This document shows positions 1 to 64,000 of a stretch of DNA of 64,000 nt, piece after piece (position 1 is the first letter of the stretch; each line of letters begins with the position of its first letter). The stretch comes from Candidatus Poribacteria bacterium (lineage in GTDB: Bacteria; Poribacteria; WGA-4E; JAJDTR01), in the NCBI GenBank assembly GCA_028820655.1, contig JAPPIK010000014.1:271079-335078 (forward strand), given 5' to 3'. A program made the translations under genes and the position numbers. The notes beneath the pieces are model-generated. The model was given only the letters and a program-made list of their open reading frames with translations. It was not told the origin of the DNA and did no database searches.

Positions 1-24
1 TACTTTAATCCATCCGTGTAGTGA

Positions 25-624
25 GTGATTGCCCCCGAAGGATTCACAAATCCGTCGGCATATCCGGTGGAGGTACATGTGTCAGATTGGCGCCCGAAGT
101 TTCGCCCCGAACACTTCTACTTCGTTACGACAAGTGCGGTTGATTCCCTCCATATCTTCCGGCGTGATGTTATCAAGCGTCTACTTGTGGACACTCTTGA
201 TTGTTTCTGTCATCACAAGCGGATGCGACTTTTTGGATTCGTCATTATGCCGAATCATCTCCACTTCATCGCACGCTTTTCGGCGACTGATCCAATGGCT
301 AGTGTTGTTAGGGACTTCAAACGACAGACCGCCGACCGGGTGATTCGACATCTGAAGGCCGAAGAGAATCAAACGGCACTCGTTGAGCTTCGGGCACGCG
401 TGAAACGACTTGAAAAGCAGAGGTACAAGGTATGGGAAGACGGATACAATGCCAAGGATGTTGTTTCCGAGACGTTCTTGCTGCAGAAGATGGAGTATAT
501 CCACAATAATCCGTGCCAACCGCATTGGAGCCTATGCAAAAAGGCCAGAGTACTATATCTGGTCAAGCGCGCGGTTTTATATGACGAGTTCGGCGTGTAT
601 TATTCCGATCGAAGATGTGCGTAA
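25..624 (+). CDS. REP-associated tyrosine transposase (RAYT) / IS200-like Y1 HuH transposase; GTG start, may be 5'-truncated by window edge
   Basis: HuH motif 'MPNHLHFI' and catalytic Tyr motif 'EYIHNNP' typical of IS200/RAYT family. Confidence 0.75.
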   Translation: MIAPEGFTNPSAYPVEVHVSDWRPKFRPEHFYFVTTSAVDSLHIFRRDVIKRLLVDTLDCFCHHKRMRLFGFVIMPNHLHFIARFSATDPMASVVRDFKRQTADRVIRHLKAEENQTALVELRARVKRLEKQRYKVWEDGYNAKDVVSETFLLQKMEYIHNNPCQPHWSLCKKARVLYLVKRAVLYDEFGVYYSDRRCA

Positions 625-658
625 GGCGCTGGGGTGATGCGATGTGATAGGCTAGGAT

Positions 659-682
659 GCTGTGGATTTGCCAATCCACAGC
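659..682. repeat. Perfect 10-bp-stem palindrome (gctgtggatt-tgcc-aatccacagc) 35 bp downstream of RAYT stop; candidate REP-like hairpin
   Basis: Read directly: reverse complement of 659-668 equals 673-682. Confidence 0.4.
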
Positions 683-969
683 GAGCGGCCGGTGGGCGAG
701 CAGTGAAGGGAACTCGGGAGCGGGCTAATGGGAGAACGATCAAAGTGGATTCACGTACACCAGTGTATTCGCTGGATCGTAACTGTTTGGTGCATCGTTT
801 GATTCGTGTTAATACAAGCCGTTGCATCTATTCTGTACAAGCGAGCTCCCCCAATTCATCCGAATTAGCATTGTGCTTCCATACTCGGCGCGATCTATGC
901 CCGCTCGGTCTCGATTGGCAAATCCAGACTGGCGAACTATACAATTACGTTGAATCGAAAACAGAATGG

Positions 970-1956
970 CTATTTTGTGAGAGTGATGTCGTTGTTCAGA
1001 TAGCCCTGAATCCATGGACTGACTCGTTCCGCCATGCCGGCTAGATCGTGGAGGTGCAGCCAAAGCGTCATGCCGCGGAGGTAGGCGAGTTTGAGGTGAG
1101 AGGGCAGCGAGTTTTGTTCGGAGGTCGTGAGAGAGGAGACCTCCTCGTAGGCTTCAAGAAACACGAATTTCTGGTCGGGGGTTAGGGGTGTGTCTCGGTA
1201 GACGGCGGGGAAAAAGACCAGTGCATACGCGAGATCGTAGGTACGGTCGGCGGGACGTGCAGTGTCAAGATCCAAAATAGCCTTCACCTTTCCACCGGCA
1301 TCGAATTTCAGGTTCTGTGCGCGGTAATCGCCGTGGATAATCCAATCTCCCCGGTCCCGCACGGGAAGTTCCGCAGCCAGTCTCTCCACCTCCCCCATCC
1401 ACTCGGCAATCCGGCTCCCTAATACCGGATATCCGCCGGTTTCGGATTCAGCGGTGCGTATCCGCTCAAGCCGCCGGCGCAGTGTCCCGATGACTTCGTC
1501 GCGCATTGGCTCCCACCGGATGTCAACCTCGGGATGGAAGCCTCGCAATTCATGGTGAATTCGTCCCAGGGTTTCGCCGGCGGATTGCAGCGCTCCGACG
1601 GGTTGAACGGCGTCAAAGTCACATCCCTCCACAAATTCGGAAATCGCGTAGATTTCATGTCCCTCTATCGTTAGCGTGCCGCCGCTGCGGTTTCGGAGGA
1701 GGCGGGGGACAGGGAAGTCCCTCGCGCAAAGGTAGTTCTGTGCATCATGGGTGAAGGAAATGCGAGAGATCTCCGCGGCCTGATCGAGGTTGGGGGTCGA
1801 TTCGCACCGATAGCGTTTCAGGAACAACCTCCCTTGGTCCGTGTGGAGGAGCATGGTGGCGCTCATGGCGCCGGTGCCTATCGGTATGGCGGCAGCGACT
1901 TTCAACCCGTAGTGTTGGTGGATATTTGCCTGTTCTTGAGGCGAAAGCGTTTTCAT
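970..1956 (-). CDS. Phosphotransferase enzyme family protein (APH / homoserine-kinase-II-like kinase fold)
   Basis: Brenner-type motif 'IIHGDYRAQNLKFD' plus downstream 'DLDTARPADRTYDLA'; 328 aa. Confidence 0.6.
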   Translation of the reverse strand: MKTLSPQEQANIHQHYGLKVAAAIPIGTGAMSATMLLHTDQGRLFLKRYRCESTPNLDQAAEISRISFTHDAQNYLCARDFPVPRLLRNRSGGTLTIEGHEIYAISEFVEGCDFDAVQPVGALQSAGETLGRIHHELRGFHPEVDIRWEPMRDEVIGTLRRRLERIRTAESETGGYPVLGSRIAEWMGEVERLAAELPVRDRGDWIIHGDYRAQNLKFDAGGKVKAILDLDTARPADRTYDLAYALVFFPAVYRDTPLTPDQKFVFLEAYEEVSSLTTSEQNSLPSHLKLAYLRGMTLWLHLHDLAGMAERVSPWIQGYLNNDITLTK

Positions 1957-2206
1957 GAGTGAGTGTATTTCCCTTGATTCCTTGTCTTCGATTAGCGCCG
2001 CTTCTCCTAGGATATTCTCAGTCGCGCCGAGTTCGTTGTCAAGTTTTAATCGGGATTATTTCGACGTGTTTGGTTTTTTGAGAGGCGTAGGTGGTTTGAT
2101 GATATACGCTACCCCTTTCAAAGGCTGGTGCGCAGTGCACACTCTACGGAATCTATTGCCTCATGAAGTGCCTTTGGTGTATGATGAGAAAATGGACCGC
2201 GTTTAG

Positions 2207-4264
<2,058 letters not shown>

Positions 4265-4408
4265 CTTCGACCGGGTTTCCATTGGTAATCTTTTCAGAAA
4301 CTTTAATTACTCCCGTTTTCTTGTTCCCTTTCTCGAATTGGATTGATTTGCTCACCTCACGTTGTTACAATGCGAGCACGACAAAATACATCCCAAAGGA
4401 GTCATATT

Positions 4409-5173
4409 ATGCCCACATCGCAAATTGCCGCGCAACTTTATACAGTGCGCGATTTTACGAAAACGCCGACTGATATCGCCCAAACGCTGAAGAGGGTGAA
4501 GCAACTCGGTTACGATGCCGTTCAATGTTCGGCACTCGGTCCCATCGAGACCGCCGAATTGAAACGCCTGGTCGATGAAGAGGGATTGAGCATTTGCGCC
4601 ACGCACACCGATTATGAACGAATGCGCACCGAACCTCAATCGGTGATCGACGAACACCAGCTTCTAGATTGCAAGTATGTTGCGATTAGCAGCATACCCG
4701 GGTCGGATCGCAGTGCCGAAGGGTTTGCGCGTTTCGCCAAGGAAGCATCGGAGGTGGCGAAGCGACTCGCGGAGGGCGGACTTGTGGTTTCGTATCACAA
4801 TCACAGTTTTGAATTAGAGAGATTTGACGGGCGCACCGGCTTGGAGATTTTGTACGCCGAGAGCGATCCCGAATTTCTCAAGAGCGAGCTTGACACCTAC
4901 TGGATTCAACATGGAGGCGGCGATCCGGCGGCTTGGATCCGCACATTGAAAGGACGCATCCCGATCATTCATGTTAAGGATATGGAGATGCAGGGGAGCA
5001 CTCAACTGTTCGCCGAAGTCGGAGAGGGGAATCTGAATTGGCCGGCAATTCTCGAGGCGTCCAGAGACGCCGGGGTCGAGTGGTATATTGTGGAACAGGA
5101 TACCTGCCAGCGCGACCCGTTTGAGAGTTTGGGAATCAGTTTGAGGAATCTGAAGGCGATGGGAATTGAGTAG
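4409..5173 (+). CDS. Sugar phosphate isomerase/epimerase (xylose-isomerase-like TIM barrel)
   Basis: Family resemblance ('SYHNHSFELE', 'HVKD'); start chosen at ATG 4409 preceded by aaaggag RBS (ORF-track start 4343 probably too early). Confidence 0.65.
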   Translation: MPTSQIAAQLYTVRDFTKTPTDIAQTLKRVKQLGYDAVQCSALGPIETAELKRLVDEEGLSICATHTDYERMRTEPQSVIDEHQLLDCKYVAISSIPGSDRSAEGFARFAKEASEVAKRLAEGGLVVSYHNHSFELERFDGRTGLEILYAESDPEFLKSELDTYWIQHGGGDPAAWIRTLKGRIPIIHVKDMEMQGSTQLFAEVGEGNLNWPAILEASRDAGVEWYIVEQDTCQRDPFESLGISLRNLKAMGIE

Positions 5174-5511
5174 CCGGCAAGTCATCAGAATAGGAATGTT
5201 ACGGAACGAAAATCGGCGATCAGGAGATCGCTCCCACCGAGCCATGATTCGTTCGCTTGAGCCATAGCGGACAACAAGGTTTTGGTTTTCGCAAGGAACC
5301 TGAATTCATAAATCGGAGTCAGCATCTACTCGTACATGGTTGGGTTTCGCTGTACTACGTGCGACGAGGCATTGGGAAGTGGGTTCCCTTATACGCTGAA
5401 TGAAGCTTGTTCGTTGGCCGCTCGACCCAACGTATAGCACGACGCTCATGGATCGGCACGGGGGTCGCCCCCTACTCCTATGTGATCGTCGTGCTTGACA
5501 AGAATTTTTGC

Positions 5512-5540
5512 TTGCAATAGGCATCAAATTGTGATATTAT
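5512..5540 (+). promoter_or_regulatory. Sigma-70-type promoter: -35 TTGCAA (5512-5517), 17-bp spacer, extended -10 TGaTATTAT (5532-5540)
   Basis: Read directly from sequence; near-consensus spacing and extended -10. Confidence 0.5.
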
Positions 5541-5550
5541 TTTGATCCAG

Positions 5551-5599
5551 CCGCGAAGAACCTTTCCATCAGTGGAAGGAAAAGCATCGCGGTTTTTTT
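5551..5599 (+). terminator. Two-tier GC-rich hairpin (ccgcga...tcgcgg with inner ccttcc/ggaagg helix) followed by T7 tract; intrinsic terminator/attenuator or end of a ~50-nt sRNA starting ~5549
   Basis: Stem 5551-5556/5587-5592, inner stem 5562-5567/5574-5579, T-run 5593-5599. Confidence 0.45.
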
Positions 5600-5792
5600 G
5601 TGCGTCTGGCACCACCGACATTTGATTATTCGTCGATGCGGAAAGACTTGAGATGACAAGCAGTGTGTGAGTTGACGGCGACCTTGGATCGTCTATTCAT
5701 ATCATACTATACGTCCTAGTTTTGGTGTACGGCATTATTTTGAGAGTGGGGTGTTATTCCCGCTCTTTTATTTTTAACGCAAAGAATTCCAA

Positions 5793-6251
5793 ATGACATC
5801 TATCTTAAAGTCCTCTATGATCGACCTGCTTACTCCTGTGCTCGATCAAGCGGGGATTGAATTCGTCGATGTCGAGTTTCAGGGTAACGACATAGTAGGT
5901 ACGATTCGGTGCCTGATTTACAAGCCCGGCGGCATTACTGTTAAAGACTGCCAACAAGTGAGCCGCATGGTGCATCCGATCCTCGAAGTCAACGGGTTGA
6001 TAGACGGCAACATGGCGCTTGAGGTTGCATCACCCGGGATTGACAGGCCGCTTGTAACCGAAGCAGATTTTCGCAGGAATATCGGGCGTGCAGTTCAAAT
6101 AGAAACGACCTCTGAAACGGGGGAATCGCATGAATTGGGTGGAACCGTGCTAGATGTCAAGGACGGTGTGCTTCGCCTTGAAGAATCCGGAACAGTAACC
6201 GAACTTCAAATTTCAACTATCATAAAGGCTCAAATACAACTGATGTGGTAA
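5793..6251 (+). CDS. rimP: Ribosome maturation factor RimP
   Basis: Motif 'LEVASPGIDRPL' and position immediately upstream of nusA. Confidence 0.85.
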   Translation: MTSILKSSMIDLLTPVLDQAGIEFVDVEFQGNDIVGTIRCLIYKPGGITVKDCQQVSRMVHPILEVNGLIDGNMALEVASPGIDRPLVTEADFRRNIGRAVQIETTSETGESHELGGTVLDVKDGVLRLEESGTVTELQISTIIKAQIQLMW

Positions 6252-6280
6252 TAGCTTGCGTGGGTAGTGGAGAATGAACT

Positions 6281-7564
6281 ATGACAAATGATTTGTTGAT
6301 GATTGTTCGTCAAATCATGGACCAGACGGAATTACCGCAAGAGACCTTCATTGAAGCAATAGAAGCCGCGCTCTATTCCGCAGCGAAGAGGCGTTACGGC
6401 TCAACACACGGGGTAACAATCAGAATAGATCCCGAGTTAGGCGAGATAAAGTGTTATGTACCCAAGAAGGTCGTCGAAATCATGCAGAGCTTCGCCAAGG
6501 AGATTCCGATTGAGGAAGCGGTAAAGCTGAAACCCGACGCCCAACTAGACGAGATGATCGAGGTCGAAGTAGACCCTAAAGAGTTTGGAAGAATCGAAGC
6601 CCAGACCGCACGTCAGATCCTCGTTCAGAAAATCAAGGAAGCGGAACGACAACAGGTATATGAGGAATATAAAGACCGGGAAAGCGAGGTTGTTACCGGG
6701 CACGTGCAGCGTATGGAGCGCGGTAGTCTTATACTTGATTTGGACCGGACGGAAGGCGTTCTGCCGTTTAGCGAAATGCCCCATCCGAACAATTACCAGC
6801 GGAATGACATTCTGAAGTGCCTCATTCTGGAGGTCCAAGACAACATGAAGGGACCGCAGGTTGTCCTTTCTCGTACTCACAAGACTCTGGTTGCTCGTTT
6901 ATTCGAGATGGAAGTTCCGGAGATTTATGATGGGCTTGTCCATCTGAAGGCTATTGAACGAGATCCGGGCGATCGTGCGAAAGTCGCCGTGACCGCCACC
7001 GTTGACGATATAGACGCAGTCGGCACATGTGTCGGGGTCAAGGGTTCCCGCGTTCAGACGGTTGTCCGCGAGTTAGATGGCGAGAAGATCGATCTTCTTG
7101 AGTGGGATGAAGATCCCAAAGTGTTCATTGCCAATGCGCTGCAGCCTGCCACGGTATCTCGAGTCACGATAGGTGAGGACGACAATGCAGAAGTGATTGT
7201 TCCGGACGATCAGCTTTCATTGGCAATCGGAAGGCGCGGACAGAATGCGCGGCTTGCCGCGCGGTTGACAGGATGGAAGGTTGATATCAAGAGCGAGTCT
7301 GAAGCGGGGTCCCAATTCAAGGAGGAGATCGTTGGTGAACTCTTTGGAACCGATTCCGATTCAGTCTCCGCAGATATCGGGCTAGACTTATCCGAGTTAG
7401 ACGGAGTCGGCTCAAAGATTGCGACGGCGCTCAAGGATTCCGAATTTCCAACCGTTGAGCTTGTTGCAAATGCCTCGTTGGAGGATTTGTCGTCTATCCC
7501 GGGCATCGGCGCCAAGACGGCCGAAAAGATACAGCGTTCCGCATTGGAGATGCTTGAACCGTAG
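6281..7564 (+). CDS. nusA: Transcription termination/antitermination factor NusA
   Basis: NusA N-domain, S1, KH1/KH2 ('LAIGRRGQNARLAARLTGWKVDI') and C-terminal acidic repeat; 427 aa. Confidence 0.95.
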   Translation: MTNDLLMIVRQIMDQTELPQETFIEAIEAALYSAAKRRYGSTHGVTIRIDPELGEIKCYVPKKVVEIMQSFAKEIPIEEAVKLKPDAQLDEMIEVEVDPKEFGRIEAQTARQILVQKIKEAERQQVYEEYKDRESEVVTGHVQRMERGSLILDLDRTEGVLPFSEMPHPNNYQRNDILKCLILEVQDNMKGPQVVLSRTHKTLVARLFEMEVPEIYDGLVHLKAIERDPGDRAKVAVTATVDDIDAVGTCVGVKGSRVQTVVRELDGEKIDLLEWDEDPKVFIANALQPATVSRVTIGEDDNAEVIVPDDQLSLAIGRRGQNARLAARLTGWKVDIKSESEAGSQFKEEIVGELFGTDSDSVSADIGLDLSELDGVGSKIATALKDSEFPTVELVANASLEDLSSIPGIGAKTAEKIQRSALEMLEP

Positions 7565-7607
7565 GTTATACTGAAGAGAACCATCGAAGCTCCGATCGGT
7601 AGGAGGC

Positions 7608-7910
7608 ATGGTGGCAGTTATTGCTTTGCGCACCTGTATCGGGTGCCGAGGTATATTTCCCAAGAAGGCGTTGCTACGATTCGTGTGTCACTTGGATTTA
7701 CAACTCAGATCGGACGAAACGGGAAAAGTACCCGGGCGCGGGGCATATGTATGCGAGTCGCAATCTTGTGTCACCAAGGCTTTCAAGTCACATAAGCGCA
7801 TCAATTCACTGTTGCGAACCAATCTCTCGAGAGAAAGCGTCATGCAATTCAAACAGGAGCTTCTACATACGGTGAGTCAAGATAGTGCAAGAGGGAAAGG
7901 ACACCAATGA
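7608..7910 (+). CDS. ylxR: YlxR/RnpM family RNA-binding protein (DUF448)
   Basis: 'RTCIGCR...GRGAYVC' motif; conserved nusA-ylxR-infB synteny; 4-nt overlap with infB. Confidence 0.7.
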   Translation: MVAVIALRTCIGCRGIFPKKALLRFVCHLDLQLRSDETGKVPGRGAYVCESQSCVTKAFKSHKRINSLLRTNLSRESVMQFKQELLHTVSQDSARGKGHQ

Positions 7911-9985
7911 GAAAACGCACCGAGAAAAAGAAACCGCCCGCCGCTAAAGCGTCGGCAGACGAAACGAAGAACGTTCGAATATATGAGCTTGCAAAGCAGT
8001 ATGACATAACAAGCAAAGAACTGATCGAAGAACTTCGACGCTATGGCATTGCAGTCAAGAATCATATGAGTTCTCTTGACGGGGAGACTGTTGCCCTCAT
8101 CGAAGCCGAGCGCAAAGGAGCGGAATCCCCCAAGTCGAAAACACCTAAAGAAAAAAAGGCGCGGGGCCCCAAGCGTTCTCGTGACAAACCCGCCGAGTCA
8201 GTGGTCGAATCAAAACAACCGGAGACTGATGCGTCCGGGCGATTGCAAATTAAGGAGAATGTAACCGTCGGGGAGTTGGCTTCGACCTTGGGCTTCCGAC
8301 CACCGGAAATGATTATGCGGCTGATGAAGCTGGGCATCATGGCCAATGTCAACCAGCGTCTGGGTTATGAGGCACTACAAGCGATAGGCGACACGTTTGA
8401 TTTTGACGCCATCCGCGAATTGACCTTGGCGGAAAAACTCCTGGTGGACGAAGAGGACGATCCGTCAGACTTGGTGCCGCGGGCACCGGTGACCACGATT
8501 ATGGGCCATGTGGACCACGGTAAAACCTCTCTTCTAGATGCCATCCGTGAGTCGAATGTCATGGAATCCGAGGCGGGAAACATCACGCAGCATATCGGCG
8601 CCTACAATGTGAATCTTGAAACCGGAAACGTCGTATTTCTTGACACTCCTGGGCATGCGGCTTTCACTGCCATGCGCGCGCGCGGGGCGCAGGTGACGGA
8701 TGTCGTTGTTCTCGTGGTGGCGGCGGACGATGGTGTTATGCCGCAGACAATCGAAGCAATAAACCATGCAAAGGCAGCCGATGTGCCAATTGTAGTTGCA
8801 ATCAACAAGATTGATGCCGACGGAGCCCGAATTGATTATGTAAAAGAGCAGTTGGGGCATCAGAATCTGATACCTGAGGAGTGGGGCGGCCAAACGGTCT
8901 TCGTTGAAATCTCCGCCAAGGAAAGAATTGGAATCGATTTTCTTTTGGAGATGCTACTGCTGGAAGCCGAGTTGCTTGAATTGACGGCAAACCCGCGGGG
9001 GCCCGCACGCGGCACGGTTGTCGAGGCGAAATTGGACAAGGGGCGCGGTCCGGTATCAACCGTGCTTATGCAAAACGGCACGCTAAAAGTCGGAGACGCT
9101 TTCGTTGCGGGACGCTATTATGGAAGAGTTCGGGCAATGATGGACGACCTCGGGCATCGCCTCAAAGAGGCAGGTCCAGCCACTCCGGTTGAGGTGTTGG
9201 GTTTCACAGGGGTTCCGGAAGCGGGAGATCGATTCTATTCTGTGGAATCCGAGAGGGATGCAAGAGCGATCAGCGATTCGCGGCAGGAGGAGCACCGGCA
9301 AACCCAACTCGGATCTCATAGCCACGTCAGCTTGGAGGACTTATTCCAGCACATTCAAGAGGGTGAGATTAAGGAATTGAACATCATTGTTAAAGGCGAT
9401 GTTCAAGGGTCCGTTCAGGCGGTCTCCGGTGAATTAGACAAACTGAGCACGGCGGAGGTCAAGATAAATGTGATTCACCAAGCCGTCGGCGGAATTACGG
9501 AACCGGACATTCTGTTAGCGTCCGCTTCGAATGCGATCGTCGTCGGATTCAACGTGCACCCAACGACGGGCGCCGTGCAGTTGAAGGAGACCGAAGAAAT
9601 AGATGTGCGAACGTACAACGTCATCTACGATCTGACTTCGGATGTTCAGTCGGCCATGGAGGGTCTATTGGATCCGGAGGTGCGCGAAGTGGTCATCGGC
9701 AGAGCTATAGTCCGAGATTTATTCAAAGTACCGCGGATGGGGACCGCAGCGGGTAGTTATGTGAATTGGGGGCGGGTGTCGCATAACCAGCCGGTGCGTG
9801 TACTCCGCGATAACCGTCTGGTGTATGATGGCAAGGTCGATTCGCTCCGCCGATTCAAAGAGAATGTGAATGAAGTCCAAGCCAATTACGAATGTGGCAT
9901 TGGCATCAATGACTTCTCGGATTTCAAAGTGAACGATGTGTTGGAATGTTATGTCTACGAACACGTTCGCCGCACCTTGAAGTAG
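7907..9985 (+). CDS. infB: Translation initiation factor IF-2
   Basis: G-domain motifs 'GHVDHGKTS', 'DTPGH', 'NKID'; 692 aa. Confidence 0.95.
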
Positions 9986-10027
9986 AGCCGGGGTTTTCGT
10001 GAAGGTACCGAATAAACAAGATTGCGC

Positions 10028-10309
10028 ATGCGAATCGGAATTTGCCGGATCTTCCTTAGGATTCCTGAAAATCATTCTTTAAAGTAGAAACGCCAGGTCG
10101 TCAAGAGTGTTATCGACCGAGTGAAGAATCGATTCAATGTGGCAATTGCGGAGGTCGATGCACTTAATTCTCATCAAACCGCGGTTCTCGGCGCCGTGAC
10201 GGTGTCCAACGACTCCAGGCACGTTAACCGTATCTTGTCGCACGTCGTGAAATTTGTTGAAGATACCGCATCCGCAGAACTGACTGACTACGAGATTGAA
10301 TTGAGCTGA
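10028..10309 (+). pseudogene. DUF503 family gene interrupted by an in-frame TAG (10085-10087) at the conserved SLK[D/E]KR position
   Basis: Translation reads MRIGICRIFLRIPENHSLK*KRQVVKSVIDRVKNRFNVAIAEVD...; N- and C-terminal parts are in the same frame and match the DUF503 pattern. Confidence 0.6.
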
Positions 10310-10323
10310 GAGGGTGGGTCGAA

Positions 10324-10704
10324 ATGTTGGAATACAACCGTTCGGATCGCGTCGGCGCGCTTCTTCAACGAGAGTTGAGCGATATCATTCATCGTTCTAT
10401 AAAAGATCCACGCGTAGGTTTCTGCACGGTAGGCCATGTCGAAGTATCCTCAGATCTGAAATATGCCGATGTCTTGGTTAGCGTGGTGGGTGATAATAAA
10501 CAGAAGCAGGCTACGCTTGCTGGGTTGAGAAGCGCCCGAGGTTTCCTTAGGCGTGAAGTGGGGAATCGAATTGACTTGCGCTATACTCCCGAACTTCGTT
10601 TCGCGCTGGATAAATCCGCGGACCATCTAATGAAGATAGATCGTCTCCTCAAGCAAGTGGAACAAGAAACGGAAAAAGACGGGTCCGCAGTATCCGGCGA
10701 GTAG
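10324..10704 (+). CDS. rbfA: Ribosome-binding factor A
   Basis: RbfA family pattern 'RVGALLQRELSDII...DPRVGFCTV..VEVSSDLKYA.V'. Confidence 0.9.
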   Translation: MLEYNRSDRVGALLQRELSDIIHRSIKDPRVGFCTVGHVEVSSDLKYADVLVSVVGDNKQKQATLAGLRSARGFLRREVGNRIDLRYTPELRFALDKSADHLMKIDRLLKQVEQETEKDGSAVSGE

Positions 10705-10706
10705 CC

Positions 10707-11705
10707 ATGGAAGATTACCAAGCGATTTTGGATGTGTTCGACCAGCATCACTCTTTTGCTCTTTCGGTTCACATCAACCCCGATGGCGACGCCGTCGGCT
10801 CAGAGTTGGCGCTCTATTCCTTTCTGCGAGACTTGGGAAAACAGGTCCGGGTCTTCAATACGGACGCAGTTCCCGACAATTATCACTTCCTTCCTTTCAG
10901 CGAAGTAATCCAAGGACCTGACGACGTTCAAGACTATTCTCCGGAAATCCTTGTCATCCTTGATGCCAGTACCCGGATGCGAATCGGCGACAAACTGTGC
11001 CGAACGCTCATTCCGACCAAAGCTGTGGTCAACATAGATCATCACGACACGGGAGATCGCTTCGGTGATTATAACCTGGTAGAGACAGATGCCTCGTCAA
11101 CGTCGGAAATTATCTTTCGACTAATCAAACATCGTGAAATGCCTATCGGGCGGGATCGCGCGCTTTGCCTCTATACCGGTATTATGTTCGACACCGGTTG
11201 TTTTCGCTACAACAATTCTGCACCTGTTGCTCATCGGATTGCGGCGGAACTCATTGAACAGGGCAATTTTCCTGTGGATGGCGTGTACCGTCAAGTGTAC
11301 GAGTCAGTCTCGATTGGGAAAATGCGGCTTTTGGCAGAAGTGTTGCAGACATTGAATCTGACCCAAGACGGCAAAATTGGTTGGCTGTGGGCCACACAGG
11401 AGATGTTTCGGAAAACCGGCACGACTCCCGATGATGTGGAGGGCTTCGTGAATCATGTTCGCGCGATTGATTCAGTCGAGGTTTCTATCTTTGTGAGCGA
11501 GCTTGAGGATGGAAGGTCGAAGGCTAGTCTGCGAAGCGAGGCACATGTTGATGTTGGAAAAGTCGCGGCTGATTTTGACGGGGGAGGACACCAACGCGCC
11601 TCCGGTTGCGTGATCCATGCGTCGCATGAGTTGGCAGTCAAGCGGCTTGTTGAAAATACCCAAAAACGGATGAGATCCATCACGAACGGTAACTCTGGAA
11701 GATAG
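10707..11705 (+). CDS. nrnA: DHH/DHHA1 phosphoesterase (NrnA-like oligoribonuclease / pAp phosphatase)
   Basis: DHH motif 'NIDHHDTG', 'HINPDGDAVGS', C-terminal 'GGGH' DHHA1 motif. Confidence 0.8.
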   Translation: MEDYQAILDVFDQHHSFALSVHINPDGDAVGSELALYSFLRDLGKQVRVFNTDAVPDNYHFLPFSEVIQGPDDVQDYSPEILVILDASTRMRIGDKLCRTLIPTKAVVNIDHHDTGDRFGDYNLVETDASSTSEIIFRLIKHREMPIGRDRALCLYTGIMFDTGCFRYNNSAPVAHRIAAELIEQGNFPVDGVYRQVYESVSIGKMRLLAEVLQTLNLTQDGKIGWLWATQEMFRKTGTTPDDVEGFVNHVRAIDSVEVSIFVSELEDGRSKASLRSEAHVDVGKVAADFDGGGHQRASGCVIHASHELAVKRLVENTQKRMRSITNGNSGR

Positions 11706-11749
11706 CTCGGAAACACCGAAGGTCTCAACCGACTATCTCCGGGACCCGG

Positions 11750-12496
11750 TTGATAGTCACCATGTGCGTAGACGGCGTATTTAATCTAAACAAACCACCA
11801 GGAATGACCTCCAGACAAGCCGTCGATCGAGTGAAGCGTGTCTTGAAAGCACCGAAGGCTGGACACGGCGGCACATTGGATCCGGAGGCCACAGGGGTTT
11901 TACTCGTCTGCTTGGGAAAGGGGACGAAGCTGTTCGACCAATTACAACTGGGAACCAAGGAGTACGAGGGTACACTCAGGTTGGGGATTACGACGGACAC
12001 GCTTGATGCCAGCGGCAGAGTCCAAAGCGTGTCTGATGTCGGTCAAGTTACCCCGGAGAAGATTCGGGTTATCGCACAGCAGTTTGTAGGTGAGATTGTT
12101 CAGGCCGTTCCAATGTATTCGGCGGTGAAGTACAGGGGAAAACGACTGTACAAGCTGGCGCATCGCGGCGTTGAGTTGGAGGAACTGCCGAAGAGAACGG
12201 TTCACGTTCAATCCGTGGAAATTCTGTCGGTGCGCCTTCCAGATGTTCGATTCCGGGTGGTGTGTTCGAAGGGTACTTACATTCGAGTTCTCGCTGCGGA
12301 CATAGGGGCATCCCTCGGCTGCGGGGCTCATCTCACGCAATTGACTCGAACACGGTCAGGAAATTTCACGCTCGAATCATCTCATACACTTGAGTGGCTT
12401 GAGGAACAGCCACGGCGAGGCCACGAGGCGGTTGTGCCGGTGGATGCCGTGATTGAAACTAGCGACGGGGCATCGGCAGTCACGTGTTGCCGTTAG
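11750..12496 (+). CDS. truB: tRNA pseudouridine(55) synthase TruB
   Basis: Catalytic motif 'GHGGTLDPEATGVL'; TTG start at 11750 or ATG at 11762. Confidence 0.9.
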   Translation: MIVTMCVDGVFNLNKPPGMTSRQAVDRVKRVLKAPKAGHGGTLDPEATGVLLVCLGKGTKLFDQLQLGTKEYEGTLRLGITTDTLDASGRVQSVSDVGQVTPEKIRVIAQQFVGEIVQAVPMYSAVKYRGKRLYKLAHRGVELEELPKRTVHVQSVEILSVRLPDVRFRVVCSKGTYIRVLAADIGASLGCGAHLTQLTRTRSGNFTLESSHTLEWLEEQPRRGHEAVVPVDAVIETSDGASAVTCCR

Positions 12497-12619
12497 CTAG
12501 TTTTCCGCACCACAATCCTCATTCGGTTTTCAACACGAATCGGACTACAAAATCCCATCTTTAGTGTGCGTTCCGGGTCATGATTGGCATTTCCAATCCG
12601 AAGCCCTGGAGATTGAAGT

Positions 12620-13549
12620 TTGCAGATTTACTACAATTTGGAAGATATTCCTGTAACTGATAGGGACTCGGTTGTGACCTTCGGCGTGTTTGACGGACTG
12701 CATCTCGGTCACCAAGCTGTCATTCATCAGGTTGTTCGCGACGCAACCGCCGAAGATCTTTCGAGTACCGTGCTCGCGTTCCATCCCCACCCGATGGCGT
12801 TTCTCGCTCCCGAAAGATGCCCCCCGATCCTCACTCCTCGACGAAAACGACTTGAGCTTCTTGAGAGGTTGTCCGTCGACATGTCGATCTTTGTTCGATT
12901 CGACTCTTATTTGGCAGAAATGTCGCCCTGCACCTTTGTCCGAGAAGTGCTTGTCCGTAAATTGCGTGCACGGCAGGTCATTGTTGGATACGAATGCCAA
13001 TTTGGCAAGAATCGTGCGGGAAATGCAGAAGTCTTACGGACGTTAGGGGCGCAATTCAAATTCGATGTCACGATTATGCCTCCGACGATAGTTGACGAGG
13101 AACCTGTTCATAGTACTCGCGTTCGCAAAGCCGTGGTGGAAGGCGAGTTGGATTTCGTTATAAAGCTACTCGGAAGGCCTTACTCAATCATCGGTAGGGT
13201 TGTTCGAGGCGATGGACTAGGGCGCCAACTCGGATTCCCCACGGCGAATATCAACGACGAGAATCAGATTCATCCTCCAAACGGTGTTTATGCCATTCGG
13301 GCTAAACTAGAGAACAGGTTATATGGGGGAATACTAAATATGGGTATGCGGCCAACCGTCGATGGTTTGAATTATCAAATCGAAGCACACTTGTTCAACT
13401 TCAATGAGGATGTTTATGGCAGGGAGATTGAGATCTTTTTCATCAAAAAGGTCCGCGACGAACAGAAATTTCCGGACATGGATCGCCTCGTGAATCAGAT
13501 CAATCATGATGTCGAAATTGCACGAAGCATGCTAGATGCCGAGACGTGA
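12620..13549 (+). CDS. ribF: Bifunctional riboflavin kinase / FAD synthetase
   Basis: 'GVFDGLHLGHQ' nucleotidyltransferase motif and C-terminal riboflavin-kinase domain; TTG start. Confidence 0.9.
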   Translation: MQIYYNLEDIPVTDRDSVVTFGVFDGLHLGHQAVIHQVVRDATAEDLSSTVLAFHPHPMAFLAPERCPPILTPRRKRLELLERLSVDMSIFVRFDSYLAEMSPCTFVREVLVRKLRARQVIVGYECQFGKNRAGNAEVLRTLGAQFKFDVTIMPPTIVDEEPVHSTRVRKAVVEGELDFVIKLLGRPYSIIGRVVRGDGLGRQLGFPTANINDENQIHPPNGVYAIRAKLENRLYGGILNMGMRPTVDGLNYQIEAHLFNFNEDVYGREIEIFFIKKVRDEQKFPDMDRLVNQINHDVEIARSMLDAET

Positions 13550-13729
13550 AAAAGGTAATGGCGTATTTTTGATGTCAATTCCGTGCATATATGCGGAATC
13601 GGCGATGTCTGGCGACAGAAAAGAAACTTGCCGAAGGGAAATCGGATGGAAAATGGACGATTTGATATTCACAGATGTCCCACTGTTAGAATTCCATGCG
13701 ATTGCGATTTTGGCGCCGGAACTTTCCCT

Positions 13730-13758
13730 TTCGCAATTTTGACTGCGTGTGATATAAT
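13730..13758 (+). promoter_or_regulatory. Putative rpsO promoter: -35 TTCGCA, 17-bp spacer, extended -10 TGaTATAAT (13750-13758)
   Basis: Read from sequence; followed by leader and aaggagg RBS 8 nt before rpsO ATG. Confidence 0.45.
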
Positions 13759-13815
13759 AGGGATCAACTATGTAGAGAGAAGTGAAGAATCTACTGAATA
13801 AGGAGGTGAATCTAG

Positions 13816-14106
13816 ATGGCACTCAGCGCGGAACAGAAGGAAGAACTGATCCAAACACACAGGAAGCACGATAAGGATACCGGGTCGCCAGAAGCACAAG
13901 TGGCACTCATTAACGCTCGGATACGACAATTGACCGACCATTTTCGCACGCACAGAAAAGACCATCATTCGAGGTACGGACTCTTCAAACTTGTGGGAAA
14001 ACAACGTCGATTATTACGCTACCTTTATAAGAAGGACAGTCAACGATATTATCAACTTATCAATCAACTCGGAATACGGGACACACTAGGATCGAGAGGG
14101 AATTGA
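13816..14106 (+). CDS. rpsO: 30S ribosomal protein S15
   Basis: S15 signature 'GSPEAQVALIN.RI..LT.HF..H.KDHHSRYGL'; classic rpsO-pnp synteny. Confidence 0.9.
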   Translation: MALSAEQKEELIQTHRKHDKDTGSPEAQVALINARIRQLTDHFRTHRKDHHSRYGLFKLVGKQRRLLRYLYKKDSQRYYQLINQLGIRDTLGSRGN

Positions 14107-14140
14107 CCATCCACCGTAGGAGTGTTGAGGAGGAAAAATA

Positions 14141-16396
14141 GTGAAAGTAGAAATGCAACTTGGAGGTGAGCAACTTTCAATTGAAACAGGGAAGGTTGCC
14201 AAGCAGGCAGATGGAGCTGTCTGGGTACAGTACGGTGGAACGGTCGTCTTAGTGACAGTCGTTGCCGAAACGAGAGAAAGCAACCTCGATTTTTTTCCGC
14301 TAACGGTAGATTATCGAGAACGCGCTTATGCCGCAGGACGTATTCCAACGGTTTATGGTCGGCGTGAACCGCGCCCCGGGGTAGGAGAGCAGTTGGTCTC
14401 GCGATTAATCGACCATTGCATACGGCCTTTGTTTCCTAAGGATTTTAAGGCGGAGGTACAAATTTTATGCAACGTTCTTTCTTCAGATCAGGTGCATCCG
14501 GCTGATGTACCAGCGTTGATTGGGACTTCGGCGGCTCTATGCATCTCGGATGTACCTTTCAGTGGTCCCGTTGGAGCAGTTACCGTCGGCAAGTTAGATG
14601 GATCTTTGGTTATCAATCCGGTCTATGAACAATTGGAACCGGCGGAAATGGAACTTTTCGTCAGCGGTACTGCGGACGCGGTAATGTCCGTCGAAGGGGG
14701 CGGCCACGAGATTCCAGAGGACGAGGTGATCGACACAATCAATGTAGCGCATGAGGAGATTAAAGAGATCATCAGGTTGCAAGAGGGTTTAATCGCCCTC
14801 TGTGGGAAACCGACTCGTGAATACCAAACGAAAGAAATTGGTGAAGCGCTAAACACTCGAATTCGTAGCCTCGCTACGTCAAAGATTCGGGAATCAATCG
14901 GCATGGAGGACAAGAAAACCCGCGAGGATTATCTGGAGCAAGTCCAGGTAGATGTTCTTTCGGAAATCCTTGATGCCGATGTTGAAGAGGAAGACGTTGT
15001 CGCACTGGAGAAGGATACCATTTCCATATTGGGTGACATCGAAAAAGAGCAAATGCGCCAATCTATTCTGGATGAAGGAAAGCGAGTTGACGGGCGCAGC
15101 ACTACAGACATTCGGCAGATCTCGGGAGAGGTGTCGGTGCTTCCGAGGACACACGGGTCCTCGCTTTTCACCCGCGGACAGACGCAAGCTCTATGCGTGA
15201 CGACACTCGGAACGGCCGGTGATGAAGACTTGCAACGCCGACTTGATGGTGAAACGAGACATTCGTTTTTCCTTCACTACAATTTTCCTCCATTTAGCAC
15301 CGGCGAGGTAAAGCGAATGATGGGTCCCGGTCGACGCGAGATAGGTCACGGATCGCTTGCCGAAAAAGCCATAGAACCGGTGATTCCGTCCAAAGACGAT
15401 TTTCGCTACACGATTCGAGTTGTGTCCGAAATTCTTGAATCGAACGCCTCGTCATCGATGGCGTCCGTTTGCGGCGCGACTTTGGCGCTTATGGACGCTG
15501 GCGTCCCTATCACGAAACCTGTAGCCGGGATTGGTGTTGGATTAATCAAGGAAGGCGATCAGGAAGTCATTCTGACGGATATGCTTGGTACCGAAGATTT
15601 CCTCGGAGATATGGATTTCAAAGTTGCCGGGACTCGTGACGGTGTTACGGCGATTCAGATGGACATAAAGATTGACGGGGTTACTCCGGACTTGATGAAG
15701 AGGGCTATCTATCAAGCGCGAGATGGGCGTTTAGCCGTGCTTGACAGTATGAGCCAGGTAATTACCGAACCTCGTGCGGATATCTCCGTGTATGCGCCGC
15801 GCATTTACAACATTCAGATTTCTCCGAACAAAATCAAGGATCTCATTGGACCGCGCGGTAAGGTTATTCAAACCATTCAGGAAGAGACAAACACCACGGT
15901 AAACGTTGAAGACAGCGGCAACGTCGAAATTGCGGCAACGAGCGCCGAGGCGGCGAACAAGGCGGAGGAGATGATCCGCGAAGTTACCGCTATGCCCGAG
16001 GTCGGCAAAGAATACAACGGGAAAGTTGTACGAACGACGACTTTCGGAGCTTTTGTCGAGATTCTTCCCGGTCAGGATGGGTTGGTGCACATATCGCAAA
16101 TGGGCGATGGATACGTCCGAAAAGTGGAAGACGTGATGCAGGTCGGGGATGAGGTCACCGTTAGCGTAATAACAATTGATGACCAGGGACGGGTAGATCT
16201 TGCTCTTGCCGGTGCAAGTGCAGAGCTGTCTTCAAAAGAGTCCTCAGCAGGCGAAGGTGATCGTGGTGAATCCCGCGATGCCGATCGAGCACGTTCTTCC
16301 TCACGCGACTCTCGAAGCAACCGACCCGGGCGCGGTGAGAATTCGCGTGAATCTCGCAACCGGCGATCACCGCGAATTCCCAAGGGCCGTTTCTAG
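14141..16396 (+). CDS. pnp: Polyribonucleotide nucleotidyltransferase (PNPase) with Arg/Ser/Asp-rich C-terminal tail
   Basis: Two RNase PH domains, KH and S1 domains; GTG start 7 nt after gaggagg; 751 aa. Confidence 0.95.
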   Translation: MKVEMQLGGEQLSIETGKVAKQADGAVWVQYGGTVVLVTVVAETRESNLDFFPLTVDYRERAYAAGRIPTVYGRREPRPGVGEQLVSRLIDHCIRPLFPKDFKAEVQILCNVLSSDQVHPADVPALIGTSAALCISDVPFSGPVGAVTVGKLDGSLVINPVYEQLEPAEMELFVSGTADAVMSVEGGGHEIPEDEVIDTINVAHEEIKEIIRLQEGLIALCGKPTREYQTKEIGEALNTRIRSLATSKIRESIGMEDKKTREDYLEQVQVDVLSEILDADVEEEDVVALEKDTISILGDIEKEQMRQSILDEGKRVDGRSTTDIRQISGEVSVLPRTHGSSLFTRGQTQALCVTTLGTAGDEDLQRRLDGETRHSFFLHYNFPPFSTGEVKRMMGPGRREIGHGSLAEKAIEPVIPSKDDFRYTIRVVSEILESNASSSMASVCGATLALMDAGVPITKPVAGIGVGLIKEGDQEVILTDMLGTEDFLGDMDFKVAGTRDGVTAIQMDIKIDGVTPDLMKRAIYQARDGRLAVLDSMSQVITEPRADISVYAPRIYNIQISPNKIKDLIGPRGKVIQTIQEETNTTVNVEDSGNVEIAATSAEAANKAEEMIREVTAMPEVGKEYNGKVVRTTTFGAFVEILPGQDGLVHISQMGDGYVRKVEDVMQVGDEVTVSVITIDDQGRVDLALAGASAELSSKESSAGEGDRGESRDADRARSSSRDSRSNRPGRGENSRESRNRRSPRIPKGRF

Positions 16397-16436
16397 GAGT
16401 TTACTGACGAAAACCGAGTATCGAGATATTTTTCCG

Positions 16437-16763
16437 ATGCAGACACGATACCGCAATCCCAGGAAATCTCGCCGATCCAAAGGCGATTTATTGGATCAGA
16501 AATGGTTAACCTATCTCTTGGTGTTGATATTGATTGCGTTGATTGGAATTTTTGTTGCGTCGTTGCGATATCAAGACGCTCTTGTCCGGTACGCGAAAGA
16601 CTTTGTACAACAAGCAAAGGATGCAGTCTCCGCCAGTCTCGGATTGAAAGCGATGCCTAGGGAAATAGAGAATGGAGGCATCGTGGACCGATTGACAGTA
16701 CTACCCGATACTGCGTCACCCAAACCGTACAGATTCTCTCCTCTCGATTTTCTCCTTCATTAG
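16437..16763 (+). CDS. Hypothetical small single-TM membrane protein
   Basis: ATG after pnp stop; basic N-terminus then hydrophobic helix 'WLTYLLVLILIALIGIFVA'; no recognised family. Confidence 0.35.
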   Translation: MQTRYRNPRKSRRSKGDLLDQKWLTYLLVLILIALIGIFVASLRYQDALVRYAKDFVQQAKDAVSASLGLKAMPREIENGGIVDRLTVLPDTASPKPYRFSPLDFLLH

Positions 16764-16822
16764 CTGCCTGCAATGGATGCAAGTCGGTCGCCATTGAAAA
16801 ATACGCACTATAGGGCTGGCTT

Positions 16823-17338
16823 ATGTACGCTAAATTCCTCAACCGGTGTTCACCTATCTTGATGTGCCTCGTGCTAGGATGCGGGTACGTTTCAACCTCC
16901 TCCTATCTCGAACACATCAAGACCGTCCAAATTGCTCCGGTCCAAATCGAGGACTCCGATATTGTATACGATGTCCAGTCCGATCGACCTTATGATGAGA
17001 TTCTTCAGGAAAAACTGACAAAGCGCTTTACCCGCAAGTGGCGCGATGGGAACGACGCATTGCTTGAAGTAAGAATCTTGGACTATGATCTGAGAGAGGT
17101 TGACTTCGGAGCAACCAATCAAGCGGAAAAGTTGCGCATGAGTTTGCAGGTTGATTATAGGTTTTTGGACCGTGTCAACAACAAGATAATCGATCAGGAC
17201 GATAGTTATTTTCAAGTTCTTGATTTCTTTGTCGTGTCCGGAAGAGATGAAGAACCCAAATCGGTGCAACAAGCACGTACCGAAATCTTTGATGAGTTTG
17301 TTGACGATCTGTTTCAACAACTCGCGGAACAATGGTAA
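16823..17338 (+). CDS. Putative lipoprotein (weakly LptE-like)
   Basis: Signal peptide with lipobox 'LVLGCGY'; size and beta-rich pattern after Cys reminiscent of LptE. Confidence 0.4.
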   Translation: MYAKFLNRCSPILMCLVLGCGYVSTSSYLEHIKTVQIAPVQIEDSDIVYDVQSDRPYDEILQEKLTKRFTRKWRDGNDALLEVRILDYDLREVDFGATNQAEKLRMSLQVDYRFLDRVNNKIIDQDDSYFQVLDFFVVSGRDEEPKSVQQARTEIFDEFVDDLFQQLAEQW

Positions 17339-18372
17339 AATTTAAGGGATGCCGGTGGATCAAGCCGGTGCGTGCAATTGCCCTCGCATGTTTCATGGCG
17401 TATCTCCCTTCCTGCAGTGCCGACCGAGAGAATTACACCGTTCTCGTACGGGAAGGGCACTACCTTTATGGTGTATGGAACATACATTCTGAGAAAGCTG
17501 CGACAAAATTCATCCATCAGATGACTCAGGCGGGTGTCGAGGAAAACCTGCAAATCCTTCCCTTACCGATCGAAACTTCTCTTAAATCCGCAGACTTGCT
17601 ACCCACCAATGGTGCAGTTTCCGACTGGATTAGATCGCGCGAACCAAGCGGGTATACCGCGGAGAACCTATACCACGACACGCTTGGAGGACAGCCTGAA
17701 CTGTATCGTTCTTACGGCGTGATTCGACAAGCCGAAGTGGAATTCCAGACGCCTTTGCTCGGCTCTTACCCCTTGATTCGAGTAGAAATTTTCGACATGG
17801 GCACACCGGAGAGCGCTTTCGGGATTTATAGTTTCAACCTGTATCCGGAAGCGGAATCTGAATGGATCGGCAACCGAGCTGTCATTACCGGAAAATTTCT
17901 GCGATTCTGGAAAGGGAAGTATTTCGTCGAGATTGAAGGATATGAATTTGCCACAAAGGTTGAGGAAGGAATGGTTAAATTAGCAGAGGTGATTGCTAAT
18001 AGCATTGAAGACCCGCCATCAAAACCGCACCTTCTGACATTACTTCCCCCCAACAGAATCCCGCACAGTGTGAAATTCTTTCGCGACGATGCGACTCTAC
18101 GAAAAATCTATAGTTTTCTGCCAAGCGATGGCCTTCAGTTGGGTGCCAATGCAACTGGCGTTTCCGCCTCCTATGCCGACACGGAGAACAGCAATGAGCA
18201 TTGGACTGAAACAGCAGTTGCCTTCCTAATACGTTATCCCAACGAGTCGGCGGCGAGCGATGCCTACAGAAGCTATGGGGATTATCTTGAAGGTTACGCC
18301 GCTTCTGTCAGCAAGCTTGAACACGGAGGGGTTGTTGTCCAGCAACCACAAAAATCCAATTCATCAAATTGA
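17332..18372 (+). CDS. Hypothetical secreted/lipoprotein
   Basis: N-terminal signal sequence ending 'YLPSCSAD'; no recognised domain; 346 aa. Confidence 0.45.
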   Translation: MVKFKGCRWIKPVRAIALACFMAYLPSCSADRENYTVLVREGHYLYGVWNIHSEKAATKFIHQMTQAGVEENLQILPLPIETSLKSADLLPTNGAVSDWIRSREPSGYTAENLYHDTLGGQPELYRSYGVIRQAEVEFQTPLLGSYPLIRVEIFDMGTPESAFGIYSFNLYPEAESEWIGNRAVITGKFLRFWKGKYFVEIEGYEFATKVEEGMVKLAEVIANSIEDPPSKPHLLTLLPPNRIPHSVKFFRDDATLRKIYSFLPSDGLQLGANATGVSASYADTENSNEHWTETAVAFLIRYPNESAASDAYRSYGDYLEGYAASVSKLEHGGVVVQQPQKSNSSN

Positions 18373-18441
18373 ATTTACCGCCTGATGCAACACAGGAGTT
18401 CGTTGTTTTGTTAATTGTTGCATTATTTTCCTTGGATCGCC

Positions 18442-19539
18442 ATGTCGGACAATCTGAAGCAAACCCCTCTCGTTGAAATCCACAAACAGCTCGGTGCGCG
18501 GATGACTGGATTTGGCGGCTGGGAAATGCCGATCCAATACAGTAGCATAGTTGCGGAACATAAAGCAGTCAGGTCCAATGTAGGCATATTTGATTTGTCT
18601 CACATGGGAGAGATTGAGATCAGAGGTGCCAGAGCGCTTTCCCTGATTCAAAAACTCGTCACCAATGATGTCTCAAAACTCCGCAATGGAAGAGCTCTGT
18701 ATTCTCCGATGTGTACGGAATCGGGCGGGATTGTGGACGATGTTCTCGTGTATCGCTTTACCGCATCTCGGTACATGCTGGTCGTGAACGCCTCGAATAT
18801 CGATAAGGATTGCGATTGGGTTCATTCTCACAACAAAAACGGAGCAGAGATTTGCAATGTAAGTGATGAAACCGTATTGATCGCATTGCAGGGCAAGAAT
18901 GCTAGAACTATTCTTCAGCGGCTAACGGATGTCGACATCTCAACAATCGACTACTTTGCGTTCACGGAGGGTAAGGTTGATGGCATTCCGGTCGTCATCT
19001 CGAGGACGGGATATACAGGTGAGGTCGGATTCGAGATATATGTTGAAACGAATTACGGCGAAGAAGTGTGGAACACACTGCATGCCGCCACGACAAGTGA
19101 AGGTGGAGAACCTATCGGTCTTGGCGCGAGGGATACGCTGCGCCTAGAAATGAAATTCTGTCTGTACGGGAACGACATTGACGAATCCACGACGCCGCTA
19201 GAAGCCGGTCTCGGCTGGACCGTAGCATTTCGCAAGGGGGAATTCATCGGGTCGGACGCATTGACCCGACAGAACGAGGAGGGAATCAAACGACACCTCA
19301 GAGGATTCAAAATGCTGGATCGCGGCATTGCACGGTCACACCACAAAGTGTATCATGGGAATGCGCCTGTTGGGGAAGTTACCAGCGGCGCTCCGTCACC
19401 AAGCCTAGGTTGCAACATCGGCCTCGCGTACTTGCCGACAGAATGGAGCAAGAGACATACGAGCATCAATGTCGAGATTCGGGGGAAACGCCACCCCGCC
19501 GAGGTGGTAGCAACCCCCTTTTATAAGTCATCAAATTAA
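18442..19539 (+). CDS. gcvT: Glycine cleavage system aminomethyltransferase T
   Basis: 'TPL...H..LGA.M..FGGWEMP.QY' N-terminus typical of GcvT; ATG 18442 preferred over upstream ORF start. Confidence 0.9.
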   Translation: MSDNLKQTPLVEIHKQLGARMTGFGGWEMPIQYSSIVAEHKAVRSNVGIFDLSHMGEIEIRGARALSLIQKLVTNDVSKLRNGRALYSPMCTESGGIVDDVLVYRFTASRYMLVVNASNIDKDCDWVHSHNKNGAEICNVSDETVLIALQGKNARTILQRLTDVDISTIDYFAFTEGKVDGIPVVISRTGYTGEVGFEIYVETNYGEEVWNTLHAATTSEGGEPIGLGARDTLRLEMKFCLYGNDIDESTTPLEAGLGWTVAFRKGEFIGSDALTRQNEEGIKRHLRGFKMLDRGIARSHHKVYHGNAPVGEVTSGAPSPSLGCNIGLAYLPTEWSKRHTSINVEIRGKRHPAEVVATPFYKSSN

Positions 19540-19582
19540 GCGTTACTCAATGTGAACTTTCAAGAAAAAGTCAGGAGATTGG

Positions 19583-19972
19583 ATGTTTCCCGCAGAATTA
19601 AAGTATATGGAGAGTCACGAATGGGCAAAAAGCGAGGGAGACCTGATTACAGTAGGCGTCTCGGATTATGCTCAACAAGAGATTCAAGATATTGTCTACG
19701 TTGAACTTCCAGAAATCGGTCAGAAGCTTGAACAGAAGAAGGAATTTGCAGTCATAGAATCTGTCAAGGCTGCGTTCGACATCTACGCTCCCGCCAGCGG
19801 TGAGGTTGTTGAAATCAACGTGGAACTTGAGGACACCCCGGAATGTATCAACGAAGATCCCTACGGGGCGGGGTGGATCATCAAGATTCACTTGAGCAAT
19901 CCCGGTGAGTTAGACAACCTTATGTCTGTCGATGAATATCGGGCGAAGATTGAGGCGGAAGCGGAAGCGTAG
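19583..19972 (+). CDS. gcvH: Glycine cleavage system H protein (lipoyl carrier)
   Basis: 'ESVKAA.D.YAP.SGEV.E.N' lipoyl-lysine region; RBS aggag 5 nt upstream. Confidence 0.9.
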
Positions 19973-19973
19973 G

Positions 19974-22877
19974 ATGGATTCAACGAGAGAAAAAGCCGCG
20001 CGAGCCCTCGATTTTACCGATAGATTCGTGAATCGTCACATTGGTCCTCAGCCAGGCGACATTGAACAGATGTTGGAAAAGGTTGGATACGACTCGCTTC
20101 AGACATTCATTGAGGATATTATCCCATCTGACATCCGCCTCAATCAGCCGCTGAATATCGGTCCAGGATATACCGAACACGAAGCCTTGCGGCTTTTAAG
20201 TGATATTGCCTCGCGGAACGAGGTGTATCGATCATTCATCGGAATGGGCTACTATAACTGTATCCTTCCGCCGGTAATTCAACGGAACATACTTGAAAAC
20301 CCCGGCTGGTACACGGCATACACCCCGTATCAAGCGGAAATCTCGCAAGGACGTCTAGAAGCTCTACTAAATTTTCAGACGATGATTATCGATCTTTGCG
20401 GGTTGCCGGTCGCCAATGCCTCGCTTCTTGACGAGGCAACCGCCGCGGCTGAAGCCATGGGGATGTGCCTTGCCGCAACGAAGCATCGGAAAACACCGGC
20501 GTTTTTCATATCGGAAACCTGCCATCCACAGACAATCGCCGTCCTCCAAACGCGCGCCGAATCAATGGGAATTGAGTTGGTTCTCGACGATCATCGCAAC
20601 GCCCAATTTCATCAACCTATTGTGGGGGCAATTGTGCAATATCCTGCCAGTGACGGGGTGATTCACGATTATCGTGGTTTCGCCGAACAGGTTCATGAGG
20701 CAGGAGGATTGCTTATTACTGCGACCGATCTTCTCGCCTTGACTCTTATCCTTCCCCCCGGCGAGTTTGGCGCGGATATTGCGATTGGATCGGCGCAGAG
20801 GTTTGGGGTTCCTATGGGTTACGGCGGTCCGCACGCCGCCTTCTTGGCTACAAAAGAGAAATTCAAGCGCAGCGTGCCCGGACGAATTGCCGGACTTTCG
20901 CAGGACACCGAGGGAGTACCTGCAATTCGGCTTGCACTTCAGACTCGAGAACAACACATCCGCAGGGAGAAAGCCACGAGCAATATCTGCACAGCGCAAG
21001 TGCTGTTAGCCGTGATGGCGAGCATGTACGCCGTTTACCACGGTCCGGTAGGGCTGCGCCGGATTGCGAAACGTGTTCATAAACTGACCGCGATCTTGCG
21101 GCGAGGACTAGAATCGTTGCAATACAAAATTTGCAACGGTGTGTTCTTTGATACAATCAGTGTCGATCTTGGTTCTGCCAACCTAGACCGGCTGTTGGAC
21201 GCGGCTCGCGGGATGAAGATGAACCTCAGAGTGTTTGACCGCAGCCGCGTCGGTATGTCGCTTGACGAGGCGACTACCGCTAAGGATGTGCAAGACTTAC
21301 TTGAAATTTTCGCGCTTGGAGGCAGACAGGCGGCTAAATTTGAGAGTTTGACCTTGGATGGCGCCGTCTCGAATACGGAGATTCCGACACGGTTGCAGCG
21401 AACTACCCAGTATCTTTCACACCCCGTCTTTAACAGCTACCATTCAGAGACGGAGATGTCGAGGTACATCCACAAACTTCAGGCGAAAGACCTCTCTCTT
21501 ATTCACTCAATGATACCGTTGGGCTCCTGCACGATGAAATTGAACGCGACTACCGAGATGATTCCAGTGTCTTGGGACGAGTTCTCGCAGATTCATCCGT
21601 TTGCGCCCCGCAAGCAGACGATCGGATATCAAACACTGTTTTCACAACTTGAATCGTGGCTCTCCGAAATCACGGGATTTGCCGGTGTCTCCTTACAGCC
21701 TAACGCGGGATCTCAAGGGGAATATACCGGGCTTTTGGTGATTCGCAAATATCATCGGAGTCGAGGTGAAGGACATCGAAATGTCTGCTTAGTCCCCAGA
21801 TCCGCGCATGGGACGAATCCTGCGAGCGCAGTCATGGCGGGTATGAAGGTCGTCGCAATTGATTGCGACGATGCGGGAAACATTCATCTTTTCGACCTAA
21901 GAAGAAAGAGCGAGGAGCACAGTCGTAATCTAGCGGCTTCCATGATTACGTATCCTTCCACTCACGGTGTGTTCGAGGAGGGCATCCGGCAAATCTGCGA
22001 CATTGTGCATCAACACGGTGGGCAGGTCTATATGGATGGCGCGAATATGAACGCGATGGTGGGCTTGTGCCGCCCGGGAGATTTCGGGCCGGATGTATGC
22101 CATCTGAATCTACACAAAACATTCTGTATTCCGCATGGCGGCGGCGGTCCCGGAATGGGACCCATCGGAGTGAAGGAACATCTAACTCGCTTCCTCCCGA
22201 CGCATCCACTTGTGTGCGTGGGTGGAGAGGACGGTGTGGGAGCGATTTCCGGCGCGCCGTGGGGTAGTCCGAGTATTCTCCCGATTTCATGGGCATACAT
22301 CGCCATGATGGGGAATGAAGGTTTGAAGAGAGCCAGTGAAGTGGCTATTCTAAACGCCAACTATGTTGCGAAGTGTTTGGAACCGCATTATTCGGTGCTC
22401 TATAAGGGGAGTCACGGGCTGGTGGCACACGAATGCATTGTCGATCTTCGAGGTGTAAAGAGTGCCACCGGTGTCGGGGTCGCCGACATCGCTAAACGCC
22501 TGATGGATTACGGTTTTCATGCACCGACGGTATCGTGGCCGGTTAACGAAACCATGATGATTGAACCCACGGAGAGCGAATCCAAACAGGAATTGGATCG
22601 GTTTTGCGAAGCACTGATTTCTATTCGCCAAGAGATTGCAGAAATCGAAAATGGGCAAGCGGATCGCTCGGATAATGTCCTCAAAAATGCGCCTCATACG
22701 GCATTCCACGTTACACAATCGGAGTGGACGCACGGTTACTCACGGGAAAAAGCGGCGTTCCCCGCATCTTGGACTCACGGAAGTAAGTACTGGCCACCAG
22801 TGTCGCGGGTCGATGAAGTACATGGAGATCGAACACTGATCTGCGCTTGTCCTCCTATTGACTCATATGGCAGTTGA
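19974..22877 (+). CDS. gcvP: Glycine dehydrogenase (decarboxylating), single-chain P protein
   Basis: ~968 aa, two PLP-dependent halves; start ATG immediately after gcvH stop. Confidence 0.95.
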
Positions 22878-22928
22878 AGTGGCGGATTCATCATAATGGA
22901 TTCAGTGTTGATGTAGTCGGCTAACCAG

Positions 22929-24296
22929 ATGAAAGCAATTATCATAGGAGCCGGGGAAGTTGGCTTCCACACCGCGCGGGTGCTGACAGCCGAGAGGGAC
23001 AACGATGTTGTGCTTATCGACCAGTCAGCTACGGTCTGTCAGCGCGCACAGGAACAGTTGGATCTACTTGCCCTGCAAGGATCGGGCGCGTCTCCAACGC
23101 TATTGATGAGGGCGGGAATTGAAGAAGCGGGATTGTTAATCGCCGTGACCAACAGCGATGAGATTAATATCCTCGCGTGCACGATTGCAGCGCAATTTCG
23201 AGTTCGAACAAAAGTCGCGCGCGTCTCTTCCCCGGAATACTTTGAGGAACAGAGCAGCCTTCGACCGGAAGATTTGAAAATAGATCTTCTCATCAATCCT
23301 GAACAACTCTGTGCACAAGAATTTTATCGTCTCCTGAACACGCCTGAAACGCGTGAAATAGTCGAATTTGAGGATGGCAAAGTTCGATTAGTTGCATTCC
23401 GCGTAAAAGCACCGAACCCGTTTCAGGGTAAATCGATGATTCAGCTAGGGAGCGAAGGGCTGGTTTCCAATCTGAGATTCACCGGGATTAAGCGCGTAGA
23501 CAGCACAACAGTTGTTCCCAAAGGCAACGACGTAATTTACGAAGGGGACGAGGTATTTGCAATAGGCAGTCAAGACGCCATTGCGGTGCTGCTAGAACGT
23601 TCAGGGGTTTCCCTTGATGAAAAATTACATCGCGTGGTTATCGCGGGAGCAGGACGAATCGGGATATATCTTGCTCGGACACTTGAACGGGACGGGGTGA
23701 GCGTCAAGCTAATCGAGGTGGATAGAGAAAAGGCGGAGATTGCGTCAAGGACCCTGAAACGCACAACGGTTCTCCATGGGGATTACCTTAAACCCGGCTT
23801 TCTTGAGGAGGCGGGTGTCCAAGAAGCCGACGGATTCGTCTCCGTTACCGGGGATGATGAGAATGACGTTATGGCCTGTGTCACGGCAAAACAAAGCGGC
23901 GCCGCACGTGTTCTGGCATTGGTTCAGCAACCGCGTTATCTACCCATCCTCGCAGCCATTCCCACGCTAGATTCGGCGGTGAGCCGCCATTTGACCGCGG
24001 TCGGCAGTATCTTGGGCCTCGTTCGGAGAGGGCACATCGTTTCGGTAGCATCGCTTCGAGAAATAGAAGCGGAAGTCATTGACATCGTAGCGCAAGCCAA
24101 TTCCAAAATCGTTCGCAAAGATTTGATCTCACTGGGACGAAGATTTCCTCGCGACGCACTCATCGGTGCCATTGTGCGGCGCGAAAAAGTGTTAGTACCT
24201 ACAGGGAAAAGCGTTATTCAGGTGGGTGACCGCGTCATTATTTTCAGCATGCCCCACGCAATCCCGGAAATTGAGGATCTTTTTACGGCGCGGTAG
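22929..24296 (+). CDS. trkA: Trk system K+ uptake protein TrkA (tandem NAD-binding/RCK domains)
   Basis: Two Rossmann motifs 'IIGAGEVG' and 'IAGAGRIG' each followed by a TrkA-C region. Confidence 0.9.
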   Translation: MKAIIIGAGEVGFHTARVLTAERDNDVVLIDQSATVCQRAQEQLDLLALQGSGASPTLLMRAGIEEAGLLIAVTNSDEINILACTIAAQFRVRTKVARVSSPEYFEEQSSLRPEDLKIDLLINPEQLCAQEFYRLLNTPETREIVEFEDGKVRLVAFRVKAPNPFQGKSMIQLGSEGLVSNLRFTGIKRVDSTTVVPKGNDVIYEGDEVFAIGSQDAIAVLLERSGVSLDEKLHRVVIAGAGRIGIYLARTLERDGVSVKLIEVDREKAEIASRTLKRTTVLHGDYLKPGFLEEAGVQEADGFVSVTGDDENDVMACVTAKQSGAARVLALVQQPRYLPILAAIPTLDSAVSRHLTAVGSILGLVRRGHIVSVASLREIEAEVIDIVAQANSKIVRKDLISLGRRFPRDALIGAIVRREKVLVPTGKSVIQVGDRVIIFSMPHAIPEIEDLFTAR

Positions 24297-24473
24297 TTCT
24301 TAAGCCTTGGATATTAAGGTGCCCGGAGCAGTCGGTTCGGTTGCCGCATGCGACAGTATTAAGCGCTTCCAAGATTCGAGTTCTTGCGCGGACAAGCACA
24401 ACCCGTCACTTATGCGGTCTTTACCGTACTCCGCGATCCAATGTGTCACAGATCTCCTACCCACTAGCCAATC

Positions 24474-25970
24474 TTGAATTTTAGATTAGTTCTCTACACA
24501 CTTGGCAACCTGCTGATTTTCCTCGCAGGATCAATGCTCCTTCCTCTTGTTGTAGCCCTGATTTATAGAGGAGCGGAAGGCGATACCGACCTCCGGGCGT
24601 TCGTGTTTTCTTTTGCGATTACATGTCTGACAGGGATTGTCCTGCGCTTTGGCGCCAGATCCAAGGAAGAATTGCGCAACAAGGAGGGAGCTGCAGTTGT
24701 CGCGTTCGGTTGGACTGCATGTGCTTTATTCGGCTCTCTCCCCTATCTCATCAACGGCGTCTTTGGCAACATCGACAGGAACATCCTGGTCGAGTTCTCG
24801 TTCTGTTTTTTTGAATCCATGTCGGGGTTTACGACCACGGGAGCGACAGTCCTCACACAGATTGAAGGGATTTCCGAAGGCATTCTCTTCTGGCGCAGTT
24901 TTACTCACTGGCTAGGCGGGATGGGGATCGTTGTTTTGGCCGTCGCAATTCTGCCGATGCTCGGCGTCGGAGGGATGCAGTTGTTCCGAGCGGAAACGCC
25001 AGGTCCCCATAAGGAACGCTTAACACCACGTATCGCCCAGACGGCGAAATTGCTCTGGGGCGTCTACGTGCTGTTTTCGACGGTCGAGGTGTTATTGTTG
25101 CGGCTAGGAGGTATGACGTGGTTCGACGCGCTTTGTCATACGTTTGGCACGATGGCGACTGGGGGGTTTTCTACCAAGAATCTGAGCATTGGTCAGTATG
25201 ACAGTGTTTATATCGATGTGGTAATTACTATCTTTATGTTCCTCGCCGGGACCAATTTTGCGCTGCATTACCGCGCACTGCGCGGAAACTTTAACAGTTA
25301 TCTCAGAGATGCCGAATTTCGCTTTTTCGGACTCATCTTCCTTCTGTGTACAGGGTTAATCGTTTGGAACACGATGAGCATGACAGTGGGAGATTCCGTC
25401 GTCTATGATTCATTTGGAGACGCGCTGCGCTATGCTTCCTTTCAGGTCGGCGCCATCCTTACAGGGACCGGCTACGGAACCTATGACTTCGAATCATGGC
25501 CCGCACTTTCGCAATTTCTATTGGTGGTTCTCATGTTCTTTGGCGGGTGCGCCGGATCTACGACCGGCGGGTTGAAGCAGATACGATTTCTACTCCTAAT
25601 CAAACAGGGGTACGTGGAGATAAAAAGATTTATACTCCCTCACGCCGTATTACCCGTCAAGGTCGGTGATCGAGTCGTTCCACAAGAGGTGATGACCAAT
25701 GTGCTCGGAATTTTCTTTCTCTTTATCGGCATCTTCGCCATTGTGACTTGCATAATGGCGGCGCTTGGATTGGACATGGTTAGTGCGGCGGCCTCCACTA
25801 TTGCAACGTTGGCGAACATTGGCCCCGGACTGGGCAGTGTGGGGCCTACTGACAACTACGCCCATATCCCGACAGTCGGGAAATTCATCCTTAGTTTTTG
25901 TATGCTGCTTGGACGCTTGGAGCTATATACCGTGCTCGTTCTGTTTGCCCCCGAGCTGTGGAGGAAATGA
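24474..25970 (+). CDS. trkH: Trk/Ktr family K+ transporter membrane subunit TrkH
   Basis: Repeated selectivity-filter-like 'GFTTTG' / 'TGGFST' / 'TGYGT' segments; polytopic. Confidence 0.9.
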   Translation: MNFRLVLYTLGNLLIFLAGSMLLPLVVALIYRGAEGDTDLRAFVFSFAITCLTGIVLRFGARSKEELRNKEGAAVVAFGWTACALFGSLPYLINGVFGNIDRNILVEFSFCFFESMSGFTTTGATVLTQIEGISEGILFWRSFTHWLGGMGIVVLAVAILPMLGVGGMQLFRAETPGPHKERLTPRIAQTAKLLWGVYVLFSTVEVLLLRLGGMTWFDALCHTFGTMATGGFSTKNLSIGQYDSVYIDVVITIFMFLAGTNFALHYRALRGNFNSYLRDAEFRFFGLIFLLCTGLIVWNTMSMTVGDSVVYDSFGDALRYASFQVGAILTGTGYGTYDFESWPALSQFLLVVLMFFGGCAGSTTGGLKQIRFLLLIKQGYVEIKRFILPHAVLPVKVGDRVVPQEVMTNVLGIFFLFIGIFAIVTCIMAALGLDMVSAAASTIATLANIGPGLGSVGPTDNYAHIPTVGKFILSFCMLLGRLELYTVLVLFAPELWRK

Positions 25971-26006
25971 CCCGCACGGCGCAATGTGTGAAGAAACGGG
26001 ATAAAT

Positions 26007-26645
26007 ATGGAAACGGATGAACTTCGTCGAGAGTACAATTCCGCCGGTTTGCCAGAATCGGCCGCGTCTAAGAACCCGTTTGACCAATTTAAACTTTGGT
26101 TTCAACAGGCGGTTGACGCGAAGATCGATTTACCGGACGCCATGACGCTCGCGACAGTGTCAAAGGATTCCATCCCGTCGGCGAGAATAGTCCTGCTACG
26201 GGGATTCGATGAACGCGGTTTGGTTTTTTTTACAGATTATCAGAGTCAAAAAGGACAGGAACTGGCGGTAAACCCACATGCCGCATTGGTTTTTTTTTGG
26301 CGAGAGCTGGACCGGCAAATCCGAGTTTCGGGAACAGTGAATACGGTTTCGCGTGAGGAATCGGACAAATATTTTCGAAGCCGCCCTGTCGGTAGTCAGT
26401 TGGCAGCGTTGGCATCAAACCAGGGCGAAGTCATTCCCAATCGGCAGAAATTAGAAAGTAAGTACATGCAACTGGCGGAAACCTATCGGCATAAGGAGGT
26501 TCCACTTCCGCCGTACTGGGGCGGATTTCGTCTATCGCCTGACTGGTTCGAGTTTTGGCAGGGGCGCCCCAACCGCCTGCACGACCGTCTCCGCTATACC
26601 CAGCGTTCCGATGAAGGCTGGAAAATCGAAAGGCTATCACCGTAG
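26007..26645 (+). CDS. pdxH: Pyridoxamine 5'-phosphate oxidase
   Basis: 'RIVLLRGFDERG..FFT.Y.S.KG.EL..NP.AALVFFW..L.RQ.R' and C-terminal 'GGFR..P...EFWQGR..RLHDR'. Confidence 0.9.
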   Translation: METDELRREYNSAGLPESAASKNPFDQFKLWFQQAVDAKIDLPDAMTLATVSKDSIPSARIVLLRGFDERGLVFFTDYQSQKGQELAVNPHAALVFFWRELDRQIRVSGTVNTVSREESDKYFRSRPVGSQLAALASNQGEVIPNRQKLESKYMQLAETYRHKEVPLPPYWGGFRLSPDWFEFWQGRPNRLHDRLRYTQRSDEGWKIERLSP

Positions 26646-26697
26646 AATTTCTTCGAAAAGACACCAATTCAAGCTGCGTTCAATGTCGAAAAAATTC

Positions 26698-26726
26698 TTG
26701 ACACAGTTCCTAGAATATGTGATAAT
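26698..26726 (+). promoter_or_regulatory. Sigma-70-type promoter: -35 TTGACA (26698-26703), 17-bp spacer, -10 GATAAT (26721-26726), ~310 nt upstream of nuoA
   Basis: Read from sequence. Confidence 0.45.
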
Positions 26727-26968
26727 ATAATCGCATTTTGACTAATTGGTAGGTAGTATAGAGGACGGGTTGTTGTAACCTGTTCCCCGAGTTGACACGA
26801 ATTGTCCCACCATTGAACCGCGCGATTGGATATTGTGCGTGTCCGATGTCCCGGTCTCCTAGTTAGAATTAGGATTTACTCCGTTGCAAGGCTTCTTCTT
26901 TCTTCGTAAATTGGATTTTGAAACTAGAAAATGGGCGGCATCTTGCCCACTTCTTTTTGGCTTGGGCA

Positions 26969-26984
26969 TGTGAAAAATTTCACA
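26969..26984 (+). promoter_or_regulatory. Perfect CRP-family-type palindrome TGTGA-N6-TCACA centred ~41.5 bp upstream of a possible TSS (-10 TATCTT 27006-27011), 57 bp before nuoA
   Basis: tgtgaaaaatttcaca read directly; matches canonical CRP/FNR-family half-sites with 6-bp spacer. Confidence 0.45.
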
Positions 26985-27040
26985 AGCGCAACATTCCCGG
27001 CCGCATATCTTGATCTGAGCACATCGTTCAGCGCACACGA

Positions 27041-27409
27041 ATGCTAATTGATTACCTGCCAATTCTGCTGTTATTGGTCTTTGCCATCGGCTTTGCGGCT
27101 ATCAACCTCGCCCTTTCTCATCTCCTCGGTCCAAAGAAACCAACCCCATCGAAGCTTTCCGTCTACGAATCCGGCGTTCAACCTGTGGGAAACGCGCGCC
27201 AGCGATTCACCATTCGATTCGATCTCATCGCCATGCTTTTCATTATTTTCGATATTGAGGTGGTGTTTCTCTATCCTTGGGCGATTGTATTCAAGAAATT
27301 CTCGGAGAGCAGCGGCTATTTCATTTTAATCGAGATGCTGGTTTTCATCGGCATTCTCTTTTTGGGTTACATCTACGCGTGGAAGAAAGGTGGTTTGACA
27401 TGGGATTAG
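27041..27409 (+). CDS. nuoA: NADH-quinone oxidoreductase subunit A
   Basis: Three TM helices, 'YESG..P.G.AR.RF...F...A.LF..FD.E..FL.PW' pattern. Confidence 0.9.
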
Positions 27410-27912
27410 AAAATAGATCTGACGACAATATCATCACTACCACTGTCGACAAGGTAATCAATTGGGGGCGAAAAAACTCGCTCTGGCCGATGCCATTCGG
27501 GACTGCTTGTTGCGCCATTGAAATGATGGCTACGCTGGCATCAAAGTATGATTTGTCGCGCTTTGGGGCGGAAGCCATCCGATTTTCACCGCGCCAATCG
27601 GATTTGCTAATTGTTTCCGGTCGGATTTCGCTCAAAATGATGCCGGTGCTGAAGAAGATTTATGATCAGATGCCGGAGCCCAAGTGGGTCATCTCAATGG
27701 GGGCGTGCGCGTCTTGCGGCGGCGTATTTGATACGTACACGTTGATCCAGGGTGTCGATCAGTTTCTTCCCGTTGATATGTATATTCCAGGTTGTCCACC
27801 CCGCCCCGAAGATTTGATTGATGCAGTGCTGCAGATTCAGCGTCAAATCGATGCGGGTGAATTCCCCAAAGGTACAATTCCCGATGCGAACAGCGTTAGT
27901 GTCGCAGGATAA
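27400..27912 (+). CDS. nuoB: NADH-quinone oxidoreductase subunit B (20 kDa, N2 cluster)
   Basis: '[11 protein letters not shown]', 'GACASCGG', 'IPGCPPRPE' Fe-S ligands; overlaps nuoA stop by 10 nt. Confidence 0.95.
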
Positions 27913-27918
27913 ATCATC

Positions 27919-28473
27919 ATGAGTGAAGAGGAAAAAGACACCACGAATTCAGAAAAATCACCTGCGGTTTTTGAGAGGGTCAAGGAACAGTTTCAGGATG
28001 GCGTCCTTGACCTCTCGGAGGAGTTTGACGAGTTATCGATTGTCGCGCACAAAGATTTCGTGTACGGCATATTGGAATTCCTGAAAAACGACGCCGAACT
28101 GTCGTACGATTTTCTCGTCGATGTCACCGCGGTTGATTATTCCCAGATGGAGGACGTGCTGACGAAGTACGATTATGCGCGATTCATGGTGGTCTATCAC
28201 CTCTACTCCTATAAAACGGGTCACCGCCTGCGCGTTAAGGCGCCGGTGCATGAAAAAGAGTTGTCGGTTCGCACAGTGACATCACTCTGGAAGGGCGCGG
28301 CTTGGCTGGAGCGAGAGGCGTACGATATGTTCGGGATTACCTTCGAGAACCACCCGGATCTTCGTCGGATATTGATGCCGGACGATTTTGAAGGGTACCC
28401 ACTCTGCAAAGATTATCCGTTGCGAGGTCGCGGCGAACGTGAAACCTTTGATTTTGAGCGTCAAAATGCCTAA
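27919..28473 (+). CDS. nuoC: NADH-quinone oxidoreductase subunit C (30 kDa)
   Basis: 'W..A.W.EREAYDMFGI.F..HPDLRR' signature. Confidence 0.9.
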   Translation: MSEEEKDTTNSEKSPAVFERVKEQFQDGVLDLSEEFDELSIVAHKDFVYGILEFLKNDAELSYDFLVDVTAVDYSQMEDVLTKYDYARFMVVYHLYSYKTGHRLRVKAPVHEKELSVRTVTSLWKGAAWLEREAYDMFGITFENHPDLRRILMPDDFEGYPLCKDYPLRGRGERETFDFERQNA

Positions 28474-28514
28474 CCTCAATTCAATCCGGTCTTGACGAGG
28501 GGGTCATACAAGAT

Positions 28515-29711
28515 ATGCACGCAGATATGGAACGGGTAGCGGGCGAAAAAATGATGTTGAACTTCGGTCCTCAACATCCGGCGACGCACGGCACACTCCG
28601 GATCGTGTTGGAGCTTGACGGCGAAACGGTTGTCAAAGCCACGCCTCATCTCGGCTACCTCCATACCGGTTTTGAAAAACTCGGCGAACACCTTGACTAC
28701 AATCAGTACATTGTTGTCACGGACCGGATGAACTATCTCTCTCCCCTTTCCAACAACTTTGGCTACGTCCTCGCCGTTGAAAAGCTGCTCGGCTTGGAAA
28801 TACCCAAGCGCGGCGAGTACGTGCGGGTTATCATGGCAGAGTTGTCGCGTCTTGCCGATCACCTTATCTGGTTGGGAATGGGCGCTCTCGATCTTGGCGC
28901 ATTCACCGCATTTCTTTACGGATTCAAAGAGCGCGAGAAACTGTACAGCATTTTCGAGAAGACAACAGGAGCCCGCTTAACCACGAGCTATACGCGCGTC
29001 GGGGGTGTTTTGAGAGATTTGTATGACGGATTCGAGGAGGAAGTCAATGCGTTTCTTTCAGCGTTTCCGAAAACGCTCAAGGAGGTGCACACGCTCTTGA
29101 CCCGGAATCGTATCTGGATGGATCGGACGAAAGAGGTTGGCGTCATCTCGGGCGAAGATGCCATCAGTTACGGTTTGACGGGACCTTGTCTGCGCGCCTC
29201 CGGTGTAGGGCACGATCTGAGAAAGGCTGAACCTTACTCTTCTTACGAGGATTTTGATTTTGACGTAGCGGTGGGCGACAACGGAGACGTGTACGACCGC
29301 TATCTCGTTCGGATGGAGGAGATGGTGCAGAGTTGTCATATCGTTAGACAGGCGATGGACAATCTTCCCGATGGGCCCGTCAATGTTCCGGACAACAAAA
29401 TCATGTTGCCTGAGAAGAAGGATGCCTACGGACATATCGAGGGGTTAATCCACCACTTCAAGATCATAATGGACGGGCACGGCGTTCAGCCGCCGCGCGG
29501 TGAAATCTATTCCGCCACCGAGTCGCCTAACGGCGAACTCGGATTCTACATCGTCAGCGATGGAAGTGGCACCGCTTATCGGATTCGCATTCGTCCACCG
29601 AGCTTACTGCAATATCAGGTGGTACCCCACATGATCGAGGGGGGCATGGTATCGGACGTCGTTGCTGTGCTGGGTAGTTTGAATGTTATTGCCGGAGAGT
29701 TGGATCGGTAG
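28515..29711 (+). CDS. nuoD: NADH-quinone oxidoreductase subunit D (49 kDa)
   Basis: 'NFGPQHPATHGTLR' N-terminal signature; 398 aa. Confidence 0.95.
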   Translation: MHADMERVAGEKMMLNFGPQHPATHGTLRIVLELDGETVVKATPHLGYLHTGFEKLGEHLDYNQYIVVTDRMNYLSPLSNNFGYVLAVEKLLGLEIPKRGEYVRVIMAELSRLADHLIWLGMGALDLGAFTAFLYGFKEREKLYSIFEKTTGARLTTSYTRVGGVLRDLYDGFEEEVNAFLSAFPKTLKEVHTLLTRNRIWMDRTKEVGVISGEDAISYGLTGPCLRASGVGHDLRKAEPYSSYEDFDFDVAVGDNGDVYDRYLVRMEEMVQSCHIVRQAMDNLPDGPVNVPDNKIMLPEKKDAYGHIEGLIHHFKIIMDGHGVQPPRGEIYSATESPNGELGFYIVSDGSGTAYRIRIRPPSLLQYQVVPHMIEGGMVSDVVAVLGSLNVIAGELDR

Positions 29712-29771
29712 AATTGATTAGGTTGCCGCTGCTGTTTAAGTTAAGAATACGGGATATTCGAGGAAAGTTGT

Positions 29772-30113
29772 GTGAAACTCGGGGGCATCATACTCTTTAT
29801 CAAGGACATGCAGCGCGCTATCGTGTATTACCGCGATATCATCGGCTTGCATCCGGATGAAGAGCAACCGTATTCGGCCGACAGTTTTTTCCGCTTTGAC
29901 ACCGGACAATGTAAACTCTGTCTCCACAAAGCGGGGAAGCCGAACGGCGGAAGACAGAAGATTGTCTTTCACGTTGAGAGTGTCAGCGAGGTCCATCGGA
30001 ACTTGAAGGCGAAAGGATTGCAACTGAGACCATTGAAGAATGAGGATGGGCTAGCGGTGTTCGACATTAGAGATCCCGAAGGCAACCGGATTCAGTTTTG
30101 GGGGAGCTACTAG
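29772..30113 (+). CDS. VOC family protein (glyoxalase/bleomycin-resistance/dioxygenase fold) inserted between nuoD and nuoE
   Basis: ~113 aa, GTG start after gaggaaag RBS; beta-alpha-beta(3) VOC pattern 'GGIILFIKDMQRAIVYYRDIIGL...FHVESVSEVHRNLKAKG...DPEGNRIQF'. Confidence 0.65.
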   Translation: MKLGGIILFIKDMQRAIVYYRDIIGLHPDEEQPYSADSFFRFDTGQCKLCLHKAGKPNGGRQKIVFHVESVSEVHRNLKAKGLQLRPLKNEDGLAVFDIRDPEGNRIQFWGSY

Positions 30114-30471
30114 AAAAGTGTCTCGTAGCAAGTTCAACATGCCGGCATAGATAACCCAGACCAGGCTTCTTTGGCTCTTGGCGATTGTTTATCTGTTTAT
30201 ACCATTTCGCTTGAAAAATAGTGCATATGATGTCTTTACTATATCGATCACTTACTCCGTAGGCGGGGCATCTTGCCCCGCATTGGAGCAACTTAATTCA
30301 CGTCATTTATGCACTGTCATTCTAAAGAAATGGAATTAGGAGCCGTCGTCCCGATTATTGGTATAGTTGTCGCTGTAGCCTCTCGCACTGATAGTTCTCC
30401 GGACTGATGTAAACCACTGATGCCCATTCTCCAGTTCCCGAGACACCTCGTACGCATGGCTCGTAAGGAAA

Positions 30472-30999
30472 TTGCAGATGTCTGATGAGTTGATTCATAT
30501 CGAAACACCATTTGAATTTTCAGAATCAAACAGACAGGAAGTTAACGAACTCATCCAGCGGTATCCGGTGAAGGAAGCCGCCATGCTGCCCGTTCTTCAT
30601 GTTGCGCAAAAACAGGCGGGCTACATCACGCCGGGGGTCATGAGACACGTCGCGGAACTCCTGGAGGTTTCGGTGATGAAGGTCAAGGATGTGGTGACGT
30701 TCTATCCCATGTTCTTCGAAGAACCTGTGGGGGAGTATGTTATTCGTGTCTGTTACACGCTGCCCTGCGCACTGCGCGATTGCAAATTGGTGCTAGATCA
30801 TTTGAAAGAGAAACTCGGAACAGATATAGCATCCGAGACGGACTTGGCGAAAGGGACAACCGGTGATGGAAAATTCACCATTCTCAAATCTGAGTGCCTA
30901 GCATCTTGTGATGTAGCCCCCGTAATGATGGTCAACGACGATCTCTACAAAAACCTCACACCGGAAAAGGTCGATGAAATTCTGGGCGGCTTAACATAA
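30472..30999 (+). CDS. nuoE: NADH-quinone oxidoreductase subunit E (24 kDa, 2Fe-2S)
   Basis: Cys ligands 'CYTLPC' ... 'CLASCDVAP' in thioredoxin-like fold. Confidence 0.9.
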   Translation: MQMSDELIHIETPFEFSESNRQEVNELIQRYPVKEAAMLPVLHVAQKQAGYITPGVMRHVAELLEVSVMKVKDVVTFYPMFFEEPVGEYVIRVCYTLPCALRDCKLVLDHLKEKLGTDIASETDLAKGTTGDGKFTILKSECLASCDVAPVMMVNDDLYKNLTPEKVDEILGGLT

Positions 31000-31014
31000 G
31001 GTGAGAGCGGAACC

Positions 31015-32487
31015 ATGATTCAAGAACGACGAATACTCTACGAACACCTTGATGTCCCGGGCATAAACACCTTCGATGTGTTTCGCCAGTACGATGGCTA
31101 CAAACGCTTCGAGAAGACACTGGACGAGTATCAGCCGGACGAGATTGCGGACATGGTGATGAAGTCGGGATTGAAGGGCAGAGGCGGCGCGGGATTCTCG
31201 ACCGGACTCAAATGGAGTTTTGTGCCGCGCGATATCGAGCCTCGTTACTTGTGCTGCAACGCCGATGAGAGCGAGCCCGGCACCTTTAGCAATCGGTATG
31301 TCTTGGAGAAAAACCCGCACCTGCTCATTGAGGGCATTCTCATCTGTTGCTACGCAATGGGTATTCATACGACATATATCTATATACGCGGCGAATTTAC
31401 GCTCGGCAAGCGGATGCTCGATCAAGCGATCGCGGAAGCTTACGAGCACGGGTATCTGGGCAAGGACATCCTCGGCAAAGGGTTTGATTTGGATGTGTAT
31501 TCTCACCCGGGCGCCGGCGCCTATATCTGTGGCGAAGAGACGGGACTGATTGAATCGCTGGAAGGAAAACGAGGCCAACCGCGAAACAAGCCGCCGTTCC
31601 CGGCGGTGTCCGGGGTGTTCAACAAACCGACCGTCGTACAAAATGTGGAGACATTGTGCAATCTGCCGTTCATCGTTGATAAAGGGGTCGAATGGTATAC
31701 AAGCATGGGACCCACTTATGGCGACACGAGATTCGATCCGCCTCAGGCTGACCAAAACACCGGCACAAAGCTTTACTGCATCAGCGGAGATGTAGAAAAA
31801 CCCGGCGTCTACGAGCTAGACCTTGGACTCACTTGCGAGGAGTTGATTGAGGTTGCGGGCGGGCTGAGAGGAGATCGGGTAAAAGCCGTTATTCCAGGCG
31901 GCAGTTCGGCGCCAATTCTGGCGCACTATGAGTTGGACACGCGCTTGGACTTCACTTCCCTGACGTTGGCGAAGTCTATGCTCGGATCGGGCGGAATCAT
32001 TGTGATGAATGACACTCGTAACATCGTCGACTGCCTGCTGAATATCATGAAGTTTTATGCGCACGAATCCTGCGGACAGTGCACGCCGTGCCGCTGGGGA
32101 ACACCTTGGGTGCGGGACATTGTCCAACGCATCGCGGATGGCGAGGGGCGTACATCCACGATCACTCGACCGAAGTTTGGCGTCACGGAAAACGGCAGAT
32201 GGGGCGACACGGGGGAGATAGAGGAAATCTACGAGGATCTTGACTTGCTGGAGAGCGTTGCGAACAACATCGCGAATGTGGACACGATGACGTGGAATAC
32301 AATCTGTGTGTTCGGCATTGCCGTCTCCTGGCCCGCCGTAAGTTACATGCGGAAATTTCGTCCGGAGTTTGAAGCGTGCATTCGCGAAGGCAAGCTGGTT
32401 ACGCTTCCGGTAGACGAAGCGACGGTACCACCCGAAGAGAATTATGCTTACCAACAGCGGATTATCCCCAAGCTGCTTGAAACGTAA
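31015..32487 (+). CDS. nuoF: NADH-quinone oxidoreductase subunit F (51 kDa, FMN/NADH site, N3 cluster)
   Basis: 'GRGGAGFSTGLKWSF', 'ESCGQCTPCR'; ~60-aa C-terminal extension relative to typical NuoF. Confidence 0.95.
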   Translation: MIQERRILYEHLDVPGINTFDVFRQYDGYKRFEKTLDEYQPDEIADMVMKSGLKGRGGAGFSTGLKWSFVPRDIEPRYLCCNADESEPGTFSNRYVLEKNPHLLIEGILICCYAMGIHTTYIYIRGEFTLGKRMLDQAIAEAYEHGYLGKDILGKGFDLDVYSHPGAGAYICGEETGLIESLEGKRGQPRNKPPFPAVSGVFNKPTVVQNVETLCNLPFIVDKGVEWYTSMGPTYGDTRFDPPQADQNTGTKLYCISGDVEKPGVYELDLGLTCEELIEVAGGLRGDRVKAVIPGGSSAPILAHYELDTRLDFTSLTLAKSMLGSGGIIVMNDTRNIVDCLLNIMKFYAHESCGQCTPCRWGTPWVRDIVQRIADGEGRTSTITRPKFGVTENGRWGDTGEIEEIYEDLDLLESVANNIANVDTMTWNTICVFGIAVSWPAVSYMRKFRPEFEACIREGKLVTLPVDEATVPPEENYAYQQRIIPKLLET

Positions 32488-32604
32488 ACTGTGGAGCAAC
32501 GCATTGTACGTCTCGGATTAGATGTCATATGTAGAAATTAAAATTGCATAAGGTGTTTGCTGGAGGGAACCCGAAACGCCAAATCGAACTGACCGGTAAA
32601 ATGC

Positions 32605-33390
32605 TTGAAAATGATTCGTGTCTCTCATCTTACAAAGAAATACGGGACGAGCATCGCGGTTGATGATATTAGCTTCGAGGTTCCGGCAGGAGAGATTGTT
32701 GGATACTTGGGGCCCAACGGCGCGGGAAAAAGCACCACACTGAAGATGCTTGTCGGTTTGGTTGAACCGACCGCGGGCGACATATCAGTCGCCGGCTGCG
32801 ATGCTGCGACCGATTTGCTGGAACTCAAAAAACGCGTCGGATACGTTACCGAAAATGCGCAGTTATTTGAAAGCCTGACTTTGGCGGAGCATCTTCAGTT
32901 AATGGGGAGGCTCTACCATGTCGAAGAGTCGCTTATTCACAAGAAAATATTGGAGTTCGCCCGTCTTTTTGACATGGCTCCGAATACGAAACAGAAGATA
33001 AGCAGCTTTTCGCAAGGTATGCGCCAGAAGTTGCTGATCATGTCCGCGCTGCTGCACAATCCGGATGTTCTGTTATTTGACGAGCCCTTTACCAACTTGG
33101 ATGTGACGACAGTCACGCTCATGAAAACGATGTTACAGCGGCTCGCCGAGACTGGGAAGACGGTTCTGTACTGCACGCATATCCTTGAAGTGGCGGAAAC
33201 TCTGTGTCCCCGGATCATGATTATCAACAAGGGAAAACTGATTGCCGATGCCAGTGTTGAAGAACTACAAAAGATGACAAGTCAAACGGAGTTGGCTCAG
33301 ATCTTCGCGCAACTCACCGATACTGCCAGCGGAATTGATCAAAAAACCGAGGATGCGGTTCGGATTGTGATGGGAGGGGCAGATGCTTGA
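32605..33390 (+). CDS. ABC transporter ATP-binding protein (ABC-2/DrrA-like) inserted after nuoF
   Basis: Walker A 'GPNGAGKST', signature 'FSQGMRQKL', Walker B 'VLLFDEP', H-loop 'CTHIL'. Confidence 0.85.
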   Translation: MKMIRVSHLTKKYGTSIAVDDISFEVPAGEIVGYLGPNGAGKSTTLKMLVGLVEPTAGDISVAGCDAATDLLELKKRVGYVTENAQLFESLTLAEHLQLMGRLYHVEESLIHKKILEFARLFDMAPNTKQKISSFSQGMRQKLLIMSALLHNPDVLLFDEPFTNLDVTTVTLMKTMLQRLAETGKTVLYCTHILEVAETLCPRIMIINKGKLIADASVEELQKMTSQTELAQIFAQLTDTASGIDQKTEDAVRIVMGGADA

Positions 33391-35026
33391 TAAAATCGCA
33401 CAGATTTACGGGGTAGACCCGGCGCACTTCAAGCAACTTCTCAAATTGGATAAGACTGTGGCAAGCCGGGCAAAGGGTGACAAAAATGGGTCTGCCATTT
33501 TCTCGTATGGTTTGGTGTGCTGCTTCCATGTCATTTTGGGCCTTCCGGTCGCATTCATTCTGCTTTTTCGATTGTTAGATGCACCTGTAGATGGGTTCGA
33601 CTATGCGATTATTGGTCTATCGTACACAATGGTTATGACAGCGTTTTTGAGTTACTCGCGCCTCGAGTTTATTTTGAACCCGATTGACTATCTCGTCTTG
33701 GCGCATACACCGGTTTCGTCACGTACATTTTTCCTCGCGAAGTTGACAAGGCTGCTAGCGTCTACTGCAGTCATGTCGAGTTGTTTGAATCTGTTGCCGG
33801 CTATCACCGGGTATTGGACAGCGGAACGAAGCCCGTTATTTCCGGTTGTATATCTCGGCGTCTCCGTCATCGCCGGTTTTTTCAGCGTTGGTGTATTAAC
33901 GGTGATTACAGGCTATGTGACGAAACTACACACTTATGAAAAGTTGCGAAGTATTTCCAAGTATTCAGAATTGGCTTTTCCCGTTCTTTTTCCGTTTGTC
34001 TATCTCGTTGTTCCTCGTTTGTTGCCGGAACTAAAGATAGTTTCGGACAAGTTGATTCCGTTCCTTACCGCGTTTTATCTGCTCCCCAATAGTTGGTTTG
34101 CCGGGATGGTGGCGTTTGGACTGGGTGATGTACACTACCGTTTTCTAATTCTGACGGCGGTTGCAATTTTAGCTATGCTGCTGTTGGTGGTAGGTCCTCT
34201 TCGCAGCGTAGCAAAGGGTTACTCGAGATTCTTGACTTCTCTGTTGGAATCAAGGAAAACGCAGAAGCCCCAACTTAAACTGAGAGCATCGCTCGTTTCA
34301 CGCGTTTTTGAACGGCGAGAGACACGCGTGGGGGCTGACCTCGTTTTTGCATACTTGCGGCGCGATAGGCGAACGCAACTCCGAGTTTTCTCCGCAGTTG
34401 GTACTCCCGTCATTTTTCTCGCCATTTTGTTTCAAGACAATCCCGTTTGGGACTGGATTGGAAAACCCTTCACCATCTGGCTTGCCCTTGGCGTCTCCGC
34501 AATTTTCTTCTTTGGATGTTCAACTATGGTGAGTTCTTTCCTCGGCCAGATTCGGTACTCGGATCATTGGAAGGCAAAATGGATTTTTCAATGCGCTCCG
34601 TTAACAGTTCCGCACGCTTTATGGCGGGGCACGCTAGCGACCACCCTCATCTACATAGTTCTCCCTTATACTATACTGTTGTTGACATTGGCGACAATCT
34701 TTTGGCGAGGGCTTTGGGGAATGTTTTACCTATTGCCGGGATTAAGCGCCTTGCTCGTTTACGCCGTTTGTTACCCAAAACCGAATTCCGGGCTACCGCT
34801 TTCCGAGGAGTTTATTCAAAGCGGCTGGAATTTGGAGCAGCTTTGGCTCTTGATCCGGTTCATCTGCACTCAACTCATCTTCGGCGTCGTCCTGGCAATC
34901 CAATTTGTAATGTATAAGCTTGGCGTAGGGCTTTACATCGGGTGTTACGCCTTCATCGTTATCGGCGGAATTCTAATTTTCATCCATAACTTTAACAAAA
35001 AACAGTTGGGAGAGGTTCATGTATGA
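33383..35026 (+). CDS. Polytopic membrane protein, probable cognate ABC permease (uncharacterised family)
   Basis: ATG overlaps ATPase stop by 8 nt (translational coupling), gggagggg RBS; >=10 predicted TM segments; no recognised motif. Confidence 0.5.
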   Translation: MLDKIAQIYGVDPAHFKQLLKLDKTVASRAKGDKNGSAIFSYGLVCCFHVILGLPVAFILLFRLLDAPVDGFDYAIIGLSYTMVMTAFLSYSRLEFILNPIDYLVLAHTPVSSRTFFLAKLTRLLASTAVMSSCLNLLPAITGYWTAERSPLFPVVYLGVSVIAGFFSVGVLTVITGYVTKLHTYEKLRSISKYSELAFPVLFPFVYLVVPRLLPELKIVSDKLIPFLTAFYLLPNSWFAGMVAFGLGDVHYRFLILTAVAILAMLLLVVGPLRSVAKGYSRFLTSLLESRKTQKPQLKLRASLVSRVFERRETRVGADLVFAYLRRDRRTQLRVFSAVGTPVIFLAILFQDNPVWDWIGKPFTIWLALGVSAIFFFGCSTMVSSFLGQIRYSDHWKAKWIFQCAPLTVPHALWRGTLATTLIYIVLPYTILLLTLATIFWRGLWGMFYLLPGLSALLVYAVCYPKPNSGLPLSEEFIQSGWNLEQLWLLIRFICTQLIFGVVLAIQFVMYKLGVGLYIGCYAFIVIGGILIFIHNFNKKQLGEVHV

Positions 35027-35104
35027 GCCGCTCTCTTTCAGTTTTCGGTTTTGTGTTTGCACGCAGTACGCTTCATTCTCTTTGTCCGAGGTATTGAGGA
35101 AATC

Positions 35105-36775
35105 ATGGCACTCATCAAACTAAACGACCTTGAAGTTGAAGTACCGGACGGAATCAATGTTGTGGAAGCTGCGCGCATGCACGGCATCGAGGTGCCGCAT
35201 TACTGCTATCATCCGGGATTGAGCAGCCCGGCAAACTGCCGCATGTGCCTTGTAGAGCCTCACGTGTTTTTCCCGCCCGCCGGCAAGGTGGTGCCGGACC
35301 GCCAGTTGGCGACGGGGTGCACCGCCATGATTAGAACCGCGCCGCCCGACCGGAAACTTGATGGTAAATTTGACTACATCGTTCAGACAGACTCCCCGCG
35401 TGTCAAGAAGGCGCGTGAGGATATCCTTGAGTTTTTGCTGGTTCATCACCCCTTGGATTGTCCGGTGTGCGATCAGGCTGGCGAGTGCGACCTCCAGGAC
35501 TTCAGTTACCGACACGGGCATGACAAGAGCAGGTATGTCGAGGTCAAGAACGTTCCGCCCAAAAAGGATTTGGGGCCCGATGTTCTTCTTTATTCCACGC
35601 GCTGTATTGTCTGCACGCGCTGCATCCGATTTTGCGATGAAGTGGCGGGTTCCGGAGAGCTAGGACTAATTCAACGCGGCTCGCATGATGAGATTGACAT
35701 CCCACGCGCGCATGATGGAACGCCTCTGCAACTGTTGGACAACAAGCTAGCTGGCAATGTCGTGGATATCTGCCCGGTGGGAGCGCTGATTAGCAAAGAT
35801 TTCCTGTTCAAGTCCCGACCATGGTTCATGAAGAAGGTGAACAGCGTCTGTCCCGGATGCAGCGTGGGGTGTAACATCACGGTTGAATACAAAGAGGATG
35901 GCGTTTACCGCTTGAAACCGCGTTACCACGCGGACATCAACGAACACTGGATGTGCGACGACGGTCGTCTGGGTTACGAATACGTCAATAGCGAAGACCG
36001 GCTCCAAATTCCGATGAAACGAGAAAACGAGGAACTTACCGCGACCTCTTGGGAGGACGTGCTACAACTGATGGCGGACAGGCTGTCGGCAGCGGAAGCG
36101 GATTCTATCGTCGTCATAGGGTCGGCGCAGGGCACGAATGAGGAGAACTATCTCTTGAAGAAGCTGGCGCATGATGTTCTCAAAACGGATCGGATCGGTT
36201 TATTCGGGCGCAATGTGGGCGAGGAGCACAAGTTCCCGCAGTTCACGATTGAATCGGACAAGAACCCGAACACACGCGGCGCACGGGATATGCTGGGAGC
36301 ATTTACAAATGGGAATGGGACCGCTGCTGCCGTCATAGAGGGAGATAAACTCTGGGAGAGTTTATCCGATGCAAAGGTCGTATACCTCGTGAACGGCTCG
36401 CCGGAACGCCCTCTCACCGATGCGGAGAGAACTGCTTTAGAAAACGTGGATTTCCTCATTGTGCAGGATATCTTCCTGTCCGACGTTGCACAACTCGCGG
36501 ATGCGGTCTTGCCGAGTACAACCTTTACGGAAAAGGATGGCAGTTTTACCAATTCAGCGGGCTGGGTACAGCGCATCCACAAAGCCACGGATCCGCCCGG
36601 CGAAGCGCGCGTTGATTGGGAGATTATCCAGCAGGTAGCAAAGCGTTTAGCCGGGGAATTCGAGTATCATTTCGCAGGAGAAATTGCGGCAGAGATTGCC
36701 GCCACCGTGCCCGGTTATTCCGAGGCAACGCACCAGCAGATTGGGGATGGCGGCGTAAAACTTCGAGACGAATAA
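35105..36775 (+). CDS. nuoG: NADH-quinone oxidoreductase subunit G (75 kDa), short form
   Basis: N-terminal 2Fe-2S 'C..H.G.....NCRMCLVE', 4Fe-4S motifs 'HPLDCPVCDQAGECDLQD' and 'CI.CTRC..F'; start ATG 35105 after gaggaa. Confidence 0.9.
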   Translation: MALIKLNDLEVEVPDGINVVEAARMHGIEVPHYCYHPGLSSPANCRMCLVEPHVFFPPAGKVVPDRQLATGCTAMIRTAPPDRKLDGKFDYIVQTDSPRVKKAREDILEFLLVHHPLDCPVCDQAGECDLQDFSYRHGHDKSRYVEVKNVPPKKDLGPDVLLYSTRCIVCTRCIRFCDEVAGSGELGLIQRGSHDEIDIPRAHDGTPLQLLDNKLAGNVVDICPVGALISKDFLFKSRPWFMKKVNSVCPGCSVGCNITVEYKEDGVYRLKPRYHADINEHWMCDDGRLGYEYVNSEDRLQIPMKRENEELTATSWEDVLQLMADRLSAAEADSIVVIGSAQGTNEENYLLKKLAHDVLKTDRIGLFGRNVGEEHKFPQFTIESDKNPNTRGARDMLGAFTNGNGTAAAVIEGDKLWESLSDAKVVYLVNGSPERPLTDAERTALENVDFLIVQDIFLSDVAQLADAVLPSTTFTEKDGSFTNSAGWVQRIHKATDPPGEARVDWEIIQQVAKRLAGEFEYHFAGEIAAEIAATVPGYSEATHQQIGDGGVKLRDE

Positions 36776-36795
36776 TCTGCACCAAATAGGTATTT

Positions 36796-37980
36796 ATGGA
36801 ATTACCACTTCATGTTCTCATCATTAGTTCGCTAATCAAGATTCTCATCGTGGTCCATGTGCTACTGATTGGCGTCATGGCGATGATTCTGGCGGAACGA
36901 AAGGTTAGTGGCTGGATACAGGATCGGCATGGGCCGAACCGTGTCGGACCGTGGGGGATATTGCAGCCAATTGCCGACGGCATCAAATTTTTCTTGAAGG
37001 AGGATTTGATTCCCGACCATGTGGACAAACCGATATATGTGCTTGCTCCCGCGATACTCCTCGTACCGGCGCTCATCATTTGCGCGGTGGTACCCTTCGG
37101 GAGTTCGATCACGGTGGCCGGATATGAGATACCACTCCAGATTGCGGACATAAACATCGGTATTCTCTATGTTCTGGCGATTACTTCGTTAGGAGTCTAC
37201 GGGGTCGTTCTTGGCGCATGGGCATCGAATAACAAATACTCGCTGCTTGGCGGTTTGCGGTCTTCGGCGCAGATGATCAGCTATGAGCTAACGTTGGGAC
37301 TCGCCATTATAGGAGTGCTAATGTTGTCGGGTTCACTCAGCCTGCGAGAGATTGCCATTGCGCAAGGTGCCAATATCTGGAATTGGAACTTCCTGATTCA
37401 TCTTCCCGCATTTCTCGCTTTCACGACCGCCGCATTCGCGGAAACCAATCGCTTGCCTTTTGATCTCGCCGAAGCCGAACAGGAGCTTGTCGCCGGATAC
37501 CACACCGAATATAGCAGCATGAAGTTCGCCATGTATTTCATGGCGGAATACATGAACATGATTGTGGGTTCGGCTGTCGCCGTTACGCTATTTCTCGGCG
37601 GTTGGCACCTCTTCGGGTTGGAGAACCTGGGCGGTCCCTTCTGGAGCGGCGTGATTTCAATCGCAATCTTTTCCGCCAAGACCGCACTCTTCCTTTTTGT
37701 ATTCATCTGGGTTCGCTGGACGCTACCGCGTTTTCGATACGACCAGTTGATGAATCTGGGATGGAAATTCCTGCTGCCCGTCGCTCTCACTTCAATCGTT
37801 GTTACGGCGATAGTATGGATTGGAACGCAGTCGAAGCTGTTGGTGGGGGTGTGCAACGTCGTAGCCGCCTCTGTTGTTGTCGCAATCGTTGCAAGTACGT
37901 TGGCGATGCGCCGTGAACCGGAGCAGATTGAACGTCAGGAACCCAGCTTCATGAAAGGATCCTCGTCTGGAAGGACTTAG
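36796..37980 (+). CDS. nuoH: NADH-quinone oxidoreductase subunit H
   Basis: 'ERK..G..Q.R.GPNRVGP.G.LQP.ADG.K' signature; 394 aa with C-terminal extension. Confidence 0.95.
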   Translation: MELPLHVLIISSLIKILIVVHVLLIGVMAMILAERKVSGWIQDRHGPNRVGPWGILQPIADGIKFFLKEDLIPDHVDKPIYVLAPAILLVPALIICAVVPFGSSITVAGYEIPLQIADINIGILYVLAITSLGVYGVVLGAWASNNKYSLLGGLRSSAQMISYELTLGLAIIGVLMLSGSLSLREIAIAQGANIWNWNFLIHLPAFLAFTTAAFAETNRLPFDLAEAEQELVAGYHTEYSSMKFAMYFMAEYMNMIVGSAVAVTLFLGGWHLFGLENLGGPFWSGVISIAIFSAKTALFLFVFIWVRWTLPRFRYDQLMNLGWKFLLPVALTSIVVTAIVWIGTQSKLLVGVCNVVAASVVVAIVASTLAMRREPEQIERQEPSFMKGSSSGRT

Positions 37981-38016
37981 CGATGGGTCGCAGCAATATG
38001 CAGTGTAAGGAGAGAG

Positions 38017-38724
38017 ATGAACGCTGAACCTATTCTATTCATCGCATTCGGAGCACTCGCCCTCATAGGCGCGGTTGCTGTAATCGGATTCAAGAATCCG
38101 GTCTATAGCGCCATTGCCTTGATCGTCACATTTTTTGCGCAAGCGGGACTATTTATCTTGCTCGGCGCGCACTTTGTCGCCGCCGTTCAGGTCATCGTCT
38201 ATGCGGGCGCGATTATGGTGCTGTTTCTGTTCGTAATCATGCTGCTCAACCTAGGTAGCGTTGACGTGGATCGTCCAAAGGCTGGAATTGCAAAAGGCGC
38301 GGCGGTCATTTTGGGCATTGTATTCGCGCTTGAAGGTGTCTATATCGCCGTGAATGCCTCCAAAGGTACGGCTGTGGCGCGAGTGAAACGGGAAAGCGCT
38401 GTTGGCGGAGGGTCAATAAGCGCAATGCAACTTAAAGAATTGAACAAGATACAAGCGACCTATCAGCTAACACGCGATGAGATTGACACTGAATACGTCC
38501 CGAAGGTAGCAGCGGCAGACAAAACAGTGGAAGATCTGACAGCGGACGAGGCTCGGACGCTGATTCAAACACTTCAAGGCGAGATGGGTAAAACCGAACG
38601 AATCGGAACCGTATTGTTTAGCAAATTTCTTCTGCCTTTTGAAGTAACTTCGTTAATTCTCCTCGCTGCCCTGATTGGCGTTATTGCGCTAGTGAAACGG
38701 GAGGAACCGAAAGAGGTTTCCTAG
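38017..38724 (+). CDS. nuoJ: NADH-quinone oxidoreductase subunit J (long form)
   Basis: N-terminal three TM helices typical of NuoJ; ~60-aa soluble insert before last TM; directly follows nuoH (no nuoI). Confidence 0.85.
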   Translation: MNAEPILFIAFGALALIGAVAVIGFKNPVYSAIALIVTFFAQAGLFILLGAHFVAAVQVIVYAGAIMVLFLFVIMLLNLGSVDVDRPKAGIAKGAAVILGIVFALEGVYIAVNASKGTAVARVKRESAVGGGSISAMQLKELNKIQATYQLTRDEIDTEYVPKVAAADKTVEDLTADEARTLIQTLQGEMGKTERIGTVLFSKFLLPFEVTSLILLAALIGVIALVKREEPKEVS

Positions 38725-38754
38725 CCCCGACTAGAGATCGTCGAGGATTGAGAT

Positions 38755-39054
38755 ATGAGTTTGGAATGGTATCTAGCATTAAGCGCATTACTTTTTACCG
38801 TTGGCGTAATTGGAGTGTTGATCCGAAGGAATGCCATCATTATCTTCATGTGTATCGAGTTGATGCTCAACGCGGCGAACCTTGCCTTTGTGGCTATATC
38901 GCGTGAACTAGGGGATCCATCGGGACAGGTGTTCGTCTTCTTCGTGATGACCGTGGCGGCTGCAGAAGTGGCTATCGGGTTGGCGATCATTGTAAGTGTC
39001 TTTAAGCATCGCGAGACGGTGAATGTTGATGAGGTTGATTCGCTCAAGGGATAA
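38755..39054 (+). CDS. nuoK: NADH-quinone oxidoreductase subunit K
   Basis: 99 aa, three TM helices, conserved E in '[13 protein letters not shown]'. Confidence 0.9.
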
Positions 39055-39078
39055 GCAGTCTCAACGTAAAGATTTGAT

Positions 39079-41082
39079 ATGTCCATAAACCTCATAGTTC
39101 TTCTTCTAATTTCCCCACTGATTGGGTTCCTCATCAACGGTCTGTTCGGTAAATGGTTGAGAAATGCCGAGAAGCTGAGTGGCGGGATTGCGTGCTTTGC
39201 CGTCCTGATCTCACTTATCTGCTCGGTTATCGTGTTTACCCACGTCAAAGACGGCGTCGAGTTAAACCAGAGGCTCTACGATTGGATTGCCTTTGAATCA
39301 TTTGGGTTCAGCAAAGCCGAACTAGGTTCTGCCGAGTCACCTACCCCCATATTCGAGTGGATTACCGGCAACTTTGCGTTCAACATCGGGTTTCACGTTG
39401 ATTCCCTTACCGCCGTGATGTTGCTGATTATTACGGGTATCGGATTTCTCATCCACGTCTACTCGATTGGTTATATGCACGGTGATGCCGGGTATACGCG
39501 GTACTTCGCCTATCTCAACCTCTTCGTGTTCGCGATGTTGATTCTAGTTTTGGCGGACAACTATCTAATGATGTTCGTCGGTTGGGAGGGCGTTGGACTG
39601 TGTTCATATTTGTTAATCGGTTTCTGGTACGAGAAAAAATCTGCAACCGACGCCGGCAAGAAAGCATTCATCGTTAACCGAATAGGTGATTTCGGCTTCC
39701 TGCTAGGGATGTTCACTTTGTTCGCTGCCTTCGGCACGTTGGACTTTATTCCGATTTTTGAGCAAGCCGAATTCTTTGAGCGTGCTGAATCAACCGGTTC
39801 CAACCTAGTCTTTGGGGGAAACACGCAATTTGGGGCAAGTACGCTAGCTGTTGCGACCTTGCTTCTCTTTGTCGGTGCGGTGGGAAAATCGGCGCAAATC
39901 CCGCTGTATGTCTGGCTGCCCGATGCGATGGAGGGCCCAACTCCGGTAAGCGCTCTCATTCACGCAGCTACAATGGTCACGGCGGGTGTCTATATGGTAG
40001 CGCGTTCCTCCGTGCTATTTGAAATTGCCGGCACGGGCGATGTGGTTGCGTGGATCGGCGTCCTCACGGCAGTCTTCGCCGCCATCATGGCGTTAGCTGC
40101 CAATGACATCAAGCGTGTGTTGGCGTATTCCACTGTGAGCCAACTCGGTTATATGTTCGTGGGCGTGGGAATCGGCGCCTATGCGTCCGGTATTTTTCAT
40201 CTAATGACGCACGCTTTCTTCAAGGGTTTGATGTTCCTGACGGCTGGCAGCGTGATGCACGCACTGTCCAACGAGCTTGACATGAGAAAAATGGGAGGCT
40301 TGCGGTCGAAACTTCCGATTACGCATGTGACGTTTCTCGTCGGGGCGCTCGCCATCTCAGGATTCCCGCTTCTGAGCGGTTTCTGGAGCAAAGATGAAAT
40401 TCTGCACAGCGCATGGGAGAAGGGGCATCCTATCATTTACGTGATAGGATTGGTGACGGCTTTTCTCACGGCATTCTACATGTTTCGCCTAATCTTCGGG
40501 ACATTTTACGGCAAATCCCGAGTTGATGCGAACGTTCATCCGCACGAGTCGCCGCCGGTTATGTGGGTGCCCCTGGCAATTCTCGCCATTCCGTCGGCGC
40601 TCATCGGTCTTGCCCTATTGAGTTGGAAGGGACATGACAGCGCGTTCCATCATTTCATCGGCGGTGCCTTTGTCCACCACGGCGAAAAAGCAGCCCATCA
40701 CGCAGACAATGTGCTGCTCTTCATGGCAATATCATCTATTGTGGGTATCGCGGGGATTGCTTTGGCTTGGGTGAAGTACCGCGATTGGACACCGCTAGAT
40801 CAACCGCGATCAGCAATTCACAAGCTGGCTGCGGAGAAGTTCTACGTAGATGAAATCTACAACGCTGTGATCGTTCAACCCATCAAGAATGCTTCCCAAT
40901 TCGTGCTGTGGCGAGGCGTGGATGTCTCAATTATTGACGGAATCGTGAACGGCGTCGCTTTTGTCGTGCGTACCGTGGGAGGCTCGCTGCGGCGGTTTCA
41001 GACGGGTGTTGTTCAGTCGTATATTGTATCAATGGTTATCGGCATCATCATTTTTTTGGCGTATTACCTGTTTATTCGATAG
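39079..41082 (+). CDS. nuoL: NADH-quinone oxidoreductase subunit L (antiporter-like, with long C-terminal helix)
   Basis: 667 aa; Mrp-antiporter-like core 'GWEGVGLCSYLLIGFW'. Confidence 0.95.
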   Translation: MSINLIVLLLISPLIGFLINGLFGKWLRNAEKLSGGIACFAVLISLICSVIVFTHVKDGVELNQRLYDWIAFESFGFSKAELGSAESPTPIFEWITGNFAFNIGFHVDSLTAVMLLIITGIGFLIHVYSIGYMHGDAGYTRYFAYLNLFVFAMLILVLADNYLMMFVGWEGVGLCSYLLIGFWYEKKSATDAGKKAFIVNRIGDFGFLLGMFTLFAAFGTLDFIPIFEQAEFFERAESTGSNLVFGGNTQFGASTLAVATLLLFVGAVGKSAQIPLYVWLPDAMEGPTPVSALIHAATMVTAGVYMVARSSVLFEIAGTGDVVAWIGVLTAVFAAIMALAANDIKRVLAYSTVSQLGYMFVGVGIGAYASGIFHLMTHAFFKGLMFLTAGSVMHALSNELDMRKMGGLRSKLPITHVTFLVGALAISGFPLLSGFWSKDEILHSAWEKGHPIIYVIGLVTAFLTAFYMFRLIFGTFYGKSRVDANVHPHESPPVMWVPLAILAIPSALIGLALLSWKGHDSAFHHFIGGAFVHHGEKAAHHADNVLLFMAISSIVGIAGIALAWVKYRDWTPLDQPRSAIHKLAAEKFYVDEIYNAVIVQPIKNASQFVLWRGVDVSIIDGIVNGVAFVVRTVGGSLRRFQTGVVQSYIVSMVIGIIIFLAYYLFIR

Positions 41083-41112
41083 GCTGACTAGACAGTTCTT
41101 CGGGGGTAAAGT

Positions 41113-42651
41113 TTGCTACTTTCAGCAGTTATCTTTCTGCCGCTCATCGGAGCGATAATCATCGCGCTGTTGAGAACGATCGTTGGCACATCGGCAATTA
41201 AAAGCATTGCCTTCGCAATTGCCTTGCTGACATTTGTCGTTTCGTTATCACTTTACACCGGATTCGACGAGACGACGCACTTCATGCAATTCAAGGTGCA
41301 AAAATCGTGGATTCCGGAGTTAGGCATTAGCTACCAGTTGGGAATCGACGGCATCTCATTATGGTTGGTTTTGTTGACGACCTTCTTGACTCCGATTTGT
41401 GTCTTGGCGGCTTGGGGATCGATTGAAAAAGGTACCAGCGGCTTCATGATTTCACTGCTGATGCTAGAGACAGGGATGCTGGGCGTATTCTGTGCACTCG
41501 ATCTATTCCTGTTCTTCGTATTCTGGGAGTCGATGCTCATTCCGATGTACCTGCTGATAGGAGTTTGGGGCGGCAAACGGCGAATTTACGCGACGGTCAA
41601 ATTCGTGCTCTATACGATGGCGGGCAGCGCGTTGATGCTTGTTGGAATCTTGTATCTCTATTTCCAGAATGACAACAGTTTTGACCTCATGACGTTGTAC
41701 GACAAAGCCGGATCTTTGGCGCATCAGCGTCTGCTGTTCCTCGGTTTCTTTATCGCATTTGCGATCAAGGTCCCACTATTCCCGTTTCATACTTGGCTTC
41801 CCGATGCGCACGTTGAGGCCCCAACGGTCGGCAGCGTGATTCTTGCGGGCGTGTTGCTCAAAATGGGAACCTACGGGATATTGCGATTCTGCATTCCACT
41901 TTTCCCCGAAGGCACGGTCGCTTTTACGCCGCTCATCTCCACGCTTGCGGTTATCGGCATCATCTATGGCGCTCTCGTTGCCATGGTGCAGCCCGACCTA
42001 AAAAAGTTGGTGGCATATTCGAGTGTCAGTCACCTCGGATTTGTCGTACTCGGGTTGTTTGCGCTGAACAGTCAAGGAGTACAGGGCGGAATCATTCAGA
42101 TGGTCAACCACGGGTTGAGCACGGGGGCGCTGTTCCTGCTTGTCGGTATGATTTATGAGCGTAGGCACACCCGCATGATTGCTGACTTCGGTGGATTGGC
42201 GAAGTGCATGCCTATCTTTGCCACGATATTCCTGATTGTTACCTTGTCATCAATCGGATTACCCGGGCTGAATGGTTTTGTCGGCGAATTCATGATTTTG
42301 CTCGGAAGCTTCATTTCAGGGGCTTTTTCCAAAGTGTATGCCGTGCTTGCCGCAACCGGTGTCATTCTCGCGGCTGTCTATATGCTGTGGATGTTCCAAC
42401 GCGTGATGTTTGGAAAGCTTGACAAACCGGAAAATCAGAGTTTGAAAGATTTGAATCTTCGGGAAGTTATCGTGCTACTTCCCATACTCCTGTTTATCGT
42501 GTGGATTGGCGTGTATCCCAAGCCGTTCCTGAGTCGGATAGAGAAATCCGTCAATCACGTTTTGAAAGAGCATACGAAGGTCATGGCGGCGATTACCGAT
42601 TCTCAAAACGCCGTGGTGGTAGATGCCGGATACGAAGAGGACCGTAAATAA
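41113..42651 (+). CDS. nuoM: NADH-quinone oxidoreductase subunit M
   Basis: 512 aa antiporter-like subunit; 'HTWLPDAHVEAPT' motif; TTG start. Confidence 0.95.
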   Translation: MLLSAVIFLPLIGAIIIALLRTIVGTSAIKSIAFAIALLTFVVSLSLYTGFDETTHFMQFKVQKSWIPELGISYQLGIDGISLWLVLLTTFLTPICVLAAWGSIEKGTSGFMISLLMLETGMLGVFCALDLFLFFVFWESMLIPMYLLIGVWGGKRRIYATVKFVLYTMAGSALMLVGILYLYFQNDNSFDLMTLYDKAGSLAHQRLLFLGFFIAFAIKVPLFPFHTWLPDAHVEAPTVGSVILAGVLLKMGTYGILRFCIPLFPEGTVAFTPLISTLAVIGIIYGALVAMVQPDLKKLVAYSSVSHLGFVVLGLFALNSQGVQGGIIQMVNHGLSTGALFLLVGMIYERRHTRMIADFGGLAKCMPIFATIFLIVTLSSIGLPGLNGFVGEFMILLGSFISGAFSKVYAVLAATGVILAAVYMLWMFQRVMFGKLDKPENQSLKDLNLREVIVLLPILLFIVWIGVYPKPFLSRIEKSVNHVLKEHTKVMAAITDSQNAVVVDAGYEEDRK

Positions 42652-44151
42652 GTGAAAAATACTAACTACCAATCCGTTTCTGTCGCCCTTGTTTTTGGTG
42701 TCATCTTTCTGCTGCTCCCCACGGTTGCAATTTCAGCCGAAAAGGGACATGATGCGACGCATGAAGGTGGCGCACATGCTCACGGCGAGCATCACGGAGT
42801 CAATGGCGCGGAACTGCCTCTCTGGAGCATAATTCCATTCTTGGGCATCTTGTTGTCGATCGCATTTTGGCAACTTATCGCACCGCACTTTTGGCATCAC
42901 AATTACGGAAAAATATCGCTCGCCTGGGCGCTTATTTTTGCTATACCCTACCTGATATTTTATCATGGGAGCGCGCTTTACGATATTCTGCACATCTATC
43001 TGATTGATTATATTCCGTTCATAATCTTGCTATGGGGATTGTTCACGGTTGCGGGCGGCATTGTGGTGCGCGGCACACTGCGCGGTACACCGGTTGTGAA
43101 CTTCGTTCTGCTGTTGATCGGTACCGCGATCGCGTCATGGATAGGGACAACCGGCGCCTCAATGTTGCTGATTCGGCCCCTCATTCGCGCCAACGCCTAT
43201 CGCAAAAACAAGACGCACCTCATTATCTTTTTCATCTTTCTGGTGAGCAACATCGGCGGCTCCCTGACACCGTTGGGCGACCCTCCCTTGTTCTTGGGAT
43301 TTCTGCACGGCGTGCCGTTTTTCTGGACCACGACGGCGCTGCTACCGCACATGCTATTCATCTGTGTGCTGCTGCTTGCGATATTCTTCATCGTGGATAC
43401 CGTCATGTTCAAGCGAGAGGGCGGCGTGGTTCCCGATGATGGCGAGAAAGAACCGATTCGGGTCGCGGGATTGTTTAATTTGATATTCCTCGGCGGAATT
43501 ATTGCCGGAGTGTTGATGAGCGGCACCTTTCAGTGGGGCGAGATCAACGTGTTGGGTGTACACGTCGCGTGGCAGAATATCCTGCGCGATCTGGCTATTG
43601 TCGCGATGGGGTTGCTCTCGTTGAAGTTTACTCCCTTCTCGGGCGCGCTGCGGCGTGAAAATCAGTTTGAGTGGGAACCGATTGCGGAAGTTGCCAAGTT
43701 GTTCGCTGGAATCTTCATGACAATCATCCCGGCGCTTGCGATTCTCAAAGCCGGGGAACAGGGGGCGCTAAGTGCGTTGATTCGCGCGGTGAAGGAGCCG
43801 TGGCACTATTTCTGGATCACCGGTGTTCTATCCAGTTTCCTCGACAATGCACCGACGTACCTGACATTCTTCAATACCGCACTCGGGAAACTCCATCTGA
43901 CGGAGGCGATGGCGCACAAAATACTTATCGGGGCGGCGGCGAATCCCGAATTCGTCAGGCTGCTGACCGCTATCTCTGTCGGTGCTGTGTTCATGGGTGC
44001 CAATACCTACATCGGGAACGCACCCAATTTTCTCGTCAGAGGAATTGCCGAGTCAAGCGGAATACGGATGCCAAGTTTCTTCGGATTCATGCTTTGGTCC
44101 GTCGGCATCTTGCTGCCGCTCTTTGTGGTTATAACTCTTGTGTTCTTTTAG
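42652..44151 (+). CDS. Ion-transporter-superfamily permease (ArsB/NhaD/CitMHS-like) with signal peptide and His-rich periplasmic N-terminus, inserted between nuoM and nuoN
   Basis: GTG start directly after nuoM stop; 'AEKGHDATHEGGAHAHGEHHG' after signal peptide; ~12 TM with duplicated hairpin-like 'GGSLTPLGDPP' / 'FLDNAPTYL' segments. Confidence 0.55.
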   Translation: MKNTNYQSVSVALVFGVIFLLLPTVAISAEKGHDATHEGGAHAHGEHHGVNGAELPLWSIIPFLGILLSIAFWQLIAPHFWHHNYGKISLAWALIFAIPYLIFYHGSALYDILHIYLIDYIPFIILLWGLFTVAGGIVVRGTLRGTPVVNFVLLLIGTAIASWIGTTGASMLLIRPLIRANAYRKNKTHLIIFFIFLVSNIGGSLTPLGDPPLFLGFLHGVPFFWTTTALLPHMLFICVLLLAIFFIVDTVMFKREGGVVPDDGEKEPIRVAGLFNLIFLGGIIAGVLMSGTFQWGEINVLGVHVAWQNILRDLAIVAMGLLSLKFTPFSGALRRENQFEWEPIAEVAKLFAGIFMTIIPALAILKAGEQGALSALIRAVKEPWHYFWITGVLSSFLDNAPTYLTFFNTALGKLHLTEAMAHKILIGAAANPEFVRLLTAISVGAVFMGANTYIGNAPNFLVRGIAESSGIRMPSFFGFMLWSVGILLPLFVVITLVFF

Positions 44152-44170
44152 TTGAGTTCGGAGGAAGTAA

Positions 44171-45613
44171 ATGACGGTGCCTGTCATCAACTGGCACATG
44201 CTGATGCCCGAATTGGTCATTGTCCTGACGTTTGTCATCGTGATGGTTTTTGACCTGTTCAAGTCAATCCGGAAGTCGATTCTCGCTTGGGTGACCATTA
44301 TCGGCAGCGCAATCGCGTTATGGGCATCCGTAGAAATGCTCCATGCAGGGGTGAACGGGAGCCAGTTCAACGGCATGTTGGCCGTAGATCGTTTTTCGAT
44401 GTTTTTCAAAATCATCTTCCTTGTGTCAACAATTTTAGTATCGCTAATTTCCATCAATTATTTGGACCGAGGAGATAAGCGGCAAGGGGAATACTACGTG
44501 TTAATCCTCTTGGCGACACTGGGCATGATGTTGATGGCATCTGGCAACGAATTGATTGTAGTTTTCCTCGGGTTGGAGTTGATGTCGCTGTCGTTGTATG
44601 TGTTGGCAGGATATTTCCGCTCCGTGCAGGTATCCAGCGAAGCCGGGATGAAGTATCTATTGCTGGGCGCATTCGCCAGCGGGTTCTTCCTATACGGCAT
44701 CGCGCTGATATACGGCGGCGCCGGGACAACGAGCATTCCCGAGATTGCCTCGGTACTGGAAGACGGAGAAAAATCTCCATTGATGCTCGCTGGGATGTTC
44801 CTGCTAATTGTGGGGTTCGGTTTCAAAGTGGCTCTTGTGCCGTTCCACCAATGGGCCCCCGACGTATACGAAGGCGCGCCAACCACAATCGCCGCTTTCA
44901 TTTCGGCGGGACCAAAGGCAGCCGGCTTCGCCGCATTTCTCAGGATTTTCACGAGTGCACTGGAGAGCCTCCAACCGGAGTGGATTGTCGTGATTGTCAT
45001 TCTCGCGGCGTTAACGATGACCGTCGGAAACGTGATCGCGACAGCTCAAAGCAACATCAAACGAATGCTGGCCTATTCGAGCGTCGCGCACGCCGGTTAT
45101 GTGCTGGTCGCGTTAGCGGCGGCTAACAAAGATGGCATTTCCAGCGCCATGCTTTACCTGCTCGTCTACTGCGTGATGAATATCGGCGCATTTGCCGCGG
45201 TTATCCTTGCGACAACCGAGGATGGCGAAAATCTCAAAATCTCCGACTACGCCGGACTCGGGTTTCGGAAGCCGCTGCTTGCGTTGTTCCTGTCCATCAT
45301 GCTAGTGTCCCTTGCAGGGTTTCCGCCCACAGCCGGCTTCGTCGGAAAGTTTTACGTGTTCCGTTCCGCCGTGGATGCGGGCCACATTTGGTTAGTTGTG
45401 ATCGCGGCGATCAATACCGCAATTTCAGCGTTTTATTATCTTCGCGTCGTTGTGGTGATGTATATGCAGGAACCTGACGAAGAACTCGAATATCACGCAT
45501 ACCCGGGTCTACTGGTATTTACGCTTCTTCTCGCTACAATCGGAGTCGTTCTGATTGGGGTATTGCCTTCGTATTTCTTGGGGCCCGCCCAAATTAGCAC
45601 ACAGTTCTTCTAG
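44171..45613 (+). CDS. nuoN: NADH-quinone oxidoreductase subunit N
   Basis: 480 aa antiporter-like subunit; N-terminal pattern typical of NuoN. Confidence 0.9.
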   Translation: MTVPVINWHMLMPELVIVLTFVIVMVFDLFKSIRKSILAWVTIIGSAIALWASVEMLHAGVNGSQFNGMLAVDRFSMFFKIIFLVSTILVSLISINYLDRGDKRQGEYYVLILLATLGMMLMASGNELIVVFLGLELMSLSLYVLAGYFRSVQVSSEAGMKYLLLGAFASGFFLYGIALIYGGAGTTSIPEIASVLEDGEKSPLMLAGMFLLIVGFGFKVALVPFHQWAPDVYEGAPTTIAAFISAGPKAAGFAAFLRIFTSALESLQPEWIVVIVILAALTMTVGNVIATAQSNIKRMLAYSSVAHAGYVLVALAAANKDGISSAMLYLLVYCVMNIGAFAAVILATTEDGENLKISDYAGLGFRKPLLALFLSIMLVSLAGFPPTAGFVGKFYVFRSAVDAGHIWLVVIAAINTAISAFYYLRVVVVMYMQEPDEELEYHAYPGLLVFTLLLATIGVVLIGVLPSYFLGPAQISTQFF

Positions 45614-45642
45614 ACCAGGTTTCCACGGGCGCGAGTCGCAAT

Positions 45643-45939
45643 GTGCCAAATGTATTAACAATGGCTATGTTTAAGCGGAGTCCGGAAGAGTGGAGCAGCC
45701 TTGGTCTCGTGATGATTGGAAGCACGCTTGTATTTGCAATCGGCATCGGATCCGGATTGGGTTGGTGGATTGGCGGGAAGTTGGGTAATCAAAAGATCGG
45801 GCTAATCATCGGGTTTGTCGTCGGAACCGCGGCGGGTTTCAGGGAGATGTTTCGAACGGTGTCGCGCTGGAATCGGCGGATGGAGGAACAGGATCGGACA
45901 AATCGAATCCATGAAGATGATTCGGGAGAGGGTTCATAA
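45643..45939 (+). CDS. atpZ: AtpZ/AtpI-family small membrane protein preceding ATP synthase genes
   Basis: Two Gly-rich TM helices 'LGLVMIGSTLVFAIGIGSGLGWWIGG' / 'IGLIIGFVVGTAAGF'; position upstream of atpI-atpB. Confidence 0.6.
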   Translation: MPNVLTMAMFKRSPEEWSSLGLVMIGSTLVFAIGIGSGLGWWIGGKLGNQKIGLIIGFVVGTAAGFREMFRTVSRWNRRMEEQDRTNRIHEDDSGEGS

Positions 45940-45940
45940 G

Positions 45941-46360
45941 ATGAGTTCTCGGTCCCCATTCGAAGTAGATGACAATTTTCTTCGGCAAGTCTATCGATTG
46001 ACGGTAGTGTTAGGTGTCATCGGTACGGTGATTCTCTGGACGGTTTACGGCACGCCGGAAGGGTTAAGTTTCGCGATCGGCGGCTTTCTCAGTTTAAGCG
46101 CGATTTTATCGTTGGAGTACGTCGTTCGCCGCTTGGTTAAACCCGGTGGTCCATCGCGAGCCAAACGTTTGATCGGGTTCATTTTATTGGGTAAATACAC
46201 GGTGATTTTTGGAGGGTTTTATCTGTTGATGAAGACGGATTGGCTAAACGTCTATTCCCTCGCAGCCGGAATTGGCGTGGTACAACTTGTGATTATCCTT
46301 AAAGCCGTCAAACTCATGACTGGCATTCTATTCAGCGACAAGACAACCAAAGATACTTGA
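45941..46360 (+). CDS. atpI: ATP synthase protein I
   Basis: ~140 aa, four hydrophobic segments, located between atpZ and atpB; ATG right after atpZ stop (alternative ATG 45911). Confidence 0.6.
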   Translation: MSSRSPFEVDDNFLRQVYRLTVVLGVIGTVILWTVYGTPEGLSFAIGGFLSLSAILSLEYVVRRLVKPGGPSRAKRLIGFILLGKYTVIFGGFYLLMKTDWLNVYSLAAGIGVVQLVIILKAVKLMTGILFSDKTTKDT

Positions 46361-46370
46361 TGACATTGCA

Positions 46371-47276
46371 ATGAAAAAACACTGTTTGCTTTTCTTTGTT
46401 ACGGTTTTCGTTCTGTTTGGAGTTGGATTCGATTTTGGGTTTGCGGCAGACGATGCCCATGATTCCTCACACGATACTCAGAGCGAAGGGGAACATGGCG
46501 GCGGCGGAGCCCATCCCCACTATTCTTGGCTGCATCCGTTGTCCAAAATCATTCCGAACCATATTATTCCGGAACCCCTCGGCTGGCAGCAGCCGGACCT
46601 GATCCTCAATGCCTATTTCGTAGTGTTGGTTATCACCATCCTTTTCTTTTTCGGGACGCGAAAGATGAAACGACTCCCCGAAGGCAGAGGACAGACTTTG
46701 CTGGAGTTGTTTGTCGGCGGATTGATAAACTTCTTTGGTGGGATTTTGGGTGAACACGGGAAAAAATATGTCCCGTTTGTCGGATCCTACTTTATTTTTA
46801 TCCTGTTCCTAAACTATATTGGTCTAATTCCCGGCTTTCTATCTCCGACAGCGGATTTGAACACGACGGTCGCGCTTGGTATTTCCGCGTTAATCGGTGT
46901 TCATGTCATAGCTATCAAGGAAAACGGGATCATCGGTTATTTGAAGCATTTTGTTGGCGATCCGTGGTGGCTTGCGCCTTTGATGTTTCCATTGCACATT
47001 ATCGGAGAAATTGCGCGCGCCGGGTCGCTAGCAATTCGGCTCTTTGGAAATATTTTTGGCGAGGAATCAGTCATAATCAACTTGACCATCTTAGGGCTTG
47101 CAGTTCCGCACATTTTCGGTATGATACCTTGGGCGCCAATTCAGGTGCCCATGCTGTTTTTCGGACTATTTGGCGGATTTTTGCAGGCGCTTGTGTTCTC
47201 GATGTTGACATCAATCTACATCGTTACGTTCCTTGAGCATCATGACGAAGAGCATGGTGCGGAGGCACATCACTAA
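46371..47276 (+). CDS. atpB: F0F1 ATP synthase subunit a with signal-peptide-like N-terminus and His-rich periplasmic extension
   Basis: Conserved Arg in 'IGEIARAGSLAIRLFGN'; N-terminal 'AADDAHDSSHDTQSEGEHGGGGAHPHY'. Confidence 0.9.
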   Translation: MKKHCLLFFVTVFVLFGVGFDFGFAADDAHDSSHDTQSEGEHGGGGAHPHYSWLHPLSKIIPNHIIPEPLGWQQPDLILNAYFVVLVITILFFFGTRKMKRLPEGRGQTLLELFVGGLINFFGGILGEHGKKYVPFVGSYFIFILFLNYIGLIPGFLSPTADLNTTVALGISALIGVHVIAIKENGIIGYLKHFVGDPWWLAPLMFPLHIIGEIARAGSLAIRLFGNIFGEESVIINLTILGLAVPHIFGMIPWAPIQVPMLFFGLFGGFLQALVFSMLTSIYIVTFLEHHDEEHGAEAHH

Positions 47277-47362
47277 ATGATGAGCGGCTATTGCCGTTCG
47301 TTCACACTGTTCTTCAGTGTTTCAATCTCGGTAAAAGTTCACAAATCTAAGGAGGAAATTCG

Positions 47363-47680
47363 ATGATTTATCTTGCAGTTTTAGCTTTCGGGGTGGCGCT
47401 CGGTTTGCCGATTGCGGTAATCGCGGCATCGACCGCACAGGGAAAGGCAACGAGTACCGCTCTTGAGGGCATTGCACGCCAGCCCGAGGCTGCACCCAGG
47501 ATTCAGGTAGCGATGATTATCGGTTTGGCTCTTATTGAGTCTCTTGTCATCTATTCGCTGCTTATCTTTTTCCTGTTGATGGGAAAACTCCCGGACGTTA
47601 CGCCGGCTGAAGGGGAAAAGGTTAGCCCGCTCGAGAAGATTATGCAAGCAGCGCCGAGCGAAGAAAGTCACGACCATTAG
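47363..47680 (+). CDS. atpE: F0F1 ATP synthase subunit c with ~25-aa C-terminal tail ending SEESHDH
   Basis: Hairpin with 'ARQPEA' loop and carboxylate in 'LALIESLVIY'; ggagg RBS. Confidence 0.9.
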   Translation: MIYLAVLAFGVALGLPIAVIAASTAQGKATSTALEGIARQPEAAPRIQVAMIIGLALIESLVIYSLLIFFLLMGKLPDVTPAEGEKVSPLEKIMQAAPSEESHDH

Positions 47681-47761
47681 AAAAACATACTGCATGAAAC
47701 GTACTGCGCGATCTTTGCGGTCGCGCGCTATGTTTCAGCGCAAACGACATTGCGAGTCATC

Positions 47762-48361
47762 ATGAAAAGATTTGGAAATTTAGCCTTACTCATCTGCATT
47801 AACATATTGATTGCGGCCCCGTATTCGTTTGCTGCCGGCGGAGAATCCGGAGGCGGCGGGCTGTTGGGCGCCATCGGACTCGACCCCAAGACAGTCATCC
47901 TACAAGTGCTGGGCTTTCTCGTGGTTCTGTCGGTGCTCTGGAAATTCGTTTTTAGCCGCGTCGGCGGACTGTTGGATGAACGACAGAACGAGATAAACTC
48001 GCGCATGGAAAAACTGGAGACGGACCAACAGGAGTTGGATCGGTTGAACGCCGAAACTCGTCAACGATTGAACGAGATTGAAGCGGAGGGACAAGCCAAG
48101 ATTCAATCCGCCATCAATGAAGGAAATGCCGAGAGACAGCGTATTCTCGATCAGGCGCGTCAAGAAGCCTCTGCCGAACTTGATAGAGCACGGGCGGAGA
48201 TTCAGCGCGAAAAAGATGAGGCCATCCTCGAATTGCGGAGCACTGTCGCCGAGGTTGCGATTGACGCGGCGAGCAAAATAATCGATCAAACGCTAGATGC
48301 CGAGAGACATCAGCACATTATCGATGAATCAATTCGCCGCCTGCCTTCACATAGCGCTTGA
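47762..48361 (+). CDS. atpF: F0F1 ATP synthase subunit b
   Basis: N-terminal TM then long charged coiled-coil (Q/E/R/A-rich); alternative TTG start 47750. Confidence 0.8.
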   Translation: MKRFGNLALLICINILIAAPYSFAAGGESGGGGLLGAIGLDPKTVILQVLGFLVVLSVLWKFVFSRVGGLLDERQNEINSRMEKLETDQQELDRLNAETRQRLNEIEAEGQAKIQSAINEGNAERQRILDQARQEASAELDRARAEIQREKDEAILELRSTVAEVAIDAASKIIDQTLDAERHQHIIDESIRRLPSHSA

Positions 48362-48501
48362 TGCTTTAGAATATTTGCCCGGAAGTTAATACACACTCGA
48401 GAAAAGCCGTAAGCAAGATGCCGGATGCCGTCAGTCTGCATGAAAGACGATCTTACGGAAGAATGTCATCACATGTCACTGTATATCGGAGCGTATAACC
48501 G

Positions 48502-49041
48502 ATGAGAGATGTTCGGATTGCCAAACCATACGCGCAGGCGTTGTACGATGCGGCGGCGGAGCAGGATGCTTTGGATCGCATCGTGGAGGATGCCAACCAA
48601 GTCCTGAGCTTGGCGCAAGAATCGGAAGATTTTGAAGGGTTCCTGACCAATCCGATTCTGTCGCCGCAGTTCAAGAGCGAGATGTTTCAGCAGCTCCTGT
48701 CGGAATTCATTCATCCGCTCACTCTGAACTTTCTGTCACTTCTGGCATCGAAACAGCGAGAAAGGTTCCTCGTGGCAATCTTACGGGCATTTTTGGAACT
48801 CGTCGATTTGAAAGCGGGACGTCTGGTTGCGCAGGTGACGTCTGCGGCTCCGCTCAGCGAGGCGCAGAAAGCTAGTCTTGTACAACACCTCAGCGATTAT
48901 TCCGGTGCCGAAGTGAGACTTGATTTGAGCGAAGATAGTGAGATCAAAGGCGGAATTGTCGTGCGGCTAGGCGACACGGTATTTGATGGAAGCGTCACGA
49001 CACAGTTACGGCGGCTACGATCGCTGCTTGCTAGAGGATAG
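48502..49041 (+). CDS. atpH: F0F1 ATP synthase subunit delta (OSCP)
   Basis: 'YA.ALY..A' N-terminus and C-terminal 'IKGG..VR.GD...DGS' typical of delta. Confidence 0.8.
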   Translation: MRDVRIAKPYAQALYDAAAEQDALDRIVEDANQVLSLAQESEDFEGFLTNPILSPQFKSEMFQQLLSEFIHPLTLNFLSLLASKQRERFLVAILRAFLELVDLKAGRLVAQVTSAAPLSEAQKASLVQHLSDYSGAEVRLDLSEDSEIKGGIVVRLGDTVFDGSVTTQLRRLRSLLARG

Positions 49042-49091
49042 ACCGGCAAGCAAAAGCAAGTTTGCTGTCGAATGAGGGGAGAAAATAGCTC

Positions 49092-50621
49092 ATGGCAAGG
49101 GAAGTTAGACCCGATGAAGTTTCAAATATACTAAAGCAACAATTGCTGCAATTCAATCAACAAGTAGACGTGTATGATTCCGGGACGGTGTTGGATGTCG
49201 GTGACGGAATCGCTCGCGTGCACGGGCTTGCCAATGTGATGGCGAGCGAGATGATTGAATTTCCGAATGACGTATTCGGCATGGCTTTCAATTTGGAAGA
49301 GGACAACGTCGGTTGCGTGCTTTTCGGCGAAGACAAGCTGATTCACGAAGGCGACATCGCCAAACGGACCAATCGATTGCTTGAGGTGCCGGTCGGGGAG
49401 GAGTTGCTCGGTCGAGTCGTCAATGCGCTGGGGCAGCCGATCGACGGCAAAGGGGAACTCGGTACCAGCGAGACACTACCCGTGGAACGAAAGGGTTTGG
49501 GCATTGTGCAGCGTCAGCCTGTTAGCGAGCCGCTGTATACCGGTTTGAAAGCAATCGACAGCATGACGGCTATCGGGCGAGGGCAGCGTGAGTTGATCAT
49601 CGGTGACCGGCAAACGGGCAAAACCGCAATCCCAATTGATACAATCATCAACCAGAAAAACACCGACGTGTTCTGCATTTACGTGGCGATCGGCCAGAAG
49701 GGATCTACGGTTGCCCAGGTTGTGACAACGCTTGAGCAGCACGGCGCGATGGACTACACCATTGTTGTCTCGGCGCCTGCCAGTGAACCGTCGCCGCTGC
49801 AATATCTTGCGCCGTATACCGGCACATCCATGGGAGAATTCTTCCGTGACAGGGGGCAGCATGCGCTGATCATTTACGATGATCTAACCAAGCACGCTTG
49901 GGCGTACCGGCAGATGTCCCTGCTCTCACGTCGACCGCCGGGGCGAGAAGCCTATCCCGGCGATGTCTTCTACCTGCACTCAAGATTGCTCGAACGCTCG
50001 GCGAAACTGAGTGACGAATTGGGAGCCGGTTCATTGACTTCGTTGCCTATAATCGAGATTTTTGAGGGCGACTTGACAACATACATTCCAACCAACGTGA
50101 TTTCGATTACGGACGGACAGATATACCTAACGTCGGAACTGTTCAATCAAGGTGTCCGTCCTGCGATTGATGTCGGTACGTCGGTTTCCCGTGTGGGTGG
50201 GGACGCACAGACTAAGGCTATGAAAGCCGATGAGGTGGCAGGCACGCTGAAGCTGGATTTAGCTAGTTTCCGTGAGGTCGCCGCCTTTGCTCAGTTTGGT
50301 TCCGATCTTGATGCATCCACGCAATCGCAACTTCGCCGCGGAGAGCGATTGGTGGAACTGCTTAAGCAGCCGCAATACGCGCCTATGCCCGTCGAGAGGG
50401 AGATTGTCTCGATATTCTGCGGATCGACGGGATATTTGGACGACGTTGAAGTGGCAGATGTTGAAAGGTTTGAGTCCGAATTTCTTGCCTACATGGATAG
50501 AAATCATGAAGGACTTCTGAAGGAGATTGCAGAAACGGGTGTTTTGAGTGATGACCTTATTGAGAGTCTTCATGACGCGGTGAAGAGTTTCAAGGAGCAG
50601 TTCCAAGTGAATGAGGCATAG
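49092..50621 (+). CDS. atpA: F0F1 ATP synthase subunit alpha
   Basis: P-loop 'GDRQTGKTA', 'YDDLTKHA' and overall alpha signature; 509 aa. Confidence 0.97.
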
Positions 50622-50835
50622 AGGTGACGAGGTGAAACTAAAAATCATTCTGCATGAAGCGGAAGAGGGAGGATATTGGGCTGAAGTCCCGTCAATTGAG
50701 GGATGTGTGAGTCAAGGTGAGACGCTTGACGACTTGATTGAGAACATCTCTGAGGCGGTAGAAGGCTGTTTATCTGTGGATATCAGTGAACGCGATATCG
50801 GCGAGAAAGATACAGTCATGGAGATAGCCGTTTGA
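50611..50835 (+). CDS. hicB: HicB-family antitoxin (UPF0150 / RNase-H-like fold only, no DNA-binding domain)
   Basis: '[39 protein letters not shown]' matches HicB N-domain pattern; start ATG 50611 (overlapping atpA stop) or GTG 50632. Confidence 0.6.
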
Positions 50836-51038
50836 AATCCCTAACGGGAAAAGAGTTTTGCCGCTTATTGAATAAGAAGGGATGGGAATTGAAGCGTGTA
50901 AAGGGCAGTCATTACATTTTCGCCAAAGGTACGCCTTCTGCTCGAATCTCAGTTCCTGTTCACGGGAATAAGACTCTCAAGCAGGGCTTGCAGCGGCATC
51001 TTATGAAAATAGCTGGTATTGATGAAAGTGAATTGTAG
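50832..51038 (+). CDS. hicA: HicA-family mRNA interferase toxin
   Basis: 'LTGKEFCRLLNKKGWELKRVKGSHYIF...ISVPVH' with conserved catalytic His in GSH; TTG start overlaps hicB stop by 4 nt. Confidence 0.7.
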   Translation: MKSLTGKEFCRLLNKKGWELKRVKGSHYIFAKGTPSARISVPVHGNKTLKQGLQRHLMKIAGIDESEL

Positions 51039-51059
51039 CAAGGAGTTCAGGGGTTTATA

Positions 51060-51926
51060 ATGGCAACGTTACGAGAGATCAGACGACGGATTGCGAGTGT
51101 TGAGAACATCAAACAAGTAACAGAAGCGATGCGAGTGGTTGCAGCGGCGAGGTTACGCCGCGCCCAAGAGAACATCTTGGCGACACGGCCGTTCGCCGAG
51201 AAGTTTAACGCGATTTTGAGCCACTTGATTGCGCAGATTGAGAATCCCACCCATCCGTTGCTAGAGAATAGGGAATTAAAAAACGTCTGTCTCATCTCTA
51301 TCAGCGCCGATCGCGGATTGTGCGGCAGTTTCAATAGTAATGTGATTCGTACCACGACGGAGAGAGCGCAGCATTATCAAGATGCCGGTGCCGCCGTGAA
51401 GATCATCTGTGTAGGCAGACGTACCCGGGACTATTTTGCACGGCGGGACTATGAGGTCATCGCCGAATATGTCAACATATTTCGAGATCTCAAGTTCGAA
51501 TCCGCTGTGGACATCGTTCATGAATTTGAGCATCTTTATACTGCACTGCAGATTGACAGGGTAGAGGTAATCTACAATAACTTCAAGTCCGCTATACTGC
51601 AGACGGTGCTCGTTGAACAGCTATTGCCGCTTACCCCGGAAGCACCGACGGGTGACGAACTCTTTCTCGATTATCTGTATGAGCCGGGACAGGAGGAAAT
51701 CTTCCAGTCGGTGTTGGCGAAACACCTGAACATGCAGATGTGGAAGGTATTGCTGGATTCCAACGCCGCGGAGCAGGCGGCGCGGATGGCAGCCATGGAA
51801 AACGCAACACGTAACGCCACGGATCTGATTGACGAGTTGATTTTGCAGCGCAACCGGGCGCGACAAACCCAGATTACGACGGAGATCTCCGAGATTGTGA
51901 GCGGTGCAGCGGCATTGGAGGGTTAG
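51060..51926 (+). CDS. atpG: F0F1 ATP synthase subunit gamma
   Basis: 'MATLREIRRRIASVENIKQVTEAM' N-terminus and C-terminal helix 'ITTEISEIVSGAAAL'. Confidence 0.9.
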   Translation: MATLREIRRRIASVENIKQVTEAMRVVAAARLRRAQENILATRPFAEKFNAILSHLIAQIENPTHPLLENRELKNVCLISISADRGLCGSFNSNVIRTTTERAQHYQDAGAAVKIICVGRRTRDYFARRDYEVIAEYVNIFRDLKFESAVDIVHEFEHLYTALQIDRVEVIYNNFKSAILQTVLVEQLLPLTPEAPTGDELFLDYLYEPGQEEIFQSVLAKHLNMQMWKVLLDSNAAEQAARMAAMENATRNATDLIDELILQRNRARQTQITTEISEIVSGAAALEG

Positions 51927-51927
51927 T

Positions 51928-53553
51928 GTGCTAGTAATGTTAAAAACTTTTGTCCGTTCTTGTATTGTTTTCACGTTTTTGGCTATTGGGTGCTTGTCCG
52001 CATTCGGTCACGGCGACGTTCTCCCTCTGTTGGAGGATGTCAACAATGACGGCGTCGTGAACATCTTGGACCTCGTCATTGTGGCAAACGCCTTGGGGCA
52101 GCCCGTGGATCGGGATATGGAGCAGAATCCGGATGTCAATCGCGATGGCGTCACTAACATCTTGGATCTCGTTCGAGTTGCCAACCGATTAGGCGAACGC
52201 GCGGCAGTTGACAACTCAACCTATCACGATTTTCAGGACTACATTTTCAACAAGAGTTGTACCGCAAGCTACTGTCACGCAGCTCCGACTAACGCCGGAA
52301 ATTTAAACCTCACAAGCGGTGTTTCATACGAAGATTTGGTTGGCCGCGTGCCGCAAAACCTTGCGGCGGCGTCTGCCGGGATGAAGCGCGTTGATCCGGG
52401 CAATCCAGACAATAGTTTTCTGTTGACGAAGCTCGTAGGTCCGTCCACTCCGGCAGAAGGAGGCCGCATGCCCTTGGGGGCGGGACCGCTCCATAGCGGA
52501 AAGATAGATGCCATTCGAAAATGGATTGCCGCGGGAGCACCTCGGAATGAAAAACTAACCGGCATCGGCGATCTAAGCCTGTTACGCGACCCGCTTGAAT
52601 CCTTTGAACCGCTCCCGCCGCCGCCGCCCGGAGAAGGTTATCAGCTTCATATGCCGGCTTTTAGAATTGAACCCGGTACGGAGCGGGAAGTCTTCTACGA
52701 TATGCAGATCACAGACGCAGCGGGACAGCCGTTGCAGGAGGATATCTTCGTCAACAAGTACGAGATCGCGTATCCGACCGGCAGTCATCACTTCATCCTG
52801 TATCGGTTGACTGAAAAGGCGTTGGAAGATGACCTACGTAATGTCGGAGTGACACCGGGAGTCGGGGTGAATACGCAAGATAAGTTCCGAGTGTTGGATC
52901 CTGCGAATCCGCAAGCGCTCGGAAATTTTGGCAAGCACCGCGTCTACAACACGGGCACCCAAACCGGCGAAAAGACGGTTTTTCAATTTCCCCAAGGCGT
53001 GGCTCTGCGGCTTGCGGGAGACACAATTTACGACCTGAACGCACATTTCGTGAATCTGTTGGGCACGGAAGCGATCGAGGGAGAGGTTTACGTCAATTTC
53101 TACACCATCCCTCCGGAAGCGGTTGAGCATGAAGCAGTGGAACTTTTCTCCGCCAATACCGACATTTTTGTTCCGCCGGGAACAACGCGTGTGGCAAAGA
53201 GGGACGAGACCGTGAGGGAGGAGATTGAACGCCGCGGTAACGATCCGAACACCGTGTTGAATCTCCTTATGATTACGTCTCATATGCACCGACACGGCGA
53301 ATTGTTTGAGATTTTTCAGATGTCAACGGGGAGTTTGCTCCATCGAAGTCTGGCTTACGACGATGCGCCCATCACGGTGTTCGACCCGCCGTTGGTTCTC
53401 GGCGCGGACGACGGCATCACCTACGAATGCACACATAATAATTATGATCGGGATGTTCCACTTACTTTCGGATTTACGTCCGAGGATGAGATGGCAATAA
53501 TTATGGGGTATTACTATCCCACAACCGAGAGTGTGGATACCTCAAGTGAGTGA
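51928..53553 (+). CDS. Secreted multidomain protein: signal peptide + 2 dockerin-type Ca-binding repeats + Planctomycete-cytochrome-C-like (PSCyt1-like) domain with Cx4CH + PHM/DBH-like type-2 copper monooxygenase domain
   Basis: Repeats 'DVNNDGVVNILDLV' / 'DVNRDGVTNILDLV'; 'IFNKSCTASYCH...GNPDNSFLLTKLVG...MPLGAGPL...IRKWIAAGAP'; Cu sites 'GSHHF'...'NAHF' and 'HMHRHG' ... 'SEDEMAIIMGYYYP'; start GTG 51928 or ATG 51937. Confidence 0.55.
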   Translation: MLVMLKTFVRSCIVFTFLAIGCLSAFGHGDVLPLLEDVNNDGVVNILDLVIVANALGQPVDRDMEQNPDVNRDGVTNILDLVRVANRLGERAAVDNSTYHDFQDYIFNKSCTASYCHAAPTNAGNLNLTSGVSYEDLVGRVPQNLAAASAGMKRVDPGNPDNSFLLTKLVGPSTPAEGGRMPLGAGPLHSGKIDAIRKWIAAGAPRNEKLTGIGDLSLLRDPLESFEPLPPPPPGEGYQLHMPAFRIEPGTEREVFYDMQITDAAGQPLQEDIFVNKYEIAYPTGSHHFILYRLTEKALEDDLRNVGVTPGVGVNTQDKFRVLDPANPQALGNFGKHRVYNTGTQTGEKTVFQFPQGVALRLAGDTIYDLNAHFVNLLGTEAIEGEVYVNFYTIPPEAVEHEAVELFSANTDIFVPPGTTRVAKRDETVREEIERRGNDPNTVLNLLMITSHMHRHGELFEIFQMSTGSLLHRSLAYDDAPITVFDPPLVLGADDGITYECTHNNYDRDVPLTFGFTSEDEMAIIMGYYYPTTESVDTSSE

Positions 53554-53644
53554 AAGAAAAATTCGGAAAGTTGCAATCTAAACGGTTGTGAAACTATTCT
53601 TAACGATTGATGTGCCAAGTAATTTAGTCAAAGGAGGACAACCA

Positions 53645-54466
53645 ATGGTACTTGGACCAAGAGGGACAATTCTCGTCATTCTGATGGCGTTGATAGCTTT
53701 GAGCGGGTGTGAGCAAGGCACCAATATCTTGGCGGACGCGCTGTCGCCCGAGGATCCGGAAATAGAGGCGACGCCGATTGAGGAAATATCGATGGAGGAC
53801 CCTCCATCCGAACCCATTATGGAAACTGTAGACGCGGAGTCTGTACCGGTCAAAATGGTGTGGTTAGTCGACTATCCGCTAGGCGGAAAGGAGGAGTATG
53901 TTGCATGGATCGCGTCCGTAGCGCCAATGCTGCTAGCTCCGGAAGAGCTTAATCGGGCGGCGTCTTACGACAACGTTGACGGATCCAATCCGCACCGCCT
54001 TGTCGAGTTCGAATTTGACAGTTTTGCCGATCTCGCGCACTATCTGAACCGTCCCGAAATTGCTGCGGTCTCTGCCGATATGCCGAATCACACCAGTAGC
54101 GCGAGTACGCACATATTTATCCAGCGCGGCGATTATTCGAAAAACGAGAGCACGAGCCGTAAGGTTAAAACCGTTTACTTAGTTGACTATCCGCTTGGAG
54201 GAAAAACTGAGTACCTGGAATGGATTGCCGCTATAGCGCCGATGCTGCAAGCCCCCGAAGAGGTAAAGCGGATAGCATCTTACGACAACTATTATGGCGT
54301 AACTCCACACCGGTATGTCGAGTTTGAGTTCGATAGCTATGAAGAAGCGAATACGTACCAAGAACTCCCGTACGTGCAGCAGCATGTTAATGCGGAGTTG
54401 CCTAATCGAACCAGCCGCACGTCTGTCCTGACCTTTGAGTTGCGATCCGATTACGTCAACGAATAG
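53645..54466 (+). CDS. Lipoprotein with two tandem ~100-aa repeats (dimeric alpha/beta-barrel, ABM/Dabb-like by pattern)
   Basis: aggagga RBS, lipobox 'ALSGC'; repeat 1 'VKMVWLVDYPLGGKEEYVAWIASVAPML..PEE..RAASYDN...PHRLVEFEFDS', repeat 2 'VKTVYLVDYPLGGKTEYLEWIAAIAPML..PEE..RIASYDN...PHRYVEFEFDS'. Confidence 0.5.
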   Translation: MVLGPRGTILVILMALIALSGCEQGTNILADALSPEDPEIEATPIEEISMEDPPSEPIMETVDAESVPVKMVWLVDYPLGGKEEYVAWIASVAPMLLAPEELNRAASYDNVDGSNPHRLVEFEFDSFADLAHYLNRPEIAAVSADMPNHTSSASTHIFIQRGDYSKNESTSRKVKTVYLVDYPLGGKTEYLEWIAAIAPMLQAPEEVKRIASYDNYYGVTPHRYVEFEFDSYEEANTYQELPYVQQHVNAELPNRTSRTSVLTFELRSDYVNE

Positions 54467-54581
54467 TCGAGGGCGTTGTCGTTACGCCGTAGGCATTAAC
54501 TAGGAAGAGATGCTGGAAGCGGATGATCGGGCTAGTGTTTACAGCGCGAGTAGGAGGAGACTTTTGAGCACATCGAAGCCG

Positions 54582-54950
54582 ATGGTCATCAATCAGTCGG
54601 AGCAGTCTTGGGAGGGCTGGGATGATGCCGAACTCGCGGACAAAAGTGCGATTCGCTGGAAAATCCTTATATCCGGCGAACGCGGATTAGTCACCGGTAT
54701 AGCGGAGTTTCCGGTCGGCACTCGACTTCCCCTTCACCACCACGAACCCCCGGAGACCTATTACATCGTCAGCGGGAAGGGAACCATGGAGATGGACGGT
54801 CACAAAACAGACATCGGACCTGGATCGGCGGTCTACATCCCGTCCAATGCGAAACACGCTGTATGGTGCACGGGAAATGAACCATTAGTATTCGTATTTT
54901 CCTTCGCGAGTGATCGATTCGACCAGATAGTCTATCACTTTGACGAATAA
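54582..54950 (+). CDS. Cupin domain protein (RmlC-like cupin)
   Basis: Cupin motifs 'G.RLPLHHHEPPETYYIVSGKG' and 'G..VYIPSNAKHAV'; alternative TTG start 54564 after aggagg. Confidence 0.7.
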   Translation: MVINQSEQSWEGWDDAELADKSAIRWKILISGERGLVTGIAEFPVGTRLPLHHHEPPETYYIVSGKGTMEMDGHKTDIGPGSAVYIPSNAKHAVWCTGNEPLVFVFSFASDRFDQIVYHFDE

Positions 54951-54984
54951 GCGATTCGCGGAGGGGGCGCCAAAAAATCAACAC

Positions 54985-55293
54985 ATGCTTTACGATGTTG
55001 ACAAACAGATTCAAGAGGCAATCGATCGGGGAGACTTTAAGGATCTGCGCGGAAAGGGAAAGCGGCAGGAGTTAGAAGAGAACGCTTATGTTCCGCGCGA
55101 AACTCGGATTGTTAACCAGATGCTTAAAGAAAACGGATTTGCGCCGCGTTGGATAGAGGTAGACAAAGAAATCCGTGCCGAGCGTGAACAATCCGGAAAG
55201 CTGCTGCGGAATATCAAACGGCGGCGCCGACATTTAGAAGCAGCGATTCACGCCCAACCACTCGACATCGACAGGGTACGTCGAGTTTTTTAA
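54985..55293 (+). CDS. DUF1992 (DnaJ-homolog-subfamily-C28-like) protein
   Basis: 'IQEAIDRGDFKDLRGKGKRQELEENAYVP...IVNQMLKENGFAPRWIE' matches DUF1992 pattern; alternative TTG start 54940. Confidence 0.5.
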   Translation: MLYDVDKQIQEAIDRGDFKDLRGKGKRQELEENAYVPRETRIVNQMLKENGFAPRWIEVDKEIRAEREQSGKLLRNIKRRRRHLEAAIHAQPLDIDRVRRVF

Positions 55294-55391
55294 CTTGAAC
55301 GTGCGCGGGCGCTAGCGGCATACGTAAGCCAACTGAAGAGGATTAATCAAAAGATTCTCAGATATAATCTTACAGCGCCAGGGCGCGGTAG

Positions 55392-56927
<1,536 letters not shown>

Positions 56928-57001
56928 GTTGCATGTAAAAGCGATGGTCGGTCTCCAGCATCGACCACTCAACATTGGATCCCTATTTTACGTGAATAGC
57001 C

Positions 57002-57409
57002 ATGCTTGAAAGAAGATTTCACCTCGAAATCCGAACACCGCAGAAACTCATATATGATGGCGACGTAAGCAGCGTCAAAGCGCCCGGGGAACTGGGCTCA
57101 TTTGAAATCCTTCCCGGTCACATTCCTTTTTTGACGGTTTTGGAAACGGGCGAGATTCGCATCCGAGAGACTGATACACCCCAGTCACTCGCGGTCAGCG
57201 GCGGGGTTTTCGAGGTATTGCGAACAGGGGTTACGGTATTGTCCGACACGGCGGAATGGGCGCATGAAATTGATGTTGAACGGGCAGAGACAGCTCTTCA
57301 ACGCGCTCAAGAGCATCTGGCTTCGGGAGATTCGGGGATCAACCGAGGACGCGCGGAAGCCGCATTGGAGCGCGCCAAGAATCGGGTAAAGGTCGCCAAT
57401 TCCTCGTAA
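57002..57409 (+). CDS. atpC: F0F1 ATP synthase subunit epsilon
   Basis: 'SVKAPGELGSFEILPGHIPFLT.L..GE' beta-sandwich signature and C-terminal helical hairpin. Confidence 0.9.
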   Translation: MLERRFHLEIRTPQKLIYDGDVSSVKAPGELGSFEILPGHIPFLTVLETGEIRIRETDTPQSLAVSGGVFEVLRTGVTVLSDTAEWAHEIDVERAETALQRAQEHLASGDSGINRGRAEAALERAKNRVKVANSS

Positions 57410-57527
57410 ACACTGCGCTGCGAACTATCGTAACCTGCGTATTCCGACTTTGGGCGGCCGCCATGTATATGTAGAGTGGCATCGCCCCACTATCACTGCT
57501 TTATCCCGTCACGCATTACGCATTGTC

Positions 57528-58280
57528 TCACACCATCCGCCGGTAGTGCTTCGTTAATTCCTCCAAATTATCCTCATCATCCGTGCTGTTCCCATTAGAC
57601 GACACCTCCATCTGGCGTTCAAAGAATTCTTTTGTGGTGCGATAGATTTCCCGCAAATCCGATCGGCTGGGACGATGACCCGAAAGATGGATCATGTCGC
57701 ACGTCCGAAGAATTTCCCCAACATGATCCGCCACCGAGCTTGTTAGATCGTGCGGAAGCGATCCCAAGATCTCCCCGGTTGTGGCGTCGAGCGTCTTAAC
57801 ACCGTATTTCTGCTCAACATAGCGCTTCACGATTGAGGAGATTCTGTTGTAATACTCGTGGAACTCTCTATGAGAATGATGAGAGGCAATTTGATTCAAC
57901 TCGCGAAGCGACAAGGCTTCTGGCGTATCCCCTTGGGCGGCTGAGGGAGTTGGCGGCCCCCTTTCCGTCTCTAGTTGTGAAGCCTGCGGCGGTGCCGCCG
58001 ATCTTCTTGGATTGGTGGGCACACCACTCGGGAGGTTAAACCGGGGCATGCGGCGGACACCGTGGGAGGGTCGGTTGCGCCTCTTTCCGATCCATGAGTA
58101 TATTCCCACGCCAATAGCGGCGAAAACCGCCATCCACACAACGACCCAAACGACTGCGGAGAGTAACCCGGACGAACGCACGTCGGGATCTGTCTCTTGG
58201 GCAAACAACCCCGCGTTTCCGGATATCAGAAGTATGAGCAATATTAAGCCGCAAGGGGCAAGCCTCGTTAATCGTTGCAC
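57528..58280 (-). CDS. Hypothetical bitopic membrane protein (signal peptide, one TM, ~170-aa cytoplasmic domain), co-oriented and overlapping with the sigma-54 activator
   Basis: N-terminal 'LILLILLISGNAGLFAQ' then TM 'LLSAVVWVVVWMAVFAAIGVGIYSWI'; 13-nt overlap with upstream regulator. Confidence 0.45.
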   Translation of the reverse strand: MQRLTRLAPCGLILLILLISGNAGLFAQETDPDVRSSGLLSAVVWVVVWMAVFAAIGVGIYSWIGKRRNRPSHGVRRMPRFNLPSGVPTNPRRSAAPPQASQLETERGPPTPSAAQGDTPEALSLRELNQIASHHSHREFHEYYNRISSIVKRYVEQKYGVKTLDATTGEILGSLPHDLTSSVADHVGEILRTCDMIHLSGHRPSRSDLREIYRTTKEFFERQMEVSSNGNSTDDEDNLEELTKHYRRMV

Positions 58281-59695
58281 AAGTCGTATTCCTTGATTTT
58301 CCTAAAGATGGTTCTCTTGTTGACGCCCAATATATTGGCTGCCTTGGCTCGGTTGTTTCCGACGTAGTCGAGTGTTGCTCGTATGGCTTCCTCTTTGATT
58401 TCCTCCATCGACATTCCGACTTCAACATTCAAACGGCGGTCGGAAGCCACAGCCGGATCTGCATTCACTGCTGTCGGCGCAGAGACGACAATGGGGGTGC
58501 CGATTCCCGTGAACTTGAGAACGCGCTCCGGAAGATCCGCCAAACCCAACTCGCGGCTGTTCGACATCACGACCATGCCTTCGATACAGTTTCTGAGGTC
58601 GCGCACGTTCCCGGGCCAATCGAATTTCATGAGTGCTCTTAACGCATCCGGGGAGATGAATTTGGACGCTTTGCGGTTCTCTTGGCAGAATTCCTCGATG
58701 AAGGTCTTGACCAGAAGCGGTATATCTCCTTTCCGCTCGCGAAGAGGCGGCAAATATATCGAAATCACATCAAGGCGATCGTACAGATCCGCCATAAATT
58801 TGCCCTCTTCGACCGCTTTCTCCAGATCTCGATTTGTTGCGCAGACGACCCGGACGTCCACCTTTACAACCTCATTACCGCCGACGCGGTGAAATTCCCT
58901 TTCTGCCAACACCCTCAGCAGCCTAGCCTGGTTCGGCAAACTCAACTCGCCGATTTCATCAAGCAGCAGTGTGCCGCCGTTAGCCGATTCAAATTTTCCT
59001 TTTCGTTGCTGATCGGCGCCGGTGAATGCACCCCGTTCATATCCAAAGAGTTCCGATTCTGCAAGACTCTCGCTCAGCGCGGCGCAATTGAAGACGACAA
59101 GCGGGCCTCTGCGTAAACTTCGATAATGGATGGCGCGGGCGACTAACTCTTTTCCGGTGCCGCGTTCACCGCGAATCATCACGGTCGATTTCGTCGGAGC
59201 GACCTGAGCAATGATCTCCCGGACCTCCTGGATGTGCTGGGAGTGGCCGGTAAGACGGAGCAAGCCCTCTCTTTCATCAATCTGGGACTGTAATTGACGG
59301 TTTTCTGCGGTAAGGCGCTGATTTTCAAGTATTTTGTGTAGAAGCGCCTTCAAATGGATGGGATTCGGGGGCTTCGGCAAAAAGTAGCTTGCTTCATGAT
59401 GGAGCATCGCCTTTATGCCTACATCTGTTTGCAGGACATCATGAGTGGTCATGAATACCACGCCGACGTCGGGATACTTTTGCCGAGCGGCTTCCATCAG
59501 TTGCAACCCGTCAAGCCGGTCTGCCTTTAGCGGCGCAACCAGAATGTCAATCCCTAGCCGATCCACCCGATCAAGCGCTTCATACATGTTCCGAGTGACG
59601 ACAAGACGCAATCCTTCACCTTCAAGCGCGCGGCATACGGTTTCACGCTCCCTTTGATCCGGATTGACGACGAGGACGGTTTTCTGTTGGCTCAT
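58268..59695 (-). CDS. Sigma-54-dependent Fis-family transcriptional activator with degenerate (non-phosphorylatable) receiver domain
   Basis: AAA+ Walker A 'GERGTGKE', 'GAFTGA' sigma-54 contact motif, C-terminal Fis-type HTH; receiver has 'VVNPDQ' and 'ILVAPLKADRLDG' in place of DDD / phospho-Asp. Confidence 0.85.
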   Translation of the reverse strand: MSQQKTVLVVNPDQRERETVCRALEGEGLRLVVTRNMYEALDRVDRLGIDILVAPLKADRLDGLQLMEAARQKYPDVGVVFMTTHDVLQTDVGIKAMLHHEASYFLPKPPNPIHLKALLHKILENQRLTAENRQLQSQIDEREGLLRLTGHSQHIQEVREIIAQVAPTKSTVMIRGERGTGKELVARAIHYRSLRRGPLVVFNCAALSESLAESELFGYERGAFTGADQQRKGKFESANGGTLLLDEIGELSLPNQARLLRVLAEREFHRVGGNEVVKVDVRVVCATNRDLEKAVEEGKFMADLYDRLDVISIYLPPLRERKGDIPLLVKTFIEEFCQENRKASKFISPDALRALMKFDWPGNVRDLRNCIEGMVVMSNSRELGLADLPERVLKFTGIGTPIVVSAPTAVNADPAVASDRRLNVEVGMSMEEIKEEAIRATLDYVGNNRAKAANILGVNKRTIFRKIKEYDLCND

Positions 59696-59863
59696 TGTTT
59701 TCACCCAATTGCGTTGGGAAATTCGAACATGAGTCAGAATGTAACCCCAAATAATACCGTATTCATACAATTTCGTCAAGCGGAATGAAAGCGTCTTCTA
59801 TCTCGATTTTGTTCAAAGGACCAGTGGCTAAGGCTAGGGAATTGAGGGATGATTGCGGAAGGG

Positions 59864-60067
59864 TGGAAGATTGGAAGGCTGGAAGGGGTGTAGGAGTCGT
59901 TGTCTGAATCACGGATTACACGGATTAAAGACGTCGCACTGACGCTTATTTGCGCCTTTCTAATTACCCGCAAATGGGCCTCCCTGTACCGCAAACTGTT
60001 AGTTTGCGGATATCACAATCTAACAGATTATGGTACAGAATAACGTCGTTCCCCAAAAGCATGTGTA
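59864..60067. repeat. Copy 1 of ~200-bp direct repeat containing 21-bp palindrome ccgcaaact-gtt-agtttgcgg (59989-60009), flanked by ctgtacc/ggtacag inverted pair, and tandem 'cacggatta' units
   Basis: Read directly; near-identical to 60124-60339. Confidence 0.6.
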
Positions 60068-60123
60068 GTTATTAGTTGCGATGACTATAGAACGAGAGCG
60101 CAAGTCGGAGATTGGGATTGGAA

Positions 60124-60339
60124 GTTTGGAAGGCTATAAGGGGTGTAGGAGCCGTTGTCTGAATCACGGATTACACGGATTAAAGGATTTCACGGATTAA
60201 AGACGTCGCACTGACGCTTATTTGCGCCTTTCTAATTACCCGCAAATGGGCCTCCCTGTACCGCAAACTGTTAGTTTGCGGATATCAAAATCTAACAGAT
60301 TGTGGTACAGAAGAATGTCATACCCCAAAACATGTGTAA
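60124..60339. repeat. Copy 2 of ~200-bp direct repeat (one extra 17-bp 'aggatttcacggattaa' unit, few substitutions)
   Basis: Read directly; period ~260 bp relative to copy 1. Confidence 0.6.
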
Positions 60340-60606
60340 TTGAGGTTGGACGGGAGGAAAATCGGCTGGATGCACGGGCCCTGGAGACAGAGAGTTTTCG
60401 AAAAAAGGGATATCTATGGGACGGCACGGGGACCGTCCCCTACAAGGCGGTGCGATTATTCCGTATACGCCGAGTATTTTTATCTGATATAATCCAACCC
60501 GAATTTTTAATGTTCAAAGCCTGTGGGTGATTGCCGTATCTTGGGGGCGATCACCCCTATTCCCATGCCAACGCTTTAATACCGGAATCGGTTGGGAGGA
60601 ATGAAA

Positions 60607-61779
60607 ATGGAAATCTATAGATCGCCATCGGCGGCGGACTCTGAAGAGGCAGCCAAATACTACCGTGCCACGGCATTCGCAGATTCGAAGCCGGCGCTTG
60701 CGGCGCCCGGTGCGACGCCGGAGCGTTTGGAACACTTCAAAGAGCACGGTTTCGTGATTGTCACCGACTTCGTCGGCAGCCCGTGGATTCCGATTCTGCG
60801 AGAAGCCGGCAGGCGTGTCACCGAGGCGTGTGCTCCCGAGAACGGCTACAGCAAGATTGATTGCTCCAAAGGCTACGTGCATCGGGCGGCAGAGGATGAA
60901 CCGTGGGCAATCCGAGGAATTATCCATCCGGCTTTCGGCGAGTCGAGTTTTGCCGAATTCTACGGTTCGGAAGAGTTTCTCGGCTTTGTCCGTGATTGGT
61001 GCCACGGATTGGAACCGAAAGATCTCGTCATGAGCCCGATGCTCCTCTGGTGCAATCCCAAGAAGAACGAGAATGGTCCCAGTTGGCATCGCGATACGAC
61101 ATGGTGGGGCTCCGGAGCGGGCTATTTCGCACAACGGCCGGTACAGGAAGGTCCGGAAGCCTTTTCGGAGGAGGTTGAGAGGCGGCGTTGGAAAGAGATT
61201 CAAGAGGAAAACTTGAAATCGATCGCCGAAAGAAAGGGCGTCAGTATGTTTCTTGCACTTACCGACGATGAGTGCCATGAACTGATTCCCGGAAGTCACC
61301 ACCGGTGGCGAACGCCGTTTGAGCATGATGTATTACTCCCGAAAGCCATGAAGGATCAAGGCGTCCCGTACACGCCGAGTTGGAACGGTGTCGATCCGTT
61401 GCCGAATCAGGCTGCAATTCGGTTGAAGCCCGGTGAAGCGCTCATCCGGAACGGCGCCACCATCCACACGGGGCACACCGTCCCCGACCGCGAGCGCAAC
61501 ACATTGGCAATCGGTTGGAGCAAATGGTCGGGGCCTTTCACGGAAGAACCGGCCGTGTCGGACGTGCGCAACGCATGGCAACTGGATCCCGCCGTGCGGG
61601 AGGCGTTGCCGCACGAGTGGATGAAGACGACGTGGGATCGTTGGGCGGAGACGGTGAAACTCGGGGATACGTTAGAGGACCGCTACACAGGATATGATAT
61701 CAACAACATCAAGGCTGGGCAAGTATTGGGTTGGCGCGGCGAGTTGGAGAGGCAAGCGGCGGCGGCTGGAGAGGAGTAG
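60607..61779 (+). CDS. Phytanoyl-CoA dioxygenase (PhyH) family Fe(II)/2-oxoglutarate-dependent oxygenase
   Basis: 'SWHRDTTWWG' (HxD) and 'TIHTGHT' distal His; gggagga RBS 6 nt before ATG 60607. Confidence 0.65.
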   Translation: MEIYRSPSAADSEEAAKYYRATAFADSKPALAAPGATPERLEHFKEHGFVIVTDFVGSPWIPILREAGRRVTEACAPENGYSKIDCSKGYVHRAAEDEPWAIRGIIHPAFGESSFAEFYGSEEFLGFVRDWCHGLEPKDLVMSPMLLWCNPKKNENGPSWHRDTTWWGSGAGYFAQRPVQEGPEAFSEEVERRRWKEIQEENLKSIAERKGVSMFLALTDDECHELIPGSHHRWRTPFEHDVLLPKAMKDQGVPYTPSWNGVDPLPNQAAIRLKPGEALIRNGATIHTGHTVPDRERNTLAIGWSKWSGPFTEEPAVSDVRNAWQLDPAVREALPHEWMKTTWDRWAETVKLGDTLEDRYTGYDINNIKAGQVLGWRGELERQAAAAGEE

Positions 61780-61997
61780 GAAGCCTATCGGAGGCTGGAT
61801 CAACGGCATCGCGTTAACCTGCATTAGACTAATGTTGCAGGAGGGCGAAAACGAGAAGACAAGAAAACAGGAAAACGAGATACGTGACAATCAAGATCGG
61901 TTCCGTCGTGAGTTGTAGAGAATCTCCATGATGGGCTATGGACTTTATTGGCTTTCTTGGCCTTACGCTGGAGAGGGCGGATTCCCCGTTTGGCGGC

Positions 61998-62025
61998 GTA
62001 GGGAACGCAGATCTCCGTTCCCTAC
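61998..62025. terminator. Perfect 10-bp-stem hairpin gtagggaacg-cagatctc-cgttccctac between convergent genes; possible bidirectional terminator (no clear U-tract)
   Basis: Read directly. Confidence 0.3.
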
Positions 62026-62105
62026 TGATGTAATGATTGGAAGATAATCGAGGTTTCAGGGTTTTCACTGACCACTAGCCACTAAACACTTACCTTGAGT
62101 CAAAC

Positions 62106-63332
62106 CTATGGCATTCCCGCAATGATGTTCTGAACATCGGCTTCCAATTCAAGGGTGATTTGTTGGGTCGTCTGTCTTTTCTGTTTTTTGTAGGCCTCAT
62201 AGGAATCCAAGAGGTTCTTGGGCGTTCCAATACGCAGGAAGGCATTCAAGGCACCTTTGACGTTTGATCGACCGTAGACTTCGACCTCGAGGCGCGTGAT
62301 GACCTCCAGGAAGCGTTCTTGGGAGGGATCTTCTCCGATGTAGCCTTCGTAGATGGCGATCGAGTTCACGATGCGGCGCACGTCGGTGTAAAACTGCCGA
62401 AACTTGTCAACGCGCTGGGCGTGAACTCCTCTCTCGTATTCCGTCATCTCATCCACATCCCGGTAAATCTCCTCGTCGATTCGATTCTGGATTGCCCGCA
62501 CCCGCCTGAGCGGGTTGCGGTCGGATTGCGGTGAGATTTCCAGGAAGCTCTCCATCTGCGACAGAATGTGTTCGCGCATCTGTAGGATACGGTCGTTCAG
62601 TGTCGCCCCTTCATCAAAGCGCAGGTGATACTCTCTCGCCAGTATCGACAGCAGGCTACCTCCCACGTTCTTCACGCGCTCGTACAGGTCTGTGGGTCGG
62701 TCGGCGGGGTCGGGCAGCACGCTGCGTTCCAGATTTGCCAGCGCCTCCTCGATTTGATCCCACATGTCGTTTCTGTAGACGTACTTAATCCCGACGGGCA
62801 CGAGGTAGAGCGGTTTCAGGTCGCCCGCCTTCTCCATGTCGTTGAGCGCCCACATTCCGAACTGAACGATGCCGCTCTCAAACGGCATGATGGTTTCGTT
62901 CTGGTGCGAGATTTCGCCTTCGCCGAAGATGACCAGCTTGCGCGCCCCTTTGGCTAGGGTTTCGCGCGTCAGCCGGAACGAGTCGCGGTCCACGGCGCCG
63001 CGCACGACGGAATAGACGCCCAGGCGCGTCATGAAGAAGCCTCTCAATTTCAGCCCCGCTATTTTGCGGTCGAAGGTTTCGCGCGCGCACATGTACCGGA
63101 ATCGTTCGCCGCATCGGGTTGAAAGTGTGAACAACACGTGGGGATCGGCGCGGGAGGGATGGTTCGGTACCAGGATGGTCGCGTAGCCATCGGTAGACTT
63201 CAGCCTGTCGAGGGATTCGGAGTCGATATCGACATGCGAAACCCTTGTCGTGAGGCGCATCAGGAGCGGCAGCAGGAGTTTGACGCTCCCGATGACGAAG
63301 GTGTTGTCTTTTGGGGGTTTGAAGTCTAGCAT
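62106..63332 (-). CDS. Lysophospholipid/glycerol-3-phosphate acyltransferase family protein
   Basis: HX4D motif 'NHPSRADP' and 'IFGEGEIS' (block III) typical of PlsC/GPAT superfamily; 408 aa. Confidence 0.65.
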   Translation of the reverse strand: MLDFKPPKDNTFVIGSVKLLLPLLMRLTTRVSHVDIDSESLDRLKSTDGYATILVPNHPSRADPHVLFTLSTRCGERFRYMCARETFDRKIAGLKLRGFFMTRLGVYSVVRGAVDRDSFRLTRETLAKGARKLVIFGEGEISHQNETIMPFESGIVQFGMWALNDMEKAGDLKPLYLVPVGIKYVYRNDMWDQIEEALANLERSVLPDPADRPTDLYERVKNVGGSLLSILAREYHLRFDEGATLNDRILQMREHILSQMESFLEISPQSDRNPLRRVRAIQNRIDEEIYRDVDEMTEYERGVHAQRVDKFRQFYTDVRRIVNSIAIYEGYIGEDPSQERFLEVITRLEVEVYGRSNVKGALNAFLRIGTPKNLLDSYEAYKKQKRQTTQQITLELEADVQNIIAGMP

Positions 63333-63580
63333 TGGTTTGCTCCAGGATTATTTAGCTCGACTTTGTACATTTGTAGGGTGGGCACTGCCCACCATTCCTT
63401 GTAAGGTGTGCACTGCGCCCCAGCCTCTGGAAGTGCCAGCGGGATCAACCGAACGAATAGCGAGTTCGATAGGAATCCCCTTGCCCGATCCACACAAGTT
63501 TCTTTACTTAATCCACGCAATCAATACACTTGAACTTTTGAGAATTGGTATAAGTAAAGATTTTCAAACAGGTCGTAAGA

Positions 63581-63898
63581 CTAAGACAACGCGTGCAAAT
63601 CCCGCTGCCGCTCCTCCCAATCCGGCAGATAGGCGTGCATGAAACTCCGAAACAGCCTGCCGTGATTCGGGGCGAGAAGATGGACGAGTTCATGCACAAT
63701 CACAAACTCTCCCAACGCCACCGGGAGGTCAAGTAGTTCGGTGCTCAAAGTCAATCGCCCAGTTGTGGATATAGATGCCCACTTTTTCCGCATGTCCCGC
63801 AGATGAACCTCGCGCACGGTTACGCCCATATGCTGCGCCCACTGGTGTACCGTGCTCTTCAAAGTGGCCGAATCATGCCGTGGGTTCTCGCAATTCAT
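63581..63898 (-). CDS. DUF45/YgjP-like metal-dependent hydrolase, C-terminal HExxH region only (short or truncated)
   Basis: 'FVIVHELVHLLAPNHGRLFRSFMHAYLPDWEERQRDL' matches DUF45 zincin-like C-terminus; expected N-terminal ~120 aa absent from ORF. Confidence 0.4.
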   Translation of the reverse strand: MNCENPRHDSATLKSTVHQWAQHMGVTVREVHLRDMRKKWASISTTGRLTLSTELLDLPVALGEFVIVHELVHLLAPNHGRLFRSFMHAYLPDWEERQRDLHALS

Positions 63899-64000
63899 AG
63901 TCGTTTTCTCGCTATCAAATGGGGTGGGTCGGGTGTGGTTTGGATTCTTGTAAAGGGTTAATTCTCCTCACGGAGTTAAATCAGAGCGACATCAATGCTT

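Follow-up and report, generated by a model that had tools for sequence, protein, structure and literature searches.

REPINs, RAYTs and other hairpin-based repeats

The closest described counterparts of the repeat considered here are the REPINs of Pseudomonas fluorescens SBW25 and their RAYTs. In both cases, two palindromic units of about 25 nt are placed in inverted orientation on either side of a spacer, with one dominant configuration (PMC3116915, PMC3337134, PMC5581495). Both are extragenic, occur in many copies per genome and sometimes in tandem arrangements, and keep their hairpins while spacer and flanks vary; in both, several of these units flank the RAYT gene. The Poribacteria elements differ from those of SBW25 in their spacer (usually 1–9 nt, against about 35–110 nt in SBW25), in their unit, which has a perfect 9-bp stem and a 3-nt loop, in a RAYT-like protein that is longer (about 240 aa) and has REP units inside its coding sequence, and in their host, a candidate phylum of sponge symbionts.

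Another example is the E. coli REP/BIME system with its enzyme TnpA-REP, which shares with the Poribacteria family a conserved 5' head beside the stem (GTAG in E. coli, TGTA here), the pairing of REPs in inverted orientation with short linkers, the formation of tandem BIME arrays, and the presence of REPs on both sides of the gene for an HUH/Y1 enzyme (PMC3333891, PMC3479197). Binding and cleavage of single-stranded REP by E. coli TnpA-REP provide a biochemical precedent (PMC3333891, PMC3479197), and the enzyme depends on the GTAG head as well as on a stem mismatch (PMC3333891). In contrast, the Poribacteria REP carries a TGTA head and has a perfect consensus stem, and since stem and head differ from the E. 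coli substrate, the recognition rules are not simply transferable. The ends of IS200/IS605 elements and their non-autonomous derivatives, the PATEs, are also alike in having subterminal hairpins for a Y1 transposase and in inserting without target-site duplication. However, no multi-copy element carrying a transposase was seen here, and the best NCBIfam match of the hairpin-flanked gene is REP_Tyr_transpos and not transpos_IS200.

The window, as the term is used below, is the whole 64-kb stretch of Candidatus Poribacteria DNA that was analysed. One of its intergenic regions, between a sigma-54 activator gene and a PhyH-like gene, carries two adjacent copies of a repeat. Each copy is, very probably, one REPIN-type doublet of a REP family dispersed in Poribacteria, set in a mosaic of modules and tandemly duplicated together with a G tract.

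A repeat pair between two divergent genes

The genes on either side of the repeat pair had been recognized from the sequence as a sigma-54 activator and a PhyH dioxygenase. Domain matches bear out both assignments, the PhyH match being weak.

58268-59695, minus strand: NtrC-type response regulator with REC, Sigma54_activat and HTH_8 domains; a neighbour, not part of the element
60601-61779, plus strand: PhyH-like gene with a weak PhyH match; a neighbour

The exact PhyH protein has no match on record, and for the exact activator the sole record is a Logan contig of 3.8 kb, which breaks off at window position 59927, inside the CACGGATTA repeat. The local duplication suffices to account for this contig end, which is silent on genome-wide copy number.

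Two direct repeat copies of about 205–220 nt each lie between these genes (59864-60067 and 60119-60339), as the original prediction had it for a pair of about 200 bp, except that the second copy starts at 60119 and not at 60124. Aligned to each other with BLAST, the entire units are 87% identical over 221 columns (E 3.5e-78). Positions 59864-59930 match 60119-60185 at 94% over 67 nt, and 59906-60058 match 60178-60330 at 93% over 153 nt; about 97 nt are identical at 100% in both copies, and the main difference between them is a 17-nt indel. Besides these two, the 64-kb window holds no further copy of the repeat, and a weak likeness of window positions 1-30 to the CACGGATTA module is not significant. 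The 255–272-nt period (about 1.9 copies, with an indel) goes unreported by the tandem-repeat search (TRF), and the pair is shown by repeat search and BLAST.

Each copy contains the hairpin CCGCAAACT-GTT-AGTTTGCGG, at 59989-60009 in copy 1 and 60261-60281 in copy 2 (hereafter P1), a 21-mer for which 100 shuffles give an expectation of 0. It had been called a 21-bp perfect palindrome: its 9-bp arms are perfect, but they surround a 3-nt centre, GTT, and the 21-mer is a hairpin-type inverted repeat that is not wholly self-complementary. Its nesting inside an inverted CTGTACC...GGTACAG pair was located in both copies, with CTGTACC at 59984-59990 and 60256-60262, and GGTACAG at 60032-60038 and 60304-60310. 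TRF likewise counts two tandem CACGGATTA units in copy 1 and three in copy 2, which agrees with the one extra unit already noticed in the latter. The modules of the region are as follows.

59835-59900, plus strand: G1, a GGAAGG-rich tract that bounds repeat copy 1 on the left; L105 and L108 have a single G tract, with which it aligns
59899-59929, plus strand: C module of copy 1, GTTGTCTGAATCACGGATTA CACGGATTA AAG, with two CACGGATTA units
59930-59983, plus strand: H module of copy 1, two small hairpins, CGTC..GACG and ATTTGCG..CGCAAAT
59984-60038, plus strand: REPIN-type core of copy 1, made up of CTGTA-P1 (P1 at 59989-60009), a 3-nt spacer, P2 (60013-60033), then TACAG
60013-60033, plus strand: P2 of core 1, TCACAATCT AAC AGATTATGG, with one stem mismatch relative to the family consensus
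60039-60079, plus strand: tail module of copy 1, 3' of core 1, starting AATAACGTCGTTCCCCAAAAGCATGTG
60090-60155, plus strand: G2, duplicate G tract at the start of repeat copy 2
60154-60201, plus strand: C module of copy 2, three CACGGATTA units, 17 nt longer than in copy 1
60202-60255, plus strand: H module of copy 2, 100% identical to that of copy 1
60256-60310, plus strand: REPIN-type core of copy 2, with P1 at 60261-60281 and P2 at 60285-60305
60285-60305, plus strand: P2 of core 2, TCAAAATCT AAC AGATTGTGG, with a single stem mismatch that differs from the one in copy 1
60311-60339, plus strand: equivalent of the tail module in copy 2
60330-60395, plus strand: G3, a degenerate third G tract that ends in TGGAGACAGAGAG, like the orthologues, and closes a G-X-G-X-G structure

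Folded as single-stranded DNA and compared with shuffles, the cores reach z-scores of -5.4 (core 1) and -7.8 (core 2), and the H module -2.9.

Two spaced palindromic sites upstream of a divergent activator gene are also the arrangement of NtrC-type UAS pairs, and the original prediction had favoured an enhancer array of upstream activating sequences for the divergent activator, as a palindromic site is present twice beside a protein with a Fis-type HTH domain. However, the intergenic region lacks the promoter that such an array would serve: a pattern search for sigma-54 -24/-12 sites (TGGCAC-N5-TTGC-type, at most two mismatches) found none in the regulatory part of the region, and no such promoter lies between 59700 and 60600, in agreement with the earlier reading that no such promoter separates the repeats from the PhyH gene, and window-wide consensus matches (59 against 56 expected) are at chance level. 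Instead, conserved sigma-70-type promoter elements are found at both flanking genes: a promoter-like TTGACG-17-TATTAT at 59779-59751 for the activator, conserved in its orthologues, and, for the PhyH gene, TGATATAAT at 60485-60493, the extended -10 element predicted earlier, which is kept in the orthologous loci.

A hairpin family dispersed across Poribacteria

One genome per species (185,579 species) was scanned for the palindromic 21-mer, matches being counted in 8-kb blocks. The repeat is dispersed: the exact 21-mer occurs in at least 103 blocks, with at least 119 exact P1 sites. Since the scan is seeded with this 21-mer, the sample is biased towards P1. Among the matches listed, 37 assemblies are represented, of which 33 are Candidatus Poribacteria (all MAGs) and four are Acidobacteriota/Pyrinomonadaceae. 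A single 6.49-Mb chromosome, OZ242354.1, holds at least 26 blocks and at least 66 REP units. Dispersed copies in large number had been named in the original prediction as an outcome that would speak against an enhancer role, and the recurrence of the 21-mer at more than 100 unrelated loci goes against that reading. As a separate observation, the same REP is found in a few Acidobacteriota MAGs.

Once the sites of the matches listed are put in register, they share a common core of 53–55 nt with the form (Y)TGTA-P1-spacer-P2-TACA(R), in which P2 takes the family form CCACAATCT-AAC-AGATTGTGG or a variant such as GCACAAACT-AAC-AGTTTGTGC. When the intergenic region is compared by BLAST with Poribacteria loci totalling about 800 kb, the picture is the same, as about 145 HSPs fall on the two cores (59985-60039 and 60257-60311) and only a handful on the CACGGATTA module and the tail of the window, while window positions 59940-59980 receive none. 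Some of the other modules recur as well. The C module is dispersed independently of the core (L020, L075, L068, L107-L109, L040 and L116), its three-unit form being also present in L068 and L107-L109, and a tail is found 3' of the core at 76–86% identity in L020, L075, L103, L090 and L067, followed in L020 and L075 by a C module. In contrast, the H module has no match across 970 kb of related loci. The single JGI metagenome contig matching a 20-mer of the H module was set aside as a chance match, in a high-GC coding region without similarity to the window.

The flanks of the shared core vary by subfamily. In one of them, the conserved left flank 'TTCATTATTC' was considered as a possible gene start and rejected, as its translations run to 3–64 aa and are shorter than 40 aa in nine of 11 cases; this flank is non-coding, without a real ORF. 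More generally, 111 of 121 sites among the matches listed lie outside ORFs of at least 100 aa chosen greedily, and the ten that lie inside ORFs mostly fall in short, probably spurious ones. Orientation relative to the flanking genes shows no strong bias, with 38 against 26 co-directional sites, 11 convergent and 12 divergent. At some loci the elements form tandem arrays, with a period of 143 nt in L068, L079 and L047, and of 101 nt in L099.

Structure of the REP unit

The REP unit of this family consists of a 5'-TGTA head, a 9-bp stem (CCRCAAWCT) and a GTT loop, about 25 nt in all. P2 is a unit of the P1 type in reverse orientation, and the core is thus a pair of inverted units with a short spacer. 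Among the 260 units of the matches listed, 209 have the TGTA head. Two stem positions change in a compensatory manner: position 3 is G-C in 167 units, A-T in 87 and unpaired in 6, and position 7 is A-T in 195, T-A in 59 and unpaired in 6, so that only about 2% are unpaired. Pairing of P1 with P2 would yield one wobble and one mismatch, while the stems of the individual units stay perfect. As compensation keeps the stem of each unit perfect, the single hairpin, and not P1-P2 pairing, appears to be the selected structure. Neighbouring units (100 nt apart or less) are arranged in one inverted configuration, with GTA...TAC outward, in 77 of 95 pairs among the matches listed, and the spacers of inverted pairs are mostly 1–9 nt.

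These features bear on the possibility of a classical MITE, that is, a non-autonomous derivative of an IS with a DDE transposase, with terminal inverted repeats at its ends and target-site duplications around it. A dispersed element that is short and non-coding, as this one is, would fit, and CTGTACC and GGTACAG could pass for its inverted ends. Yet these ends belong to two self-folding hairpins, each with compensatory changes of its own, and over 79 distinct doublet contexts the direct repeats flanking the element occur at the shuffled expectation, without the excess that target-site duplications would leave. The only gene consistently flanked by the hairpin, described in the next section, encodes an HUH/Y1 RAYT-like protein and not a DDE transposase. 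Taken together, a MITE is highly improbable; where the original prediction offered a duplicated MITE or REP-like element, it is the REP form that holds.

A RAYT-like gene flanked by the hairpin

Homologous RAYT-like ORFs are present in three of the P1-containing blocks (L015, L074 and L041). In the protein of the L015 ORF (4445-5173, 242 aa), the HUH motif NHVHV and a tyrosine motif, Y-x2-NP, are present, both invariant in the alignment. The best NCBIfam match of this protein is REP_Tyr_transpos (3e-18), at 66 bits and thus under the cut-off of 80, and Pfam Y1_Tnp reaches 17 bits, under its cut-off of 23. Among PDB entries, E. coli TnpA-REP (4ER8) is the sole match, with a profile E of 3e-4 and the catalytic Tyr region covered, and the protein similarity to this enzyme is limited to the HUH and Tyr regions. 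The family comprises more than 1,200 members, of which the named ones come from Poribacteria, one bearing the JGI label RayT; clusters of homologues are mostly recorded on one contig each.

P1-type hairpins lie on both sides of the RAYT-like gene in all six Poribacteria genomes examined (L015, L113/L074, L114, L115, L116 and L041), four of these members coming from complete chromosomes. They are often arrayed, as in L115, where five are found upstream and seven downstream. By analogy with the described systems, a RAYT-like gene flanked by the hairpin in this way marks a REP family accompanied by its RAYT (PMC3116915, PMC3337134, PMC5581495, PMC3333891). The REP/REPIN identity of the element rests on its dispersal, extragenic position and doublets, on stem covariation, on the lack of target-site duplication, on the association with a RAYT, and on the absence from orthologous loci that is described below.

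REP units also lie within the RAYT coding sequence itself. One REP supplies, with its head, 5' arm and loop, the final five codons of the RAYT and its stop codon, and a second, inverted REP in the RAYT frame encodes a conserved AQTNSLCY segment.

The cognate hairpin-flanked RAYT is not found within the 64-kb window. The RAYT encoded at 25-624, where the window begins, was considered as the cognate enzyme and rejected, as tblastn and phmmer found no such gene beside P1 sites. This gene is of another RAYT type, and its 3' palindrome comes from a different small family, which bears out, and extends to the protein, the earlier remark that the palindrome beside it differs in sequence.

In the mechanism that we infer by analogy with E. 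coli TnpA-REP, Pseudomonas REPINs and IS200/IS605 elements, the hairpins would form in single-stranded DNA (PMC3333891, PMC3479197), and a single-copy RAYT with HUH/Y1 chemistry would bind head and stem, then cut and rejoin the DNA nearby, thus spreading the doublets. Mobilisation of the Poribacteria REPs would accordingly be the work of their RAYT.

Orthologous loci and the history of the insertion

Orthologous loci were located through the activator (L105-L112). The two closest, L105 (OZ246960.1) and L106, encode an activator with 95% identity and share the gene order acyltransferase, PhyH, activator, ATP synthase; the flanking genes of the window and of OZ246960.1 share about 84% nucleotide identity. 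In the 444-bp intergenic region of L105 and L106, however, P1 and P2 are absent even when three mismatches are allowed. BLAST co-linearity with these loci breaks at 59896 and resumes at 60339, and 48 nt of the orthologue align on both sides of the break. The core is also absent from the more distant orthologues L107-L112, and the intergenic regions of L107-L109 hold other repeats, namely a GTAGGGTGGGCA-type REP, the CACGGATTA module and a GATCAAGCGA module. OZ246960.1 carries the P1 family at other sites, and the difference at this locus is therefore an insertion polymorphism and not the mark of an element-free lineage.

The absence of the palindromes beside a 95%-identical activator with the same neighbours is a further point against upstream activating sequences. 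With the dispersal over at least 103 blocks and the lack of a sigma-54 promoter, it leaves the enhancer array scarcely credible.

The GGAAGG-rich tract is single in the orthologues and occurs three times in the window, where G1, G2 and G3 each align to the single tract of the orthologues; the structure of the locus is therefore G-X-G-X-G, in which X stands for C module, H module, REPIN core and tail. Judging from this alignment, the tract is ancestral to the locus. In the simplest history, one mosaic X would have been gained beside the G tract, and G and X would then have been tandemly duplicated together, either through unequal recombination or slippage between G tracts, or through amplification of the RAYT-driven BIME type. 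Tandemly repeated REPINs or BIMEs, and a RAYT-based model of their amplification, have been described in E. coli and P. fluorescens (PMC3337134, PMC3333891). The differing P2 mismatches of the two copies arose after the duplication, and copy 1 probably lost 17 nt of its C module, because the three-unit form occurs elsewhere. The insertion lies between two conserved divergent promoters, neither of which it touches.

Could the pair be a simple segmental duplication of unique intergenic DNA, without mobile-element content? The copies are adjacent, the ancestral G tract is included in the duplicated segment, and the H module has no other copy. Yet the core, the C module, the tail and the G-type tract recur at unrelated loci and in other Poribacteria genomes, and a plain duplication is almost certainly not the whole explanation: the tandem duplication is real, and what was duplicated is, by comparison of these loci, a mosaic of dispersed repeats.

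A role in RNA also has to be weighed, either as a pair of small-RNA genes, as had been put forward, or as a transcribed structure (terminator, attenuator or mRNA stabiliser) selected at this locus. The units do fold well as RNA (z-scores of -1.9 and -3.5), each copy has a weak terminator-like hairpin with a T-rich tail, and REPs elsewhere can stabilise mRNAs or attenuate transcription (PMC3337134, PMC3479197). However, the terminator-like matches are at the shuffled expectation and no promoter-like site precedes the units; no Rfam family matches the window at gathering thresholds, and the permissive matches in 59600-60700 are at chance level (E of at least 0.76). Moreover, the orientation of family members relative to flanking genes is not strongly biased, and the element is placed here between divergent promoters rather than in a 3' UTR and is absent from the orthologues. 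Such an RNA function is very unlikely, and the small-RNA gene pair finds no footing in these searches. The REPIN-type doublet, duplicated within its mosaic, is presumably not dedicated to the regulation of the two genes beside it, and any effect on them would be incidental.

A probable REP family in an uncultured phylum

The feature itself is an ordinary type of bacterial repeat, and the REP-RAYT system of Poribacteria is a modest side finding, as are the REP units embedded in the RAYT frame. The result removes a false lead, as the palindromes are not the enhancer of the neighbouring regulator. Poribacteria are, to our knowledge, sponge symbionts that have not been cultured and are represented by MAGs alone, and REPIN-RAYT systems have been studied almost solely in Proteobacteria; in the literature searched, no work was found that links Poribacteria with REP or RAYT, and the apparent matches that were checked go back to an author name, Raytselis, in reference lists.

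A wider proposal joins several of these observations: an old, phylum-wide REPIN-RAYT system of Poribacteria, also present in some Acidobacteriota, whose RAYT, with its in-frame REPs, could act on its own gene or mRNA, and whose REPIN at this locus may have been co-opted as a spacer or insulator. This proposal as a whole is unlikely. If true, the action of the RAYT on its own gene or mRNA would amount to autoregulation or self-mobilisation, and the doubled REPIN would space apart or insulate the two divergent promoters.

For the genomics of these organisms, a high-copy REP family would explain assembly breaks in short-read data, and the family may serve as a marker for strain typing and for the comparison of orthologous sites. 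For REPIN-RAYT systems, Poribacteria add a distant lineage, in which REPs embedded in the RAYT coding sequence could bear on the coupling between RAYTs and their REPINs.

REP units within RAYT-like reading frames

The Poribacteria tyrosine transposase (RAYT-like) genes that have P1-type hairpins on both sides also carry REP units within their own reading frame, at the following loci:

L015, 4445-5173: RAYT-like gene with REP units in frame
L113, 2501-3250: RAYT-like gene with REP units in frame
L114, 2501-3220: RAYT-like gene with REP units in frame
L115, 2501-3160: RAYT-like gene with REP units in frame
L116, 2501-3223: RAYT-like gene with REP units in frame

At the 3' end of the gene, the head, 5' arm and loop of a REP unit make up the final codons and the stop, the terminal TGT ACC GCA AAC TGT TAG being read as C-T-A-N-C-stop. 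Approximately 150 codons into the frame, an inverted P2-type REP encodes the segment AQTNSLCY, in which four residues (A154, Q155, L159 and Y161) show little or no variation among 12 aligned family members, P0157 deviating at this segment (TKADNLCY).

Interruption and distribution of the REP

In several related loci (L085, L024, L031, L052, L061, L069, L100 and L103), the REP is broken up by other small elements: an element of ~180-240 nt is inserted in the P2 loop of L085 (about 6200-6470; minus-strand P1 offset 1537), and a 'GATCAAGCGA...' module stands in place of the P2 3' half at several loci. Insertion sequences targeting REP loops occur in other bacteria, and the interrupting elements are reminiscent of these.

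The same GTA-headed hairpin as in Poribacteria, with some copies arranged as inverted doublets, is found in contigs of four Acidobacteriota/Pyrinomonadaceae MAGs (L021, L089, L093 and L098), whose GC content is 52-58%, versus ~49% in the Poribacteria loci. This occurrence may reflect horizontal spread or mis-binning.

Other palindromes and RAYTs

A second, classical REP family (GTAGGGTGGGCAnTGCCCACC) lies on the flanks of another RAYT (within L003, 5448-6600; the gene, at 5565-6140, matches NCBIfam REP_Tyr_transpos at 5e-52), and is also present within the intergenic region of the orthologous activator in L108 and L109 (about 4600-4640).

The RAYT at the window start (25-624) looks frameshifted from its sequence, the apparent shift lying directly 3' of the YIHNNP motif, and the other frame gives ...RPEYYIWSSARFY, the usual RAYT C-terminus. 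It is followed by a further palindrome:

659-682: palindrome GCTGTGGATTTGCCAATCCACAGC, 3' of the window-start RAYT

Because its relatives in L005, L007, L009, L028 and L034 show compensated changes (TCTGGATTTGCCAATCCAGA), a third small palindrome family is suggested.

The reverse complement of positions 1-30 (AATCACTCACTACACGGATGGATTAAAGTA) is similar to the CACGGATTA module, a match that is not significant alone (E about 5); given this resemblance, the DNA immediately preceding position 1, on the upstream side of the window-start RAYT, may contain a further mosaic repeat.

Surroundings of the sigma-54 activator

57528-58280, minus strand: 250-aa ORF, without Pfam match

This ORF overlaps the activator stop by 13 nt, is kept after the activator in the orthologous loci L105-L109 and absent from L110-L112, and is probably co-transcribed with the activator. 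The only public contig with an identical activator, a 3.8-kb one from Logan SRR10996926 (L001), breaks off within the CACGGATTA repeat, its positions 1-20 corresponding to window 59908-59927, which illustrates how short-read Poribacteria assemblies are fragmented by such repeats.
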